Positions 1-64,000 of a DNA stretch of 64,000 nucleotides are shown here, piece after piece. The notes beneath the pieces were generated by a model that saw only the letters and a list, made by a program, of their open reading frames with translations, was not told the origin of the DNA and made no database searches. Every line of letters starts with the position of its first letter. Within the stretch, counting starts at the first letter, position 1. This stretch comes from Pavona decussata (Eukaryota), in NCBI GenBank assembly GCA_977016875.1, contig CDRNST010000060.1:2666001-2730000 (forward strand). The letters run 5' to 3'. The position numbers and the translations under genes were made by a program.

Positions 1-139
1 CGACATTATTGGGTTTGTTCATTTTGGTTTTTACTTTTGGACTGGTTCAAGGCAAACAAAGTGCAAAGTGTAACAAATTTAGTACATGTACAAAAAGAAA
101 TAGCCAATGTCTGAAAAGCTAATGTCTCAATAGGCCTTT

Positions 140-329
140 TTCACAAAATGCATGGTTACCCCAAATTTTCTTTTTGGATACCAATAGCATTTGCTACGTT
201 CTCCTACTAAGCATAGTTTTAAACCACGCAAAAATATCCCTGTATTAGTAGACACCACCCACAGGAAACCCAAGTATCTCGAGATGCGCAGAACGTATGC
301 GCAGTAACAAAAGAAGGCATCGTCCTTAA
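140..329. mobile_element. Partial TTAA-type MITE, same family as 13596-13998
   Basis: Reverse-complement similarity to 13600-13780; ends in ...aggcatcgtccTTAA. Confidence 0.6.
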
Positions 330-737
330 TGTTAAAATTCTATGGAATTTTTAATGTGGTAACGAGGCTAGTGGGGTTAATAATAATGAAAATAAAAGAT
401 TAATTTATCGGCCACTTGAACACTTCACAGAGAGCTTCAGGCAGCTTGCTTTTTTCACCCAGGGCCCTAATGGTGATTAGCATCTATTTTCTCCTAACAG
501 TATCACTACTTCATCAAACATGGAAATGAGGAAATTGATCAACAAAGATATCCTGATGTTCTAACAAATTCTCCCAACTAATGCCACTAACTAGTGTTCA
601 TTGACCTCACAGATTGTGGACTGGGTGTAAAATACTGACTTCGACATTTTGTCTCATAATCTGTCAAAATCAAATTTCAAAGTATGCAGATTTTTTCAAA
701 GTGGTCAGACCTGTAGAACAGTGAAACTTTAAAACAT

Positions 738-1784
738 CAGGGCACGAAATTAACTTTTTTCTTAAGGAGACATCTGGCTCCTAAATATTCCAAAGTGGTC
801 GCCAAGTCCAAAAAGTTAGTAGCCATTTTTTCCGAAACGAAAACAAAAAATATTGAAAATGCGTTCTCATGGATGACAATATCAAATTGTAAGCTTTCCT
901 AGCATTAGGAATGCCTGGACCGTTTTGTTGACGTCTAAAGAATAGCAAACGACAATTCTGGTCACAGTAAAAAATGAACATCACCAACATTTCATCACAT
1001 GATAAGTTTTTTATTTTTATTTTTGGAAATTATTCAAAATTCACAGTTCAAAATGAGCTCAACAGCCAAGAGCAAACGCAAGACTCATTTTCGTCTCATC
1101 GCCCACCAAAACCAACGAAACAACATTGAAAAGGCAGTTTCCATCAGCAGAAGTAATTGTGGCTGCTATTTCTTGTTGTAAAGGAATATCCTCTAGCACC
1201 AGGGACATTGCCAATTTGTCTTTCGGTAATCCCAGGTGGCCATGGAGCGGCAAGGTGCAAAAAAACTTCTTCTTGTCGGCATATTTTTCTTCCACGACCC
1301 GTGCGAATTCCAAAACCTCATCCTCGGTCCCGGTTGTACACGCACCAATATTTGAAATAAATTTTCCCGATCCTCGTCGACGCTCATTTTAAATTTAAAT
1401 CACTCGGCGACATGAATATTAATGAAAGTTCGAGCGACGAAATCCGCCATCTTGGATATTTCAGAGGTCTCATGCGGTTATGTTCTGAGCCCGCAATATC
1501 TACTGTTAGCAAAAGGGACATTTGAATGCACAATATACAACGTAGAGTCTAAATTATCCAAGATGGTGGATGTTGACGGTGAGTTCGTGACGGTTTTGCT
1601 ACAAATAAACCTCGCCATTCGCACCGATTTTTTTTTCGAGCTTTATTTTATTGCACAATACATAAAAGTAGGATATAGCAAAGGGCTCTGGTCGCCAATG
1701 TGGCGACTAACTTTCGAATCTTGGTCGCTAACACGGAAAACTTAGGCGCATTGGCGACTGTATCAGGCGCAATTTCGTGCCCTG
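738..1784. mobile_element. Non-autonomous TIR DNA transposon with 5-bp TSD (hAT5-like) carrying an OTU-like fragment
   Basis: Perfect 14-bp TIRs CAGGGCACGAAATT (738-751) / AATTTCGTGCCCTG (1771-1784); AACAT on both flanks (733-737, 1785-1789). Confidence 0.8.
1059..1313 (-). pseudogene. OTU-like (vertnin-type) cysteine protease domain fragment inside the transposon
   Basis: ORF contains SADGNCLFNVVSLVLVGDE, matching the OTU D-G-N-C catalytic motif. It stops before any His motif. Confidence 0.55.
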
Positions 1785-3769
1785 AACATAGTTTTCAGGC
1801 AGTTTCTTTTCAATTCACCAAAGAAAAATGAACCAAGCCTCATGAAGAATCTAACAAAAACATCAAATGGATCAGTTAGTGAAAATACAAGGGCTTAAAA
1901 TTGATACACCAGTTATGTATCAAATTAGGCATGTGCACAGATAACATGGTTTTTAAATTTTTATTTAGAATACATTTATTACAATGTTTACACTGTAAAA
2001 AAGAAGACAAATCAGAAACAAACAAACAAACAAAAGAGTTACAACTGCACATACAGTAGTAGTAGATGCGCAGACAACATTGGCAAAGCACTTGGCCTGA
2101 AAACCCATTTCCCAGATTTCAGTTGTTTCGTAACCAGTATCAACATACAGACTCTCCTTACCGCTCTCCATGATTCCTTATGGCACTTGTTGGGAGAATT
2201 TGTTTAAATATCATTGCATTTCATCTTTGTTGATCATTTGCTTTATTCTCATCACTTACATGTTTGGTCAGTTGGTGATGTTGTGAGAGGAAAATAGCTA
2301 CTCATCACTTTTGGGGCTTAAATCATCTTTTTCAGTATCTGTCAGATGTTACCAAAACAGGGAAAGGGAAATGGGAAACTGAAAGTGGGAAATGAGAGAT
2401 CATAACTAGTGAATGGGATTTTGAGAATAATAACTACAATCAGCGGAAGAAAGGTAAACCGTTGTTGCCTTTTTGATCAATTTTATTTGACCAGTAGGCA
2501 TAAGCTCTTTATGCACCATTTTTTCAGTTGAAGGGCTTGCTAAAAAACAATTCTTTGTAGAATTCCAAATTGGGCCAAGTTCCCAGATTCACTATAGTAT
2601 CGGATGAGAAACATAGTTCAGTGACATTTTTTTTTCATTTATTTCGAGGCTTAAATTTGAATAATGAGACTGTGGCTTTTTCCTTATCTTAGCTAAATAA
2701 AAAGGTGGAAGCAATGTTAAGTCATAGCATAATAACTTTAAGCCTTGTAATGGTTAAAATTCTTTCATGAAAATCAGTCTATGTCAAACTAGAACTTCTT
2801 TGGAACAACTTATTTCATGGTCAGATTACCACTTAGCATACAGTAGTTTTTTGAGCAGGCCTTTCAATTGAAATCTCTGTGTATGAAAGTGTTGACCTTG
2901 ATTGTGAGGAAAGCTACAGTTGTAAGATATAAGTTGAAAGTGACTGTATCTTGACCACCATGAGGTAGGCTTTTCTTAAAGTTATTGCTCAGAATTGCTG
3001 AGTTTTTGCATTCATTGTTATGTCCTTGTGGTTGTATGTGTATCAATATACTTTTTATTGTATTACAAACACCGACTGCTAGTTTGACATGCTAGAACAT
3101 ACTTAACTTGGTACTTAATTAAATTTGAATTTTATTTACTTTCCACAAGTTGACGCACAGTACATTTTTGGATGTGCAAAAGCTCAGCACTTTTTTTTCC
3201 TTATTTTAATATTTGTATCTCTAAAATGCAAGTAAGAATTTCAGCTGCCTTGTCTGCTGATCACTTACATGTATTCTGGCAGCAGAGAGATGTCTGAATC
3301 TCTTTCGCACTGATGCTATTGGGGACATCACTCACCACTCACCAACATAGGATAGTAATTTTGAGTTAGGCTGTTGTTTGCCAATATTTGCATTGCTCAT
3401 GTTTTGAGCCCTAAAGACTTGGTTTTCATTCATTGAGTCACATACATATTGAGATATGTGAAGAATTAATCCAATTTTAGAAATCTGGTGATGTTTGGGT
3501 TTGCCTGTTTTATAGCAAGAAAGCTGATGAAAATAAAACTATCACCATCACTAAGCAAAGTTTCCATCAGTTGTTTTTGCAATAAAAATAGGGAGCGGTA
3601 AATCACAAATTACCATTGATTCATCATGAGATCAGTCGATGATGTCTCTTGGGTGAAAGTGAACAGAGGAGGAAGCTGAAATTTGGCGACAGATGAGGAA
3701 CTTCAAGACTAACCTAAATCTACTTACAGATAAGGGAGTTAGTTTCTGAAAAAACTGGTGCTGCGTCAA

Positions 3770-3770
<1 letters not shown>

Positions 3771-3809
<39 letters not shown>
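3771..3809. repeat. (TTA)n microsatellite
   Basis: Direct reading. Confidence 0.95.
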
Positions 3810-3811
<2 letters not shown>

Positions 3812-5529
3812 AGGGGGTAGAAACAAATGTTTCGTTTCAGTTGATAAGGTAATTTGGCCTGCCTAAAGAGATTCAAATAGTGAGTGAATTGCTCTGATGG
3901 AGGGCTGATGCTTGAAACATCCATATTCAAATCTCTTTACAGTTGCCAAATTACTGTATCAACTTAATAATTGTTAAATCTGCTTACAGGCTACTGTTTA
4001 GGAAATTGTCATAAACACAGTACTGTGCAAAAAGAATGCAAACGATCTTCTATGCTTTTGGCAACTTTTCAGTGCTTTTCAACCAAATATAACAAAATTT
4101 TGGGTGAAACAATATTTCAAATTTTCGAAGCATCTATTGTCTCAGTCAAAACGAAAATTGGCACGACTCTTCGAAAAGCTGCGTCAATATTTGAGCGAAA
4201 TATTGTTGACAATCATGAAATTTCGATGACTGCTTATTGAAAGTTCAAGTTAAAATTTGCCTCTTGAATGAACGTTCAAAAATGGTACATTTCCAGAGGA
4301 AATTAATTACATAAGTACGGCAGGCTGTTGTTTATTAACACTACCAAAAGCAGCAATATTATATATTAGTTATTCATTTTACTTTTACACGAAAAGATCA
4401 AGACAGGAATTATTATGCTCCTTGATTCTTCGCTTTTATTTTACTGTTGGTTTTCTGTTTTGTTCCCATTTGCCAAGACTTGGTACGTTTTACACACCTG
4501 AACACAAGGTGGTCTGATAACATTCAGCTGCAAATAAAGCAGGTCGTGAAGTGTTTACATCCGATTCATGTCTCCAAAGATTCACTTGGTCGAAAGATTT
4601 TTTCACCTTTACCTACTTTAAAATGTCGCTTAAAGCATTTGTCTTTTATCTCAGTTTTGAACAAAAGCAGGTTCTTACTCTTGACACAGGATATTCGAAG
4701 TGCTGTTAAAGCCACACAAGTGGTGGCTATAAATAACTTGTAACAGCTTTCACTTGTCACCCGCGCTGTGTGATGAGAATGACACCAAATCAATTTTCCT
4801 TTCTTTTTGGGTATTCCTTGCAAGTTATGAACTCCCTTCGGTCAAAGATCAATTTATATCTTGGGGATCGAAGGAACTCTGCAAGTGTGGTGATAACTTT
4901 GATACAAACCAACATAAAACCAATCGCAACACATCTGAGTGAGTTTACAAATTTACGACATAAATCATCCAACACTAAGATAAACTTCAGCAGCTATTTA
5001 CCTGTGCAACTCGTTTTACACAAAATATTGAGACAGCCATTAGGACGAGTATGTTACTCAATCATTGATCAATTTCCCACACCAAAAGTTTAGAGGACAA
5101 AGCTGATTCCCATGGCAGTACTTTTTGCAAAACTCTTCCCAAATATTTTCTGTCATTCCAGATCCAGTTGTGTGGACACACAATAGCAAGTTCAAATTAT
5201 CAGAGACGATGTAACTGTAAGCTTTACTTGCTTGTAAACAACTTTCTTTATCCGAAATACAGGGACCTTCCCAAGTCTCGCAGATTTTTGTTTCAAGGCT
5301 TAGAATTCTCGTTTAGTTATACGAAATTTCGTTTCGGTTCAAACAAAATTACTTCAAAATATCGTTCTTGGATTAACTAACTCAAATTTTTGTGCGGCTC
5401 TTGAAAGTCTGTTCGAAATCTCGGCTGAAATATCACGAAATTTCGCCCAAAATATCGCCGATTTTTCAGTTGGACAATAGCTGAAAGTTGGCAAAACTCG
5501 TTTGCATTCTTTTTGCACTGTACTGTACA

Positions 5530-5910
5530 CAAATTATGATCATCCTGGTGAGTGTAGTCCTGAGGACTGTTTGAGGTGACATTGACTGACGTTTTCACAA
5601 CCTGAGCAGAAGTCATTTCCAGAGTCAAGTAGATTGTGGAATGTCAGTAGGTGGTATAAATGTCTCTGGTTGTTGACCTGATTGATCAACGAAGTCAAGA
5701 TGTTATTGGTCATTTGTTAGTTAAGCTGTGATGTTATTGGCTGTGAATCTTGACTGCAAAAAGTGGTTGGTGCGTTTTGACCTGTCTTCACTGCCAATAA
5801 CATCATGGCTTAACTGACAAATGTCACTAAAACAGAACAGTCCTTCTCTGGACTATGCTCACCCAGATGACCGTAATTTACATACTTATGACATGACTCC
5901 TGGGTTCAAA
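5530..5910. mobile_element. Penelope-type terminal-repeat relic with inverted segments and a decayed hammerhead core
   Basis: 5531-5571 is an imperfect inverted copy of 5837-5879. The minus strand near 5585-5625 resembles the CTGAAGA..GAAAC-GTC motif but has a mutated core. Confidence 0.5.
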
Positions 5911-5912
5911 CC

Positions 5913-6100
5913 ATAGACCTATTCGGCTAACCCAGTGTTGTACCCAATTCAGATCCCCTGGGGTTAAGATTCTTTGTTTATTGCATTTGCATTTTAGTGT
6001 AGCATTCACATTAAAATGATTTGGAAATGCTTAGAACAAAACGTTTTATGCCCAAAGGATTTGAATTGGGTACAACATTGCGTTAGCCGAATAGGTCTAT
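5913..6100. mobile_element. MITE / palindromic element
   Basis: Long near-perfect inverted arms ATAGACCTATTCGGCTAAC... / ...GTTAGCCGAATAGGTCTAT. Confidence 0.8.
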
Positions 6101-6824
6101 TTACTGTTTAAGAAATTGTGATGCTTTACCTTCCATTACTTGTTGCTACCTTAGAAGTTTTTTAGAGTAAATTTTGACATCTTTTCACTACAATCTGAAG
6201 GATTTCATTGCAATTTTGCCATTAGCCTATAAAATTGCAAAAAGAGCACAAATCAGAATAGCAGGTTGTGGTTGATCAAATAAAGCTTAAAGGTAAGTTC
6301 AGATGAGAATTTGCTGAAGTTAGCAAAATGTAAAGTTTCTTAGAGATCTGATTTGAACTTTAGGAAGGAGTACAGTAACCGAGAAACAGTGATTTTTTTC
6401 TACAAAGAAATGTATTTCCAAAGAAATGTGTGGTTGACAGCCCTACATTTCCATCGGATTAGGTTTCTATGAAATGTTTCAATTTTGCCAATTGTTAATG
6501 TGGCAAATACATTTCTGAACTTGTCTTCATTTTTATCTGATATTTAAAAATGTCACATCTTTTCTTTTTTTCAATTTCTAAACGTATGTAAAGATCAGTG
6601 TTGTGAGGTTGTCCACCTCGTAGAGTTTACTGAATTGTAGTATATAAGTTAAAAAACAGAGGGTACCATGTAAACAATGGAAAAGTTCAATTAAAACTAC
6701 AAAGTGTTTTATAGCTGGTGTTGGTTACTATACTGTACTGATGTGGGTTCTGGAATACATTATTTTCGAAAAATATTAAATATGCATGATATCAGAATAA
6801 CTTTAAATTCATTAATGGCGTCAA

Positions 6825-7075
6825 TTCATCAATTATGCATGAATGATGACATTATAACTCATTTACATTTATGAATATTCATTGGCATAAGATTCAGATT
6901 CAAATTCGTCTCCAATACAGAGTCTGAATCTGATTCTTAGGCTGTTTGCTCTCAGGATCCTCGGAATCACATTCATAATCGGTATCAAAATCAAGTTTGA
7001 ATCTGAGTCTAATGCTAATGAATATTCATAAATGTAAATGAGTTATGATGTCATCATTCATGCATAATTGATGAA
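6825..7075. repeat. Long inverted repeat (MITE-like hairpin)
   Basis: Arms ~6825-6905 and ~6996-7075 (TTCATCAATTATGCATGAATGATGAC...) are near-perfect reverse complements. Confidence 0.8.
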
Positions 7076-7812
7076 ACGACATCAACATTCATGCATATTT
7101 ATGTCTGCATATTTATAATTCCATGCATCTGATTTTTCCTAATATATTCCCTCTCTGAGTATTTATGAGAAAACTCAAAAATTAATATCAACACCCAGAA
7201 ACTGATCGTATTGAATGCAATATTTTTTATTAACAGCAAAAAATATATTACAACTCAATGTTAAGTGCAACATTTGTGGAAATACCATATCAAGTTTACA
7301 TTGACTTTTTAAAATGATCACAATTTTGGGCTTGTAAATATTAACAACTGAAGGGTTTGGTGGAAGAGGAAATAAATCTGAATTGTTCCAAAACAGCTGT
7401 TTTTAAATAGAGTACATTTTTAAAAAGATTTGTTTTCTCAAGTTAAACATGAAATGAGCCTATTCCTCGACTTTGAGTGCAAGCCAAAATGGACATTATT
7501 TGAAACAATTTAGATTAAAGACCGTCACATATCCCTCTTCCTCCAAGCCCTTCATCCTTGGGCAATAGTTACAGCAATATACATAAACATTTTAAGAGTG
7601 ACAATTAAATTACAAGTTCAGTTTAATAAAAAATTAATGCACTGTCTATCCCGGTTGCATCTTGTAGAGATCTTTTCCGGAATGACAAAACAAATTTTTT
7701 CACAATTTAAAGAAAAATTGCCTTGCCTCTGAACAATTTGGAAACTCAAGACCAACATTGGCTGTTAGCAGCACTGATGTCCAGAAATGAACGCAATAGT
7801 GCCCCTTGTACT

Positions 7813-10800
7813 CCCTATGGTTTTTGGACTAATTTTCATCCCAATACTATACACTATAGAATTTGGCCTAATTTTGACCACAATACTATACACTACGGTT
7901 TTTAGACTAATTTTCATCGTAATACTATAAACTATGGATTTTGGCCTAATTTTCATCGTAATTCTATACACTATGGATTTTGACCTAATTGTCATCGTAA
8001 TACTATACACTTTAGATTTTGGACACGTTTTCATCGTAATACTGAACACCATGAATTTTGGCCTAATTTTCATGATAATCCTATACACTATGGACTTTGG
8101 CCTTATTTTCATCATAATACTATACAGTATGGTTTTTAGACTAATTTTCATCCTAATACTATATACTATGGTTTATTAACCAATTTTCATCGTAATTCTA
8201 CACACTATAGATTTTGGTCTTATTTTTATCGTTATAGTTTACACTATGATTTTTGGACTAATTTTCATCGCAATACTATGCACTATGGACTTTGGCCTAA
8301 TTTTCATCGTAATTCTATACACTATGGATTTTGACCTAATTGTCATCGTAATACTATACACTTTAGATTTTGGCCTAATTTTCACTATGGATTTTGGCCT
8401 TACTTTCATCATAATACTAAACACTATGGATTATGCACTTATTTTCATCCTAATACTATAGTCTATGGATTTTGCTGTAATTTTCATGCAAAATACTATA
8501 CATTATGGATTTTGACCTAATTGTCATCGTAATACTATACACTATTTTTTTTTTAAACGTTTTATACATTTTATAAATGTATGATTTAATAATTTATGAT
8601 TTAATAAAATGTATAATACTATACACTATGGTTTTTAGACAAATTTTCATCCTAATACTATGTAATATTATACACTATGAATTTTGGCATAATCTTCATC
8701 CTAATACTACAAACTATGGACTTTTAAACTAGTTTTCATCTATATGCTATACACTACAGATATTGGCCTAATTTTCATTCTTATACTATACACTATGGAT
8801 TTTGGCTTAATTTTGATCATAATATTATAAACTGTATATTTTGGCCTTATTTTTATCGTAATTATATACAGTATGAATTTTGGCCTTACTTTCATCATAA
8901 TACTATACACTAAGAATTATGCACTTATTTTCATCCTAATACTATACACTATGGATTTTGGCCTAATTTTCATCATAATTCTATACACTATGAATTTTGG
9001 CTTAATTTTGATCGTAATACTAAACACTGTACATTTTGGCCTAATTTTCACCGTAAATATATACAGTATGGATTTTGGCCTTACTTTCATCATAATACTA
9101 TACACTATGGATTATGCACTGATTTTCATCCTAATACTATACTCTATGGATTTTTTCGTAATTTTCATGCAAATTCTATACATTATGGATTTTGACCTAA
9201 TTGTCATCATAATACTATACACTATGGCTTTTGGCATAATCTTCATCCTAATACTATAAACTATGGACTTGTGAACCAATTTTCATCTATATACTATACA
9301 CTACAGATATTGTCCTAGTGTGACAGTAGATTTTCCAACTTTCGCGGGAAATACACGGAACTGTAATGAAGCCTTAACAGGAACGCAGGGGGAAATTACA
9401 CTCAAACGGGAGCACTCGCTCGCAGGGAGAGACTGTCACTTCTCAAAGCGGTACCAGGGATCAAACCACGAACTGGATAGAACTTCAGTAAGGAAACGAG
9501 AACTTGGTCCAACAGAGCTTTATTCTGACTCACTTGTAATTCGAAAGAACATTGTACAACAAGGGCTTATATGTGCTTGTACATTAATTGTTGTTTACAA
9601 GGTGCTATACGTGAGTCAATAGAACTAAATGAAAAACTATTAAGAGCGGAACAGCGTCTTTGTAAGCTAACGAACTAAATTCTTAAGAGCGGAACCGCGG
9701 TCTTTTAACTAGAGAACTAAATTAAAATTGTCGCTCGGAATTCTAGATCGTGAGTCCAGCTTGAAAAACTAATTTCGGCGGCAAACGCCTTTCTGAATAC
9801 TCTAAATTACAACTTAGAAAATCTTATGAATCCTACGGCTAACAGCAGCTGCAAGTGAATATTTCCGGAGATAACAAGAACTTTTCATTAAGTAGATCAA
9901 CACGACTAACGAGAACCAATTCAAGTAGGAAATGACAGGCCAGCTGAATTTGCTAGTTTTTTAAATTAAACGTGTAGAAGCTCTCTACTTCTAAAGTAAC
10001 CGAAACAAGTTCCAATAAAAGTAATTTTAAGTTAATGAACTACAGAAAGTGATTGTTAGCTTAAGTTTAGTACAATACTTCCGAATCCTCAAGGGACAAA
10101 AGAAATGCTAATTTAGCTCTACAAGTTGTTTACATTCTGCTTCCGTTGGTTTTCTAAAGTTACAGAGAACAAGAAACAGTGAATATCTTAAAGCGAACTA
10201 ACTTCTTGCAGCGAAAGCGAATAAATAATTTGCAAGAAGACCCAACTCCTTTTTCCCTTTTTAAGATTAAATATGGTTGATTCACGGACAATTACCCGTG
10301 GCGACTAGCGGAAATCTAAAGCAAGCTATATATTTGATTATACTATGACTAATAAATTCTGTGCGAACATTTCTTGCCAAAATTGCCAAAGCCCCCGTAA
10401 CACTCACTATGGACCTTCGACACATTTTCATCATAATACTATACACTATGGAATTTAGAATATTTTTGATACTAATACTATACACTATGGATTTTCGCCT
10501 GATTTTCATCGTAATACCATAAACTATGGATTTTGTACTAATTTTTATCCTAAAACTATATACTGGATTTTGGCCTAATTTTAGTCGTAATACTAAACAC
10601 TGAATTTTGGCCTAATTTTCATCATAATACTATACACTTCGGTTTTAGACTAATTTTCATCATAATTCTATACACTATGGATTTTGGACTAATTTTCATC
10701 CTAAAACTATACACTATGGTTTTTGAACCAATTTTCATCCTAATACTTTACACTATGGACTTTGGCCTCATTTTCATTGTTATTCTATACACTATGGATT

Positions 10801-12725
10801 TTGACCTAATTGTCATCGTAATACTATACACTACAGATATTGGCCTAATTCTCATACTTATACTATACACTATGGATTTTGGCTCAATTTTGATCATAAT
10901 ATTATACACTGTATATTTTGGCCTTATTTTCATCTTAATAATTATATGCAGTATGAATTTTGGCCTTACTCTCATCATAATGCTTTACACTATGAATTAT
11001 GAACTTATTTTCATCCTAATACTATACACTATGGATTTTGGCCTAATTTTCATCATAATTCTATACACTACGGATTTTGGCTTAATTTGGATTGTAATAC
11101 TATAAACTATAGATTTTAGCCCTATTTTCATCATTATAGTTTACACTATGATTTTTGGACTAATTTTCATCGCAATACCATACACTATGGATTTTGGCCT
11201 AATTTTCATCATAATTCTATACACTATGGATTTTGGCCTTACTTTTATCATAATACTATACACTATGGATTATGCAATTATTTTCATCCTAATACTATAT
11301 TCTATGGATTTTTTCGTAATTTTCATGCAAATACTATACATTATAGATTTTGACCTCATTGTCATCGTAATATTATACCCTACCGATTTTGGACTAATTT
11401 TCATCCTAAAACTATACACTATGGATTTTAGACTAATTCTTATCATAATACTATGTAATACTATACACTATGGATTTTAACCTGATTTTTATTGTAGTAC
11501 TATACACTATGGATTAAGCACTATTTTTTATCCTACAACTACCCACTGGATTTTGGCCTAACTTTCATGATAATACTCTACACTATGGATTTTGGCCTTA
11601 TTTTCATCATAATACCATACACTACGGTTTTTGAACCAATTTTAAATCGTCATACTATACACTATAGATTTTGGCCTAATTTTCATCGTAATTTTATACA
11701 CTATGGATTTTGGCCTAACTTTCATGATAATACTCTACACCATGGATTTTGGCCTTATTTTCATCCTAATAGTATAATATATGGATTTTTTCGTAATTTT
11801 CATGCAAATACTATACATTATGGATTTTGACCTAATTTTCATCATAATACTATACACTACCGAACGGTTTTAGACTAATTTTCATCCTAAAACTATACAC
11901 TATGGTTTTTAGACTAATTCTCATCCTAATACTATGTAATACTATACACTTTGGATAAAAATTTTCATCCTAATACTATACACTATGGATTTTGGACACA
12001 TTTTCATCGTAATACTATATACACCATGGAATTTAGACTAATTTTTATCATAATACTATACACTGGATTTTGGCCTGATTTTCATCGTAATACTATACAC
12101 TATGGATTTCGCACTAATTTTTATCCTAAAACTATACACTGGATTTTGGCCTAATTTTCATCGTAATACTAAACACTATAAATTTTGGCCTAATTTTCAT
12201 GATGATACTATACACTACGGTTTTTAGACCAATTTTCATCATAATTCTATACACTATGGATTTTGAACTAATTTTCATTCTAATACTATACTCTATGGAT
12301 TTTGGTGTTATTTTCATCGTAATACATACTATGCACTGTGATTTTTGGACTAATTTTTATCATAATACTACACACAATAGATTTTGGCATAATTTCCATA
12401 AAAATACTATACACTATGGATTTTGACCTAATTTTAATCGTAATACTATACGCTATAGATGTTGGCCTAATTTTCATCGTGATACAATACACTGTGGATC
12501 TGAGACTTATTTCCATCCTAATACTATACACTGTCTATGGATTTTGGACTAATTTTCATCCTGATACTATTCAGTATGGTTTTTGCACTAATTTTCATGC
12601 TAATAATATACACTTTGGTTTTTGGACTAATTTTCATGCTTATAATATACACTATAGTTTCTGCCCTAATTTTCATCCTAATACTATACACTATAAAGAT
12701 TTTCGCATAATTTTCACAGTAATAG
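7813..12725. repeat. 39-bp tandem satellite array, interrupted by a solo LTR
   Basis: Consensus about ATACTATACACTATGGATTTTGGCCTAATTTTCATCGTA. The unit is a multiple of 3, which explains the 13-aa-repeat ORFs (MDFGLIFIIILYT / MKIRPKSIVYSIT). Confidence 0.95.
9319..10402 (-). mobile_element. Solo LTR (1084 bp) inserted in the satellite
   Basis: Unique sequence with TG...CA ends (TGTGAC / GTAACA, imperfect inverted). Minus-strand AATAAA about 200 bp from the 3' end. No coding domain seen. Confidence 0.7.
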
Positions 12726-12835
12726 TATACAAAAAGTAGTATAGTATACAAAAAGAAAATTCTTTATCAATAATTATTTTTCTTCGCTGCGTTTGAGGCG
12801 TATAAAAACATCAAATTTGACTTTCAATTGGGTAC

Positions 12836-13093
12836 GGTACCGCACACAAGATAGGAGAATGGGCATAGTAGGGCTGTGACATTAATACAGAAATGCTTAG
12901 TTTTGCAGTTTCTCTATTCCTCAGTTGTTTCGTTCTGAGCATTCAACAATCCCATTCACATTTTCGTCCACACAGTTTTCTTCCTCTGCACACGAAAAAC
13001 AACTGAGGAATGGAGAAATGGCAAGACTAGAATTCCTGTATTGACGTTGCAGCCCTAATATCGCCAGACTCCAGTCTTGCAAGGTATTGCACC
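12836..13093. mobile_element. Degenerate MITE (inverted arms)
   Basis: TAGGGCTG...CAGCCCTA plus internal TTCCTCAGTTGTT / AACAACTGAGGAA inverted arms. Confidence 0.65.
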
Positions 13094-13595
13094 TAACAGG
13101 AAATGAAATTTGATACCTTTACATGCCTCAAACACAGTGGAAGAAAAATTGATAAGGAAATTTTTTATTTTCGTACAAAGACAACATGAAGACTTGATCA
13201 AGCAAATTAAACAGTTCTGTCATATACACTGTACACTTTAAAAATAAAATACAAAACAATTTTTTTCTCATTAATTTGCATGTACAGTAGTTACAAGAGC
13301 TGCATGTAAACAACTGAAAATTGTTTACAATCAGATGGTGTCCATTATCACACACTTTGAATGACAAAATTTATCAATACAGTAGTTCTTTCTGAACTAA
13401 AACAAATTTGCAATTACCCCACAATACCTTTTGGTCTGGTCACATAAGCCTGAGGCTTTGATGTGACAACCTTAATTGAAATGGCTCTATACACTACCAA
13501 ATGGTGGCATCACATGGCAAACTTATGATGGCAAACTCCAAAATCCCGGAAACCATGAGAAAACCTCCAATTGCTTCTTAAATCCGAATTTTTAA

Positions 13596-13998
13596 AAGGA
13601 CTGTGCCTATTATTGGTACTGCGCATACGTTCTGCACATCGTGAGATACTTGGGTTTCCTATGGGTAGTGCCTGCTAATACAGGAATATTTTTGCACAGT
13701 TTAAAACTATGCGGAGAAAGCAGAACTTAGCAAATGCTTTTGGTATCTCAAAAGAAAATTGGAGGTAACCATGCATTTTTCAGAGATAATTAAGCTTCAA
13801 TTTAGGAAAAAATCCCATACATTGCTTTATATTTTGGCGCTTTTTAGAGATATTATTGCTTAATTACCTCTGAAAAATGCGTGGTTACCCCCAATTTTCT
13901 TTTTTGGATTCCAATAGCCCTTGCTAAGGTCTACTTACCCCACATAGTCATAAACCGCACAAAAATACTTCGGTATTAGTACTGTAGGCACCATCCTT
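13596..13998. mobile_element. TTAA-flanked MITE (Kolobok/piggyBac-type target)
   Basis: AAGGACTGTGCCT...AGGCACCATCCTT inverted ends with TTAA on both sides; internal inverted GGTAACC/GGTTACC arms. Confidence 0.7.
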
Positions 13999-14291
13999 AA
14001 CCACAATTCTTTTTTTATATCTTTCTTGCTGTTATTTGAAGTAATTAAAGAACAGAAGTAAAACAAAATGCTCACACCTTACATACATGTATGTTTTCCA
14101 ACTCGAAGCTCTTTGAGAAAGCTGATGGTATTAGAGACTAGGCAACAAACATGAAGGTATTTGGAAGACCAATACAAGTTTACAAACTTCAGTTTTTGTG
14201 TCAAGGGCTCCATTAGGTCTGTGATGCCCAAAAAATGACTGTTGAGGTTTTCTGGAATGGGGAATGCATTGCTTAATTACCAGTCTGAAAA

Positions 14292-14809
14292 TACCCCTGA
14301 TAACTAGCTTGGACTGTTCACCTTTACTCGGAAAGAAAGAGGTGTTTTGATTACCCAACGTAACTACTCGAACCAATCCAACACAATAGAACTCTCCCAA
14401 AAAAATTGGAGCGATCGAACCCAATCGAAGTTTGATTGAGTTCGATTAAGTTCGGTAGCCTAAGTTGGCATACATCCGATTAAAAATGATAACAGTAGTG
14501 GATCATAAAATGATGTTTCAGTAAAGCAACATCAATCTATGTTTGTTTCACCTAATTCTTTGTTGTTCTTGCATGATAAAAAAAGACTTTTCAAAACTCT
14601 TGTTTATTTCGACTGATGGTTTGCACTGTTCGATTAAGTTCAATTGGGTTTAATTGGGTTCTGAAATCGAATGCAATCGAACTCTCACACAATTTTTTTG
14701 GCTCCATTGTGTTTGATTGCTGAACTCAATCAAACCCAGTCGTTTGATTCGGTTTGATTGAGTTCGATTAAGTTCAATTACCGAACAGTTTGAGTAGTTT
14801 CATCGGGTG
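14292..14809. mobile_element. Degenerate TIR element rich in TTCGATT motifs
   Basis: TACCCCTGATAACTA / TAGTTTCATCGGGTG imperfect inverted ends; repeated GTTCGATT. A related fragment lies at ~52087-52146. Confidence 0.5.
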
Positions 14810-14835
14810 ATTGACACACCAGCAACCAATTCTAC

Positions 14836-17800
14836 CTGTCTGTCTTGATGTAATGTCGACAGTCCTCCCTCATTGATCAAATCTCTCCAAATTCTGCTCC
14901 ACACATCACAAGGTACAGACCAGTAGCAAATACCTACAGAAAGTAAACAGAAGAAAGATCATTATTTTTCTGTTATTAAGTTAACTTATGTGCAAGTCAA
15001 TCACAAGCCTGGTAAACTAGGGTTGCTCTTACTAGAAAGCACATGACTTGTATGAATAGAGTTTGCATGGCTCCAGCAACAAATGGGTTTGAATCACAAA
15101 ACTACCTCATTGTAACTTATTTTCACAGGACTGAATTGTTGCAATTTATGCAATGTTTTGGAAATTATTAAACTATGTTGTAAAGACCTGCAAAAAAAGT
15201 TATTGCAAACATATTTATGACTTGAAATTTAATTCCCTGCTACATGTATGAAATCCTTTAAGTAAATGGAAGTGAGATGGTGCAGTGTAATGTAAGATAG
15301 CGTTGTAGTGCTTTGTACATAATGCAAGTATTGTAAGTAGTGTAATTGTTAGTACTGCAAGTACAGTAAGCATTTATTGTAAACATTGTAAGAACTGTGT
15401 AATTTATCGCATGTAGTGTAAGCTGTGTTCACTATTAATAATTGTATTCTGTGTGTCACGTAAAGCTAATAAAAAAAAAATAGGCATACTCGGAAAAAGG
15501 AAATCTGAGTGCTCCTATCAGGAGTCGAACCTAAGACCTTCCGATTACTAGTTCGGATGCTCTACCACTAAGCTACAGGAGACTCATGGGAGCTAAGGCC
15601 TTTAAACTAGGTTCATGGGACACACATCCTGCATACTGCGAGGATTCAAATATCAATATGTGCCATATGTGCAATGAAATACATGTAAATTAATGTGATG
15701 GAATATTTTAAGCCTGGTGAAGAAATGATAATGATGTATTATTCAGTGAATGACAGGCATACTCGGAAAAAGGAAATCTGAGTGCTCCTATCAGGAGTTG
15801 AACCTAAGACCTTCCGATTACTAGTTCGGATGCTCTACCACTGAGCTACAGGAGACTCATGGGAGCTAAGGCCATTAAACTAGGTTCATGTGACAAACAT
15901 CCTGCATACTGCTAGGATTGGAATGTCAATGTGTGAAGTAGTAAGCAGAATGTTTGTCCCATGAACCTAGTTTAGTGGCCTTAGCTCCCACGAGTCTCCT
16001 GTAGCTCAGTGTTATAGCATCCAAACTAGTAATCAGAAGGTTCGACTCCTGATAGGAGCACTCGGATTTCCTTTTAAACAAGTATGCCTGTGTCATTCAC
16101 TGAATAATACATCATTCTCATTTATTCACCAGGCTTAAAATATTCCTGGACCATCACATTTATTTCAATGATCAATCATGTTCACGATTATGCTGTCAAT
16201 TTATTTAATAAGATTTTATTGCCTACTATAGCCAACTTCTCATGTTATAACAACCTTCATGGCTTGTGAGTTTTGTTTTGTTCAAAGCTTACAGCAACAA
16301 AAAAAGCAACCAATAGTTATTAGTTTGTTCGGAAATAAATTATTGGCAAGTCATCAATTAAACATAACAACATCGCCTCCAAATATTTGGTGATATACGG
16401 TACTCATGGTGAATATCTGTGGTGTTTCCATATGACTTTGTATAAATTATGCAATCGTATGAGGCCAATTAGAACTAAGGATTAATTTTTGCGCAATTTT
16501 CAAAGTTTTCGCAAATTGCCTGAGTCGCACAGTGATAAGGGCAATTTGCAAAAACTTTGTGAAAATTAATCTTTAATTCTATGAGGACTCGAGGACTCAT
16601 TGCAATTACGTTTTTATAACATAGAGGGCAAAATTTTCTTAAAACTAACAGTCACACCCTTCCCAGAGTAAAAACACTCATCCATAAGCAAAACAAACAG
16701 TCAAACAATTCACCCGTTTCTTAGCATACAAAACAGACAAAACGAGAAAAGTCGATTGTTATATACAAGTAATTAAGAGAACATACAAGTTTAATTCATG
16801 AGCAAACTAACAACAACTAAACCAAATGTTAGGCATCAATAATTTATTGATTCACCTGCACTGTGAAGCTTTCTACCACTTGAAAATCACACAAACACAG
16901 ATGGATAAAAATAGCAAACTGTGGGTTCAAAGGAGGAACTTTCAGAGTAATTTCTTCCACTGAATTTAACCTGCTCCTTCCTCCCATCAAAAGGGAACTG
17001 TTATTATTGTTTGGTTATCGTTTGTTGGAAAAAGCCATAGCGAGGTGAAAGTACTTGGTCGCAGCCATGAATGATTTCAGTTTTTCAACGAAACAAATCC
17101 GATCAAGTTTTTAGCTTTTGTCCCAAATAATCTTTTGCTGTTTCTTGTAAGAAACAAAAGTTCCCCTTTAGGAATTTCCTTTCTAGCTGTGGCACCTGAT
17201 TTCCAAGTATTTTTGGCACAAACAATCCTGTTTAAATAGTCAAACTCCAAAAAAACTGAAAGAAGTTGTTGTTGTTGTGATTGATCGACTGCACAAAATG
17301 AAGAAACTGACTAAATGTTGAAATGGCATACGAAGCCAATAAGGAGCAAGTATTTCTGCTGCTTGACCAATCAGGAGCAAGTAATTTTGCCCTCGGTGAA
17401 AGGAAAATTAAGAAAATATGCCCTCCGTTTCAACCAATCAGCATCCAGTAATTTTGCCCTAATGTTATAAAGGTCAGAAAATGCTGAAGTATGCATTATG
17501 CAGTTCCATACAAAAATCCATACCCACCCCATGGAAGGTCATTTGAAATTCGTTGGAGAAGGGGGTCTTAAAAGTAAAAAATTTTAGAAGCAAACTATGG
17601 AGCTAAACTGGAATTTCCTGGGGGAAGGGGGGTGCAAAACAAAAAACCTTCCATGTGGGGAGTATGGATATTTCCTGGAACTGTACTTTGTAGTTTCAAT
17701 GCCAGGTCATTGAGATTAAAATAATGTTTCTATTTATACACATCAGATGATTACAATATTATGACTAGCATAGCTGAATGGCGGAAGCGGGGGGGGGGGG

Positions 17801-18012
17801 GGGTTAATAAATATCTAAGGGGTGTAGAGCAGGGCAAAGAAGCAGGTTTAAAAAGCCTGTACGAATATCTTGTTAGCTTATCAAATGAGCAAGGGAAAAA
17901 TGGGCCATGTTAATTTTGCCCCCGTTTAAGCGAAGATTAAGCGTAATAGTGAAATTAATGCTTCATGGATTAAAGACTAACCTTCGAGAGTCAGTAAGCT
18001 CTGCTCCGCCAT
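14836..18012 (-). CDS. Possible first two coding exons of an unidentified gene
   Basis: Exon 18012-17982 (ATGGCG..., GTTAGT donor) joins in phase 1 to an exon starting at 14933 (strong pyrimidine tract + TAG), giving MAEQSLLTLEGICYWSVPCDVWSRIWRDLINEGGLSTLHQDRQ. The other two frames of exon 2 are closed. No downstream exon found. Confidence 0.3.
15482..16165. repeat. Three tRNA-derived (Thr-AGT-like) repeat units: two tandem on -, one inverted on +
   Basis: Minus strand reads GTAGCTCAGTGGTAGAGCATCCGAACTAGTAATCGGAAGGTCTTAGGTTCRACTCC (A box, anticodon-like stem, B box). Units start at 15483 and 15756 (273-bp period); the inverted copy is ~15945-16165. Confidence 0.8.
17498..17686. mobile_element. 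MITE
   Basis: CAGTTCCA..AATCCATACCCACCCCATGGAAGG versus CCTTCCATGTGGGGAGTATGGATATTTCCTGGAACTG inverted arms. Confidence 0.7.
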
Positions 18013-18551
18013 GACAGTTCATTTACTTCCCACCGGTCGTCCGGTGAAAATAAAGCGACCAACGGACAAAACGACGCTCTCTCTTACATCCATCTTAATA
18101 ATATGATGTTGAGAAATTTTCAGGAGAGTGTTGAACATCAAAGGTGTGTTCCTGGAGAACAACTTTTAAAAATAAAGGCCGCTTTCAAAACCTTCCGCCA
18201 TTCTTCCTTCTTGGTCCCAGGGTCCCCTCAGCCGTTTTCATATGGTCACCTTTCATGATATGAGTTTTGGCTTGAAACCTGGCTTGAAACCGCATTCCTT
18301 TTGAAACGTATTTGCCGCTTCGCTTTTTTTATAAACCTCATCACCAGGGCAAGGTCGCCGCCTTCGAGATGGTGTGAACTTTCATATGTCAATGTTAAGA
18401 TTAGTATGCGTATGTTAAGATTTGCATATGTCTGCAACAAGATTTAAATACACATATCAAGATTCGCACGCGAGTACATCAAGTCTAATAAATATTCATC
18501 AAGTTTCGAATATAGACACCAAACTTGGCATATTCCCAAGTACACAGTAAG

Positions 18552-19619
18552 CAGGGCTGTCAACTCTCCCGGATAATCCGGGAGTCTCCAGATTTTGAAC
18601 TGTATCTCCCGGTCTCCATATTTATGCTTGTAATCTCCAGATTTTGAGCCGTATCTTCTGCTCCCCAGATTTATGTCTGTAATCTCCCGGATAATTGACG
18701 AAATTTGCGATTTGCCGTAGACTCGACATTCTGACAAGAAAATCTGAAATGTTAAGCGTTGTTTCTGGTGCTGTTTAATTTCCTCCCTTCGCCGCCCCCC
18801 CCCCCCCCCCCCCCTCCCCACACTGAACGGGTGTCTAGAAAACTCAGACCTAGAAAACTCAGACCTCAGACCTCAGACCTAGAAAACTCAGACCCCCCAA
18901 TTCTGGAAAACTCAGACCTAGAAAACTCAGACCCCCCAATTCTGGAAAACTCAGACCCCCTTCAAAACTCAGAAAAATAAATAAACGTGAAGAGAGAATA
19001 AAGCAAAAACAGAAACATGAAACCACCAAACCGCGCCAAAATATCATGTGCTGTTCATGTCGCGTGACCGTCACACAACGCCGCTCAAGCCACAGCCGAC
19101 ATGACAGTGTAAAATGATTTTTTAACACAATATGTCGATTACAAACACTTAACATCGATTTTTTTGTTAGCACCAAACTGACACAATTTTAGTCCTTGAG
19201 ATATTTAGGGGTATCATGATTTGGATTTTGCTCTATTCTCTCTTCGAATAAAAAGCCAATTTCGTGTCAGAGACGACAGGAACGGAGTGTTGTTATCTTT
19301 CCCGTTATCTTGCAATAATAAAAGGCAGACACTGTATAGCGTACAGTATAAAAAAATGAATTCCATTTTCCAACCACGTTTATTTCTTTTTCCGAGTTTT
19401 GTTGTTTGAAGGGGGTCTGAGTTTTCTAGGTCTGAGTTTTCCAGAATTGGGGGGTCTGAGTTTTCTAGGTCTGAGGTCTGAGGTCTGAGTTTTCTAGACA
19501 CCCCACACTGAACCCGTGAATTAGGCCTTGATTCGACGCCTCTGTAAGGTGCTTCGTTATTTCTGGCCGGGGAGGTCATATTCTCCATATTTGAAGACGT
19601 GTGAGGTCAGACAGCCCTG
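18552..19619. mobile_element. Non-autonomous TIR element with 6-bp TSD (hAT6-like)
   Basis: TIR CAGGGCTGTC / GACAGCCCTG; AGTAAG at 18546-18551 and 19620-19625. Confidence 0.85.
18829..19503. mobile_element. Nested Mutator-like MITE with long repetitive TIRs
   Basis: GGGTGTCTAGAAAACTCAGACC... / ...GGTCTGAGTTTTCTAGACACCC; CACACTGAAC duplicated at 18819-18828 and 19504-19513 (9-10-bp TSD). Confidence 0.85.
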
Positions 19620-19775
19620 AGTAAGGGACCAATTTTTTAAACCGAAAATTGCAGATAAATGACACACGTCAAGATTCGTCATATATGAGGAATATATCAA
19701 ATTTTGTCCACAAGTGCTGCACTGAGTCACGCAACTTCAGTATTCATGTGGCAATAGCTTGTCCCAGAGGAGAAA

Positions 19776-21365
19776 ATGCATCTTGTGCTGGTACACGGCT
19801 ATCCGCTCGGCGGAACTGGATCCAGTGTCTACACAGCGAACATTGCTAAATCATGGAAGAATCAGGGCCATGCGGTCACTGTAATTTGCCAGGATCCGTT
19901 CGCCGATCGCCTTGATTTCGTCGATGAATTTATCGTCGGAACCGACAAGATTCCCTCCTCAGCCCCTAAAGCCGGAACTTTACGAGTTGTGGTACCAGAC
20001 ATTAATGGCCTTCTACTGGTGTATTGGTACGATCTATGCGAAGGATATGAAGTTAAAACCATGGTGAACTGCTCTTTGGAGGAGATTGAAGCAAATATAG
20101 AAGGAACAGTGGCAGGATTGAAGAAAGTTATTGCTCAAGGCGTCGATCGAATCCTTGCGAATCACGCAATCCTGAGCCCCGTGATTACTAAACGCGCCAC
20201 AGAAGGGACCGGGGTTCCATACGACGTCAAAATACACGGCAGCTCCATCATTTTCTCGATCAAAAACCGCCAGGAGTTAAGGCGGTACGCGGTGGAGGGT
20301 ATCAAGAACTGCCAGAAGCTCATCGTGGGAGCAAAGTACATGGCTGGTTTCGTGGAAGAGACGTTCGAATTGGAGAAGGAAGATATAGGTCTAGTGAGTA
20401 AGACTGTGATTATCCCCCCGGGAATGGACCCGGAAGTGTTTCAATTCGGGGGCTTTGTAAAAGACCAACAAGAAGCCTTCTTAAAAAGCGTGACGGATTT
20501 CATCAAGAGAAAGCCTGACGGGAGACGAGCGGACAAGATTTCGCTTCCCGATAACAACAACCACAACTCAAGCGACTTGAACAAAGCACTGGAACGTGTC
20601 GTGGAGTCGTACGACCTCCGAGCGGCCGATTCTGACCTCTTCGAGCGCTGGATTCCATTTGAGGAAGATGAACCCATCATTTGCTATTTTGGCAAGTTCC
20701 AAGAAACCAAAGGCGTGGGAGAGATTCTAATGGCTTTTCCAGCCATCCTGAAGAAGATTCCCAAAGCAAGACTGCTGCTCATAGGGTATGGAAGCCGCCG
20801 TGAGCACTTAGAAGGCATGCTGGCAGCCATGGTTCAGGGAAGGTTTGAAGCTTTCAAAGCCTATGCGGGGGCGGGAAATTTCGTGGACATCCCACCGGCT
20901 GCAGAGAATTTTTTTCACCAGATTTCTCCGGGCAGAGTTACAAGGACGGGTTTTCTGGAGCATGCTCAGTTGAAGGAGATTCTTCCTTTATGCAGCCTGA
21001 CCATTACAGCAAGCAAAGCCCTGGAAGCCTTTGGCATGGTGTCAGTGGAGGCCATGTCTGCTGGAGTCTTGCCGCTGTGTCACGACCACACAGGAATCTC
21101 CGATGTTATTCGAGCCGTAAAAGAGGTGGACCCGGAGCTGGCTGATATTATGCGCTTGGAGATACGTCCCGGTGGCTTACACGACGTCGCAGATGGTGCG
21201 TTCCTCGTGGAAAACCTACCGAATAAAGTGGAGCGCGCTCTTCATTTCCTGTACCCGAATGGCTTTGCTGACCACAGTAAGAGGCGTGCACTGTCGGCCA
21301 AGCTCAGGGATATTGCCGTGGCCAAGTTCTCCTGGGATATTATTTGCAAGAAGATTTTAGAATAA
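19776..21365 (+). CDS. Glycosyltransferase family 4 (GT-B fold), intronless, bacterial-like
   Basis: 529-aa ORF. N-terminal HGYPLGGTGSSVY...GHAVTVIC, KIHGS, IIPPGMD, YFGKFQETKG, the E-x7-E motif EAFGMVSVE and a C-terminal FSW are all GT4 hallmarks. Confidence 0.92.
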   Translation: MHLVLVHGYPLGGTGSSVYTANIAKSWKNQGHAVTVICQDPFADRLDFVDEFIVGTDKIPSSAPKAGTLRVVVPDINGLLLVYWYDLCEGYEVKTMVNCSLEEIEANIEGTVAGLKKVIAQGVDRILANHAILSPVITKRATEGTGVPYDVKIHGSSIIFSIKNRQELRRYAVEGIKNCQKLIVGAKYMAGFVEETFELEKEDIGLVSKTVIIPPGMDPEVFQFGGFVKDQQEAFLKSVTDFIKRKPDGRRADKISLPDNNNHNSSDLNKALERVVESYDLRAADSDLFERWIPFEEDEPIICYFGKFQETKGVGEILMAFPAILKKIPKARLLLIGYGSRREHLEGMLAAMVQGRFEAFKAYAGAGNFVDIPPAAENFFHQISPGRVTRTGFLEHAQLKEILPLCSLTITASKALEAFGMVSVEAMSAGVLPLCHDHTGISDVIRAVKEVDPELADIMRLEIRPGGLHDVADGAFLVENLPNKVERALHFLYPNGFADHSKRRALSAKLRDIAVAKFSWDIICKKILE

Positions 21366-21834
21366 TGAATGGAAATGATACTTAAATTCTTTCAAATAAT
21401 CGTGAACTTAACTTGAGAACAGATAAGATTTTTCGAGATAGACTTTTGTCAGTAGAGTCTCTTGGTAGAGTTTTGTCTTGTTACAAATTCGACACAGTGA
21501 TACACAGTAAAACGTGCTTGCAGAAGAAAACCAGTAGGGGAGCAGTTCCCATAAAACCGTTATCAATCGATTATCGAAAAACGAAGGCAAACTAATTCCC
21601 CTGGTTAATCACGAGAAACACAAACAGCGCAATGAACCAATCAGAATTCGAAGCAAATAACGGTGCGGAGTGTGGTTACTTTTCTTCAGATGGTGGGTCA
21701 CGTGATCGGTGCGAACATTGAGTATGTCGATCGCGCGGTTCTCGATTCTCACATCACGTGACACCATGTTTAAAAATTAGTAATAATCAAGGATTAGAGA
21801 GTACGTTCGATGTCACCAGGCTCTCTCTCCAGTG

Positions 21835-22107
21835 AAATATAGTCCTTTGAGATGGGAGATGGCTCAGCAGTATCCCGGATACACCGTCAGACAACATAAC
21901 ATCATTATTGATGTCCTGGGCGGATGGTCAAGAGATGTGGATGCATCTATGAGGGAGCTTTTCGGAGGTCGAGGAGAAAATATCCTAAGGAAAATGCAGG
22001 AAGCTGTCCTCTCGAACTCATTGAACATATCAAGAACTTTTAAAATTATGACTAGATAGTTAAGGAACTCACTTTCATGATTTTTAGGGGTTACTAGTCG
22101 CTTAGTT

Positions 22108-22150
<43 letters not shown>
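21835..22150 (+). mobile_element. 5'-truncated RLE-type non-LTR retrotransposon 3' end with (TTTA)n tail
   Basis: KYSPLRWEM...IIIDVLGGWS resembles the end of the restriction-like endonuclease domain. A (TTTA)n tract follows, and the 3' UTR is partly repeated at ~22205-22360. Confidence 0.7.
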
Positions 22151-22644
22151 GTTGTAATTACATATCTTTTACAAAGTCTACAGAGATTCTGTATTCGTAC
22201 ACATATCAAGAACATATCATGGACTTTTGAAATGATGACTACATTTTTAAGGAACTCAGATTCATGATTTTTAGAGATTATTAGTCACTAAGTTTTATTT
22301 ATTTATTTAGCTTTTATTATATATTTTGTACAAAGTCTAGAGAGATTCGCTATTCCTACACGTAGTTTGGGCCACGTTTAACGCCCTAGTCTATATATAA
22401 TCTTATGGCATACGTAAGGTTTTACAACTCATGATAATAATAAGAATTCGTGGTACCCTAGGTTTCACTTCTAATTCTAATAGAACGAGAAAGTAGTGAG
22501 CGTTGTTTCAACCAATCACAGAACGTATTAAAACGAAGTCAAAGTAAACGACTCAAATTTCTGCAAGGCTGATCGAACTGCGTAGAAAACTTAACACGAC
22601 AGCGACCTGATAGAGACCAAACCGAGAATCAACAGAATGCGGCA

Positions 22645-22689
22645 ACCGTGGACAGCTGTTTCGAGCCAGTTGGCTCTCATCAGCACGGT
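22645..22689 (-). ncRNA. Type I hammerhead ribozyme (retrozyme/Penelope-type)
   Basis: Minus strand ACCGTG-CTGATGA-GAGCC-AACT-GGCTC-GAAA-CAGCTG-TC-CACGGT: intact core, stems I and II, short palindromic stem III, GUC cleavage triplet. Confidence 0.88.
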
Positions 22690-23002
22690 GTAGCACAGCA
22701 AAAGGTAGAACAACCAACGCGAGTCGAGTTTTCTACCAAATGCACGTGGAGTGATTTCGGATGGGCCCAAATTCAGATCAGACATCCGTCCACGTCATAG
22801 CGCGTGACTGCGAATAATGAACAAAAGAACTGAAATCTCTCTCTCTCTATATATATATATATATCAAGATTCGCATATAAGTCGAGACTATGATAGGCTT
22901 GTATGAAGTACCAAGTGATATATGTTAACACCGCTGGATGTTAACACCGCCGAATTTTTTATTTCGTCAATGCATGTGCGCCGAAGTGATGTCTTCACAT
23001 CT

Positions 23003-24022
23003 AAACCTCCAATCCCCACGCTGTTCTTGGAAAAAGCGCTAGGCCTAATACTGCAAGAAAACTCATTCCAGTTCTGTGGTAAAAATTACCTACAAACACA
23101 CGGAACTGCCATGGGAACAAAAATGACAGTCGCCTTCGCCAATATTTTTAAGGCCGGGGCAAAGTTGAAACAGAACTCGTTAGCCGAAGCACATTCAAAC
23201 CGCTCGTTTGGAAACGATATATCGACGATATCTTCTCCCTCTGGGATATCAGCAGAGAGGAGTTAAAACAGTTCATTGAACAAGGCAATAATCACCACCC
23301 ACCATCAAATTCACGGCTGAAATTTCTGAAACAAAAACTACATTCCTGGACACTGTGGTTTATAAAGGCAACAGATTCGTTACCGAATCAGTGCTCGATA
23401 TACGCACCCCCTACAAAGCTACTGAGACATTCCAGTACACACATTTCTCCTCGTGTCACCCACCAGGAGTAAAAAGAGGTTTCATCCCGGGGGGGGGGGG
23501 GGGGGTGTACTCCCTTATGTGACCTTAACGTGGACGTGCAGCCCGATAAGGTATGGTTTTCAGGGTGTTTAGTCTTGAAAGGGGTATCTTTTTCATCACT
23601 TTCTTTCTTAAACAGGATCTCGCTACAGGATAAGCTTAGATGTCTGTTTATTGGTCGTTTGAAGAACGAAGCATATTTCATGATTCCATGATGTTGTAAG
23701 TAGATTGTGGGGCCAATGCATTAGAATTCAGTAAGAAGCTAGTGTATTCTTATTTCATTCTAGTCTTAAACAGGGTATGATTTTGGGTTAAATGTCTTAG
23801 ATAGGGTCTGAAAATTTTGAATTCTGTCTTAAACGGGATAGGGAAATCAGAGAATTGTGTCTTAAACAGGGTCAGGGTTTGAACCCTGCGGGCCGCACCT
23901 CCTTACCCAAGCATCTGTTGAGTACCCCCCACCCCCCCCCCCCCCGCCGGGGGGGGGTCATCAAAGGAGAGGCCCTCAGACTTCTCCGGACAAACTCAAC
24001 AAAAGCAACATTTGAAAAAAAA
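23003..24022 (+). mobile_element. Degenerate Penelope-like reverse transcriptase fragment, interrupted by a MITE
   Basis: Motifs NSFQF..YLQTHGTAMG, WKRYIDDIF, IKFT..FLD, HPPGVKRGF|IKGEALRLLRTNS read across frameshifts. Confidence 0.85.
23486..23957. mobile_element. CCCGGG(G)n-TACTC MITE inserted in the Penelope RT
   Basis: Inverted poly-G/poly-C ends; TCAT at 23482-23485 and 23958-23961. Removing the element restores GGTTTCATCAAAGG (GFIKG). Confidence 0.8.
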
Positions 24023-24330
24023 AATCAAACGACGAGGCCGTAGGCCGAGTTGGCTAAAATCAGGGGATATTCCACAAGATTCAGCAGGGTAATTGTTTTA
24101 TTGTTCAACACGTTGATAACAAAACACAGTATTATTGCAGAAAAAGTAGAGGTTATCTTTATTTTCCCATTTTTCTCCCTGATACATGCCAGCCTGAAAA
24201 AGGTACTCCTTTCGGGCTACCACTTAGATCGGTCCTGTAGCATTCTTATCACCTTCTTTGGCTAATGAAAATATTATTTGTACCGTGTATAAATAAAGTT
24301 ATTCTATCCGATCCGATCCTATCCTATCCA

Positions 24331-24512
24331 ATCCAGCGAATCAAGGTATTCTTCTGTACTCTTTACGAGTTGGACACAAGCAAATTGTTGTAGTCAGTAT
24401 CCCAACAGACAGACCGAACAACACAATCGGCCATAACCGACGCAGTGTAACACTACAGTCTTATTATGTTCTTTGCTGTGATCACTGCTCCAACGCCACC
24501 GCATCCGGGTCG
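24331..24512 (-). pseudogene. Degenerate tandem duplicate of the 3' part of the last exon of KCNMB-like gene B
   Basis: Aligns with ~24529-24703 with substitutions and indels; bounded by (TATCC)n tracts. Confidence 0.85.
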
Positions 24513-24538
24513 TATCCTATCCTGTCCTATCCAGCGAA

Positions 24539-27500
24539 TCAAGGCATTCTTCTGTACTCTTTACGAGTTGGACACAAGCAAATTGTTGTAGTCAGTATCC
24601 CAATAGACAGACCGATCAAAAAAATCGGCCATAACAAGCAGTGGAACACTATAGCCTTGTAATGTTCTTTGCTTTGATTCTCCAACACCACGGCATCCGG
24701 GTCTTTAGGGTCACTGTAGCACGTGATCGCCATCCCAGGTCTCCCTCTTTGCAGCCGATAAGTTTCCAGCTCTCGTGTAGAGAGTATCCCTGAATTGCAG
24801 ATGTTTGCATGTACCTCGTAAGAGCACTAGAAGGGATATTTAAAAACAGCTTGTAAGACAGTAGCCTCTTGTGTAGTTGTTTTTGGCGAGTCATATTATT
24901 ACCATCCTTACCATGACTGGCCAGTCAGATAGCACCAAATATATAACTTTTTTCATTTCATTTTATAGAGCGGTTTCCAATTGAGTGTCGTAAAACCAAA
25001 ACCAAAGTAATTACTCTGGCCAATCGCAACAGATGTAAACAACACAACGAACCAATCAGAAATCGAAGCAAATACATGTAACTGGCGCCAAGCGCGGGAA
25101 AACGCGTGCGGCCAAAACACGATTGGTTTTGGTTTTGTTTCTCATTGGTTGAGAAAGTACTAGTGGCGCGAGTTTTGTTAACCAAGCACAGAGTGTAGTA
25201 ATGCAAAATCAAAGCAAACGCAAAATTACTTTCGACACTCAATTGAAAACCGCTCTATAAGATCAATTTAAATGATGTGATGATTTATGGTGTGATCCCA
25301 ACAGAGCTACATATCAGTTTCTCTCTTAGGGTACGTTGTTGGGGGGCTTAGAATTCCGCTAGAAGGAATACACGAAAAACATCGTACTTGTTTTCCTTTG
25401 AGACCAATACCTTTCTCGGAATGAGCAGAATAGTATTCTGTTCATTGTGACCTCGATAGCAGAACCAACAGAGTACCAGTTTGTTTGCCATGGGAAGGTT
25501 TTCGGTTAGTAATGGGAACAGGCACTATTATAATACGGTGGCCGATAGGTGCCATCCCAAAATACACCCATTATAATTTTGTATCTCTTGATAATTTTTG
25601 TATCCCGTGGTAACTTTTTATCCCATAATAAAATTTTCTCACGAGATAATTTGTCTCATCCCGTGATATAATTTTTTCCCCGAGGTAATTTTTTATCCCG
25701 TATTATAATTTTCATTCCGAGGTAATTTTTATCTAGCGATAATATTTTAATCCCGTGATAATTTTTCCAGTATCTCGTGATATTTTTTTTATCCCGTGAT
25801 AACATGACTTAATCCAGCAAACATGCCGTCACGTCTGTAATGGCTACCATCAATCGTTTACGAAGAAGCCCGTTCGGTTTTGCCATCATACATAATAAAA
25901 GTGTTGACAGGCCTAACACGACTTCTACATTTACATGAACGTCAGGACGTTGCTTTGTAATTTTGCTCTAACGAGCATATCTTTTGAGGACCTGTCTTCC
26001 TATAATAGGATTAAGAGAAAGTTCCTTACATGCATCACGGGATGAGAAATCCGGCACGGGATAAAAAAAATTATGACGGGATAAAAAAATTGTCACGGGA
26101 TAAAAAAAATATCACGGGATAAAAAAATCATCACGGGATAAAAAAAATTGTCACAGGATAATGAAATCATCTCGGGATAAAAATTATCACGAGATAAAAA
26201 ATATCACGGGATGAAACAAAATCACGAGGAAACAAAATATCACGGAATAAAAGTTATTGAGAATGGCATTGCTATGGGCCACCGTACAGTTTTGTTTTTT
26301 GGGGAGCTGGTATTGTGTTGATTTTGTTAACGGTCCCAAATCCTTAAACCGGAAAGTAGATAGGCAGAATTTTGAAGGGGAGGTTAATAGGAGGCCTACA
26401 GCGTATGCACAGGCCCTCTCGAACTCCACAAACAACTACACAAGAATTTCTGTAACAATTCAAATCAGTGAATAAACAAACAAAAAAGCAAAAATCAATT
26501 TGAGAGGAAATGCCTGACTGAATTAGATAAGATTGAATATTTGAAGTTTGTTTGTAGCTAGTTCAGTCCCAACATTCAGCAGCTACTCACAGCAAAATAT
26601 CATCTGCATTCGTTTGCCACGTGCTTCCTGTTTACGCTTTCGTTTTTTTTTTCTTGATCACATTATACCTTACTCGGTAAGGGCTAAATTAAGGCTGATG
26701 GCTGATAGCGTGTTACTATTTCAACCTTAATCTTATGCATGACCTCATTCACAAAGTGGCCACCTGTCAAAAGTATGTAGATCTGTCAGAGATCCTAGCA
26801 AACAGAAAGAAACTTCTAACTCCATGTTAAAGCAAAGCTTATTTTGAGACAATACGAATGAACAAAAATAAGTCTCAAGGCTAAGGTTTGCAATTGGATA
26901 AAATCGCGAGTCTTCATCATCAGTTGATGAACTGGTCAGGATAGTTGCTCTTAGCTCCTTATAAAGCATATTCCGTCAACTGCTCCCGAGAACTGAGTGA
27001 ACACATTTTATGAAATGATTATACACCAAATCAAAACTTTACTTTTCTTGTCAAAGATTTTCGAGTCTTACTAACTGGCCATGGGATATGTATCACACTG
27101 GAGCGAAAATAATTATAACTCATGCGTCATAAAAAAGTACTGCTTTGCGACCCGCTTCCCATCTATTCCACGATCAGCATTTTTGTTGTGTTAGAAACAT
27201 ATTTTTCATATTTCGACAGTCTTTTGTGCAACTGGACTTAACTGATGTTTCGAATTGATTAAAGGCCAAAAAGTGCCAAAAAAAAACTGGTAATAAGAAC
27301 TTACTGTCAATTAAAATTAGTGAAAGGGGCGCGAGTTAATCTATAAAACTGCTGAGTTACTTTCATTAGCATATTCGATTCTCTCGTAAGGGCTTCGCCC
27401 ATATAATCACTCGAACCACCGTGAAAAGCATGCGGGAAACGATGTCACTCTTCTAGTCAATAGCTTTAATTTTAATATTTTCCATCGGGTGACGAACAGA

Positions 27501-28107
27501 CCCAAAGTTAATATCATCTTGCACTAAGAAATAGCAGCCGAGAGCTGGAAGGTAAAGCTTCTCCGTCTTAAAAGGCCACACTCCAAATTTCAACCAACGA
27601 CTCGAAATGTAGTGTTACTTTACTTAGAATAACATTCAATGAACACGAATGAATTGAAGTTTTTGCTTTTCACCCGAAAATATTTAGTACAAATACTGTC
27701 AAAAATTACGTGTAAAACAAAACAAATGTTCTTACCTTGTCGTTCAGGTGATAGACGTCTTTTCGGAGCAAATGTTCGTATTGTTTATCAGTGGAAAAGT
27801 TGAACTTCTCGTTGATGACCTCTTCCTTGACATGTTCTCCACCACATTGTACGTAAACTTTTAGGCATGGAACCTCTTTAACATTTCCGTCACTGGTACA
27901 ACTGCAATTCCCGCTTTCACATGAAATATCGCTGTGTGTTACTCTGCAAGCTGTTTTTTTGAAGCTTAACCCTTTATGAGCTGGCCACACTTTGGTTACG
28001 GACAAGACGCCTAAGGAGAACATTCCTGTAAAGAACATCAAAATCGCCAAGGATATCGTAAATTTGAGGTAGCGAGCATACATCTTGTCTGACAGATCGA
28101 TCAGCAT
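24539..28107 (-). CDS. Calcium-activated (BK) potassium channel beta-subunit-like protein B, 2 exons, 219 aa
   Basis: Exons 28107-27736 (GTAAGA donor) and 24826-24539 (CTAG acceptor), phase 0. Two TM segments flank a Cys-rich loop with PCLKVYV, K|CSY, CYSDP and HCLLWP, typical of the CaKB/KCNMB family. Confidence 0.85.
24965..25258. mobile_element. MITE; same family at ~38764-39349 and ~55250-55833
   Basis: ATAGAGCGGTTTCCAATTGAGTGTCG / CGACACTCAATTGAAAACCGCTCTAT inverted ends. Confidence 0.85.
25534..26286. mobile_element. Foldback-like TIR element with inverted arrays of a ~20-bp ATCCCGTGATA motif
   Basis: TACGGTGGCC / GGCCACCGTA ends. The left arm repeats ATCCCGTG and the right arm repeats CACGGGAT. 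Confidence 0.8.
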
Positions 28108-29618
28108 CAGCTGATAACGATAGTGGACAAACTATTTGAAACTTCCAATTTTGCGTTGTTTTTATTCGTTCAGATGACAAATCACTTGATGTCAAAACAT
28201 TTCTCAAGGGAAAAACCCATGGTGCATGATTCTATGTTTTCACCATCTGTCATTTTCTGTCACGTATACTAAGTTCACGAGGCCTATTCGTGACCTCTTG
28301 CATAACCGACTTTCGGTCATGTTTTGTTCCGACTTGACGGAAAGTTTCCCGCGTGAACTTGGCAGAAAGTCGGTAATTATGGAAGAGGTCATGAATAGGC
28401 CTTGTGAACTTACGTACGTGACGAAAAAAAATTAAACTGAATTGGCACTGAAATTAAATGAAGCTACTGATTTAATCACTCGCGGTTTATCGAAATCTTC
28501 GTCTCGACCAAGGAATAGTCGTCTAGATTTACGACTTCCTTTCAAAAGAGGCAATCTTTAACATATTTTGGAAACTTCCACAAATTAAAAAAAAATGCAA
28601 ACGTGATTGCCTACAGGGCCGTGTCTGAGGTGAAGGTCAGGATATTTTCCAACATAAACTGTTTTTCTTTTCTTTTTTTGACAAACCATTAACCTCTTCT
28701 AACAATAACGTGATCTGGTTTTAAACTGATAAATATAGCGACATTCAATAACAAAACTAGTGAGTTGGCTATTTAAGCGTTAACTTCCATGTAAAAAAAG
28801 GCGACTAGCAAGTGGCACATTTTCTGCATGGAAATTTTCCCATGTGGAAACTATCGAGTCGCGTCTTCGACAGTTACTGATATTGGCTGCAGTCAGATAA
28901 TGTTAAATCTATATCACCACAAGGAGGATAGGAGTGAAGAATAATGTTAAACTGCTGGAACTCCATCCGTCTTTCCAGCTGCAATTGTGACGTCATCACA
29001 GGCGTAGATATCCCGGATAATAAACAACAAGCCAACTGCGATTGCTTCAGATTTTACATCCGACAAATTTTGTCACAATGTTTTAACATTAAAACAATGT
29101 TACATATATGAAATAACCAAATGGGAACTGAGACTGTTTAAGCGCCTGGAGTCATCGAAAGAGCAGGGTGGAAAAGCTTATTTAATTAAAACAAAGAGTA
29201 TCACGTGAAAATCAATGACACTTTCCGGCATCTTCCTTCAATTCAGTGTCAGAACACTATCGGTCAAAATCGATACATCCGATGATGGGAAAACTCCTAC
29301 CCAGCCCTCCAAGCTATCCCGATCAATCCCCATCAATCCCCATCAATCCGTCACTTCTCTTTTGTCAGCTTTGTGGCAATAGTCTAGAATCAAGAATAAC
29401 TTAATAATACTTCCTTGAGTAATTTCAATGTTTACCCATTCAGATGTCTTGGGAATGGGATTATTTGTTTGTAGTATTTCCAAATCAGTGTGGCTTGCAT
29501 TACACATGCTCAAACAGGTAAAGTCACGTGACCTTAAACGGGAAAACATTGGCACCAAGCATTGTGGCGAGGTATAAAGGTCATTTTTTTCTTGTAAATG
29601 CTTCGGATGTCCAATCCT

Positions 29619-31962
29619 TCAAAGATCCTGATTTAGCGACGTAATCGAAACACCTGGTAATTTCTCATAACCGTATCGGCTTGGCGAAGAATAGTAGCAC
29701 GTTGTTGTTGCTATGACAGCAACGCCCAGCAATACAATGGCCAGCGGCCACACCACATTTTGCAGGACTAGCTTGTTGTAGCTTTCTTTTGAAGCTTTCT
29801 GGCGAACGACTTGATCTGGATTTTTGGGGTTATAATAACATTTAAGGGATGATCCATGAGAAAGGCGAGGCTTGACACCATGGCCAGTTTTGTCCACGCA
29901 ATCGTCTGGCTCAAAAGTGCACTGATAAATAAAGAACATGAAAGCGTTTTTTCATTTTAATATTTTTTAAGAAGATTTTCTACAATACCTCATTTTCCCT
30001 CATGAACTCCGAGATTTAGAGAAATTGGAAGAGCACAGTATTTAGGCTGAGAGGAAGGGGGTGGGGTGAAGTCCTACTCCACAACTGTCTAAGAACAAAC
30101 AAATCCGGTTAACACACGCGATGTGAACGCGATGTGAAAAGTCTGATGGGAAGCGAGGGTAGGGGGGGGGGGGGGGGAAAGCGATGGAATTTAAGTTTAA
30201 TACTCCAAAATAATTCAAGTTACTCGGCTCCCCTTGAAATTTCCATTCTGTTTTCGAACAAAAGGATTTTTTTTTTAATCCTTTACGTGAAATTACTTTT
30301 GAGAGTTTCTTTGCCCCGAATTCAAAGCCAAAAAAGAAAAAAGAAAACAAAAGAAAGAAAGAAAAGAAACTGACAAACAAAAAGACCTGTAACCATGCAC
30401 GTTAACGGGTTTTTGAGAATGTGCGTGACTCCATGTGTCACGTTCACATTCCATGTTCACGCTCATCCGCCCCTTATTTGGACCGTGAAGAGCCTGGTCA
30501 GACCCACCCTGTGCAACACAATTAAAATTACCAAACAGGCGTTAGCTTGTTCACGGTACTTCTGTATTCCCATGACAAATGTTTTTTTTTTCAGCAGAAA
30601 CGGATACTGAAGTAATACCACTACAACAAAGAGATGCGAGTGCTTCAACTCTGTTGACGAAACCAATCATCCGTTTCTACTCCCCTCCCCCCCCTCCCCA
30701 TTGCCACCGACGCAGCACCAAAGTTTATTTAGAAAATAATCCTCTCATCTATTTCTTTTCTCATAAGATCGTTCAAAGTCTTCAGAGCGTGTACAGGATG
30801 AAAATCGCGGGAGTTTGCATGAGAACGATAACGGTCCAAAGAGGTACCAGACCAAAGGGAAGTTAAAGCTGAAACGGAAGTCACGCTCAAAGTGTACACT
30901 CATCCATGCAACTCAAGATTGGTCAGCATTTCGTATTTTTTTGTTTCTTACTCAATCATTATTTTTACTTTCCCTTTGTAATTACCATTAAAAACCAATC
31001 TGTAGCAATTGCAAAAAGTATGTCTCCGCGCTGTGATCTGAGCTGGCATTTAGGGATTTCACTCTGAAAATAGCTTCGTGTTTGGGTAAATTTTAGATTT
31101 ATTTTGAGGACAACATGTGTAGTGAGGGCAATACTCAACATCAATAGGCAGCAAAGGACCAGATATTAATGTTACAAACAGTGGAAAAGTACAATTCTAC
31201 CAAAATTTTCGAAATGTTGTCCAAATATATTGCCCAGCGCTTAGACATCTTCTTATTTTCTTCTGCCGGCGCACTGGCTAAACATTTATGCATTGACTTA
31301 GTAAAACAAAACATTAAAACTTCGAGAATTAAAGTACCAATCACAAAAGCGCTCTGTTGTTTTTTTCTTTGAACAATGACTGTATGCGAAAATCTTGCCG
31401 GGGAGCTTTGTGCGCCCTCTAAAGCCCTTGAATAAACAGAACCACAGTCATTTAAATACTAGCCTTAATTTGAACTGAAACATATGTAACACAATTCAGG
31501 GTCAACTACCATCCAATCTCGTTAACAGCAAATTCAACATTCTATTACTTTTAAGAAGTTCTGGTGTAATGATTTCAGCAAGGTAATCAAAATTTACTGG
31601 AATGTGAAGCGGGGAATTCAATACTACAGAATCGAACACGGTACCTGTTTATCGAGGCTTTGAAAATCTTTAAGCAACAAACGTGGCTGCGCTCCTTCCA
31701 GGGTTCCATTCCTTTGCGCTTCGTTTCCACACAAGACATAAATTCTTAAACACGGAAAGCTGGAATCATCGCCTTTGTTTTGCGAGCATTTCGTTTTCAT
31801 GTCCACATCACTAGACGCTATTGTACAGTTTATTTCTTTTAAGCTTTGCTCCTCGAGAGCGGGAAAAACACGGTGAAATGCAACAGCGACAAAACACACC
31901 GAACCGGCTAGGAATATTCCGACTCCAAGCAAAAGAGGTACTTGGAGCTTTGTGCAGCGCAT
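29619..31962 (-). CDS. Calcium-activated (BK) potassium channel beta-subunit-like protein A, 2 exons, 206 aa
   Basis: Exons 31962-31645 (CAG|GT) and 29921-29619 (TCAG acceptor), phase 0. Motifs FPCLRIYV, Q|CTFEP, CYYNP, VVWP and two TM helices. Intron position is the same as in gene B. Confidence 0.85.
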
Positions 31963-32061
31963 AGCTCGGTTTAATTATGCAGTCCTCCTTCGATAAGTAA
32001 GGGACAAACTATGCCACGAACGTGACGAAGCGAAAAAGTTTAATGCTGTTTAACACTCTTA

Positions 32062-32129
32062 CTTATACTCCCTGCGAAAGTAACTGATACGTCGAATTCC
32101 AGTTTCCGCACGGGGATATATTGACGTCA
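32062..32129 (-). promoter_or_regulatory. Candidate proximal promoter of KCNMB-like gene A (TATA-like + CRE)
   Basis: Minus-strand TATAAG at 32067-32062 and palindromic TGACGTCA at 32122-32129, 100-170 bp upstream of the ATG. Motif match only. Confidence 0.3.
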
Positions 32130-35100
32130 ATCAACCGGAACTACGTTTTCTTTCGGTAAAGCACAGTGGGTAAACCACTTCCGCTCGTAACTCATGGCAC
32201 GTACGCGCGACAAACAGACTTGTGAACGCTAATTTCAATAAGGTTCCTTGTTAAAAAAGATTCGCTTCTCTGCATTTTATCGGTGAATACCATTTTGATT
32301 ACATTGGGCATATGCGTGACTATCAAATGCGACACTCGTCATAAAATAGTCACCATGTCACATGTCACACGCAATTTTCGAGTGTGACTAGACAGCGTAG
32401 CCTCAGAAATGAGCGAAATCGAAATGACGAATCATCTGCTTACTGGCAACTCTCTACAGTTTATACTTTGTTGAGATTCGTTTCTGGCAAATTCGGATTT
32501 TCTAGCGTCGGCTTGAGTGGTTACCTTACAGCCAGACCCTATTTCGGACCAAATTATGCAATTTTTTGGTACCTGTACGGGAAAGTTCTACCGGCACGTA
32601 CCAGTAGACCCGAGCAAGAGCTGACTATCTATCCAAATGGTGCGTCATTTTTATTCCCCTTCACAATCTCATTTACAACCTTGACTTTCTCGGGGTCTTC
32701 TCCACGTACAATACTGAATTATATTTCTTACAACAGTGAATTATATTTTACAGAACGGAAATATACAATTATTTGCGGTTCTTTCTTGGATAAGTAAACT
32801 CTACTGTTAAGGCCAAATCCTGATTATTCTTTGTTAAACTAAATCAACATTACGTGATGCAACTACAAAGACATGCACACGCCGATAGCACTATTATGCG
32901 ACGTTACACGGCATGGATGGTTGACATTTCCTGAAAAATAATAATGTAAACCATGTAAACAAACTATCGGACAGTACCCTTTTTTCAGACCTGGGGTGAG
33001 TTGCACTGATAAAATTTAACGTCGGGCGTAACTGCTACCGCCAGACCTTCATCCCAGTCACATTCAGTATTTAAACGTCCGACGATAGCATTTACGCCCG
33101 CCGTTAAGTTTTATGCAACCCGTCCCTGGTTTGTAGAATCCATACCCGTTTTCAGACGTTCAGACCAAAATGGTTAAAAATCTATACCATATTCTATTTC
33201 AGACCTCAAAACGGGTCAAAAGCCGTATCCTTTGGCGCCGCACATTCATATATAGGTTTAGGAGAGTGCAATCTCCCCACCCTGCCCCCCCCCCCCCCCC
33301 CCCCCAGGGGAAGGACATGCTGACAACATAATCAAAGCTACAGTAGCTCGAGCTGAAAGAAAAATGCCGGTTTAACAATGTCCTATGGTATTGTGTGATC
33401 TTTCGCTAAGTTTGCAGAATTTTGTGTTTTCCTATTCCGAAGCGTTTTGCGTGGTTTGTGGGTCACGTTGAAGCGATTCCGAGGAGTTTGAGTTTCAACG
33501 GCTCAGACGGCTGTCCCTCTCTATACATACAAGCTTTACGGCACTCCACCGACGCATTACACCTTAAACTGTTCCACGTAGCTTTCAAAAACTTTTCCCC
33601 TTTTGGAAGTTCTTAATTATTCCGTGAAAGTTCTTAGCATTTTCGGCTAAAAAAAACTCACTGGAAATACTTTTCACAAAAGAGGAATCAGACTATCGAA
33701 ATTAATTAAAAATGACACTATGGGTTTAGTGATCGGTTAATCGTCGCGTGAAGTCCGCGTGCATGCAGCAGACTCGTGACATATGAAAGACCAATCTCGT
33801 TCCCAGACTCTCTCTTCTTCTCGTCTCCCTTCTTGCTCCAGAGACTCCAGAGAGACGGGAAAAGGAGAGAGTCTGCTGGAACTATGAATTGGCTAAATTT
33901 GTACAAATCCCAGAAAGCCAGGGAAAAAAGCCATTCAGGCTTTCAAGTATGCCTTCATATCCTTGCTCCCCGAGCATACTACATTAAACAGAAAAACTGT
34001 TAAAGGACTGCGCGGCCTGCAAAATGTGTTTCACTGATCCATCGACTAGTCTTAGATTTCATTTAACTAAATTCCAAGTAGGGTGCTTAAAATACCCTGA
34101 ACGTGGAAATTTTAACCGAGACAGTTGCCTCGGTTTCCTCTAGACTTCAGGCCAAAGCCCTGTCAATTTCCTGTCAATGTGGTCATTGAGGCGTGTGCAG
34201 CGTCGATTTATAATTACCGCTGGAGGTTTCGGATACTGACGACGAGATTGAATTAAATTAAATTGACTTGCAATCAGCTAGGGTTTTGATTTGTAGCATC
34301 AGTTCTATCCATAGACATAAAATGACATGCTGCGGTCCGGATGGTGAAGAGAGCGCCAGAAGCCACGTGAAGGGGCACGCCTCAGCTACAAGTTTAAAGT
34401 GTTGCTCTCGCTCGACCGAAGATTTCGCTTAACTTTTCTTTATATCTTAACCGACAGAGGCTCGTCGATAAATAAACAAAATTGCGCGACTCTCCTGCAA
34501 AGGGCCGGAATGAAAGAGCTGCTCTGAGCTGTCAAAATTTTGCTCAGCACCGTTCTTGTCAAAATGCAAATTGATAACGGCTGAGTTTCCGTAGATCTGG
34601 CGAAAACCTCCGAAGATGACCCGAACTTCATTTATTGAAAATTCAATCGCACGGGCCAATCAGTACAAGTTACCATTTGTCGGCCAATTTTGTTTTCTGT
34701 TAATTACTAGCGCGGGGTGAAAATCGGTCGATTAAAAAAATGTAGATTTTATAAAATCGGGCCGATAATTGTCGTCTAACTCATTTTCTTTGTCTAATTG
34801 ACAGGCCAAATCGGGTCTATTAATTGGTTCATGTGAATACTATTAGCTACCAGGGCCCGGTTGTTCGAAGGCTGATTAACGCCAATCCACGGTTAAAAGT
34901 TAACCGAGGTTTTCATCTCGCTCGCTAAGAATGTTTTTAAAAGGCTAATTTTAAGCTAATGGTAAAGAAAAGTTTAAGGCAAAACTAAGGGGACAAAAAT
35001 CTTTTCGAAGAATTCATATAGTAGTAAATAAACTTAAATCAAAGTTCACGTTAACCCAGGATAAGTTTAATCGGGCTATGAACAACTGGGTTTGAGCGCT

Positions 35101-35891
35101 GTCTTCGTAAGTACAAGACACTGAAAACAGGACATACAGGAACTGAAATATCGGAAGTAATAAGAAAACGGAAATGGGTTAAGCTCTTTACCAGACCTTT
35201 TTTGGCGGGAAGAGTCGACCAATGACTGACTGACTAATTTATAGCGTTAATGAACCATCTCGCGCGCGATCCCGAGCATCGTGGCTGATTATTATAGAAA
35301 CGAACAAATGATTCAACATGTTATCCATCAAGGTTTTCGTGTTTGTGACGTTATCAAATAAAGTCTATGAATAGTCCTAGATTTTGTATACTGTTTTCTA
35401 TCTTGATCCGTACCGTCGTAAAACAACACAACTAAACTGTGTTGAGTTTTATCGTTTCGAAGCAGTCATTTGGGAACAAAAGAAGCTAAAAGGTAACTTA
35501 TCAGATCGGACGCTATCTGGTGGGCCTTGACGCGTGCATCGACTTGTCGTTTTAAAGTTTTCAGAACAGCTTGTACTGATTGTCGTATTTCGATCGGAAT
35601 GCGTCAGTTACCGTATTACTGGAAGTGGTACAAAATTTGAATGCTATATAAATGGAAGGAAAGTTTCCACGTATCAATCATGACTCATTTCGGAAAAAAA
35701 TAGAACAAGTATTGCTTCCACAAAGAAGGCTCTGTCTCTGGCGATGACCGTTAATAGCGCGAAGGCCTAATTTTATAACAATTATAGAAAGAGTCGCATT
35801 GCTTGCCACGAACTGGTGAATTAACATTTCTTTTGTCTGCCTTAGTCAGCAATTTTCGCTTCTTCAACTCCTTCCGCACCAGAGAAGAATC

Positions 35892-38800
35892 ATGAAGTTA
35901 CATCATTTTTGTCTTCTCCTGATGTGGGGCATTTGCCAACAACTATGGGTAAGTTTAGAAATCTGACGAAATCTTTGATTATATACTGACGAACTGGGTC
36001 ATTTTTTTACAAACAAAGTAATTCACCTCCCTCTGCAAAATCAACCTTTTTATAATCATAATTGACTAAGCAAACCAACTGAAGATAACAAAAGCTGATT
36101 ATAAATACATTTTTCCCCCTAATATCTTGTTACTAGCGTTACGCCACGTCATCCAAAAGTATTCCCAAATTTTACCGGCGTTAATCTTTGTCAAATGTGG
36201 TGGTATTTTATCTCAACTATAATACACTGTATTGTTTCCAAATCAGTCAACGAGCGTGTTCGTAAATCACGGTTTAAATTTTGTTCCTATGTAAGATAGA
36301 AAGAACAATCTTGAATATTCATTTTTAAATCTCTTATTGTCTCGGACTAAGTTAGCGTTAACGCAATCATTTAGACTGATTTAGAGGACAAATTCGATCT
36401 ACTGCAGACAGAACAGACCCTCAAAGAAGGAATCATGAAAATCAGAAATTCTGTAACTTGTATTTTAGTAATTGATTATTAGTAATTGATTATTCAATAG
36501 GTAATATATCGTAATTTACCTGACCTCAGTCTAACAATGAAGCTGTCATGCCGGAAGATAAACAACCTGTGAAGGTCTTTTGCGAATGTGCATACATCAA
36601 TGTTATCTTGCATATATCAATGTTTACCTTTTTACATGAAATTTTGGCGACACTTAAATTAAGCGATTTTGAAAAATCCTTATTTAGCGACACTTTAATT
36701 TAGCGATTTTTCGTAAATTCTGGAACATAAGTCACTTAATTTCCGCGATTTCACGAACTGAAACATTGGCGAATTACGGTTTTCAAAACTTTTACGACGA
36801 CAATGGAACATTTATGTGATAAAATCATAAATGCCAATAGCTTTATTTAAATCAAAATCATACAATGTTCTGAAACTTAATTTTGAACGAAGCAAACGAA
36901 TTTGCAACTGTAATGTCATATCTTAATGCTGTTCTCACTCATATTAAGGTACATTGTCACACGAAGTCAATCGGCTCCTTGTAAGAGTACCTAGCCATTA
37001 TTTAGCATTCTAACGACACCGATTAAGCCCGGTAGATTTCTTCAAATGGATCAACAGGTGGTACTGGTTTGTCGCTGTTGTCAATTTCCGTTTGGCCCTC
37101 TTCACAGTTCCCTTATTTTTCCGTGGGATTCTCGAGACTGGTACGCTTCGATGGAGCTGCCGCCATCTTGCGCGAGCGTGATCTGGGGAGATTGTCTACC
37201 GAGGGGAGCGGGTATTTTTTCGCTCCCCCTCCCCGACTCAATAACCCCCACTCCGGCTCCCCTCGGTAGTTCAGACACTCTCCCCAGATCACGCTCGCTT
37301 TTACAAACCAAGATGGCGGCAACTCCCGGAAGCGTAATCCCACGTAAAAATAGCGGGACTGTGAACAGGCTAATTTCCGTGACTCCTGCTTTCTCCCATC
37401 CCTTGAGGATACATTTGCTTTCTTCTGCGCCGGTCAGATAGTCGTATGAAGCGAAAAGCCAGCCTGCGTGAATTTCCTCGTGCATTGTGTCAAGGTTTTC
37501 ATTTAGTCTAGGATTCCACAGCTCTTTATAAACGTACGTGGAAACCACGGAGTCTACATGGGAATGCAAAATTTAATACTAGCGAAGAATCCAATTCAGT
37601 TCTCAAGCTGAAATGACTGAAATGTACACGAGACATCCGATACACGTCATATCTGCGTGAAACTGACCAGATGGCGGAATTTGAATTCATATTGTACTCA
37701 CTTTTATTTAGCGAGGATTTAAAGTCAGGGACACTTAATTTTGGTGCATTTAAATTTAGCGATTTTTTAGAAAAATCGCTAAATTCGCTAATTGAAAGTG
37801 TCGCCAAAATTTCATGTAACAAGGTACATTCAATAAATCAAACAACTACAACTGAAACGTGTCCGACATAATGAAGATGTTCGATATACAGCAACAACGA
37901 AACGCGTCAGCCACTCATCAGTCTATTCTTCAGAGTTCTTTATTAGTAAACTGGAAGAATCCGAAAGAACTTTGAGTGTTCTAACCACGACAATCGAAGA
38001 ATCAGTACGCCCAAGAGCTTAACGTTGATCAGCTACCTACACCAATCACATACATACATACTTTATTTATTCCAGAAGCAGACTATATATACAAATAAAA
38101 CTGAAAACTAAGAAGAAAAGTACTTCTAGAAAGGGAAGTTTAGAGGTTAGCCCTATGCGAAAACACCCTCAATATAAATAAAAAGAAAAATAAATATACA
38201 TAAATCAAGATCTTTACAATCAAATATTTAAACACATTTTGAGCTTACATTTAAAATGCTGAAAGCTACCAGCTTCCACTACGTCGACTATTAGGCATCT
38301 TGAAAAAGCTAAGATGTCACTTGGAGGGAGTTGTAGAAGAATGTGAGAGGGATGCTGATTGGTTTTAGGAGTCGACTTCTGAACCTATTCTGATATCGAT
38401 AACGAGGAACAGGGAAGTTGAAAGACCAAGATTAGAACTTGTTCAAGAGTGAGTAGGAAATTTTACATGGAAAGGCAGGGTTTAGATGGGTTGATGTTGC
38501 CAGAATCCTTGGTATTTCAGAGGGAACTGTCCCAGAGAGTAGCATCTCGATACTGAAGGCTGTGTTTAACTGCCTCAGACAGTAGTAGAATTGGTTCAAA
38601 AAAGAAAATAGTGTAAAAAAAAAAAAGCAACTTAAATTTTTCCTTTCTTTTTTACAGGTTGTCCAGGGATGTTCTTCAAACTGCACCATAATTGAACCCG
38701 GAAGTAAGCTAGCTAAAGCTATAGATTTCTTAAACGATTTTTCCTTCTGAAGATTTAGTAGTCAGAGCGGTTTTCAATTGAGTGTGGTAAAACCAAAACC

Positions 38801-41800
38801 AAGGCACTCATTCTGACCAATCACAACAGACGTAGACAACGTAATGAACCAATCCATCAGAAATCAAGCTCGGGAAAACGCGTGCGAGCAAGGCACGATT
38901 GGTTCTCGATTTGAGTCTCGTTGCAGGGTTCATACGGGTTGTGGAAAGCCTGGGAAGTCATGGAATTTTGCAATTTCGTTTCCCTGCCTGATAAGTCATA
39001 GATTTTAATTGTGGGTCATGGAGAGTTATTGAAAATGATGTTCATGGAAAAAATTCATCAAGAATGAATTCTTTTAGGGAATAAAAAAGGAAGAAGATGA
39101 ACAATTAAAAAAACCCGAAAAGGGACCGAGAAACAAATTATCACCCAGAAGAATATCACTGCGCATTTTAAGACTAAAATTATGCGAACGCTTTGTCATG
39201 GAAAGTTTGAACAGGTCATGGTAAGTCATGGATTTTTAAGAGCCCAAAAAAGTACAAACCCTGTCGTTTGTTGAAAATTAAAGTGGCACGAGTTTCCCTA
39301 ACCAAGACAATTGCCAAATTACTTGCTACGGTCAATTGAAAACCGCTCCATTAATGAATGAGAGGCCATTGCTGTTGATATACGTAACTTAAGCAGCTGC
39401 GGAAAGAGAGGCTGAAAAAAACTAAATGAAATAATACATGAAGAACAACATTAAATCTTTCATCCGCACTTTACATGTACGATATTTCGTACATTCACTT
39501 CCATGCATCCATCTTCCACGGATATATACAGTGTACTACGAGCATCAGCACAAATGACCATCTCCTATTTGGCTTGATAGCTCAGTTGGTTGAGCAGTGC
39601 GCGGCGTAATGAGCTCAAATCCCGACAAATTATCAAAAATATATCAGTTACTTTTCTATCGATATCAGGTATTCCGACAGTGCAATTTACCTAAATGGAT
39701 AGATGACAACAAAATACACATTTAGAATATTACTTTTAGTGAGAACTCGCAAAGTTTCTGCGGTACTCGATAAAATTGAACTGAGACGATCGAAATTTTT
39801 CTTATCCTGACAGCCAGTGGATTTGAATGCAACGGTGCAACAATCAACTTCTGCAAGAGATTTGCCTCTTCGTGGAAAGTATATCGCCTCGATTCGGATG
39901 AGTTACATTTGTCTGATTGCAAGCAAGAAAAAGGTCCTCTACCCAGCGACGACCTCTTGTTGTTTGTCAGTAGAGGAAAGCCGGACAACTATGGCAAGTA
40001 CGAGATAGTAACGGCGAAGTTGGTTACCTCAAAAACTGACAAAAAAGGGTAAGAATGTTCAATTATACTACTTTGTTAATCCAAAAATTTGCTGGAAAAT
40101 ATACATAGAGTGTATCCTACTTCCTATTTTACGGGTCAAGTAAAATCACCCTAAAAAATAGAATGGTAATTGCTTTGCCAAGAAAGTACACGAACAAAAT
40201 TTCACTTAAAGATCTTAAAGAACTTTCACTTAAAGATCGCTGTCACTTATTTTTAGTGAACCTTTGGATATCAATCAATCATAGTTGTATCAATAGAAAT
40301 ATTAAAATAATGGTTCAGTATTATTAACAATTTGCTCTACGAGTATACATAAGCTAGTATTTGTTATCTTTCGCTGCGGATGGCTTGGATGGAAATGGAT
40401 TTTTCAAGTTCTTCCTGTGAGTTCTGGAGAAATGGCTACATACAGATTTATAGTTTGCTTTTCATTCGAAAAAATCAGTTAATGCTTCCTCCCCTGTACT
40501 CTACGAACAATTTCATGTTAGAGAAAGGTTCTATGCCTTAAACATTTTAGTAGCTTTGATCAAAATAAAGCAAAAATCTCGGTGACAGTACCCTTGAAGG
40601 TAAAGGTTTACATTACGTCATACAAGTTATTACCTTAATTTTGGTGGCATCTATTCTAGGATGTCTGTTTGCCATGTTACCTTGGAGAAGCCAATCAACA
40701 TGTTTCTCGTGAGAGACCAACACACCTGTTTGATCGCCCAAACGTTTCCGTATTTTGGTAAAGTGTCCTTGCGCAACAAATGCGTCCTGACTTGTGATGG
40801 GCAAAACGATGGACTGGCAGGAATCCTGGCTTTCAGGGCAAGGAATTTAGCCATCGATCATACCTCTAAAATAGAAATGTCCGGAAAAGGTAACTTTTAA
40901 CTCACATTAACTGTTCAGACATGTTACACACCCGCACCTTTCTTTTTGGGTGGCAACTGCTTGTTTCCGGCGTGGGTGTGAGATTTTTATATTTTTATAG
41001 TGCGACGTTGTTTTTCTAAGCGTTATTCTTGATACACATTTTCAATTGAAAGGTTGTGATTTGACAAGCTTGTTTGATCATTTTATTAAAGTTTTGCTTT
41101 TCGACTTCCGACCTGCTGTAGATATGTGGGCGCACCTTAAACAGCGGCACCCAGCGAGAAAATCATTTCAGGCCCTTAATGATGTTTGTACCGTATCGAC
41201 TAGGTTTCTGGTCGTCCGCGCCCCAGACGCCCTTCCATTGCTGTCTATCCGATATCAAACCCTTGAGACCCTGTTTGGCTGCACCTGAATGTGACAAAGC
41301 GTCTTGAGAACCACAGGTGGAAGGTCCTTTACGAACTTTTGCCTGAGGTTCTGGCACTAGAACTCTGAAACCCTAACCCTACATCAAACCATGTTCGGCT
41401 ACATTTTGCGCATATTAAAAATCGCTGTGGGTTTGCGTCCACATGTATACAGCGGATTCTTGCGTATCGGAATCTTGCATAAAATGATCAAACAAAGAAA
41501 ACTTTTTTTCTCGTTGTCTCCTTTCATTCAAATCAATTCATCTATACCATCCAACCGTCCAAAGCGACCACGACTTGGGAAGCTTTTCACTAGTAAGAAG
41601 CAAAAAGATTTGCCAGCTAGCAATTNNNNNNNNNNNNNNNNNNNNNNNNNNNNNNNNNNNNNNNNNNNNNNNNNNNNNNNNNNNNNNNNNNNNNNNNNNN
41701 NNNNNNNNNNNNNNNNNNNNNNNNNNNNNNNNNNNNNNNNNNNNNNNNNNNNNNNNNNNNNNNATTTTTACCCCTCCTTCCAGTCAACTATTGGAGCTTC

Positions 41801-44800
41801 TACAGCTCTTTTAATTGTCAAGAGATAACTAATCCCCTGATATGAAGTTTGAAGTTTGAAGTTTATTTGCCTTTCTTTCTAATGCTTGTGTAGTAGCTTA
41901 CCGTTCTGTTTTTGTAACTTCTCAATTCCTTTCAGGATATCGTGGGGGTGCTGGAGGAGACAATCGAGGGGGAGGGGGTCACGGCGGCGAAACGTTCTTT
42001 TGTCCTGCAAAGGAACCAAATATGGGCAAAGGAGGAGACATTTCGGTCGCCTCATGGACAACGAGCAAAAATGGAATCGGAGGGGGAGGGGCTGGGGATG
42101 GACCTACTTCGCACAAAGGTATAAGCTGTATTAACAATGGTAGCGAAACTACAACAAAAATATTTTCAAATTGTTCTGTATTGTCGTTTGTTTTAAATAG
42201 CACAATGCATATCAGAGTCAAGAAATTACCTGAGCTGAAGTACAAAAGTTGAGACAGGTAGAATAATTTTGGCGCTCTCCTGAGAAAAAAAAAGATACGA
42301 AATAGGCGTATGCTAATCCGGCCACCCCGTCATAATTCACTTCTATAAGGTTGTGGTTAATTCATGTATTTTAAAAATTTACTTAAACCTTCCAAAAAGA
42401 TACTAAATATGTTTTGATAACTTTGATTTAAGAAGAAAAAGATCAACCTATAGAATGACCAAGACTCGGGTTTCTTTCGGAAATGCCATTGTTTTTTAGT
42501 CCTGTGATCTTTTCCTTAAATGAAAAACTGATACTAACACTAGCACGCCATCATTTTAGGCTCCAAAGGAGGCCCTGGAGGCTACAACGCTGGGGGAGGA
42601 GGAGCAGACTCTACTCAAAACGGTGACGATGGAGCAGCTGGTGGAGGAGGTGGCGGACATTTCTCTGGCGGTGGGGGAGGTGGTGGGGGAAGCGGTTGCA
42701 GAGGGCAAGAAGGCGGGCATGGAGGAAAGGCTGGAAAAGTACTCTTTACTTGCTCTCATGCTCTTTTAACGTTATTTAGATCTTTTTAATGAGTCCTTCC
42801 GTTTTTCAATATGAGCTATAAATCACAACAAATAACATTAGGACACAACTGACCAATCTGAATCACGGCAACTGTGTTACACCATTCATTGAAATCTCAA
42901 TCTCTCTTTGGTTGCTTATCAGATTGGAACATACGCTGGGGGTGGTGGCGAGTCCAATTGTCGGGGTGGTAATGGAGGCGATGGCGGAAAACCAGGAAGC
43001 TATCCTGTTAACAAAGGTCCATATTGTTATGACAAAACTGCACAAGGAGGGAATGCGGGCTCAGCTAAAAGGGGTGGTGGAGGAGGTACCAGATATATAA
43101 TTCGTAACAACGTATTGATTTAGTTAACAATAAGAGACTGACGTCTCGGTCTCTTGCTAACACCCATGTATAAAAGGAGAGGGAGACAGTAAACGGTCTT
43201 TTTGATTAAAGTACAGTTATAGCTAACATTACAATCTTTATGCAATATGAATATTCCAAATATCTTTTCAAATAAAACAAGAGGATGGGTGGTAAAAAAC
43301 GGTATCATCCTCAGAATTTTCATTCACTATCCAGTTTCGAGACAGGCTGGAACTCAGTGCAAATGATGAATTAACTCTACAGTGTATGTTAAAGTGCTCT
43401 AAAGTGAAGCCATGAATTTCCTACTGAGCGTTAGCCCTAGTAAGGAAATGGGAGATCGCACGATCGCCTCGTGCGAACTTCCATTTCCTTACCAGAGCTA
43501 AGTTAACTCTCTGATCCGTCATTTGCGTCCTTAGTGCTAACAACACAAAATTCATTTGAAAGTTAGTGTAATTGACGTGAATTCAATTGTTTATTCAGTG
43601 TTTATCTTATTTTTTAAGGCGATTCTTGTGGCAATCACTACGGCGGTGGAGGAGGAGGAGGTAGCAGTTATTTCTTAATGGAGGAAGCTTTCCTAGATTT
43701 ATTAAAGGCACACCATCGGACATTTTAACGGCTAACTATTCAAGACTGAAGAGGTTCAAAACAAATACAGTCAACTCTTGCCTTGCGGACACCTCGCTAT
43801 TACCGACACCCCGATAATACAGACAGAAGCTAAATCCAGGGGAAAAATAGAGTACAGACATTTGACTAAAATAAATTCCCGCTATTAATATTACGGACTT
43901 TCGCCATTAAGGACACTAACTCGCGGTCTCGATGGTGTCCGCAATAAAGGGAGTTACTTTATCATGTTTATCATAAATTATACCCGTGACATAGGGCAAT
44001 ATTTGGCTGAAGGTTTGACCAATTTTCTCTTATAATTTCCTTTGATAGGAAAGAATTAATATATTGAAAAAAGGATCTAGTCATCAATATTATTTCTTTG
44101 TTACGTTTTTCCCCCGCTTTACCTTTTCTCACGGTCAGTTATCTTTTCAAGGTTTTCAAATGATCCAAAACTGTGTCATGAGTCCTGCAGCTCTCATTGA
44201 TTAGTAATCGAAGTTTTGCCTTTTATGTCCAAATTAGCTGAGGTGTAAATGTAAGCGCCAAGAAAATTGGTGATTGGTGAGTCATGAATGCGTTTTTGTG
44301 TTATTACAAATGACAATCTAACCTACCTGTTTGGCCATGCCATGGAAAGCTCACTCACACTTAATCAGCAAATAGGTGACGCATCCAGCTTGACTGTCAT
44401 AACTCTGACATTGATATATTGCTGTTCATAATCCATCGATTCGGGATGGTGTGCCTTTGAAAAATCCAGGTAAGGTCGGTAGGCATCCTTAAAAGTTGTG
44501 CTTATTTTAAACTTCTTTTCAACTCGTGAATGCGCGCAGGCGCAATAAACGAGTTATAGCGATAGCTGACAATCTCGTTCCCAGAGGCTACGTTCCTTTT
44601 GGTCAGCATTAAGGAAGCAAGACCTCTGGGCTAATCAATGTCAAAATCCAGCAAATCGAAATCTGATTGGATATTACATCTTACCGGAAGCGTCTTTGAA
44701 TCGGAGGTTTTAAAACAAGAAAAGAAATAGACTGTCAAAGATATCAAAACAAAAACCGCCATAGAATCAAAATGCAACTAAATTTTCATGCGCTCCTTAT

Positions 44801-47800
44801 TTTTTGCAGTGAGTAAACACGAAAAAGATAACAAGTCAAATCACATGACTAAACGGAAACGGCGCGAAAACCTTTGCGATATGTTGCAGCGTTTGACAAA
44901 GCTGGATGACAGTTGACACGCTTGCGCCGGTCGAGTTAACGATGGACCTCACAACTTTCGGAAAAACTCCTCTAATTATCGACTCTGAAATGTGGTTCAT
45001 AGTCAATGCTGGCTGTTTAAAATCGTTCTCAACATTGTCTAAGCAGATAAGAGTTTAACAGCCTTGCTCGTGCTGTTGAAGGAGCTGAAAGAAGCAAATT
45101 CGAAATCCATTCGCAACACAGAGTCTGCGAGTTGATCTGACTAAAGCAGAATTTATTGAAGAGTACTTTGTTGAACAGGAACAGATATTCTATCAGCAGC
45201 CCAGCAGAAACATAATTAAACTTGAACAAGGAAAACCAACGGCCTTTGTTACCACTGCGTTAAAAGCGGAGTATTCAAGAATGTGTGGCCCAAAAAGTTG
45301 TTCAGAAAGCAGACGGACAGAATAGAATGGAATAGCGATCGTGGTCACTCTTTACACAACAGTTCATTTGCGAGCTTTGTAAGTTTGCAGCTTATAGGAC
45401 TGGTAAACCACATCGAGAGCAGGTAAAATATATTTTTTTTCAGGGTGAGTTTCTTAAGCTTGCACTGAGTGTGCGAATTGAAAAAAAAATTGCAGCCCTC
45501 GATCTTTCTGATAAGCTTAGATTTTCAAGTTGCTGGTTATTTCGGTTGACTCTTTTACAGATTTGTGTCTTGTTATTAAATATACTTCTGCCATTTTATT
45601 GTATTTATTCTGGGATCATGGTATCTAGGTAAGCAAAAGCTGATCTTGTGAAATCTATCGTTTGTAAATTTTACAGCGGAAAAAATTAAGCTTACGTTTG
45701 TAAACATTTGTTGGTATTTGTCGTCGACGACAATCAGGTTAGGAACGATATCTTGCTGAAGTTTCTCGAATGTTGTTTGAAAATCTTTACCCGGTTTTAG
45801 TTAATTAGGTTAAAGCTTATATAACCTCCGACCTGGCTCTATTTTCGTTTCACTATTAACTTTACCGTGGTGCCATGAAAAAACTTGGCTATCTCATACT
45901 GTGTAGGCTGCGTATATTCACCCCCACCCCAGTGTTAAAAACCTACATTTTACAGGCGAAAAACAAGCTTAATTTAACTCCAAATGAGTAAAATACAACA
46001 AAGGTTTCTAATCGCCATAACATAACCTATATATGTTTTTTTGCCCCTGCCTATGGAAAACGTTTGGTTTTCTAAAACAACCCGACAATGTGCAAAATTA
46101 ATTTGTCGCGGTTGAGAGAAGCAAATGGCCGACAAACCCAGATTTTACGCAGCCTTTGTTTTGGTTGTTTTGTTATTAAGGACGTCTCACGTGAATAACA
46201 ATCACTGACAAACGGGAGGAATGGAGGTTGTCACCTTTTTCACTCGTTTTCTTGGCCTTTGATGTTTTTTACCAGAGGCTGTCTTCCTCTCGGTCAGCAG
46301 TATCCCCCTTTACACCGGAAGCAGGATCCTTGCTTCCGGTTTCTGATTAGCCCAGAGCTCGTGGACGTGTGGCCACCGTTGGCCTAAAACGCGCGCGGGC
46401 TCTGGGGACGAGATTGGATAGCTGACTGTTGACTTGGTTGGTTGGTCGGTTCTGTCGTTAACTTTCGGGCGTGCGCAGTAAATGAGTTTTAAATTCAATT
46501 AGTGGAAAAAACACGCGAACATTTTTTGTTCACACACTAAAAATTAAAGTGTATTATTACACCAAAAAAAGTGTAAAATCCTTGCCAGCCCCGGCAGCCT
46601 TTTTTGGTGTGTATTATTACACACAGTCCAACAGTGTAGTTTAACACTTAAAGGGATTGTATAATTACACTCAAAATGGTGTAATAAGGGTGTTATACTA
46701 CTTTGCAAGGTGTAAAATTACACATCAAAGTAGTGTAATGAAAGCGAGAAAGAAGGGTAATATTACACCAAATAATGGTGTGCTGACGTTGCCAGCATCG
46801 GTAGACGTTTTTTGATTCGTAATTCTATACGTAAATCACAATGTAAAATTACACACCAAGTGGTCGTAATTTTCCCCTGAATTAAGTGTAATCGTTGCAG
46901 TTTACAACCATATTATGTGTAAAATTACACAAGCGCCTGGTAAACCTTTGCAGTGCTGGCTACGACGTATTATAGCGTTGATTTACACCTTACGCCTTGT
47001 GTAAAATTACTCTGATTCATGGACTATAAAACAAAACAAAAACAAAAAAGAAAGGAAAAAGAAAAAAAAAAAACAACAGAAGCTTGGTCTTGAATCACCA
47101 GAATTTTTCTTCTTCTTTAATTTCTGAGCGTACATGTATGACTAATTATATCTCTTAACTGATTAAAATTGTTCCAGCAATAACGACAAGACCGAAGGAA
47201 CAAGATGATTAAAAATTTTCAAATCTATAAGGCATTTTCAAAATTCTTTATAGAAGACATTTCTATACGCGCCGCACACTTCAGTGCTAAATAACCTTGT
47301 TAGCATTCAACCAGATATTTTGAAACATTAAGTACATGCAACTCATTAGCCGTACTTTATTCACCTTTACTTGACAATCACAAAGCAGGCAAAGAAGCTG
47401 GGAAGGAAAAAACCCTACGAAACGTGGCTTTGTTCATGTTGAAAACAAGAGAATGTAACAAATTGAGCCAGGCTGCAAGTGTAACCGTTTTTTTCGCTTA
47501 ATTTTTCCTTACCCTTATTCTTGTTAGTTTTGTAACCAAAAAATTTAGTGTGAACTTCTAGGTATTTTCCCCCTTGTGTAAACCAGACTTCAGTGGTTTG
47601 GTGTTCTATTTAACAGTTTTAAGACTGGCATAACATGTTCAAAAAATTATGTCAGAATCTGTGTTATTTTACACTTTGGGAGAATAAAACTACCCTCACA
47701 GAACTGTAAATTTACCCTGCTATTGGTGTAAAAGTAAACTTCAGATTTGTGTATTGTGTTACAATTTAAAATAAGTGTAAAAATACACTTTACACTGTGT

Positions 47801-50800
47801 ATTATTCCCAAAAAAATACATATGTTTTTTTACACTGAAACGTGGTGTAAAATTACCCAAGAACTGGTGTAACATTACATTGTAATTTTAGTGTAACAGT
47901 TAACACTAAAAAGAAGTGTAATTTTACATTTTCCCCTTTGTAATAAAACACTTTAATTTTTAGTGTGCACGGCGCATTAGGATATTCTTATTCAATATGT
48001 AGAGAATAATTTGACGATCATTTAGTGCAAGAATGGAGATTTTTCGTTAAATCTGAGCAAAGTTACAAGTGTTTTCAGTTTTTCAGAAAGTCCGGGGTCG
48101 TAAACTCAATTAGTGAAAAAAAAAGTGAAATTTTTTTCACGACGCATCAGAATTCTCTTATTCATTCTGTAGAGAATAACTTGACAATCATTTTAGTGTA
48201 AGAATGGAGATTTTTCGTTGAATCTGAGCAAAGTTATAGGTTTTCCGTTTTTTTCCACAAAGTGCAGCGTCTTCTAAGTTAAAAATAATTTAATTCAGAA
48301 ATAATTTAATTAAAAAATAATTTAATTTAAAAGTAATTGTCGGCATGGACTTTGAATAAACAAGACGCTTTTTAGAGCTTTTACCTTTAGCGCTAGTGGC
48401 CTTATTTATTGTAGGCCTCACCGATTTTTTTTAACCTGTCCTCCCTTCGCGATTGAAATAACTGAATCGTTTTAGTCAGAAAGAATGCGTGATATTGCGT
48501 TGCGCAACTTGAAATTTTGCCGCCAGAAAATGTCTTCAGCTGAAAGAAGCACTCTTATTAACTGAAAAGTTCACTGCTAATCATAACTTTTAGCATACAT
48601 GAAAACTCGACATCTTACATCATATTCTTCCTTCTCATACAAAAGTACTACATCAAGTAGATTAGTTTGCTAAAAAAAACTAGTTTTGCTGTCAGTTTTC
48701 ACGCGAAAGCGGAACGTGCTATGTCACGCATCAGTGACGTCGTAAACAAAATTATGCAAATTTCTGGTGAAATAAACACTTTAAGATCTTGTCAGCTTTC
48801 ATAGAGGTTTCAAAGGGAAAAAATGTTTCATTTTCGCAATTTACAACTGGTAATTTATGGGAAAGCAACGCGGTCGATAAATAATTCTTATTTAGCAAGA
48901 GCTTGTCATATTTCATTATTTTTATTTGAGGATTGCGGGCACTGAACTCCAAAGGAAAAATTTCACGCATTTATGTTGGGCATGAAATGTAATGCGATAC
49001 TTTGTTGAACAGATTTCCCTTTGTGAGATCGGCTTGAAAAACACAAATCTACCTGGAATTTAAAAAAAATTTTGCCCTACAGTAATTTTGTAATTTTAAT
49101 TCCCAAAAAAACTTCACTTGACCATCGGGCAAGTGATGGTCAGAATCCACCAGCCCGATCGCAAAATCCAGTAGCCCCGGACTATCGGACACAAATTTGC
49201 ATGACGTAGCTGCACATGGCGCGCTTCTATGAACTTTGAATAAAAAAACACGTGATTTTTTTCAATTTTCTTATTCAATCTGTAGAGAATAATTTGACAA
49301 TCATTTTTATAGTACAAGAATGGTTATTTTTCGTTACATAATCGGGCAAAGATATAATTTCTTTTAGCTTTCAAGGAAGTTTCCGTAGCCGTCTAAATTT
49401 CAATTACTGATGTGTCATCTGCCTTCACGAGTTGGCTCTCAGGAGCCTTTGATTTATATGATGGTCGATTTATTACTAGCAAAAAACCCCATAATATCAG
49501 GCGAAAGTCTTTCAATAAGATGTAACTGTTTTGCTATAGGTGGACTGCAATTCGGCAGCACTGCATTTGAGTCACGCCTCAGTTACGGTGGGGGTGGTGG
49601 TGGAGGCGGAGGTAGCGCTATGAGCGACGACCGCAACCCAGGGGGGAGAGGAGGAAATGGAGGCGGTTTGGTGTATTTGCAGATCGACGAACTGTCGCTG
49701 AATGGAAAGATTCTAGCAGGAGGTGAGATTATATTTAAGATTCCAGTCTATATGGTTGTTTGTATCGGGGTATGGCCATTAACCAAGGATCATTCACTCT
49801 GAGCATTGAGCATGCGTACAGGCGTTCGAATCAAATACCTTCCCACCCACTAGGTAAAGATGCGGGAAACAAAAGATCCTTGGAGCAGGAAATTCAGTAG
49901 GTTATTTTGTAACTGACGATGCTTCTAATAACCGCCGAAACATATTTTCCAAACTAAAAAAGCGTTGTTTATTTCCTTAAACTGTTTCTACCTCTACATT
50001 TGGTGATACCGACAACATACCGAGCTTTTTCTGAAATCCAGCTTCAATGCGCCAGTAATGAAGAATTCTAGCATAAAATGTAATACTCTCCTTACGATCA
50101 ATACACAGATAATAATCTCAAATAATTCTCATTCTAGTTTTCTTTCCTCTGACCAGGTCAAGCTGGCCAGTGTTTGAACAGAAAGGCTCATAGATCTGCC
50201 CCTGGGGGAAGCGGTGCTGGTGGGAGTGTGGTCATTATAACCAAGAAACTCCACGGAAATCCCAGGGGTAAAATCTCCACCTCCGGAGGGAGCCCCGTAA
50301 AATGTGCGCTCGGCACTGGCGGAGGTAAGCTCTATTTGGTAATAATATTAATGTGTTAGTCCTATAATTATGTCACTTCGGTAATTCATGCCGTAGAAGA
50401 CTGTGAGAAAACTCAGTGATATTCAGTGGACTTCAATTAACATTTCTCTGCCGAATTTTTTTTCTTAGCTTATAAAATGGGGTCCTTATGTAATTATGAC
50501 GCATATGCCCAATTACAATTTAATTAACGAGATCTCGAGCAAAGGAAATCTCAACCATGCAGTAATATAATATAGCTTTCAACTATCAGGGTAGACAAAC
50601 TTTTAGCCGTTATCCGACTAACTAATCAGGTGACAAGCATAACACCGCTCAAATGTTAACCATCACTCTGATAGCGAAAGTAATTTTTACTGTAAACCAT
50701 TTCGCTTAAAAGGGCAAAAACGCCAATAATGACCAAATTCTTTTTCTCTTCAGGCGGAGGCGGTGGTGTTGGACGCTGGGTTGTGAAAGAAGGTCAAACC

Positions 50801-50815
50801 ATCCACCAGGGCTGA
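35892..50815 (+). CDS. Secreted glycine-rich, Cys-containing protein, copy 1 (11 exons, 515 aa)
   Basis: Exons 35892-35948, 38658-38703, 39814-40048, 40660-40889, 41936-42118, 42560-42738, 42923-43085, 43619-43660, 49540-49722, 50157-50324, 50754-50815. All introns GT-AG, 1548 nt with no stop. Signal-peptide-like MKLHHFCLLLMWGICQQLWVVQG. AATAAA at 50922-50927. Exon lengths 1-9 are identical in copy 2. Confidence 0.88.
36627..37824. mobile_element. TA-flanked TIR element specific to copy 1, with a nested hairpin MITE at ~37100-37367
   Basis: CCTTTTTACATGAAATTTTGGCGACACT / AGTGTCGCCAAAATTTCATGTAACAAGG with TA on both sides; absent at the equivalent site in copy 2 (~54655). Confidence 0.85.
38045..38277 (-). 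mobile_element. LINE (CR1/L2-like) 3' end, copy-1 specific
   Basis: Minus strand encodes VVEAGSFQHFKCKLK, then AATAAA and a (TATG)n tail; absent in copy 2. Confidence 0.6.
41626..41763. other. Assembly gap (138 N)
   Basis: N run inside intron 4 of copy 1. Confidence 1.
44570..46416. mobile_element. Nested TIR element with 9-bp TSD
   Basis: CAATCTCGTTCCCAGAG / CTCTGGGGACGAGATTG; GATAGCTGA at 44561-44569 and 46417-46425. Confidence 0.88.
46533..47967. mobile_element. Nested CACTA/EnSpm-like element, 2-bp TSD
   Basis: CACACTAAAAATTAAAGTGT / ACACTTTAATTTTTAGTGTG; CA on both flanks; many subterminal TGTAA/TTACAC motifs. Confidence 0.82.
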
Positions 50816-51131
50816 AACCCAGAAAAGCTCAACTGAGCAGGAGCAGCAAGTTTTAGTTTGTAGCTGTTAGCTCCTCGTGTGTGGGTATCGCTTGTCCAAG
50901 GACGCAGTATCTGCCTGATAGAATAAAGGAGGATGCTTAACTCATCAAATAACTGACTTGTCTCTTGTTAATTTTAAAAATGACTCGGTTGGTGGGGGGG
51001 GGGGGGGGGAGGCGGGGGGATTTGATATGTTCGATCAGTGTTAATTGGCAACCAATTTTTGACAGACAGTTTTTTTGCAGAAAATGGAAAATCTTTTTTT
51101 AAAATAAAGAAAATTACTTTTCTTACTTTAA

Positions 51132-51749
51132 GGTGACTCCATACAGTAATTTGGCGCCCGGCGACTGGGTACTAAAATGGAGTGAGCGCGCGCAGTTTTC
51201 TAACTGATGCATGAATTTTCATTATGCTGGCGCGCGAAACAAGGCCAGTTTTAGCCTGAATGAAAAGTAAGGATATCTTGAGGGGGTTTTCAACGGTGAA
51301 TGTTCTAAAATTTGGCTCAATGTTAGGATTTTGCTGGTATTTGTACTCCAAAAAATCTTAGGGAGAATTGTAAACGGACAACTGCAATAAATAGTTAAAA
51401 CGAAAATTGCAGAAATTGACCAAACGTATGTACAGAATATGACTTAACGAGGAGATACTTTGGAGTTTCTTTGTTCTTTACACAAAAAATAGCGAAATTT
51501 TACCTTGCGAATTTTGGACAAACCCGTCTTGAAACTAGCTAAGAGTAAAGGAATCAACAGATGTGTCATCCACAGGCTGCCATGAAAACAGGGTCCACGA
51601 GTTGAAACGGTGTTTTTAGCAAAGCAAAAGGACGTAGGTACTCGGACCTATGTTTGAACCCAGATACTTTAACACGTTGAAGGAACCAGAACATCAAAAA
51701 ATATATATATCACTACCAGCAAAAACTGAAGAAATGGTATAGAGCCACC
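51132..51749. mobile_element. TTAA-flanked MITE (Kolobok-like)
   Basis: GGTGACTCCATAC / GTATAGAGCCACC inverted ends; TTAA at 51128-51131 and 51750-51753. Confidence 0.8.
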
Positions 51750-53917
51750 TTAACTTTTATGTTTTAGCTCATATCACTGTTCCTTTATTGCTTTTGATTA
51801 CTTTTCGTTCAATTTCGGCGCTTTCCTGAAGTTTTGGGGAAATCCAGTAAAACAAGATGCTGGATTCAAGATTGACGCCTTTTGACAACCATGACGTAAT
51901 TTCTACGTCATTCCACACCATCATTTCCCGTTGTCGACCTCAAAGGAAACATCTTTGAACGTACTATCCATCCTCAAACCCTCATTGTTATAGATTTAAC
52001 ACTTGCGAAGTTATGGAGGGGGCAGAATCCGCCCCCCCCCCCCCCCCCTCCCAAGGCCTCAGAAGACAAAAGAAAAGCCCGGTCTAGTTCGATTGAGTTC
52101 GATTAATTAATTTCATTAACGAACAGTTCGAGTTGTTACGTCGGGGCGTAAGAGATAATCAAATTTTACTTCATTTTAGATCAACCAACCGACAAGAAAC
52201 TTGCTGCACTGTGCTTGTGACTAACGCGTTTGCAACCAGGAAGGACCAAGAAACGTGCAATGAGTACTAATGGGGAATGGACATGACAACATAATCAAAC
52301 CTAGCTCGAGCTGATGATGGTTTAACAATGTCCCATGGCATTGCGTGATCTGTCGCCATGTTTGTACAATTTTGTGTTTTCCTATTCCGAAGTGTTTTGC
52401 GTGGTTTGCAGGTCAAGTTGAAGCGATTCCGAGGAGTTTGAGTTTCATCGGCTCAGACGGCTATCTCTCTTCCGGTATGCATATTAGCTGTACAGTGCTC
52501 GTCACGCTCCACCGATGCATTACACGTTAAACTGTCGCCTCGGTTTCCTCTAGACTTCAAGCCAAAGCCCTGTCGATGTGGTCATCGAGGCGCGCAGAGT
52601 CGAGTTATAATTACCGTTGGAAGTTTCGGATACTGACGACGAGATTAAATTAAATTAAATTAAATTGACTTGCAATCAGCTAGGGTTTTGATTTGTAGGA
52701 TCAGTTCTATCCATAGACATAAAATGACATGCTGCGGTCCGTTTAGATGGTGAAGAGAGCGCCAGAAGCCACGTGAAGGGGCACGCCTCAGCTACAAGTT
52801 TAAAGTGTTGCTCTCGCTCGACCGAAGATTTCGCTTAACTTTTCTCTATATCTTAATCGACAGAGGCTCGTCGATAAATAAACAAAATTGCATGACTTTC
52901 CTGCAAACGAGTTGAACGAGTTGCTCTGAGCTGTCAAAATTTTGCTTAGCACCGTTCTTGTCAAAATGAAAGAGAGTTTAAGGCAAAACTAAGGGGACAA
53001 AATCTTTTGGAAGAATTCATAAAGGTTAGTAAATAAACTTGAATCAAAGTTCACGTTAACCCAGGATAAGTTTAATCGGCCTATGAACAACTGGGTTTGA
53101 GCGCTGTCTTTGTAAGTACACTGCAAACAGGACATACAGGAACTGAAATATCGGAAGTAATAAGAAAACGGAAATGGGTTAAACTCTTTACCAGGCCTTT
53201 TTGGCAGGAAGAGTCGACCACTGACTGACTGACTAATTTATAGCGTTAATGAACCATCCCGCGCGCGATCCCGAGTATCGTGGCTGATTATTATAGAAAC
53301 GAACAAATGATTCAACATGTTATCCATCAAGGTTTTCGTGTTTGTGACGTTATAAAATAAAGTCTATGAATAGTCCTAGATTTGTACTGTTTTCCGTCTT
53401 GATCCATGCATACGGGCGTAAAATAACACAACTAAACTGTGTTAAGTTTTATCGTTTCAAAGCAGCCATTTTGCCTGTGAAAGAAGCTAAAAGTAACTTA
53501 TCAGATCGGACGCTATCAGGTGGGCCTTGACGCGTGCATCGACTTGTCGTTTTAAATTTTTCAGAACAGCTTGTAGTGACTGTCGTATTTCTCTCGGAAT
53601 GCGTTAGTTACCATGTTATTGGAAGTGGTAAAAAATTTGATTCCCGGCTATATAAATGGAAGGAAAGTTTCCACGTATCTATAGCTATCCTTACTCTTTT
53701 CGAAAACAAAAATTCAGTAGCACAAGTATTGCTTCTACAAGGAAGGCTCTGTCTCTGGCGATGACCGTTAATAGCTCGAAGGCCTAATTTTTTAACAATT
53801 CATTCGGTCTAGAAAGAGTCGCATTGCTTGCATGCCACGAACTGCTGAATTAACATTTGTTTTCTCTACCCTAGTCGACAATTTTCGCTTCTTCAACTTC
53901 CGCACCAGAGAAGAATC

Positions 53918-56900
53918 ATGAAGTTACATCATTTTTGTCTTCTACTGATGTGGGTCATTTGCCAACAACTATGGGTAAGTTAAGAAATCATTGACGAATT
54001 CTTTGATTATATACTGACGAACTGGGTCATTTTTTTACAAACAAAGTAATTCATCTCCCTCTGCAAAATCATCCTTTTTATAATCATAATTGACTAAGCA
54101 AACCAACTGAAGATATCAAATGCTGATTATAAATACATTTTTCCCACTAGTATCTTATTACTTTCGTTACGCCACGTCATCCAAAAGTATTCCCAAATTT
54201 TACAGGCGCAGATTAATCTCAGTCAAATGTGGTGGTATTTTAGCCCAACTATAATACACTGTATTGCTTCTAAATCAGTTAACGAGCGTGTACGTAAATC
54301 ACGTTTTGAATTTTGCTGCTATGAAAGGTAGAAAGAACAATCTTGAATATTCATTTAATCTCTTATTGACTCGGATTAAGCTAGCGTTAACGCAGTCATT
54401 GAGAGGACAAGATCGATCTACTGCAGACAGAACAGACCCCCGAAGAAGGAATTCTAGGGTATTATAAAAATCAGAAATTTCGTAAACTGTATTTTCGTAA
54501 TTGCATGCGCCAACGGCGATTATTCAATAAGTAATATATCGTTATTTACCTAACCTCAGTCTAACTTCAATGCTGTCATGCCGGAAAATAAACACCCTGT
54601 GAAGTGCCTTTTGCGAATGTGCATACATTAATGTTATCTTGCATAATCAATGTTATGTACATTCAATGACATAAATCAAACAACTACAACTGAAACGTGT
54701 CTGACATAATTAAAAGATGTTCGATATACAGCAACAACGAAACGCGTCAGCCACTCATCAGTCTATTCTTCAGAGTTCTTTATTCGTAAACTGGAAGAAT
54801 CCGAAGGAACTTTAACTGTTCTAACCACGAGAATTGAAGAATCAGTACGCACACTAAAGAGCTTTGCGTAGATCGGCTACCTACACCAGCTACGTTGACT
54901 ACTAGGCATCTTGAACAAGCTAAGATGTCACTTGGAGGGAGTTGCAGAAGAATGTGAGAGGGATGCTGATTGGTTTGAGGAGTCGGCAACTGAACCTATT
55001 CTGATATCGATGGCGAGGAACGGGCCGGGGAAGTTGAAAGACCAAGGTTAAGAACTTGCTCAAGACCAGTAGGAAACTTTAAATGGAGAGGCAGGGGGTT
55101 TTTTTTTTTAATTTTAATCTAAACTTTTCCTTTGTTTTCTATAGGTTGTCCAGGGATGTTCTTCAAACTGCACCATAATTGAACCCGGAAGTAAGCTGGC
55201 TAAAGCTATAGATTTCTTTAACGAGTTTTCCTTCTGAAGATTTAGTAGTCAGAGAGGTTTTCGATTGAGTGTCGTAAACTCAAAACAGAAGTAGGCAGCG
55301 TAATGAACCAATCCATCAGAATTCAAAGTACATGCATGCAACAGGCGCCAAGCGTGGAAAAACGCGTGCGAGCAAGGCACGCGTGCGTTTATACGGGTTT
55401 ATAGGGATCGTGGAAATCCTGGGAAGTCATGGAATTTTGTAATTTCGTTTCTCTGCCTGAAAAGTCATAGATTTTAATTGGGGTCATGCAAAGTTATTGA
55501 AAATGATGTTTATGGAAAATTTCACTCAGAAAGAATTCTTCTAGGGAATAAAAGAGGAGGAATATGAATAATTGAAAAACCTGAAAAGGGACCGGGAAAC
55601 AAATTTTCACTCAGAAGAATAACACTGCGCATTTTGAGACTAAAAATATGTGAACGATTTGTCATGGAAAATTTGAAAAGGTCATGGTAAGTCATGGACT
55701 TTTAAGAGCCCAAAAAAGTACAAACCATGTCGTTTGTTGAAAATTAAAGGGGTGCGAGTTTCCCCAACCAATCACTTAACCAAAACAAAGGCAATTGCCA
55801 AATTACTTGCGACGGTCAATTGAAAACCACTCCATTAATGTAATTAATGTTTGTAGCTTAAGCAGCTGAGAAAAGAGAGGCTGAAAAAAAATTCGCAGAA
55901 CAACATTAAATCTTTCATCTGCCCTTTACATGTACGATATTTCGTACATTCACTTCCATGCATCCATCTTCCACGGACATATACAGTGTATTACGAGCAT
56001 CGGCACAAAATGACCAGTTCCTTTTTTGCTTGATAGCTCAGTTGGTTGAGTAGTGCACCGGCATCCCAGCGTAATGGGTTCAATTAATCCTGATAAACTG
56101 TCAATTTCATTGCAGGTTCCCATTCCATTCAGACATAAAAACTTTGACCATATATCAGTTACTTTTTTTCTTATCCTAACAGCCAGTGGATTTGAATGCA
56201 ACGGGGAAACAATCAACTTCTGTAAGAGATTTGCCTCTTCGTGGAAAGTATATCGCCTCGATTGGGATGAGTTACATTTGTCTGATTGCAAACAAGAAAA
56301 AGGTCCTCTACCCGGCGATGACCTCTTGTTGTTTGTGAGTAGAGGAAAGCCGGACAACTATGGCAAGTACGGGATAGTTACGGTGAAGTTGGTTACCTCA
56401 AAAACTGACAACAAAGGGTAAGAATGTTCAATTATACTTCTTTGTTAATCCCAATAATAGCTGGAAAATATACCTAGAGTGCATCCTACTCCCTATTTTA
56501 TGAGTTAAGTAAAATCACCCTAAAAAAGTAGAATGGTTATTGATTTGCCAAGAAAGTACACGAACAAAATTATACTTAAAAATCTTAAAGAACTTTCACT
56601 AAAAGATCGCTGTTACTTATTTTTAGTGAACCTTTGGATATCAATCAATCATACTTGTATCAATAGCAATGTTAAAATAATAGTTTGCCCTACGAGTATA
56701 CATAAGCTAGTGTTTATTAATTTTTGCTGCGGGTGGCTTTGATGGAAATGGATTACAGATTGAAAAATGGGCACTCAAAGGAGTGCGTGTGGTTTCAGCT
56801 ACCATAATGAAAAGTTGTTGCCTGTGTTCTGAGCCGGTGACCCCGGTAAGAAAATGAAAGGGAATCTCTTCAAAGATCAATAAATTATATGTGACTGTTA

Positions 56901-59900
56901 CATTTACTGTACGTTTTGTGTCTGCGTTATGGACTCCCTTTTAATGCATTTATGAAAAAGTTGCAAAGCTTGGGTGTTACTTCGGTAGGTGTATGGTTGT
57001 ATGGTAAGTGTACCTTAGTGGGGTTGCAAATTTGTAGGGAGGTTATTTTCCAAGCGATAAAGGGGGATTTTTAGACTGCCATTATAGGTATCTCTTTAGC
57101 GATCACACAAGTTTTGTGTATAACTATTTATGCGTTATTGGTCAAGCGTGAGGTCAAGATGGCTGGATATTGGAGAGTACGTTCTAATTCTGTCTCGTTA
57201 GCAGTGCAAAACAACACAAAATCATTGTAAATAAAACGCAGTCTATGACTACTGCCTTATTTTCGTAGAATATTGCAGTAAAAAAAGCAACGTTGTATAA
57301 AATTCAGAGGAGTACATGAACAGCTCTAGTCAGTGCCAAAATTGTGCAGCGTAATTTGATCGTGTTGTCATATGGACGAATTTGGTATGCAGTGGAGGAT
57401 TTCGGTTTGTTTACACTTCAGTACACAGGGGACATTACTAGATAATGGTTTGGTTCTCCCATGGTTTACATAAGATCGCAAGGTGAAGAAATTTCGTGAA
57501 TCAAGACACACAGAAAAACAGACAATAAGCTTTCTCAATTGAAATTTTTATTCAGACAGACCTGTGTTCACGCCTGAGCAGCAAATTTGTCCAATTTTCG
57601 CTTCGAGTGTGGCTACGTGAAAGCGACCGATCCAAGTGAACTGCGAGTCACTAAAGCACAATTTCTCGACTCTATTAAACTGAGTACGTTTTTCGATAAT
57701 TTCGCAAAAGCTAATTGATCAATTTAACATAAAGCACGGTAAAATTAACATTCAAACCTGTAGTATTTTGTAAAGGGGATTCCCAGGGGCTTACAAAACT
57801 TTTGGAGAACTGAGATCTCGTCAACCTGTCGGGTGAACCTTCGGCATTCCGAACCTTTACAGAAAATGGACTTACTTCCTTTCTTACTTACACTACACGA
57901 TGACAATATTGGTTTCAGCCACAAAAATTGGCCATTTTTTTCAAGTTCTTCCTGTGTATTTTGGAGAAATTGCTAAAAACGGATTTATAGTTTGCTCTTC
58001 ATTCGGAAAAATCAGTTAACGCTTTAAATTCCCCCTGGTATTCTAAGAACAATCTCATGTTAGAGAAAAGGTTCTATGCAGTAAAGATTTCAGTAGCTTT
58101 GATCAGCAAAAATCTCGGTGACAGTACCTCTTTAAGGTAAAGATTTACATTACAAGTTATTACCTTAATTTTAGTGGCATCTATTATAGGATGTCTGTTT
58201 GCCATGTTACCTTGGAGAAGCCAATCAACATGTTTCTCGTGAGAGACCAACACACCTGTTTGATCGCCCAAACGTTTCCGTATTTTGGTAAAGTGTCTTT
58301 GCGAAACAAATGCGTCCTGACTTGCGATGGGCAAAACGATGGACTGGCAGGAATACTGGGTTTCAGGGCAAGGAATTTAGCCATCGATTCTACCTCTAAA
58401 ATAGCAATGTCCGGAAAAGGTAACTCTTAACTGTTACTCACTCTTTAACTTTTCAGACATGTAACACACTCGCACCTTTCTTTTGGGTGGCAACTGCTTG
58501 TTTCCGGCGTGGGTGTGAGATTTTTACATTTTTATAGTGCGACGTTGTTTTTTTCTAAGCGCTATTTTTGATACACGTTTTTAATTGAAAGGTTGTGATT
58601 TGACAAGCTTGTTTGATCATTTTATTCAAGTTTTGCTTTTCAACTTCCGACCTGCTGTAGATATGTGCGCGCACCTTAAACAGCGGCACACAGCGAGAAT
58701 ATTTAAAAAAATCATTTTAGGTTTTTAGGGATGTTTGTACCGTGTCGACTGGATTTCTCGTCCGCGCCCCAGACGCCCTTCCATTGCTGTCTATCCGATA
58801 TCAAACCCTTAAGCTCCTGTTTGGCTGCGCCTGAATAGTGACAAAGCGTCTTGAGAACCACAGGTGGAAGGTCCTTTACGAATTCTTGACTGAGGTTCTG
58901 GCAGTAGGACTCTGAAACCTTAACCCTACATCAAACCATGTTCGGCTACATTTTGGGCCTATTCTAGACTAGACACATATTAAAAATCGCTGTGGGTTTG
59001 CGTACACATGTATACAGCGGGTTCATGCGTATCGGAATCTTGCATAAAATGATCAAACAAAGAAAGCTTTTTTTCTCGTTGTCTCCTTTCATTCAAATCA
59101 ATTACACCATCCAACCGTCAAAAGCGACCACGTCTTGGGAAGCTTTTCACTAGTAAGAAGCATAAAGACTTGCCAGCTAGCAATTCTACGTCAGGGAGCT
59201 TCTTTGTTTCTTCTTCTTCTTCTTTTATTTATTATTTTTTTTACCGTTCTTGTATCGATTTTTACCCCTCCTCCCAGTCAACAATTGGAGCATCTACATC
59301 TCCGTTAATTGTCCAGAGCAAACTAATCCCCTGCTATGCTTGTGTAGTAGCTTACCACTCTGTTTTTGTAACTTCTCAATTCCTTTCAGGATATCGTGGG
59401 GGTGCTGGAGGAGACAATCGAGGGGGAGGGGGTCACGGCGGCGAAACGTTTTTTTGTCCTGCAAAGGAACCAAATATGGGCAAAGGAGGAGACATTTCGG
59501 GCGCCTCATGGGCAACGAACAAAAATGGAATCGGAGGGGGAGGGGCTGGGGATGGACCTGCTCGGAGCAAAGGTATAAACTGTTTTAACAATGGTAGCTA
59601 AACTAGAAAAAATATTTTCGAATTGTTCTGTATTGTCGTTTGTTTTAAATGTTTCAAATAGCACAATGCATATCCCAGTCAAGAAATTACCTAAGCTGAA
59701 GTACAAAAGTTGAGGCACGTATATCCACAATAACAGTCACTTGGAACAATTCTTCGCAATAGCTCTTCTCTTTTCCTTAACCCTATCTCAACAAGACGGG
59801 GGGCTGGGGGGCGGATTCTGTCCGCGGCGACTTTGAACAAGAATAGCTTTTTTTTATATTTGGGCAAACGCCATCTGGCTTCAATATGTTGTGGTTGGTT

Positions 59901-62900
59901 GGTGTTCTTTGATTTTGATGTTTCCATGCCAGCTATAGTCAGTTCAGAAAATGCCAAATCCCTTTTTAAAATGAAGAAAAATGACCTTTCTTACTGCAAG
60001 TTTTTCGTTTTTAGCTCATATTAGTGTTCCTTTGTATTGATTTTGATTACTTTTCGTTTAATTTTGGCGCTCTCCTGAGAAAAAAAGATACGAAATAAGG
60101 GTATGCTAATTCGGCCATCCGGTGATAATTTATTTCTATAAGGTTACGGTTAATTCATGTATTTTAAAAGTTTACTTCAACCCTCCGAGAAGATACTAAA
60201 CATATTTTGATTATTTGGATTTAAGAAGAAATAGATCAATTTATAGAATGACCAAGACTCGAGTTCCTTTCGGAAATGCCATTGTTTGTTAGTCCTGCAA
60301 TTTGTTCCTTAAATGAAAAATTGATACCTGACACTAGCACGCCATCCTTTTAGGCTCCAAAGGAGGCCCAGGAGGCTACAACGCTGGGGGAGGTGGAGGA
60401 GACTCTACTGCGAACTCTGACGATGGAGCAGCCGGTGGGGGTGGTGGTGGACATTTCTCTGGTGGTGGGGGAGGTGGTGGGGCAAGCGGCGGAGCGAGCA
60501 AGGATGGCGGAAAAGGAGGGAAGGCTGGAAAAGTACTCTTGAGCTCGATTTCATGTTCTTTTATTGTTCTAAATCTCTTTAATTGCTCCGTTTTTCTATG
60601 TAATGTGTCAATGCACTTAAATCTGCTACGAAGATGACTTCAATTCAGTTTGTCATATTTTCAACTCTCATCCTTTGCGTATTGAATGGTAAGAACGTGA
60701 GCGCATAACTGAAGATCTCGATTTCTCTTTGGTTGCTAATCAGATTGGAACATACGCTGGGGGTGGCGGCCAGTCCAGTTATCCGGGTGGCAATGGAGGC
60801 GACGGCGGAAAACCAGGAAGCTATCCTCGAAACAAAGCTCCACATTGCTATGACAAAACTGCACAAGGAGGGAATGCGGGCTCAGCTGAAAAGGGTGGTG
60901 GAGGAGGTACTAGATATACATAATTCATTAATTTCAACGTATTGATTTAGTTAACATTGAGAGACTGAGTAATGTCTAAGCAAAACCGTGGGCAATAATC
61001 CTGCTGGTATACGTTGGATCAATTGTTGATCTGATCGGCTTAACAAATACAAATGATAAGAGAAGCAGAGACAGCTACAACGAGGAATTACGTTTTAGAG
61101 TGTACTATGTCAGAAGAATTCTTCCACATGGCCTGAATATTCGCGAAGAAATTTGCTAGCTTTTTTCCTTTTTTATTATTTCATTTGCTTGATCTTTTAT
61201 ACTGTCAATCACTTTAGTTTTACATAGTTCCGCTATTACGCAAATACTTGTAATATAAGCGTATGTCCCAATGCAAATTCTCATTGTACCTGAAGAAGGC
61301 TGGTTTGGCCAGCCGAAATACACTCTAAAACGTAATTCTACGTTGTATCGGTCTCTACTTCTCTTACCATTAACAGATCTAGACTGACGTCTCTTTTTAA
61401 AATCCATTTATAAGGTGAGAGGGAGAAAGAAAACGGTCCTTGTACAGCTATAGCTGACACTACAATCTCCATCACCCACAATATGAACGTTCTGTATATC
61501 TTTTAGAATAAAACAAGACGATGGCCGCCGGTAACACAAACGACATACCCTCAGAATTCTCATTTATTCTGTAACACATTCTTTATCCACTGGTGTTACT
61601 CGGTTCAACTGCCGTGAATTCATTTGCAAATTGATTATTTGTTTTTCTTATTTTTCCAGGAGATTCCTGTGGCAATCACTACGGCGCTGGAGGAGGAGGA
61701 GGTAGCAGTTCGTTCTGAATGAAGGAAGCTTTCCTAGATTTTTTAAAGGCACAACATCGGAAATTTTAACGGCTAATTATTCGAGACTAAAGAGGTTCAA
61801 AATAAATACAGTCAACTCTCGCCTTGCGGACACCTCACTATTACGGACACCCTGATTATACGGACAACAGCTAAATACACGGCAAAAATAGAGTACAGAC
61901 GATTGACTGAAATAAATTCCCGCTATTACGAATTCTCGTTGTATTAAGGACACTAACTCACGGTCCCGAGGGTGTCCGCAATAAGGAGAGTTGACTGTAT
62001 TAGGGGAATGGTTGAATGAGAAGTTAATTACTTTATCATGTTTATCTTTTATTATATCCACGGTATAAGACAACATTTGAATAAAGGTTTGACCAATCCT
62101 TTGATAGGAAAGAATACATTGGAAAAAAAAAACCGGATCTAACTGATTAAAATAAGAAAGCAGTCCGATCCCTTACAACTGATAAATGGACACGATCAAT
62201 ATTATTTCTTTGTTTTCCCCCTGCTTTGCCTTTTCTCGGGATCAGTTATCTTTTCAAGGTTTTCAGCTGATCGAAACTGTGTCATGAATCCTGTAGTTCT
62301 CATTGATTAGTGGTCGAAGTTTTGCCTTTCAATGTCCTAATTAGCTGAGGTGTAAGTGCAAAGAAAATTGGTGATTGGTGAGTTATGCCTGCGTCACTGT
62401 GTTAATACAAATATCAATCAAACTACCTATTTGGAAAGCTCACTCAAACTTAATCAGCAGATGGGTGACGCATCCAGCTTGTCCGTCATAACTCTGACAC
62501 TGATATATTGCTGCTTATAATCCCTCGATTTGGGATGGTGTGCCTTTGAAAAAGCTAGGTAAGGTTGGTAGGCATCCTTAAAAGTTTTGCTCATTTTTTA
62601 ACTCCTTTTTCAAATGATGGTTTGATTTATTACTAATAAAAAGCCGTAATATCAAGCGAAAATCTTTCAATAAGATGTAACTGTTTTCCTGTAGGTGGAC
62701 TTCAATTCGGCAGCACTGCATTTGAGTCACGCCTCAGTTACGGTGGGGGTGGTGGTGGAGGCGGAGGTAGTGCTTTTAGCGACGACCGTAACCCAGGGGG
62801 GAGAGGAGGAAATGGAGGCGGCTTGGTGTATTTGCAGATCGACGAGCTGACACTGAATGGAAAGATTCTAGCAGAAGGTGAGATTATATTTGAGGTTCCA

Positions 62901-64000
62901 GTCTATGGTTGTTTTTATCGGGGTATGGCAACCAAGGACAATTCACTCTGAGCATTGAGCATGCGTACAGGCTTTCGAATCAAATACCTTCCCACCCACT
63001 AGCTGAAGAGGCGGGAAACAAAAGACCCTGGGAGCAGGAAATTCACTTGTCTCCTAAATAAAGGAGTTTGATCGAGAAATGACTAGAGGTCGAACGCTTT
63101 GGGAAGGTGGTCGCTGAGGAGAGATTCTGTATAGAGCACCGAGACCACAGCGTTAAGCTGAGAACTGCTTTTCAGTGGTGGATATTCAGAAGAATTCCAA
63201 TGTATTTTGCTAGTAGTCACCTTCTACAGATGTAGCTGGAAAGCGTGCAGATGTCAAACATTTATCTAGAGGAGTCACCAACCCAGGCAATGTAAACTCT
63301 GCGTCACTAAATACGCTTAGTTTGTTAAGATAATTACTACACTTGTACAAACAAAGGAAAAAATTATTCGTTATAATAATCCAACTCCACACATCTTAAG
63401 TAAGAATAAACACTGTAAATATTTCAGAAAACCAGTAATAAGGGAAGGAACCGTCATGTCTGACATCCTACTTTCCGCAATGTAACTTTGCACGACACTC
63501 AAAATTGTTGAGAGAAGCTGAGTTTTTGCAATTCCTGCGTGGCTACGTGTTAGCGTATGTCTATCAGTTCGGTAGGTTATTTTGTAACTGACTATGGCTC
63601 TAATAACCGCCGAAACATGTCTTCCAAACTAAAAAAGCGTTGTTTGTTTCCTCAAACTGTTTATACCTCTACTTTTGGTGAGGCCGACAACATACCGAGC
63701 TTTTTCTGAAACCCAACGTCAATGCGCCAGTAATGAACAATTCTGGCATAAAATGTTATCCTCTGCTGACGATTAGAAAAATACACAGATAATTCTCATA
63801 ACGGTGTTAAAAGGTTCTCGTTTCCTTTCTTCTGGGCAGGTCAAGCTGGCCAGTGTTTGAACAGAAAGGCCCATCGATCTGCCCCTGGAGGAAGCGGTGC
63901 TGGTGGGAGTGTGGTCATTATAACCAAGAAACTCCATGGAAATCCCAGGGGTAAAATCTTCACCTCCGGAGGGAGCCCCGTAAAATGCGCGTTCGGCACT
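53918..64000 (+). CDS. Secreted glycine-rich, Cys-containing protein, copy 2 (exons 1-10, truncated by the window end)
   Basis: Exons 53918-53974, 55145-55190, 56183-56417, 58190-58419, 59390-59572, 60354-60532, 60744-60906, 61660-61701, 62695-62877, 63840->64000. Same phases as copy 1, open frame. Confidence 0.88.
56754..57935. mobile_element. Copy-2-specific insertion in intron 3 (probable DNA element)
   Basis: Absent from copy 1 (GGAAATGGATTTTTCAAG at ~40391); short imperfect inverted ends. Boundaries are approximate. Confidence 0.55.
60968..61380 (+). mobile_element. Copy-2-specific Penelope-type fragment with partial hammerhead motif
   Basis: CTGAAGA-A-GGCTGG-TTTGG-CCAGCC-GAAA at 61290-61318. 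The 3' strand of stem I is not intact. Confidence 0.55.
61809..61997. mobile_element. Tc1/mariner-type MITE; equivalent copy at ~43768-43955
   Basis: TA-CAGTCAACTCTC...GAGAGTTGACTG-TA. Confidence 0.85.

Follow-up and report, generated by a model that had tools for sequence, protein, structure and literature searches.

An intronless, bacterial-looking open reading frame within the DNA of a stony coral raises the question of whether it is a gene of the animal, where it came from and what its product does. In the window, which is the whole 64-kb stretch of DNA analyzed here and holds 138 N, this ORF occupies positions 19776..21365 of the plus strand. It opens with an ATG and runs as a single exon with an unbroken frame of 529 codons to its stop, in agreement with the original prediction of an intact 1.6-kb single-exon ORF made from the sequence alone. 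Upstream of the ATG, an in-frame stop is reached at 7 codons. The second-longest ORF in the window encodes 155 aa, compared to 529 aa for this one. Given a per-codon stop probability of 0.066, the number of ORFs of such a size expected per window is ~3e-11.

The product is a glycosyltransferase of the GT-B/GT4 retaining type, belonging to a small, tightly conserved and functionally uncharacterized subfamily common to hexacorals, sponges and rare bacteria. Its C-terminal domain matched PF00534 with 67.2 bits (cut-off 26.4) and PF13692 with 49.4 bits (cut-off 27), and GT4 Pfam models were matched by 65 out of 65 aligned family members. The protein has the GT-B fold, with two Rossmann-like domains and a C-terminal helix that crosses back. 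Residues H7-G8, G15-S16, N129-H130, H154-G155-S156, K312, G313 and the pair E417...E425 are invariant across the 65 sequences, so that the GT4 motifs quoted in the prediction proved to be genuine and family-wide; both the E-x7-E motif (E417-x7-E425) and the G-[KR]-x4-K-G region (K307...K312-G313) are intact in the window protein. As also foreseen, neither a signal peptide nor a transmembrane segment was found in it, the N-terminus opening directly with strand beta-1 and the top 19-residue Kyte-Doolittle mean reaching 1.32. A soluble, cytosolic protein is predicted from these features.

A bacterial-type protein encoded by a single exon, with a GC content of 50% between flanks of ~38%, could also reflect bacterial contamination or a chimeric join in the assembly, but the setting of the ORF effectively refutes this explanation. 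The gene is physically integrated in the host genome, on a 6.7-Mb contig that carries both the window and a second gene copy. In its 3' flank, at 21551..21659 and within the block that is duplicated between the two copies, lies a fragment of a dispersed host interspersed repeat. First-look candidates for the family of this repeat number at least 1,397 and are spread over many contigs; 40 scored copies, again from many contigs, showed 78-84% identity, and a weak copy at 24965-25074 of the window showed 74%. A host repeat had been put forward before as an argument against a contaminant contig, and this argument is stronger than was stated. The animal genes said to adjoin the ORF are represented by two tandem exon-sized ORFs of CaKB, the metazoan BK-channel beta-subunit, on the minus strand at 27709..28107 (PF03185, 29.8 bits) and 31627..31962 (PF03185, 26.7 bits; cut-off 25.1). 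Upstream, a foldback/MITE-like element spans 18850..19497, about 180 bp from the duplication boundary, with perfect inverted arms of 87 nt (18850-18936 and 19411-19497) that were 100% complementary in a repeat search. Moreover, many other cnidarians and sponges carry orthologues on chromosomes or on contigs of Mb scale, and the Nematostella copy contains an intron. We are thus dealing with a genuine gene in the nuclear DNA of a stony-coral-like anthozoan.

Full-length orthologues were found throughout Scleractinia and Actiniaria, with 55-94% identity. The intron of the Nematostella orthologue is a canonical spliceosomal one of 410 nt, and the two joined exons reproduce the database protein P0031; the description "intronless" thus fits the window copy as well as those sponge and coral loci that were examined, with Nematostella as an exception. 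Further orthologues were detected in many demosponges (including Amphimedon and Halichondria), Hydractinia and Lingula, and in Tara Oceans plankton as fusions to PH domains; the named eukaryotes with the gene are only Hexacorallia, Demospongiae, Hydractinia and Lingula. An exhaustive search among 1.84 billion representatives yielded ~5 full-length core clusters, and hardly any of the well-sampled eukaryotic groups contained the gene. When the window protein was searched against the six frames of the entire host genome, only the two copies came up at E<=1e-3, within the sensitivity that exon-by-exon matching allows; the coral's own genes of the ALG/PIGA type, which belong to the canonical animal GT4s (ALG2, ALG11, PIGA, GTDC1 and GLT1D1), would accordingly appear not to be close to them. 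A search of the ESM Atlas returned only Actinomycetota GT4 clusters and no taxon labels for animal clades, and no description of the gene or its LOC identifiers was found in the literature. Between coral genera the alignment of the window with contig L012 was limited to the CDS and revealed no conserved synteny; the L012 species has two tandem gene copies adjoining TSP1-repeat genes.

The comparison of orthologues gave a long-term dN/dS of 0.07-0.08, indicating strong purifying selection. Because the gene tree matches taxonomy within Hexacorallia, the Nematostella copy contains a spliceosomal intron and dN/dS is this low, any transfer must be hundreds of millions of years old. These data, together with the orthologues in demosponges, Hydractinia and Lingula, do not support the acquisition within the coral lineage that the original prediction had implied. 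Animal orthologues that follow the species tree had been named there as the pattern speaking against horizontal acquisition, and this pattern was found in part: orthologues occur across Hexacorallia with a congruent tree, but between phyla the tree and taxonomy disagree and the distribution is very patchy. Plain vertical inheritance across Metazoa is therefore not shown either.

As for the source, the nearest non-eukaryotic relatives form a rare bacterial core clade with 46-50% identity, as expected from the predicted bacterial GT4 type. This clade consists of about 24 uncultured metagenome-assembled genomes out of ~185,000 species, of marine or sediment type and scattered over ~8 phyla. The next-closest relatives, hereafter the shell, have 28-36% identity with equal length and architecture and are overwhelmingly bacterial; shell and outgroup are mostly Actinomycetota, mainly Solirubrobacterales/Thermoleophilia. 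All non-bacterial sequences formed one clade (SH-aLRT 99). In two quick IQ-TREE searches, run without bootstraps, the first rooted tree placed the bacterial and eukaryotic clades as reciprocal sisters (bacterial clade SH-aLRT 89), and the other rendered the bacteria paraphyletic with weak support (38 and 85) and the eukaryotes weakly nested. The closest outgroups are prokaryotic in both, with eukaryotes sister to or nested in bacteria, and no sign of a recent or lineage-specific acquisition was found. With bacteria as its nearest relatives outside the eukaryotes (46-50% identity), the gene is most economically explained by horizontal transfer. The idea of an acquired gene is thus supported with regard to integration and, as the simplest explanation, to horizontal origin, but the event would predate the split of Scleractinia and Actiniaria.

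The opposite direction, in which an old eukaryotic gene was either passed to bacteria or inherited vertically since the origin of eukaryotes and lost on a massive scale, seems quite improbable to us. It would fit the reciprocal sister clades of one rooted tree and the extreme rarity of the bacterial core across ~8 uncultured phyla, a distribution that itself resembles lateral spread. On the other hand, it sits poorly with a shell that is overwhelmingly bacterial, with the intronless state in most eukaryotes examined and with the absence of the gene from nearly all well-sampled eukaryotic groups.

The number of entries into animals is less clear-cut. Between phyla, Hydractinia grouped with Lingula (100) beside a virus-like pair (95), apart from a group of Hexacorallia and Porifera (93). 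An AU test of a single animal clade gave a borderline rejection (p=0.040, delta lnL 18) in a data set with long branches and for a group defined after the first tree had been seen; more than one entry into animals is therefore possible. One of the relatives, P0127, lies on a 45-kb giant-virus-like contig with an NCLDV Capsid_N match above cut-off, a fused DHFR-TS, 30-35% GC and dense unknown ORFs. Several independent entries, one into hexacorals and sponges and another into Hydractinia and Lingula, possibly through giant viruses or between eukaryotes, would account for this grouping, for the AU result, for the viral contig and for the patchy spread over animal phyla. We nevertheless consider such a scenario unlikely, though a serious contender, as the p-value is borderline and the branches of Lingula, Hydractinia and the AT-rich virus-like sequences are long or unusual in composition. 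In addition, scans of IMG/VR with the family alignment, P0127 and P0129 as queries found no relative, so the viral link consists of one contig, that of P0129 being too short for a verdict, and a virus may equally have captured the gene from its host.

From the trees and the distribution we infer the number and direction of transfers as follows. A single ancient transfer from a bacterium to a eukaryote would have taken place before the split of Scleractinia and Actiniaria, possibly as early as the first animals, after which the gene would have been inherited vertically, kept by strong purifying selection but lost many times, and perhaps also spread secondarily between eukaryotes or by way of viruses. 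Much later, a young, gene-sized and dispersed duplication gave rise to the copy in the window, amid apparent mobile-element debris.

That the window copy is the younger of two genomic copies, and evolves faster, had been overlooked in the original prediction. The duplicated block spans 19681..21830 of the plus strand and includes ~95 bp of 5' sequence, the CDS and ~465 bp of 3' sequence; its partner, at G000:C60:6137258-6139426, is inverted and 3.45 Mb away. By blastn the two copies are 94.5% identical over 2,180 bp, with no flank homology beyond the block. The interspersed repeat at 21551..21659 is also present at the paralogue (96% identity) and was therefore inserted before the duplication. 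In a related species, contig L013 runs colinear to the locus at C60:6.137 Mb, flanks included, and matches the window only from 19681. Like L095 and L096 (Logan and ENA), it represents colinear genomic DNA rather than transcripts. The ancestral locus is that at C60:6.137 Mb, and the window copy is a derived, dispersed and faster-evolving duplicate. With regard to a retrocopy origin, the block is transcript-sized, and no poly(A) tract was found at its 3' end. Exactly where homology to the paralogue stops, a 75-aa ORF fragment begins (21832..22059, plus strand), which by eye looks like mobile-element debris.

Synonymous divergence between both copies, which differ by 46 nucleotides, is low (dS ~0.06). 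With equal synonymous change, 18 nonsynonymous changes fell on the branch of the window copy compared to 6 on that of the parent, that is, ~3x the amino-acid change, although the N/S contrast was not significant (Fisher p=0.22). Among the replaced residues, N17 (now S) and Y88 (now C) do not vary in any of the 64 further sequences of the alignment, and L10 does not vary among the nine nearest coral sequences used for comparison. These differences provide a modest signal of relaxed constraint, and they raise the alternative that the window copy is decaying or non-functional while the copy at C60:6.137 Mb does the work. Its derived status would agree with decay, as would its site, with a foldback element on one side and what looks like mobile-element debris on the other, the short stretch of upstream sequence that was copied and the lack of a canonical AATAAA or ATTAAA within 1 kb downstream. 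Nonetheless, all 529 codons remain in an open frame, the branch dN/dS of roughly 0.44 is below 1, and the E-x7-E, K312 and H-G-S motifs are unchanged; we regard a dead copy as possible but doubtful.

The bacterial type of the enzyme is not accompanied by a match to any curated GT4 subfamily of NCBIfam, as 16 GT4 equivalogs gave weak matches to the window protein and none came near its cut-off (glycogen synthase GlgA, TIGR02095, 25.9 vs. 328.45). The host coral genome also harbors an expanded set of PF20706 'GT4-conflict' domains, which have the clan and fold class in common with the window protein, and a weak PF20706 label had been precomputed for many members of the family. In the window protein this profile scored 20 bits (cut-off 26) over ~65 residues (profile positions 272-335 of 385), and the best family member reached E 1.4e-10, always below PF00534. 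True members in the host genome scored 291-294 bits over the full profile and shared 33% identity with the window protein over 51 residues only; the window protein belongs to a different subfamily. The host set probably corresponds to the NACHT-associated GT group-1 domains reported for Acropora (PMC4083563). A defense or conflict-system identity was ruled out, with PF20706 below cut-off and no PADLOC match.

Among known structures, the nearest folds were BshA, MshA, GlgM and SPS, with structural scores that differ little among GT4 enzymes. SPS and SPS-like proteins from Thermosynechococcus (Tll1590, 6kih) and Leishmania major (8vrf, 9dcm, 8uag) were the top Foldseek matches (E 6e-18 to 2e-16) and also the best PDB sequence match (profile E 1e-12). 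Their G-[KR]-x4-K-G and E-x7-E motifs align residue for residue with those of the window protein, but identity is 14-20%, the sequence alignment is confined to the motif regions, and the coral protein has no SPS-type phosphatase partner or domain. The Leishmania proteins, too, are soluble GT4 enzymes of bacterial type that occur in a eukaryote. BshA, the UDP-GlcNAc:L-malate N-acetylglucosaminyltransferase (2jjm, 3mbo, 5d00, 6n1x), is only 18-19% identical, and its model TIGR03999 scored 41 bits against a cut-off of 273.7; the coral protein is ~150 residues longer, with a beta-hairpin-rich insert at ~51-95 and a helical one at ~222-295. To our knowledge, the bacillithiol pathway in which BshA acts is not expected in animals. 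The actinobacterial enzymes MshA (UDP-GlcNAc:inositol-phosphate transferase) and GlgM (alpha-maltose-1-phosphate synthase) are shorter, 13-17% identical and without a family-model match.

Judging by family membership only, the enzyme would use an NDP-sugar donor with retaining stereochemistry. The G-K-x4-K-G and E-x7-E motifs of the C-terminal Rossmann domain would serve to bind an NDP-hexose, and the sugar would then be transferred, with retention of the anomeric configuration, to an acceptor held on the N-terminal domain. Enzymes with the nearest folds, which lead by small margins, use acceptors that are small and anionic. We favor a soluble metabolite of small size, possibly anionic, as the most likely acceptor, and the earlier suggestion of a small glycoside or osmolyte is a reasonable conjecture. 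A macromolecule or lipid (glucan primer, glycolipid or protein) as acceptor appears somewhat less probable, given the small anionic acceptors of the top structures in both searches, the lack of a membrane-association segment or signal peptide and the isolation of the gene in most bacterial loci. Analysis of the bacterial gene neighborhoods, proposed with the prediction, gave no pathway hint: neighbors of the 24 core loci were conserved within Calditrichota or Victivallales only, those of the 42 shell loci (a cytochrome c oxidase operon and an amidase) reflected housekeeping synteny of Solirubrobacterales, and no operon context in either set pointed to a substrate.

Starting from the observed fold, motifs, distribution, selection and duplication history, we consider it probable, with moderate confidence, that this genuine nuclear GT4 gene goes back to one ancient bacterium-to-eukaryote transfer and reached corals by descent with losses, that the window copy is a young duplicate, and that the acceptor is likely small. 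The locus is neither a fresh horizontal acquisition of corals nor a contaminant, but an old resident gene accompanied by a young duplicate. Prokaryote-derived genes are on record for the sponge Amphimedon (PMC4784904) and, as candidates, for corals (PMC4878875), and these sets resemble the present case in comprising single-domain, mostly intronless bacterial-type enzyme genes in early-branching animal genomes. The main texts name no glycosyltransferase among the candidates, and the window gene differs in being common to sponges and cnidarians rather than lineage-specific.

A broader and speculative scenario, which we rate as rather improbable in its entirety, dates the entry of one bacterial small-molecule glycosyltransferase into eukaryotes to the time before animals or to their very beginning, giant viruses having served as one carrier. 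Strong constraint would since have preserved the gene for more than half a billion years, and only in some plankton and in marine lineages that are sessile or benthic (sponges, hexacorals, a hydroid and a brachiopod). Sponges and corals would then share its product, a cytosolic alpha-glycoside such as a compatible solute or a modified metabolite. Should the main reading of one ancient transfer be right, the gene would be among the few prokaryote-type enzyme genes common to sponges and cnidarians and not private to one lineage. It would then serve as a marker for how early animals or their unicellular forebears gained bacterial metabolism and for the movement of such genes among marine eukaryotes by giant viruses, and as a single tractable protein, available as the parent copy or as the orthologue of Nematostella, Exaiptasia or Amphimedon, it could lead to an unrecognized glycoside in coral and sponge tissue.

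The GT4 glycosyltransferase gene lies at 19776-21365 on the plus strand as an ATG-initiated ORF of 529 codons, more than three times longer than any other ORF of the window and preceded by an in-frame stop 7 codons before the ATG. With stops occurring at 0.066 per codon, chance alone would yield about 3e-11 ORFs of this length in a window-sized stretch of DNA. Pfam searches identified Glycos_transf_1 (67.2 bits; cut-off 26.4) and Glyco_trans_1_4 (49.4 bits) in the C-terminal half of the protein, and N-terminal GT4-type models gave weak, sub-threshold scores. The GT4 motifs recognized in the original prediction turned out to be family-wide, with H7-G8, G15-S16, N129-H130, H154-G155-S156, K312-G313, E417 and E425 showing no variation across 65 aligned family members from animals, bacteria and other sources. 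As had also been predicted, the protein has no signal peptide or membrane anchor, since hydrophobic segments are lacking (highest mean over 19 residues, 1.32) and its first residues already form the first beta-strand of the Rossmann fold.

The surroundings of the gene are those of an animal chromosome. The window comes from a 6.7-Mb contig in a genome of 602 Mb, and an interspersed-repeat fragment located about 190-300 bp 3' of the stop codon belongs to a family for which a first look gave no fewer than 1,397 candidates, spread over many contigs and 78-84% identical. This fragment had been proposed to match a MITE at 24965; it is indeed a dispersed host repeat, but the copy at 24965 is itself weak (74%). 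On the minus strand, two exon ORFs of the CaKB family (PF03185), a metazoan family of BK-channel beta subunits, score above the family cut-off (27709-28107 and 31627-31962); they lie in tandem, so that an animal gene for an ion-channel accessory protein has been duplicated locally. Upstream of the gene, a foldback, MITE-like element at 18850-19497 has perfectly complementary arms of 87 nt placed 474 nt apart, which are made of short CTCAGACC-type repeats. With a megabase contig, the host repeat, the CaKB ORFs and the foldback element around the gene, neither contamination nor a chimeric join is a credible explanation, and the embedding of the ORF in animal DNA is upheld.

A word search yielded 192 full-length relatives of the protein, among them orthologs from Oculina, Desmophyllum, Exaiptasia, Actinostola and Nematostella (56-78% identity) and a relative from Lingula (47%), whose sister cluster includes Hydractinia symbiolongicarpus (XP_057307461.1). 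Cluster look-ups assigned a 38-cluster clade, whose members are 49-55% identical to the query, to demosponges, including Halichondria panicea (XP_064396931.1) and Amphimedon queenslandica (A0A1X7VLC7). The sponge loci are on megabase-scale contigs with sparse exon-like ORFs encoding SH3, kinase, Ig/fn3 and IGFBP domains, and there the GT4 gene is a single intact ORF. The Nematostella vectensis ortholog (OW051996.1; 10001-12024 of locus L014) lies within a dynein heavy-chain gene and is interrupted once, by the sole intron observed among family members, a canonical GT...AG intron of 410 nt in phase 0 after codon 359, with 35% GC vs 50% in the exons; the exons joined without it give exactly the database protein, which aligns to conserved family sequence across the junction. 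Between coral genera, dN/dS was 0.07-0.08 at a dS of about 0.87. A related coral (86% identity; ENA ERZ25071797) carries the gene twice in tandem, with 3-4.7 kb between the copies (10001-11593 and about 14431-16286), on two near-identical contigs (L011 and L012), which are probably haplotypes; this pair shows a dS of 0.12 and a dN/dS of 0.19, and is adjoined by genes with thrombospondin type-1 (TSP1) repeats. The GT4 gene is a resident eukaryotic gene.

When 1.84 billion representatives were searched exhaustively with HMMER, only 133 proteins came up at E<=1e-30, with identities dropping sharply from a core of bacterial and eukaryotic members (>=42%) to a shell of more distant proteins; the subfamily is therefore small and well separated. 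The bacterial relatives, of about 518 aa and 46-50% identity, are encoded on ordinary bacterial contigs, and the core family was found in about 24 of about 185,000 species (one genome per species), all of them uncultured MAGs from Desulfobacterales and other 'delta' lineages, Calditrichota, Acidobacteriota, Victivallales, Gemmatimonadota, Planctomycetota and Ignavibacteriota. Shell proteins have the same length, are 28-36% identical and come mostly from Solirubrobacterales/Thermoleophilia. The taxonomy of unnamed metagenomic members was taken from their context and named cluster-mates.

A small further clade comes from Tara Oceans plankton (P0066 and P0070, 677 aa, with the related clusters P0065 and P0109), with some members fused to a PH domain (PF00169) and one cluster member drawn from a marine eukaryote transcript catalog; this is a hint that small eukaryotes express the gene and that its product may be recruited to membranes. 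Another homolog, P0127 (47% identical to the query), is encoded at 10001-11590 of a 45.1-kb contig (JGI 3300055526, Ga0535637_0000356) that has 30-35% GC and is densely packed with ORFs matching no known family. This contig encodes a Capsid_N domain (NCLDV major-capsid N-terminal domain; 30.6 bits, cut-off 24), a weak poxvirus D13 match, a fused DHFR-thymidylate synthase, an F-box protein and 2OG-Fe(II) oxygenases, and most likely represents a giant virus or an insertion of one. Scans of IMG/VR turned up no relative, so the viral link comes from this one contig.

Two IQ-TREE trees (LG+C20, quick search, SH-aLRT support without bootstraps) were rooted on the shell. Both grouped all non-bacterial sequences in a single clade (99), with monophyletic Hexacorallia (98-99) and Porifera (100) as sisters (86-93), and placed Lingula plus Hydractinia (100) elsewhere, beside the virus-like pair (95). 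Within Hexacorallia the tree matches taxonomy, with Actiniaria apart from Scleractinia and two scleractinian groups. The bacterial core was sister to the non-bacterial clade in one tree (89) and weakly paraphyletic around it in the other (85, 38). An AU test of one animal clade was borderline (delta lnL 18, p = 0.040); as it involves long, compositionally odd branches and a grouping that a preceding tree had already failed to recover, we do not take a single animal clade as rejected. Short branches, of 0.09 and 0.24 changes/site, separate the bacterial clade from the eukaryotic one, a distance similar to the depth within cnidarians. Together with the bacterial outgroup and the extremely patchy eukaryotic distribution, these sequence data favor one ancient bacterium-to-eukaryote transfer behind the eukaryotic clade.

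A six-frame search of the genome found exactly one further copy, 95% identical, on the opposite strand of the same contig (6137732-6139318), 3.45 Mb from the window copy. Homology between the two loci spans window positions 19681-21830 plus a 120-bp patch, and extends no further on either side, so that the duplicated block consists of the CDS with about 95 bp on its 5' side and about 465 bp on its 3' side. Contig L013, which comes from a closely related species, aligns colinearly with the other copy and its flanks but matches the window only from 19681 onward, so the other locus is ancestral and the window copy is a younger, gene-sized dispersed duplicate of it. The 3' host repeat falls inside the block, and the parent locus carries it at 96% identity, so it was in place before the duplication. 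The block is transcript-sized, and no poly(A) tract was seen at its 3' end.

The two copies differ with a dN of 0.020 and a dS of 0.062. When changes were polarized with two outgroups, the window branch accumulated 18 nonsynonymous and 12 synonymous changes, and the parent branch 6 and 10; the excess of nonsynonymous change on the window branch has a binomial p of 0.023, and the N/S contrast between branches is not significant (Fisher p = 0.22). Clearly derived amino-acid changes number 13 in the window copy vs 2 in the parent, and those of the window copy include N17S and Y88C, at sites identical in all 64 other aligned sequences, with the catalytic-type motifs unchanged. This pattern is suggestive of an intact duplicate under relaxed or altered constraint.

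The nearest structural matches of the window protein are all retaining GT4 enzymes, most with small anionic acceptors; because glycolipid, LPS and glycogen synthases rank closely behind, we infer only that its acceptor may perhaps be small and anionic. The G-K-x4-K-G and E-x7-E motifs of the SPS Tll1590 align with those of the family profile. Family-specific insertions account for about 130-180 residues, as a beta-rich segment (about residues 51-95) and a helical one (about residues 222-295). No NCBIfam model came near its cut-off, and the bacterial gene neighborhoods of family members pointed to no pathway. One bacterial contig (ERZ27247866 k141_294060, 9655-13244) has the same-strand order GT4 gene, methyltransferase, GT2 and a 618-aa protein without family match, the sole operon-like context among the bacterial loci viewed and not conserved elsewhere.

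Assignment of the window protein to 'GT4-conflict' (PF20706) was rejected as a weak label due to clan overlap. The coral genome also contains large tandem arrays of GT group-1 domains, with no fewer than 92 scored matches (189 candidates), on contigs C64 (about 1.45-3.18 Mb), C91 (0.02-0.64 Mb), C162, C289, C251, C170, C415, C49 and C106. Two sampled minus-strand ORFs of 403 and 415 aa (L103:4621-5829 and L104:4519-5763) are full-length PF20706 domains (294 and 291 bits), and their likeness to the window protein is limited to the region of E-x7-E. These domains probably correspond to the GT domains that have been reported in Acropora in association with NACHT/NB-ARC (PMC4083563). The second ORF adjoins an intact 435-aa ORF (L104:7872-9176, plus strand; C91, about 119.9-121.2 kb) with gag, zinc knuckle and Pol beta-barrel domains of a copia-type LTR retrotransposon.

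The animal members are entered in RefSeq and UniProt as uncharacterized, no description of these proteins was found in the literature, and the main texts of the Amphimedon (PMC4784904) and coral (PMC4878875) HGT surveys mention no glycosyltransferase. The gene is both a GT4 enzyme and a prokaryote-type gene of early-branching animals, which are known kinds, and its subfamily is uncharacterized; its presence in both sponges and cnidarians is unusual for a prokaryote-type animal gene.
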